12,137 nt of DNA from Nanobdellati archaeon (GTDB lineage: Archaea > EX4484-52 > GLR71), in contig JAHYJR010000010.1 of the NCBI GenBank assembly GCA_019429005.1, positions 1 through 12,137 of the forward strand, written 5' to 3'. The notes beneath the pieces were generated by a model that made no database searches, was not told the origin of the DNA, and worked only from the letters and a program-made list of their open reading frames with translations. Below are positions 1-12,137 of the stretch, piece by piece. The position numbers and the translations under genes are program-made. Each line of letters opens with the position of its first letter. Positions within the stretch are counted from its first letter, which is position 1.

Positions 1-127
1 CAACATACAATAAAGATGCAAACATAGGCATAAACACAAGAAGCGGCGGGAATGTTTGGGACGACTCAAGATATTCAGCAACAACATACAATAAAGATGC
101 AAACATAGGCATAAACACAAGAAGCGG
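1..127 (+). repeat. 81-bp-period coding direct repeat (46 bp identical at 1-46 and 82-127)
   Basis: CAACATACAATAAAGATGCAAACATAGGCATAAACACAAGAAGCGG occurs at 1 and at 82; the period is 27 codons. Confidence 0.95.
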
Positions 128-170
128 TGGAACAGTATGGTGTGATGAAGATAACTGGTGTCACAGTTAG
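1..170 (+). CDS. 3' end of a repeat-containing hypothetical protein (partial, enters from the left edge)
   Basis: The frame starting at base 3 is open to TAG 168-170: TYNKDANIGINTRSGGNVWDDSRYSAT-TYNKDANIGINTRSGGTVWCDEDNWCHS*. It has a 27-aa (81-bp) repeat and shares the GGxVWxDxRY motif with the next gene. Not in the ORF track because the start lies outside the window. Confidence 0.8.
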   Translation, partial: TYNKDANIGINTRSGGNVWDDSRYSATTYNKDANIGINTRSGGTVWCDEDNWCHS

Positions 171-189
171 ATTATAGAGATGAAATAAA

Positions 190-768
190 ATGATTAAAAA
201 AACACTTATCTTAACTACAATAATCTCACTTTATATCTTAATCTTAATGCCAACAGCATATGCAGAAATAAAATGTTATGCACCCTCCTGTAACTCTGAA
301 AACACATATAAAACAGTCACGTATAACATAGGTGGAACTGTTTGGAATGATCCTAGATACAGTCCAACACAAATCAACAATAACAATACAGTTAAATCTC
401 AAATGGGCGGAGTTATTTGGAGTGATCCAAGATATGCACCAAAAACACCAACTAAAACAAATTTCACATTAGGAATAACACAAAATTGGACAGTCTGGCA
501 CGATGAACGTTATGCACCAGATCAATTTGACCAAGATTTTTTCTTAATAAAACCGAAAACAACAACAACATACCAAAATACAAATTCATATAACACAAAC
601 AATTATAACACTAAATATTATAACTCAAAAAAGTACAACACCAAATATTATTATAAAAACGACAATCATAACAAAAAATATTATAAAACAGAACAACCAA
701 TAGAATTCAAACCCTGGAGAACAAGCGGTATAGAACTAAACTCTCATGAACTTATAAAAATATACTAA
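190..768 (+). CDS. Secreted hypothetical protein with three WxDxRY[SA]P repeats and an N/Y/K/T-rich tail
   Basis: Signal-peptide-like N-terminus (MIKK, hydrophobic stretch, AYA|E). Motifs GGTVWNDPRYSP, GGVIWSDPRYAP and NWTVWHDERYAP, followed by a region with 5-aa YNTK-type periodicity. Confidence 0.8.
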   Translation: MIKKTLILTTIISLYILILMPTAYAEIKCYAPSCNSENTYKTVTYNIGGTVWNDPRYSPTQINNNNTVKSQMGGVIWSDPRYAPKTPTKTNFTLGITQNWTVWHDERYAPDQFDQDFFLIKPKTTTTYQNTNSYNTNNYNTKYYNSKKYNTKYYYKNDNHNKKYYKTEQPIEFKPWRTSGIELNSHELIKIY

Positions 769-790
769 AAAATTTTAAAAAAATCAGTTA

Positions 791-801
791 AAAATATAAA
801 A
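791..801 (+). promoter_or_regulatory. Putative archaeal TATA box for the tRNA gene
   Basis: AAAATATAAAA about 30 bp upstream of the mature tRNA 5' end. The AT-rich context limits certainty. Confidence 0.4.
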
Positions 802-830
802 CTACAACACCCCATATTATAATACTCTAT

Positions 831-905
831 GGGCCGGTGGTCTAGACTGGTTATGACATCGCCTCGACGTGGCGAGGATCGCCGGTTCAAATCCGGCTCG
901 GCCCA
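831..905 (+). tRNA. trnV: tRNA-Val (anticodon GAC), archaeal type, CCA not encoded
   Basis: Acceptor GGGCCGG/TCGGCCC with discriminator A905; D arm GTCTAGACTGGTTATGAC; anticodon stem TCGCC/GGCGA with loop TC-GAC-GT (866-868); T arm GCCGG-TTCAAAT-CCGGC. Confidence 0.93.
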
Positions 906-911
906 TACTTA

Positions 912-918
912 TTTTTTT
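912..918 (+). terminator. Oligo-T tract after the tRNA (putative archaeal terminator)
   Basis: T7 run 6 bp after the discriminator base. Confidence 0.45.
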
Positions 919-938
919 ACACCTACAAAATAATAACA

Positions 939-946
939 TTTATAAA
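939..946 (+). promoter_or_regulatory. Putative TATA box for a leaderless 969..1493 transcript
   Basis: TTTATAAA ends about 23 bp before ATG 969, and there is no obvious Shine-Dalgarno sequence. Confidence 0.4.
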
Positions 947-968
947 ATTGATTACTATCTAATATATC

Positions 969-1493
969 ATGGATTCAAATAAACCAGATCAATTTATTTC
1001 ATCAAAAAACGAAATATCAAATAGATATAATGATGAAATAACTGAAATTGAATGGAACCATACAGGCCAAAGTACTCTAAAACAGGGACTTTATAAAAAT
1101 AATAATACTAACGAAATGTACAGATGTGTAGAACTTATATTACCTTCAAATCAAAATGGTTATTTTAATGAGTCTGTAATACCTGTATTTATCGGCATAA
1201 AAATTCAAGACACAACTAAAGATTTAATAGATAAATTTGATCAGATATTTGAAATATTAGAAAACCACGAAAATGTAACATACCCCGAAACTTATTTTAT
1301 AGATCAATATATTGGAATCAATAAAGAAATTATAGAAAAACTTCAAAATAAAATTGATTTTATATTAGATATACAAGACGCATTAATACCAAAAATAACC
1401 GTTGATGGCGAAAAACTAGCAGATATTTATGTTTCTAGTAGATTTGATGGTAACGAATTATTAGATTTTAGTAAAGATGGTCAAAACACTTAA
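969..1493 (+). CDS. Hypothetical acidic protein (174 aa)
   Basis: Long ORF in AT-rich DNA with a plausible promoter; D/E/I/N-rich; no family motif recognised. Confidence 0.65.
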   Translation: MDSNKPDQFISSKNEISNRYNDEITEIEWNHTGQSTLKQGLYKNNNTNEMYRCVELILPSNQNGYFNESVIPVFIGIKIQDTTKDLIDKFDQIFEILENHENVTYPETYFIDQYIGINKEIIEKLQNKIDFILDIQDALIPKITVDGEKLADIYVSSRFDGNELLDFSKDGQNT

Positions 1494-1501
1494 TTCTAAG
1501 A

Positions 1502-2199
1502 TTAATCCACATTAAGATACTTAGAATCAAAATTATTTTTTAAAGTATCAACTATATTTTTTCACAATTCTGGTGACATAATTAAATCATCATTTGTTTT
1601 AGGAAACGATACAAGTATTGTTGGAGCAATATAAATTCCAGCATCAGACATAGAATTTGCAATTATACCAGTAGAACTATATTCAGAAAACATATATCCT
1701 GCAAATCCAATCCCCCCCTTCATAAGTTGGAAAAAAATCCAAACTCGGATGAACTGAAGATATAACAAGAGAATCTATCAAAGGAAGACCTTATCGCTCT
1801 TTTAGACCATATTCTTAAAATGATACTTCAATTGCATCAGTACTTGCTTTAACTAAACCTCTTAAATGACGAACCTCATCATGATTAAGAGTATTAAGAC
1901 CATATTATTATAGCAGTATGAAATATACCGCCCTTATTGACATCATGATTAAGAGTATTAAGACCATATTGACCATCAACCCCTAAATGTCTTTTAGAAA
2001 TAATCGCACAACGTCCTAAATATAGACCCTATCTTGGATTTAATGCGACAGTAAAAAGAAAATTATCTCCAATTATATTTGAATCATCTTTATCAGGCCC
2101 TATAAAACCCGTACATATCGGACAAGAATTATCATAAATATCTTCAATAGCTCTAAGATTCTATGCAAGTAGATACTTAGAAAAATTAATTGGTTTCAT
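1502..2199 (-). pseudogene. Degraded HIT-family-like (histidine triad superfamily) gene
   Basis: Manual reconstruction from ATG 2199: MKPINFSKYLLA*NLRAIEDIYDNSCPICTG...FTVALNPR*GLYLGRCAIISKRHLGVDGQYGLNTLNHD[64-bp insertion]EVRHLRGLVKASTDAIEVSF*EYGLKER*GLPLIDSLVISSVHPSLDFFPTYEGG[+1 G]IGFAGYMFSEY...SPEL*KNIVDTLKNNFDSKYLNVD*. CPIC, LGRCxIIxKRH and LxxLxxDE resemble HIT proteins, but the triad region is degenerate (VHPSLDFFPTY). Five in-frame stops (2161, 2029, 1815, 1791, 1562) and a frameshift in the C7 run at 1712-1718; about 210 aa when repaired. Confidence 0.75.
1877..1970. repeat. Perfect 30-bp direct repeat pair separated by a 34-bp unique insert
   Basis: CATCATGATTAAGAGTATTAAGACCATATT at 1877-1906 and 1941-1970; insert ATTATAGCAGTATGAAATATACCGCCCTTATTGA at 1907-1940. 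Confidence 0.95.
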
Positions 2200-2230
2200 A
2201 TAAACAATTATAAAATTTAACTTTAAATTA

Positions 2231-2569
2231 CTATTTAATAACAAGACTTTCCTTATACTTTTTTGCCATCTCAAATTCAGGCCCTAAAACAAGGCATTTT
2301 GTAGGACAAACTTCTTGACACCGTCCGCAAAAGATGCATTTTCCAAGATCAAGTGTCCAAATCTTTTCATCTCTAGATACAACAATTGCACCAGTCGGAC
2401 AAGCCCTCTGACACATACTGCAATAGATACATTTAGATTTGTTGTACTTATGTTTACCCCTAAAATCTTTTGACATTATTGGTTTAACATATGGATATTT
2501 CTGAGTAAAAGGTTTCTTAAAAAGATTTCCCACAACATCAAACAATAAATTAGCCATAATTAAAAACAC
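2231..2569 (-). CDS. mbhN: Group 4 [NiFe]-hydrogenase 2x[4Fe-4S] ferredoxin subunit (NuoI/EchF/MbhN-like)
   Basis: Two CxxCxxCxxxCP motifs (CIYCSMCQRACP, CIFCGRCQEVCP) and the N-terminal KKPFTQKYP...FRG pattern. GTG start. Symbol assigned from gene order. Confidence 0.9.
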   Translation of the reverse strand: MFLIMANLLFDVVGNLFKKPFTQKYPYVKPIMSKDFRGKHKYNKSKCIYCSMCQRACPTGAIVVSRDEKIWTLDLGKCIFCGRCQEVCPTKCLVLGPEFEMAKKYKESLVIK

Positions 2570-2570
2570 C

Positions 2571-3449
2571 TTAAAAAAATATTACCCTGAAAAGATCAAT
2601 AAATACAATAATCCCAGACATCCAATAGATGTTTACCGCCTGATTAATCTTTAAACGTGCAAAAATAACTCGGGAAATAAGAATTACAAACAATACAAAT
2701 ATACTTTTTAAAACAAAAATTAAAAGTGAAGAAGCACCACCCAAATAAAGCGATACCATTAAAGCTATAAGCACAAAGGTCTTAATCATATGAGCTAATT
2801 CAAGAATAGCTAACCTTGAACCCGTATATTCAGCAGTAGAACCTGCTACAATCTCTTGATGGCTCCCAGGTATATGAAATGGTGGCATCTCAATTTTAGC
2901 AAAAAAAGCAAGTAAAAAACCAAAACCAGCCAAAGGATATGAATTGATAAGCCAATTTGAATTATACACAATTGACGCAGAATTATTTACAACTGCAACT
3001 ACAACAATTGACATAGCAAGCACAATCTCATACGCAATCATTTGAACAATACCACGTATCGCACCGTGTATACCAAAAGGATTACCAGATGAAAAACCTG
3101 AAAGATAATATGCAAGAGAACTCAATACAAGCATATATAACACAAAGATAAGATCACCATTAAAAGATATCAAACCAGAAAAAACAATAGGGACTATAAG
3201 AGACACAATCAACACAGAAGATAAAGATATTACAGGCCAGATACTGAAACCATAACCTGACTGATGTGGGACAACACCCTCTTTTCCAAAAAGCTTGATT
3301 ATATCATAAACTGGTTGAATAATTGGAGGACCTACACGATTCTGCATAACTGCCGCAAGCTTTCTCAAAATACCAAAATAAAGGATACTTAAAACTAAAA
3401 CTAATAATATACCAGGATAAAACAGAATATTAAACATAGTCTCAATCAT
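2571..3449 (-). CDS. mbhM: Hydrogenase membrane subunit, complex I subunit 1 family (NuoH/EchB/MbhM-like)
   Basis: Motifs RKLAAVMQNRVGP, QPVYDIIKLFGKE, AYE, PPFH and EIVAGSTAEYTG; about 8 TM segments; GAGGT RBS. Confidence 0.93.
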   Translation of the reverse strand: MIETMFNILFYPGILLVLVLSILYFGILRKLAAVMQNRVGPPIIQPVYDIIKLFGKEGVVPHQSGYGFSIWPVISLSSVLIVSLIVPIVFSGLISFNGDLIFVLYMLVLSSLAYYLSGFSSGNPFGIHGAIRGIVQMIAYEIVLAMSIVVVAVVNNSASIVYNSNWLINSYPLAGFGFLLAFFAKIEMPPFHIPGSHQEIVAGSTAEYTGSRLAILELAHMIKTFVLIALMVSLYLGGASSLLIFVLKSIFVLFVILISRVIFARLKINQAVNIYWMSGIIVFIDLFRVIFF

Positions 3450-3460
3450 TCAAATTACCT

Positions 3461-4657
3461 CTAATTATATTTTTTATCAGCAATAGATCTTAAATTACTT
3501 GCATCAAGAATTTCATTTCCTGTTTGTTTTAATATAGTAACTCTATCTGTACAAGCAAAACAAGGATCAAGTGCACCTACAACAATAACAGGAACATCTG
3601 CTAAATCATGACCTATAAGCATAGTCTTGACAGATAAAAGATTAGCATAAGTAGGTGTTCGGATTTTCACACGTGCGGGTTTATTTGTACCATCAGATTT
3701 AACATAATATATCAGTTCTCCTCTTGGAGCTTCAACACGAGTTACAACCTCACCTGAAGGAACAATCAACGGCAATTTAATGTATATATCCCCTTTAGGT
3801 ATATGTTTAACACAATGTTTTACAATATCAGATGACACTATAAGTTCTTTTGCACGTACTACAACTTTTGAAAACACATCACCTTTAGTTTCAGTTATAA
3901 CATCAAATCGAATATATTTATAAGCCTCATATCCAGTATCACGCACATCATATTTTATTCCTGATGCTCTTGCTACAGGACCTACTGCAGAATATTTCTT
4001 TGCATCTTCTTTGCTTAATATACCAATATCTTTAGTCCTTAAAATAACAATATTATCTTTTGACACAATATCAATATAATGAATAACTTGTTTTTTTATG
4101 ATATCCATTGTCTTTGATATTTCGGAAAGTATTTTTGGATCCAAATCACGCCGTACACCACCGATTTTATTCATTGCATAATTGACACGATTTCCAGATA
4201 TTTTTTCAAGAAGATCCATTACATGTTCCCTATCACGCCAAACAAGTTGAAAAAGCGTATCAAGACCAATCTCATAACCAACAACACCAAGCCATAACAT
4301 ATGAGAATGAATCCTCTCTAACTCTGCAATAATTGTCCGAATATATTTAGCACGCATAGGAATCTCAGCACCATGTAACAATTCAATCGCACCACAATAT
4401 GCTATAGTGTGATGAGAACTGCAGATACCACAAATTCGCTCTGTAAGAAATACACTTTGAACATAATCTTTTTTCTCTAATGCTGCTTCAATCCCACGAT
4501 GAAGATAACCAACATTTATATCCGCATCTATTATTGTCTCACCATCAAGCCTAATATTAAAATATTCAGGCTCAAGAAGTGCAGGATGTTGTGGACCTAT
4601 TGGAATTGAATTTGATATATCTGAATTCACATTACATTTAGGTATCTTATCATCCAT
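3461..4657 (-). CDS. mbhL: Group 4 [NiFe]-hydrogenase large catalytic subunit (MbhL/EchE/HycE-like)
   Basis: GPQHP, GYLHRGIE, L1 motif ERICGICSSHH, AELERIHSH, EAPRGE and L2 motif DPCFACTDR followed by a C-terminal extension. All four Ni-binding Cys are present. Confidence 0.95.
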   Translation of the reverse strand: MDDKIPKCNVNSDISNSIPIGPQHPALLEPEYFNIRLDGETIIDADINVGYLHRGIEAALEKKDYVQSVFLTERICGICSSHHTIAYCGAIELLHGAEIPMRAKYIRTIIAELERIHSHMLWLGVVGYEIGLDTLFQLVWRDREHVMDLLEKISGNRVNYAMNKIGGVRRDLDPKILSEISKTMDIIKKQVIHYIDIVSKDNIVILRTKDIGILSKEDAKKYSAVGPVARASGIKYDVRDTGYEAYKYIRFDVITETKGDVFSKVVVRAKELIVSSDIVKHCVKHIPKGDIYIKLPLIVPSGEVVTRVEAPRGELIYYVKSDGTNKPARVKIRTPTYANLLSVKTMLIGHDLADVPVIVVGALDPCFACTDRVTILKQTGNEILDASNLRSIADKKYN

Positions 4658-4661
4658 AATA

Positions 4662-5042
4662 TCACTTCCTTAATGGTGTCTTTGGTGAATCGTGAGCAAG
4701 AAACAAATTTTCAGGTTCATCATTACCAACAATTTTCACACCAAGCATCTCTGACAATTCTCGCTCATACAATTTTGCACCTGGATACATCCCAATTATA
4801 GTATTTATTTTAGGATTATCACGCACAATCTCAATTTTTAAATTAATTGGAATATTATCCCAAATAAAAGTATATATTACTTCAATTACTTCCCCCGTAT
4901 CACAACCAGTAATATTTGAAATCCTATAGATTCCCAATTTCATTAATACGCTAAGAGCCTCTTCAAGATCTTTAACTAAAATATAATAACCGCTATTATC
5001 TTGCTTATACAAATTTCCCAATTCTTTTAACACAGCTTTCAT
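4662..5042 (-). CDS. mbhK: Hydrogenase NuoC-like subunit (MbhK/EchD-like)
   Basis: ITGCD, YPGAKLYERELSEMLGV and terminal PLRK motifs of the complex I 30-kDa family. Confidence 0.9.
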   Translation of the reverse strand: MKAVLKELGNLYKQDNSGYYILVKDLEEALSVLMKLGIYRISNITGCDTGEVIEVIYTFIWDNIPINLKIEIVRDNPKINTIIGMYPGAKLYERELSEMLGVKIVGNDEPENLFLAHDSPKTPLRK

Positions 5043-5078
5043 AAGTTATCACTTTTATTATAAAATATTATCAATCAA

Positions 5079-5531
5079 TTAATTAGTCTCAAGAAGTTCA
5101 ATCGCTTTAATAATCCCATCCATTATAGCCTCAGGTTTAGGCGGACAGCCAGGAACATAAATATCAACAGGTATAATTTTATCAACAGGCCCTACAGAAT
5201 TATATGCATCATGAAATATACCTTTTGAAATCGCACATGCACCTATTGCAACAACAACTTTGGGTTTTGACATCTGATGATATATAAGATCGACCACATC
5301 CTTATTCTTTGCAGTAACTGTACCTGCTATTGCAAATACATCTGAATGCCTAGGATTGCCTTTCTCTTGCATTCCAAAACGCTCAACATCATACCTCGGA
5401 CTAAGGCACGCAAAAGTCTCAATACTACAACCATTACATCCACCACACTCGTAATGTAAGACCCAAGGCGATTTCTTTCTTGCAATGTTTAATATCTTAT
5501 CTTTAATTCTAAAAAGAGCAGTCTTTATCAT
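5079..5531 (-). CDS. mbhJ: Group 4 [NiFe]-hydrogenase small subunit (NuoB/EchC/MbhJ-like)
   Basis: CNGCSIE, RYDVERFG, NPRHSD, GACAISKG and YVPGCPPKPE motifs. Confidence 0.95.
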   Translation of the reverse strand: MIKTALFRIKDKILNIARKKSPWVLHYECGGCNGCSIETFACLSPRYDVERFGMQEKGNPRHSDVFAIAGTVTAKNKDVVDLIYHQMSKPKVVVAIGACAISKGIFHDAYNSVGPVDKIIPVDIYVPGCPPKPEAIMDGIIKAIELLETN

Positions 5532-5554
5532 TATAGATATCTTTGTTAAGGTTG

Positions 5555-5566
5555 AATATATAGATT
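5555..5566 (-). promoter_or_regulatory. Putative TATA box of the hydrogenase operon
   Basis: Minus-strand TATATA (5557-5562) lies about 26 bp upstream of ATG 5531, the spacing typical of leaderless archaeal transcripts. Confidence 0.35.
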
Positions 5567-5642
5567 TGGGATTTGATTAATTAAAATTAAATTTTATAAA
5601 AATAATCAAACAATCCAACCAACAAAATAAAACATTCTTTAC

Positions 5643-7490
5643 TCACTCAACAATCTCAAACCCATATTTCAAGATCAGATTAAAATCTTTTGTATTAGGC
5701 TTATACTTTGCAAACTTAACAAGATCACATGTTGAGAAACATTTACGTACAACGCTTAATTTTTCAGGCATCAGAGATTTAACAACCTTCAAGGCTTCAG
5801 TACTTGTGATATGCGTTTCAACCTTATCTATTGTATCACTCTCACTCAAGATATAAAATCTAACAGCTTTTGATACCATGATATATGCCTGTTTCTTATC
5901 ACCTTTATCATACATTTTTTCAGCATTCTTAAGCATCTTAATTGCTTCTTTAGAAGGATTAATTGGCACTGAAAAGAATGATTTTTCTAAAGAACCACTG
6001 ACCCGCTTAGATAAATGGTAATAATACAATATCAAAGATAAAACAAATAAGAACAAAATATATTTATAATAAGAATTTTCAAGACCTTTTACTTTTAGAT
6101 TATCAACTTCAACAGAATTTTCAGAAAAATCAGCTGTACCTGTTATATTCGCATAAGACATTGTACCGTTTTCCTCTTTAAAATATTCAACATTAAATTT
6201 TGTAGAATTTGATTTTATAGGTTCAGCATTAAGATCACTTCGCGTATAATTAAGATTTTTAAGCATCGCATCCTTCTTCAAAAAATCATCATCACTTTCT
6301 AAAGCTGAAGATATATCAGACAGATCCTTATCAGACAATTTAGCTAAATCTTTAGGATCAAAATCATCCATTTTTCCAGTAATATTTGCCGTCTCTCCAT
6401 TTGGACCTTCATACTCATATTTGAAATCAGACATATTATCCTTATCCAAACCATCAAACTCTTTATATTTCAAAGAATAACCATCCTCTTTAAGACTTTC
6501 ATCAAGCTCCTTAAATTCATCTGTATTTTCTAACGCCTCAGAAAGTTCTTTTTCATCTTCAGGACTCATCTTTTTCAAATCATTTACAGAACCATCTTCA
6601 ATATTACCTTTAATGCTCGCTTTACTACCATCTGGCTTCTTATAATCATAACTAAACTCACTATCATTTCCAGAAGTTGGTTCAATATTTTTTTCATCCA
6701 ATAAATAGCCTTTATCTTCAAGAGATTCTTGCATATCTTGGAAATCCTTATCCTCTGACAAAGCCTTATCAAGAGACTCCATTCTTTCCTTATCAATACT
6801 TGCCTTTTCATCAGAAAGCTGCTGTTTCACAGAACTCATATCTTGCTTAGATCGCTGTTTCACAGAATCAAGCTTATCTTGCATAGGATTAGGCTCAGGT
6901 GCTGGTGCTTGTTGTTCCTTTTTTTGTTCTTCAAGCATCTTATCTAAAGATTCTTTAAGCTTCTCAGTCATAGATTTCTCTTCTTCTTGTTGCTCTTCTT
7001 GCTGTTGCTGCTGTTGTTGTTGTTGCTGTTCTTCATCTTCGGTTTCATCAAACTCACACTGTACTATGACTTGTGTGGTTGTCTGTTGAATATTGCTTAC
7101 ACCCACAACTTCAATACTAATATCTTCAACACTTTCAACAATTTCAACATCTCCAGTCTCAAGATTGGTATATTTAACTTTTAATTTGCCGAGAGTATAA
7201 GTTCCAGGAGCATATGCTTGAAGAGACATATACTCAGCAACGCCAGACAATTCATTTATCTGTGCAGATTGACATTGGGTATCAATAATATTCCCACCAA
7301 TATCATTATAATCTTTAACCATAAATGAAAGAGACTGATTAAACGGATTATTAATTTTCAGAAAAATATTAACCGTTTCGCCAACATTCACAACTGTATT
7401 ATCCACAGCTTTTTCAATAGATAAAGACTCAGCATACACAGATGTTCCAAAAAGCATAAGTATCATAAAAACATAAAACCATCGTCTCAT
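5643..7490 (-). CDS. Large single-pass membrane protein of the Bat/MoxR operon (BatD-like Ig domain, polyQ/coiled linker, three ~77-aa repeats, TM, cytoplasmic DLVKFAK domain)
   Basis: Signal peptide (VYA|E); beta-rich N-domain (VNVGETVNIFLKINNP, PGTYTLG); Q10 tract; several NxS/T sequons; TM YILFLFVLSLILYYY; C-terminal TSTEAL...CDLVKFAKY pattern recalled from Bat-operon proteins. ATGA overlap with batA. Confidence 0.8.
   Translation of the reverse strand: MRRWFYVFMILMLFGTSVYAESLSIEKAVDNTVVNVGETVNIFLKINNPFNQSLSFMVKDYNDIGGNIIDTQCQSAQINELSGVAEYMSLQAYAPGTYTLGKLKVKYTNLETGDVEIVESVEDISIEVVGVSNIQQTTTQVIVQCEFDETEDEEQQQQQQQQQQEEQQEEEKSMTEKLKESLDKMLEEQKKEQQAPAPEPNPMQDKLDSVKQRSKQDMSSVKQQLSDEKASIDKERMESLDKALSEDKDFQDMQESLEDKGYLLDEKNIEPTSGNDSEFSYDYKKPDGSKASIKGNIEDGSVNDLKKMSPEDEKELSEALENTDEFKELDESLKEDGYSLKYKEFDGLDKDNMSDFKYEYEGPNGETANITGKMDDFDPKDLAKLSDKDLSDISSALESDDDFLKKDAMLKNLNYTRSDLNAEPIKSNSTKFNVEYFKEENGTMSYANITGTADFSENSVEVDNLKVKGLENSYYKYILFLFVLSLILYYYHLSKRVSGSLEKSFFSVPINPSKEAIKMLKNAEKMYDKGDKKQAYIMVSKAVRFYILSESDTIDKVETHITSTEALKVVKSLMPEKLSVVRKCFSTCDLVKFAKYKPNTKDFNLILKYGFEIVE
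6999..7028 (-). repeat. CAG/CAA trinucleotide tract encoding Q10
   Basis: Ten consecutive mixed CAG/CAA codons within the 615-aa gene. Confidence 0.9.
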
Positions 7491-8434
7491 GATAACACCC
7501 GATACTTTACAGTCCTCAAATAAAACTCAGACAAAATAAAAATAAAAGACATAAACATAAACCACATTCTTGTACTTGTCTCATCATTCGTACGCTCAAT
7601 TTTTTCAGAAAGTGAACTGTAAATATCTTCAAGTGTATTGTCATCAATAGATTTGAAATATTCACCATTAGTCTCTTGTGCTATTAACTGAAGCGCCACC
7701 TCATCAAACTCAGCATACATAGGCCGTCCAAAGAAATCATATCCAAGTACAACCTGTCCATTCGAACCCATACCGATTGTAAATACTTGTATATCTTGAG
7801 AATTTGCAAACTCTATAGCCTCATTAATACTGATTACACCAGCATTATTAACACCATCACTTAATAATATAACAAACTTCTTTTTACTAGGGTTCGATGT
7901 TACCATATCAACTGAAAGTGCAAGACCATCCCCAATTGCTGTCATCCCTTGAGACACTTTGATATTCTTAAGACTTGCTAAAGTCCTATCTTTTGATGTT
8001 GTAAAGAATGATTGAGCTGTTGCACCATCTGAAAAAACAATAATTCCTACACGATCGTTAAGATTCAAATTTTGAACAAAAAGCTCAGCATTTCGTTTAG
8101 CAGCCTCAATCCTGTTAGGCGTATAATCTGTAGCAACCATACTCCCCGAAATATCAATTGCAAGAACAATATTTACACCTTCCTCACGATGAAGAAGAGC
8201 CACTTGCGGATCTGCTAATGCGAATATGACTGATGTGAACGCCAAGAATTTTAACAATAAAAGTATATTATTTCTAAACCAATTTTTATGTTTTGAAACT
8301 GTTGTCTTTATCAGGCGAATATCACTAAATTTTATAGCAGACAATCTATTTTTTTCTAAAGATAGATGGTATATATAATAGATTATTGGCAATAACACTA
8401 AAAATGAAAGCCAAAAAGGTTCTTCAAAATACAT
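7487..8434 (-). CDS. batA: BatA-type von Willebrand factor A domain membrane protein
   Basis: N-terminal FEEPFWL double-TM BatA segment, ALADPQ, MIDAS DISGSM...T...LLSDG, VFTIGMG and a C-terminal TM. Confidence 0.9.
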   Translation of the reverse strand: MYFEEPFWLSFLVLLPIIYYIYHLSLEKNRLSAIKFSDIRLIKTTVSKHKNWFRNNILLLLKFLAFTSVIFALADPQVALLHREEGVNIVLAIDISGSMVATDYTPNRIEAAKRNAELFVQNLNLNDRVGIIVFSDGATAQSFFTTSKDRTLASLKNIKVSQGMTAIGDGLALSVDMVTSNPSKKKFVILLSDGVNNAGVISINEAIEFANSQDIQVFTIGMGSNGQVVLGYDFFGRPMYAEFDEVALQLIAQETNGEYFKSIDDNTLEDIYSSLSEKIERTNDETSTRMWFMFMSFIFILSEFYLRTVKYRVLS

Positions 8435-8440
8435 ATTATA

Positions 8441-9061
8441 TCAAGACCTCTCCTCTTTTTTATAAATGGATTCTGAAAATTTATCAATCAACCTAAATAG
8501 ATATTTATCTTTCAAAGAATCGATATAGACATTTATCCTTAGAGATAAATCAATATAAAAAGCCACCATTCGGTTCAAAAGACCCTTATAATAAATATGA
8601 TATAATACATTCACAGGTAATGCTGCAAAGATTATATTTATTATAGATACATCTTTATTCGAATAACTAAAAAAAGATAAAAAATATAGGAAAATAAATA
8701 CCTGCTTCAATACATAATTTTTCAAAATAGTTTCTTTTTTCATAAAAAGTCCAGAAAATGCAGACATTAATATATACAATATAATCAATAACAGAAAATA
8801 ATTAACAAACAAATCTGATAACGGTAAAAGATCCAGCTTTAGATAACTTATGTATTTTAAAGGTAAAATTGTCAACAATGATAATACAATCACAAGTGAT
8901 GCAATAAACAGGCCTTTAATAAAAGTAATAATTTCAACAGATAATTTTCGACCAACTTTAATAGAATAAAAAAATATCAAAACTATAGACAGTACTAAAG
9001 ATAAGACAATCATAAAATAGGGTATTTGAGATAATACAGATGTCATAAATTTAACACACAT
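8441..9061 (-). CDS. Hypothetical multi-pass membrane protein (about 5 TM); true start may be Met at 9046
   Basis: Hydrophobic segments throughout; tightly packed between the DUF58 gene and batA in the same orientation. Confidence 0.7.
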   Translation of the reverse strand: MCVKFMTSVLSQIPYFMIVLSLVLSIVLIFFYSIKVGRKLSVEIITFIKGLFIASLVIVLSLLTILPLKYISYLKLDLLPLSDLFVNYFLLLIILYILMSAFSGLFMKKETILKNYVLKQVFIFLYFLSFFSYSNKDVSIINIIFAALPVNVLYHIYYKGLLNRMVAFYIDLSLRINVYIDSLKDKYLFRLIDKFSESIYKKEERS

Positions 9062-9953
9062 TTCTTATATTTTTTGGAATCCTACTTTTAAAAAATCCTG
9101 AAAGAGACTTAAACCATTCCGAACCATTTTGTATACCTATATAATCTGAACCGGATAATATTATCTTCTTTCTTATATATTCAAGATCCAATTCAACAAG
9201 CCTATGGTAATCCTCATAAAACTCTGGATTTGATGTATCAACAAGAACCTGTTCACCCGTTTCCATATCTTCAAGATATATCATACCTACATCGGGTATA
9301 TCTATCTCACGCTCATCCATAACACGAATAGATATAAGATCATGTTTCCTTGAAACAATCTTAAGATACTTATCCAGATTTTGTGGAAGATTCATAAAGT
9401 CAGATATAACAAAGATAATACTTTTTCTTTTTGTGATATTATTTATATATTTTAATGCTGATGACATATCAGTTGTTTTATTTACAGAATTAAAAGACAA
9501 AATATCTTTAATCATATGTAACACATTCTTACGCCCACGCTTTGGTGGAATTATATGTTCAACCTTATCTGAAAATAAAATAAGTCCAACACGATCATTA
9601 TTATGCACTGCTGCAAAAGCAAGTGTCGCTGAAATTTCTGCTGCAATCTCCCTTTTAATATTCTTTTTTGATCCAAAATCAAAAGACCCCGAAACATCAA
9701 GTAAAATATAAACTGTCATATCACGCTCTTCAACAAATTCGCGAACATAGGGTTTATTCATTCTTGCAGTAACATTCCAATCAATATTCCTTATATCATC
9801 TCCAAAACTATATTTACGATAGTCTGAAAATTCAATACCCGAACCTTTAAACTTAGAACGATAAAAACCCTGAATAAAACCTTCTGAATAAGACCGTGTC
9901 TTAAGTTCAATTTTACGTACAGTTTTAATAATATCTTTTTCAATAAGAGTCAA
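9051..9953 (-). CDS. DUF58 family protein (MoxR-associated, vWA-like)
   Basis: GSGIEFSDYRKYSFGDDIRNIDWNVTAR, REFVEERD, DVSGS, DRVGL and ISDF motifs; TTG start preceded by GGTG RBS. Confidence 0.93.
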   Translation of the reverse strand: MTLIEKDIIKTVRKIELKTRSYSEGFIQGFYRSKFKGSGIEFSDYRKYSFGDDIRNIDWNVTARMNKPYVREFVEERDMTVYILLDVSGSFDFGSKKNIKREIAAEISATLAFAAVHNNDRVGLILFSDKVEHIIPPKRGRKNVLHMIKDILSFNSVNKTTDMSSALKYINNITKRKSIIFVISDFMNLPQNLDKYLKIVSRKHDLISIRVMDEREIDIPDVGMIYLEDMETGEQVLVDTSNPEFYEDYHRLVELDLEYIRKKIILSGSDYIGIQNGSEWFKSLSGFFKSRIPKNIRNVC

Positions 9954-9965
9954 AATAACACCAAT

Positions 9966-10952
9966 CTATGGAACATTTACTACATTCAATACCTTATTTA
10001 TAATATAACTAGAATCAATATTTTCTGCATCAGCTTCATATGTCATCAAAACACGATGCCTTAATACATCAGGAGCAATCCCCTTTATATCTTCAGGTAT
10101 AACATAAGCACGACCATTCATAAGAGCATGAGCTTTTGCACCTAAAGTTAACCAAATAGACGCACGCGGTGATGCACCATATGCAACAAAATTAGTGAAA
10201 TCAAGACCATACACATCTGGATTTCGTGTAGCATTAACAATATCTGTCACATAATTTATGACTTTCTCATCTGCATAAATACTATGACAAAATTTTTGCA
10301 TCTCAATTATCTTAACAATATCAATAACTTTTTTTGCAGAAGGCATAACACCCGAAGTCATCCTCCTCACAATCTCTTTCTCATCATTTAAAGATGCATA
10401 TTTAACAGGAATCTTAAACATAAACCGATCAAGCTGAGCTTCTGGTAAAGGATACGTACCTTCTGTCTCTATAGGATTCTGTGTTGCAAGAACAAGAAAT
10501 GGTTTTGGAAGTGGAAATGTTTCACCAGCAATTGTTACCTGACACTCTTGCATTGCTTCAAGCAAAGCGGATTGTACTTTAGGTGGTGCACGATTTATTT
10601 CGTCTGCAAGAATAAAATTCGAAAACACGGGACCTTTCTTTGTCGAAAATGTTGCAGTTTTCTGATTATATATTTTTGTTCCAAGTATATCAGATGGAAG
10701 TAAATCTGGTGTAAACTGTAATCGTCTAAAATCAGCATGTGTTGTGTCAGACAATGTTTTAATCATAAGAGTTTTAGCAAGACCTGGAAGACCTTCAAGA
10801 AGCGTATGTCCACCTGCAATAAGAGAAATCATTAATTTATCCAAAACATCATCATTACCTACAACAACCTTTTTAACCTCACCAATAACCTTATCAGTTA
10901 ATGATGCATATTCCTCTGCCTTTAAATTAAGAGCTTTCATATCTTGTGCCAT
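9966..10952 (-). CDS. moxR: MoxR-family AAA+ ATPase
   Basis: Walker A variant GLPGLAKT, RLQFTPDLLPSDILG, Walker B ILADEINRAPPKVQSALLEAMQE, ATQNPIETEGTYPLPEAQLDRF and GASPRA; GGTGA RBS. Confidence 0.97.
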   Translation of the reverse strand: MAQDMKALNLKAEEYASLTDKVIGEVKKVVVGNDDVLDKLMISLIAGGHTLLEGLPGLAKTLMIKTLSDTTHADFRRLQFTPDLLPSDILGTKIYNQKTATFSTKKGPVFSNFILADEINRAPPKVQSALLEAMQECQVTIAGETFPLPKPFLVLATQNPIETEGTYPLPEAQLDRFMFKIPVKYASLNDEKEIVRRMTSGVMPSAKKVIDIVKIIEMQKFCHSIYADEKVINYVTDIVNATRNPDVYGLDFTNFVAYGASPRASIWLTLGAKAHALMNGRAYVIPEDIKGIAPDVLRHRVLMTYEADAENIDSSYIINKVLNVVNVP

Positions 10953-11005
10953 CTATTCACCGTAAAATATTGAATATCCTTAATTCAATAATGACTAAAA
11001 GATTA

Positions 11006-11019
11006 TTATATATTTTTCG
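11006..11019 (-). promoter_or_regulatory. Putative BRE + TATA box of the moxR operon
   Basis: Minus strand reads CGAAAAATATATAA about 55 bp upstream of the moxR ATG, matching the archaeal BRE-TATA layout. Confidence 0.5.
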
Positions 11020-11105
11020 TTTTTGATAATAATAATACAAAATAATTTTAAATATAAACAATAAACCTAAATCCATAAACTACTAACTTCAAATAATAAA
11101 AAAGT

Positions 11106-11938
11106 TTATTCCGTTTTCAACAATAACGTTGAACCCACAATAAGAATACCACCAATAAAAAGATTCAAAGTTACAACTTCTCCTAAAAATAAAACACCAA
11201 ACACAAGGGCACTAATTACTTCAATATAAGCCAAAAATTATGCTGTTGATACTTTTATGTTCTTTAAAGCTGAAAAAAAAAGTCCAAAACCAATAACTCC
11301 AACAAGAACTGCATGAACTGAAACAATATCAACCTTAAAAAAACTTAAACTAGACCAACCCCTAAAAAGGAAAGGTAAAAATACAAAACTACCAACTAGA
11401 TTTTGATAAAAGATAATCTCAAATTGTGAATATTTTTTTGATTCGCTCTTAAATATTATGATAGTCATAGAATAAAAACATGCAGATAAAAGCATAGCAG
11501 ACATACCTATAAAATCTTTGCTTAAAAATGAAAAACCGTTTCCCATATACACAATAACAATACCTATAAATGATACAAAAAGAAGAAAGATATTCATACA
11601 TTCAATTTTTTCTTTTAAAAAAAATACTGAAAATCGCGCAAAAATAGGCCAAGTATAAAGCATTATAACTGCATTGCTTACAGAAGCATAAGTGAATCCT
11701 ACAAAATAAAGAAACATGCGTAAAGCATTCAAAAATGAAGCTAAAAACATAGGCCTATCTTATTTAAGTAATAATTTACGCTTTTCAATTTTAAAAAAAA
11801 GAAAAAGTATTAATGTAGGTATTAACATCCTAAAAAAGTCATGATTGTAGGAGGAAAATTAAGATATTTAACAAATACTCCAGTTGATCCAAAAATGATT
11901 GCTGCAAAAATAACTTCAATATGAGGATTTAATTTCAT
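11106..11938 (-). pseudogene. EamA/DMT-family transporter pseudogene
   Basis: From ATG 11938: MKLNPHIEVIFAAIIFGSTGVFVKYLNFPPTIMTF[frameshift in A6 run 11832-11837]RMLIPTLILFLFF...LK*(11760-11762)DRPMFLAS...LYTWPIF...FLKEKI...STA*(11238-11240)FLAYIEVISALVFGVLFLGEVVTLNLFIGGILIVGSTLLLKTE*(11106). Both EamA halves are recognisable; ORF 11238..11750 is only the middle fragment. Confidence 0.88.
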
Positions 11939-11995
11939 AAGTAACAACCATTTGTTTTGATATTAATAAACCCTACAATTATAAAATCCTAAACT

Positions 11996-12137
11996 ATAAT
12001 ATCACAAAAGATAATATCACAAAAGATAATATCACAAAAGATAATATCACAAAAGATAATATCACAAAAGATAATATCACAAAAGATAATATCACAAAAG
12101 ATAATATCACAAAAGATAATATCACAAAAGATAATAT
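11996..12137. repeat. Perfect 15-bp tandem repeat (ATAATATCACAAAAG)n, at least 9.4 copies, truncated by the window edge
   Basis: The unit repeats without mismatch from 11996 to the last base. Confidence 0.97.

What the first reader, a model, noticed from the sequence alone, without database searches (positions are those of the whole stretch)
1877..1970. Candidate natural ectopic CRISPR spacer integration ('neo-CRISPR') fossilised inside a gene
Seen: two identical 30-bp copies flank a 34-bp unique insert. Deleting exactly one repeat plus the insert (64 bp) restores the HIT-like reading frame (...LNTLNHD|EVRHLRG...), so the 30-mer is native coding sequence that was duplicated when the 34 bp arrived. 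Established: Cas1-Cas2 integration duplicates a repeat-length target around a spacer-length fragment; 30-bp repeats with ~34-39-bp spacers are typical of type I-B-like systems; off-target integration has been shown experimentally in E. coli; IS target duplications are usually much shorter. Inference: this may be an off-target spacer-acquisition scar that helped inactivate a gene. The target contains ATTAAGAC, resembling the 3' end of many CRISPR repeats. Caveats: no cas gene is in the window, and a TATTGAC microhomology (1935-1941, 1967-1973) allows a template-switch or repair origin.
Basis: partly seen in the sequence, partly recalled or inferred. Interest (0 to 1): 0.8.

Follow-up and report, generated by a model that had tools for sequence, protein, structure and literature searches.

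The report
Spacer-like insertion scars across an archaeal genome
The 30+34+30 bp structure is a real insertion scar with the dimensions of CRISPR spacer integration, and it is one of at least thirteen such scars in a small archaeal genome in which no cas gene can be found.

Summary
Exact 30-bp copies lie at 1877-1906 and 1941-1970 around a unique 34-bp insert.

It is not a one-off. The 1.08-Mb archaeal genome holds 11 clean two-copy scars of the same geometry: repeat 29-32 bp, insert 34-37 bp, period 64-67. There are also 2 amplified, 1 atypical and 1 doubtful locus.

- **All inserts differ.** One is an exact 34-bp copy of a chromosomal site 188 kb away, and the identity ends at the insert borders.
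- **Empty sites are shown twice.** Five intact homologues of the broken gene lack the segment. A homologue of another gene lacks exactly 22 residues.
- **The junctions carry a motif.** 11 of 24 junctions carry CT| (P about 4e-9), like the CCCT|G leader-repeat junction of Pyrococcus furiosus.
- **One site is a hot spot.** A sister genus has 3 scars, one at the same orthologous site with an unrelated insert.
- **Relatives match in size.** Relatives in the order have type I-B arrays with 30-bp repeats and 35-39-bp spacers.
- **No enzyme is found.** Cas1, Cas2 and arrays are absent from this genome, and no Cas1 scores above cut-off in its family.

Best reading: Cas1-Cas2-type ectopic integration by an enzyme of unknown source. 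The insertion probably landed in an already dead gene. Reads could not be checked.

The parts
1874..1876 (+). CCT directly 5' of the left nick site (junction motif)
   Evidence: for the sequence. CT| at 11 of 24 junctions of 12 own loci, against a genome CT frequency of 0.048 (binomial 4e-9).
1877..1906 (.). Copy 1 of the duplicated 30-bp native target (R1)
   Evidence: (D10) and 14: 30 of 30 identical to copy 2. On the minus strand it encodes YGLNTLNHD of the host gene.
1907..1940 (.). 34-bp spacer-like insert, source unknown
   Evidence: No 14-mer is shared with the rest of the assembly. No exact match in viral contigs. No match with up to 3 mismatches in 41 relatives. No blastn match in phages or plasmids at E<=1. 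No counterpart in 5 intact homologues.
1941..1970 (.). Copy 2 of the duplicated 30-bp native target (R2)
   Evidence: It continues in frame from the N-terminal part of the host gene.
1505..2199 (-). Decayed gene (pseudogene) of an unnamed family of about 175-203 aa; carries the scar, 5 in-frame stops and one frameshift near 1715
   Evidence: Homologues P0002, P0003, P0008-P0010 came and are aligned. No Pfam family for the pieces or for the homologues.

Best explanation
The structure is the product of one full-site integration by a Cas1-Cas2-type (type I-B-like) spacer integrase at a non-CRISPR site.

Inferred mechanism: the enzyme nicked the two strands about 30 bp apart and joined a 34-bp prespacer to both nicks. 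The left nick lies directly after CCT at 1874-1876. Gap repair then copied the 30-bp native sequence on both sides, giving R-S-R.

The same process has acted at least 13 times in this genome and 3 times in a sister genus. It prefers CT| junctions and has at least one hot spot. Surviving scars lie in intergenic DNA, at gene ends, in frame, or in dead genes. In the window it landed in a gene that was most likely already inactive.

Shown: the geometry, the multiplicity, the empty sites, one copied source, the junction motif and the hot spot.

Inferred: the identity of the enzyme. Its source is open. It could be a resident cas locus missing from the assembly, a locus lost very recently, or an enzyme supplied by a mobile element or a partner cell.
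For: 1. **Geometry.** Eleven clean scars have R 29-32 bp, S 34-37 bp and period 64-67. Type I-B arrays of relatives G010 and G022 in the same order have 30-bp repeats and 35-39-bp spacers. The G010 locus types as I-B, with Cas1b at 451 bits against a cut-off of 304, plus Cas2, Cas4, Cas3, Cas5b, Cas7 and Cas6.
2. **Inserts.** All inserts are unrelated to each other. The insert at C11:225981-226014 is an exact 34-bp copy of C11:38047-38080 on the other strand, and identity stops exactly at the insert borders.
3. **Empty sites.** Five homologues have no gap at the duplicated YGLNTLNHD. P0014 lacks exactly the 22 residues of one R plus S at C10:109023. G016 has the hot-spot gene without a duplication.
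4. **Junction motif.** CT| occurs at 11 of 24 junctions (P 4e-9, or 6e-8 after x16). Of the 12 CT| junctions (11 own plus 1 in G002), 6 have C at -3 and 8 have G or C at +1. P. furiosus Cas1-Cas2 needs CCCT|GTTA at its leader-repeat junction and makes paired off-target nicks 30-31 bp apart (passages of PMC6698737).
5. **Length jitter.** R of 29-32 bp matches the aberrant duplications of 29, 31, 32 or 33 bp in type I-B Haloarcula hispanica (abstract of PMC4872114).
6. **Hot spot.** G000 C4:1354 and G002 L114:5498 have the same borders at the start codon of a 2-thiouracil desulfurase gene. R1 equals R2 within each genome, but R differs at 3 nt between genomes, and the inserts are unrelated.
7. 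**Controls.** No such pair occurs in 597 kb of unrelated contigs.
Against: - No Cas1 was found with PF01867 or TIGR00287, and no Cas2. tblastn with a relative's whole cas operon gave only a weak helicase hit. The assembly is 93.55% complete.
- There is no array of three or more repeats with differing spacers.
- No Cas1 above cut-off occurs in the 10 genomes of the family. G002 also has scars and lacks cas.
- The one fully scanned Cas1-positive relative, G010 (898,622 bp), has no scar.
- Only 1 of 13 inserts has an identified source, and no PAM can be derived.
- The targets do not resemble the relatives' repeats at a consistent offset.
- Three of 12 own sites lack CT|.
- Read support is untested.
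Confidence: 0.7

Rival explanations
1. An unknown integrase unrelated to Cas1, encoded by this archaeal family or by one of its mobile elements, makes about 30-bp staggered cuts and inserts fragments of about 35 bp.
For: No cas1 or cas2 is found in either scar-bearing genome, and no Cas1 above cut-off in the 10 family genomes. The Cas1-positive relative G010 has no scars. The scars must postdate the split of the two genera, because R1 equals R2 within each genome while R differs between genomes.
Against: No known enzyme other than Cas1-Cas2 gives this pair of dimensions (my own knowledge). The dimensions equal those of type I-B arrays in the same order. The junction motif matches an archaeal Cas1-Cas2 junction. 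No candidate gene was identified.
Confidence: 0.13
2. A replication or repair accident produced the structure: template switching or microhomology-mediated repair duplicated 30 bp and captured filler DNA.
For: A 7-nt microhomology, TATTGAC, links the insert/R2 junction and the R2/flank junction in the window.
Against: Ten of the 11 other loci have only 2-5 nt of such homology. R and S lengths are tightly constrained across loci. The one traced insert comes from 188 kb away on the other strand, with exact borders. A specific CT| junction motif and a hot spot used twice point to an enzyme.
Confidence: 0.05
3. The structure is an assembly or sequencing artefact, for example a de Bruijn graph loop at a k-1 overlap.
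For: The genome is a scaffolded draft of 15 contigs with N runs. Reads could not be inspected. A 30-bp repeat equals k-1 for k=31.
Against: - Repeat lengths vary from 29 to 32, and three or four loci have mismatches between the copies.
- Two independent assemblies carry a scar at the same orthologous site with different inserts.
- One insert is a real chromosomal 34-mer.
- A junction motif exists.
- No such pair occurs in 597 kb of other assembled contigs or in 899 kb of G010.
Confidence: 0.03
4. The R-S-R units are functional mini-CRISPR arrays or regulatory elements kept by selection, not accidental scars.
For: The hot-spot unit sits at a gene start in two genera. Two loci are amplified to (R-S)2-R and (R-S)3-R.
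Against: Every locus has a different repeat, which is native coding or intergenic sequence, so no single processing enzyme could recognise them. Several units break reading frames. The amplified loci repeat the same insert, as slippage would.
Confidence: 0.04

Closest known systems
Off-target ('neo-CRISPR') spacer integration by over-expressed type I-E Cas1-Cas2 in Escherichia coli (Nivala, Shipman and Church 2018). The paper itself was not held. I saw how it is cited in 10.1101/148544, PMC6698737 and PMC7054753.
   Same: A spacer-sized fragment sits between two copies of a repeat-length native sequence, away from any array. Such sites are proposed as seeds of new arrays.
   Different: - That was an engineered bacterial system with resident cas genes. 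Natural cases were called circumstantial (passage).
- Here the organism is a natural archaeon with at least 13 scars, type I-B-like dimensions (30 and 34-37), a hot spot shared by two genera, and no detectable cas gene.
Non-CRISPR integration by Pyrococcus furiosus Cas1-Cas2 in vitro (PMC6698737; passages read)
   Same: Paired nicks on opposite strands 30-31 bp apart at non-CRISPR sites; 30-bp repeats with 37-bp spacers; a critical CCCT|G junction and a G or C preference at the integration base. The scars here show CCT| and G or C at +1.
   Different: That work was done in vitro on plasmids with a known enzyme. Here the events are fixed genomic ones and the enzyme is not identified. A mid-repeat A-rich motif was not looked for here.
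Repeat-length ruler of the type I-B system of Haloarcula hispanica (PMC4872114; abstract read)
   Same: A 30-bp duplication that becomes 29, 31, 32 or 33 bp when the anchoring motifs are displaced. This is the jitter seen here (29-32 bp).
   Different: The AACCC and GTGGG motifs of that repeat are not present in the targets here (sequences; no formal motif search was made).
Orphan or isolated mini-arrays proposed to arise from off-target acquisition (Shmakov et al. 2020, not held). The idea is stated in the introduction of 10.64898/2026.04.27.721218.
   Same: Two-repeat, one-spacer units located away from cas genes.
   Different: Those arrays usually carry repeats resembling a known repeat family (my recollection). 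Here each unit has its own native sequence as the repeat.

Membership tests
Product of Cas1-Cas2 spacer integration at an ectopic site | Direct duplication of a repeat-length target on both sides of the insert | tested here: met
   30 of 30 identical at 1877-1906 and 1941-1970. Eleven clean loci have R of 29-32 bp.
Product of Cas1-Cas2 spacer integration at an ectopic site | Insert of spacer length, different at every site | tested here: met
   Inserts are 34-37 bp and share no similarity with each other.
Product of Cas1-Cas2 spacer integration at an ectopic site | An empty (pre-integration) site can be shown | tested here: met
   Window gene: 5 homologues without a gap. C10:109023: the homologue lacks exactly 22 aa. 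Hot-spot gene in G016 has no duplication.
Product of Cas1-Cas2 spacer integration at an ectopic site | The insert is a copy of pre-existing DNA (a protospacer) with a PAM beside it | tested here: inconclusive
   One of 13 inserts has an exact 34-bp source. The window insert has none. With one protospacer no PAM can be derived.
Product of Cas1-Cas2 spacer integration at an ectopic site | Target preference resembling a leader-repeat junction | tested here: met
   CT| at 11 of 24 junctions, P 4e-9. Compare CCCT|GTTA in P. furiosus.
Product of Cas1-Cas2 spacer integration at an ectopic site | cas1 and cas2 present in the same genome | tested here: not met
   PF01867, TIGR00287 and PF09827 gave 0 matches in a 93.55% complete assembly. 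tblastn with a relative's cas operon found none.
Product of Cas1-Cas2 spacer integration at an ectopic site | Canonical arrays of compatible dimensions in the lineage | tested here: inconclusive
   None in this genome. Present in other families of the order: 30-bp repeats with 35-39-bp spacers, typed I-B. Cas1 above cut-off in 8 of 42 genomes of the order and in 0 of 10 in the family.
Functional CRISPR array | One repeat family shared by the units, differing spacers, a leader, and processing by Cas proteins | tested here: not met
   Each locus has its own repeat, made of native sequence. The two multi-copy loci repeat the same insert.
Transposable element with target-site duplication | Inserts share element sequence or terminal repeats | tested here: not met
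   Inserts are unrelated to each other.
   No Pfam family at E<=0.1 for the two pieces, and none at E<=0.01 for 5 intact homologues.

The most novel reading that the evidence does not exclude
A small-genome archaeal family with no adaptation genes of its own is repeatedly written into by a spacer integrase supplied from outside, either by a mobile element or by the partner or host cell. Ectopic spacer integration would then act as a recurrent mutational force and a source of proto-arrays in reduced genomes. The alternative is that the enzyme is a new integrase, not Cas1, with the same ruler.
Probability: 0.22. Interest if true: 0.92.

Novelty: new variant of a known kind. Interest (0 to 1): 0.8.

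Why it matters
Off-target spacer integration has been shown with over-expressed or purified Cas1-Cas2. Natural evidence was described as circumstantial in the one passage I read on this point.

This genome offers a natural series of such events, with four useful properties:
- empty sites,
- a traced source for one insert,
- a junction motif,
- a hot spot used independently in two genera.

That makes three questions directly testable:
- whether CRISPR arrays can arise de novo in nature;
- what an archaeal type I-B-like integrase recognises outside arrays;
- how much damage adaptation does to its own genome.

The absence of cas genes in both scar-bearing genomes raises a sharper question, namely whose enzyme did this. 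The simple scan used here (isolated repeat pairs at array-like spacing) could be run on any genome collection.

Tried and rejected
**Searches that found nothing**
- Sequencing runs: none was listed for window:1500-2400.
- Source of the inserts: five inserts (window, G002 hot spot, C10:113567, C13:103208, C10:109053) had 0 exact matches in viral contigs.
- The window insert with up to 3 mismatches matched 0 of 41 relatives. It gave no blastn hit at E<=1 in phages or plasmids.
- All 15 inserts were run against 2.33 Mb of fetched loci and against the genome. Only the one self-match appeared.
- DNA of the pseudogene region: no useful match in 40 relatives.
- Protein P0001: no hit in 41 relatives and none in the word-indexed search. 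Homologues came only from the full HMMER search.

**Ideas considered and rejected**
- Targets resemble the relatives' type I-B repeats: there is no consistent offset. The single 20 of 30 match, at the hot spot, is offset by about 10 nt.
- ATTGAA near the borders: 6 observed against 2.9 expected, so not enriched.
- Microhomology as a general feature: rejected.
- Three further long matches at period 64-65 are 13- or 16-bp microsatellites, not scars.
- A looser scan for degenerate older scars gave only 2-3 weak candidates, which were not followed.
- Empty-site tests by tblastn of script-made deletion versions against G002 and G010 found a homologue only for the hot-spot gene.

**Literature not seen**
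Nivala et al. 2018 and Shmakov et al. 2020 were not held. Supplements were not consulted.

Full report
**1. The observation**

Searches show exact 30-bp copies at 1877-1906 and 1941-1970 with a 34-bp insert at 1907-1940.

On the minus strand the region is a broken gene. Removing one copy plus the insert (64 bp) joins ...LNTLNHD to EVRHLRG... in one frame.

The insert shares no 14-mer with the rest of the assembly.

**2. The organism and the host gene**

The window is the start of contig C1 of a 1,078,986-bp draft. The draft has 15 contigs, about 30% GC and 93.55% estimated completeness. It is an archaeon: the archaeal SSU and LSU rRNA models win. The best hits of one of its membrane proteins are MAGs labelled Aenigmatarchaeota and Nanoarchaeota, at 45-46% identity. 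Its phylum holds only 42 species genomes of 0.5-2.2 Mb in the collection.

The broken gene spans 1505-2199 on the minus strand. It belongs to an unnamed family of about 175-203 residues. The family was found only by the exhaustive HMMER search (the earlier searches failed).

Neither its pieces nor five intact homologues match any Pfam family. 'HIT-like' is therefore not confirmed.

In alignment A1 the two halves of the gene overlap on YGLNTLNHD. All five homologues align to this as one stretch without a gap. Intact relatives thus lack both the insert and the second copy.

The gene also carries five in-frame stops and a frameshift near 1715.

**3. It is one of many**

I scanned the whole genome for repeat pairs.

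- Among 33 isolated pairs with spacing 25-300, 11 have spacing 64-67, against 0.48 expected (8.5e-13).
- Two more loci came from the exact-repeat list, giving 13 candidate loci in all.
- Eleven of these are clean: C1:1877, C13:103178, C4:1354, C11:225950, C4:23744, C10:109023, C11:11833, C15:10511, C14:1137, C7:28530 and C10:113537.
- In the clean set R is 29-32 bp, S is 34-37 bp and the period is 64-67.
- One locus is atypical (C10:61344, R 37, S 27). One is doubtful and lies inside a repetitive coding region (C13:19138).
- Two further loci have the unit amplified with the same insert: C11:189465 is (R-S)3-R with period 65, and C7:26561 is (R-S)2-R with period 67. I read these as later slippage.
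- Three or four loci have 1-2 mismatches between the copies.
- All inserts differ from each other.

Controls:

| Sequence scanned | Size | Scars found |
|---|---|---|
| Unrelated assembled contigs | 597 kb | 0 |
| G010 (Cas1-positive relative, all contigs) | 898,622 bp | 0 |
| G002 (another genus of the same family, all contigs) | 1,158,795 bp | 3 |

The relatives were scanned in pieces of up to 20 kb, so a scar lying across a cut could be missed.

**4. Evidence that these are insertions of pre-existing DNA**

- The insert at C11:225981-226014 is an exact 34-bp copy of C11:38047-38080 on the opposite strand. The source lies inside a surface-protein gene. Identity ends exactly at the insert borders.
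- The scar at C10:109023 is in frame in a 259-residue reading frame. A 61%-identical homologue, P0014, lacks exactly 22 residues. The local sequence reads DLVLPESIVA-HFHGMIIHFHHW-DLVLPESIVA.
- Twelve of the 13 inserts have no source in an assembly that is 93.55% complete. Most therefore probably come from DNA outside the chromosome. This is an inference.

**5. Signs of an enzyme**

- CT lies directly 5' of the nick at 11 of 24 junctions in 12 own loci, and 9 of the 12 loci have at least one. The genome frequency of CT is 0.048, giving P 4e-9, or 6e-8 after correcting for 16 dinucleotides.
- Among the 12 CT| junctions (11 own plus 1 in G002), position -3 is C in 6 and position +1 is G or C in 8. 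The motif was found after looking, so these P values are indicative only.
- The window scar has CCT at 1874-1876.

There is also a hot spot. The scar at C4:1354 and the G002 scar at L114:5498 occupy the same orthologous 29 bp. This stretch covers the start codon of a 2-thiouracil desulfurase gene (PF04463).

- The borders are identical in the two genomes.
- The two copies are identical within each genome but differ at 3 positions between genomes.
- The inserts (36 and 37 bp) are unrelated.
- Chance coincidence of position is about 4e-5.
- A more distant relative, G016, has the gene without the duplication.

It follows that the integrations postdate the split of the two genera, and that the activity existed in both lineages.

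**6. What it works like**

The dimensions equal those of type I-B arrays in the same order. G010 has a 30-bp repeat with 36-39-bp spacers next to cas6, cas7, cas5b, cas3, cas4, cas1b and cas2. G022 has a 30-bp repeat with 35-38-bp spacers.

P. furiosus Cas1-Cas2 has 30-bp repeats and 37-bp spacers. It makes paired off-target nicks 30-31 bp apart, depends on CCCT|GTTA at the junction, and prefers G, then C, at the integration base (passages).

In type I-B Haloarcula hispanica the duplication becomes 29, 31, 32 or 33 bp when the anchoring motifs are displaced (abstract).

I therefore read each scar as one full-site integration by an enzyme of this kind, followed by gap repair.

**7. What does not fit**

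- Cas1 (two models) and Cas2 are not found. tblastn with a complete type I-B operon gave only a weak generic helicase hit.
- The PF01930 hits lie in long nuclease-like frames and are not in a cas context.
- There is no real array.
- No family member has Cas1 above cut-off (0 of 10), against 8 of 32 in the other families.
- G002 has scars and also lacks cas.
- The enzyme is therefore inferred. Draft genomes often lose array-bearing or mobile contigs (my own knowledge), so absence is weak evidence. It is nevertheless consistent across two genomes.

**8. Timing in the window**

Five stops in 210 codons imply roughly 0.19 substitutions per site since constraint was lost. A duplication of that age should show about 11 differences between the two 30-mers, and none is seen. 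The estimate is rough and ignores gene conversion. It indicates that the insertion hit a gene that was already dead, rather than helping to kill it.

Across loci, the scars sit in intergenic DNA, at gene ends, in frame, or in broken genes. This is what selection would leave behind.

**9. Rivals**

- *Template switching* is disfavoured by the lack of microhomology elsewhere, by the distant source of one insert, and by the fixed sizes.
- *An assembly artefact* is disfavoured by the variable R, by mismatches between copies, by the shared site in two assemblies, by the motif and by the controls. Reads remain unchecked.
- *Functional mini-arrays* are disfavoured because every locus has its own repeat.
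- *A non-Cas integrase* cannot be excluded.

**10. Novelty**

The principle is known from experiment. Natural occurrence was called circumstantial in the passage I read. Off-target acquisition is listed as a proposed origin of orphan arrays.

My four literature searches on this theme listed no natural genome with a series of such scars. They also listed no case in a lineage without cas genes. The two key papers were not held, so I cannot say what they list.

Noticed in passing
G000 C11:189465-189720 and C7:26561-26750: Two loci where an R-S unit of the same geometry is tandemly amplified with an identical insert: (R-S)3-R with period 65, and (R-S)2-R with period 67. A CRISPR finder might call them arrays. 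I read them as slippage of single scars.
   Followed up: partly
G000 C4:240-711 (locus L025): A 472-bp element is single-copy in this genome but present in at least 5 copies (85-98% identical) in G002, while ordinary genes of the two genomes are about 66-75% identical. This suggests a small mobile element shared between genera. It lies about 640 bp from the hot-spot scar. Its 154-aa frame has no Pfam hit and the stretch has no Rfam hit.
   Followed up: partly
L245 (G002:C2:5567-5968): The G002 copy of the hot-spot gene (2-thiouracil desulfurase) has an in-frame TGA at codon 15, where this genome has TGG. It may be a pseudogene or a sequencing error.
   Followed up: no
window 11951-12137: A 15-bp tandem repeat (unit ATAATATCACAAAAG, at least 12 copies) runs up to the N gap that follows the window in contig C1.
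   Followed up: no
window 1-140, and G000 C4:153445-153733: An 81-bp repeat unit sits at the start of the window and also at the end of contig C4. The two contig ends probably belong to one repetitive, possibly surface-protein, gene.
   Followed up: no
window 2231-5531 and 5643-10952: A minus-strand cluster for a membrane-bound hydrogenase or complex-I-like module (ferredoxin, NuoH-like, 49-kDa, 30-kDa and 20-kDa subunits). It is followed by a BatD-like, BatA/VWA, DUF58 and MoxR ATPase operon.
   Followed up: no
window 831-905: tRNA gene on the plus strand (Rfam, 53.8 bits).
   Followed up: no
L183:17472 (G010:C10): An isolated repeat pair with period 75 (36 bp with 1 mismatch, 39-bp gap) in the Cas1-positive relative. 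Its geometry differs from the scars described here.
   Followed up: no
G000 C10:61344-61444: An atypical scar (R 37 bp, insert 27 bp, period 64) whose left flank ends in GGATTGAAG, which resembles the 3' end of type I-B repeats.
   Followed up: partly
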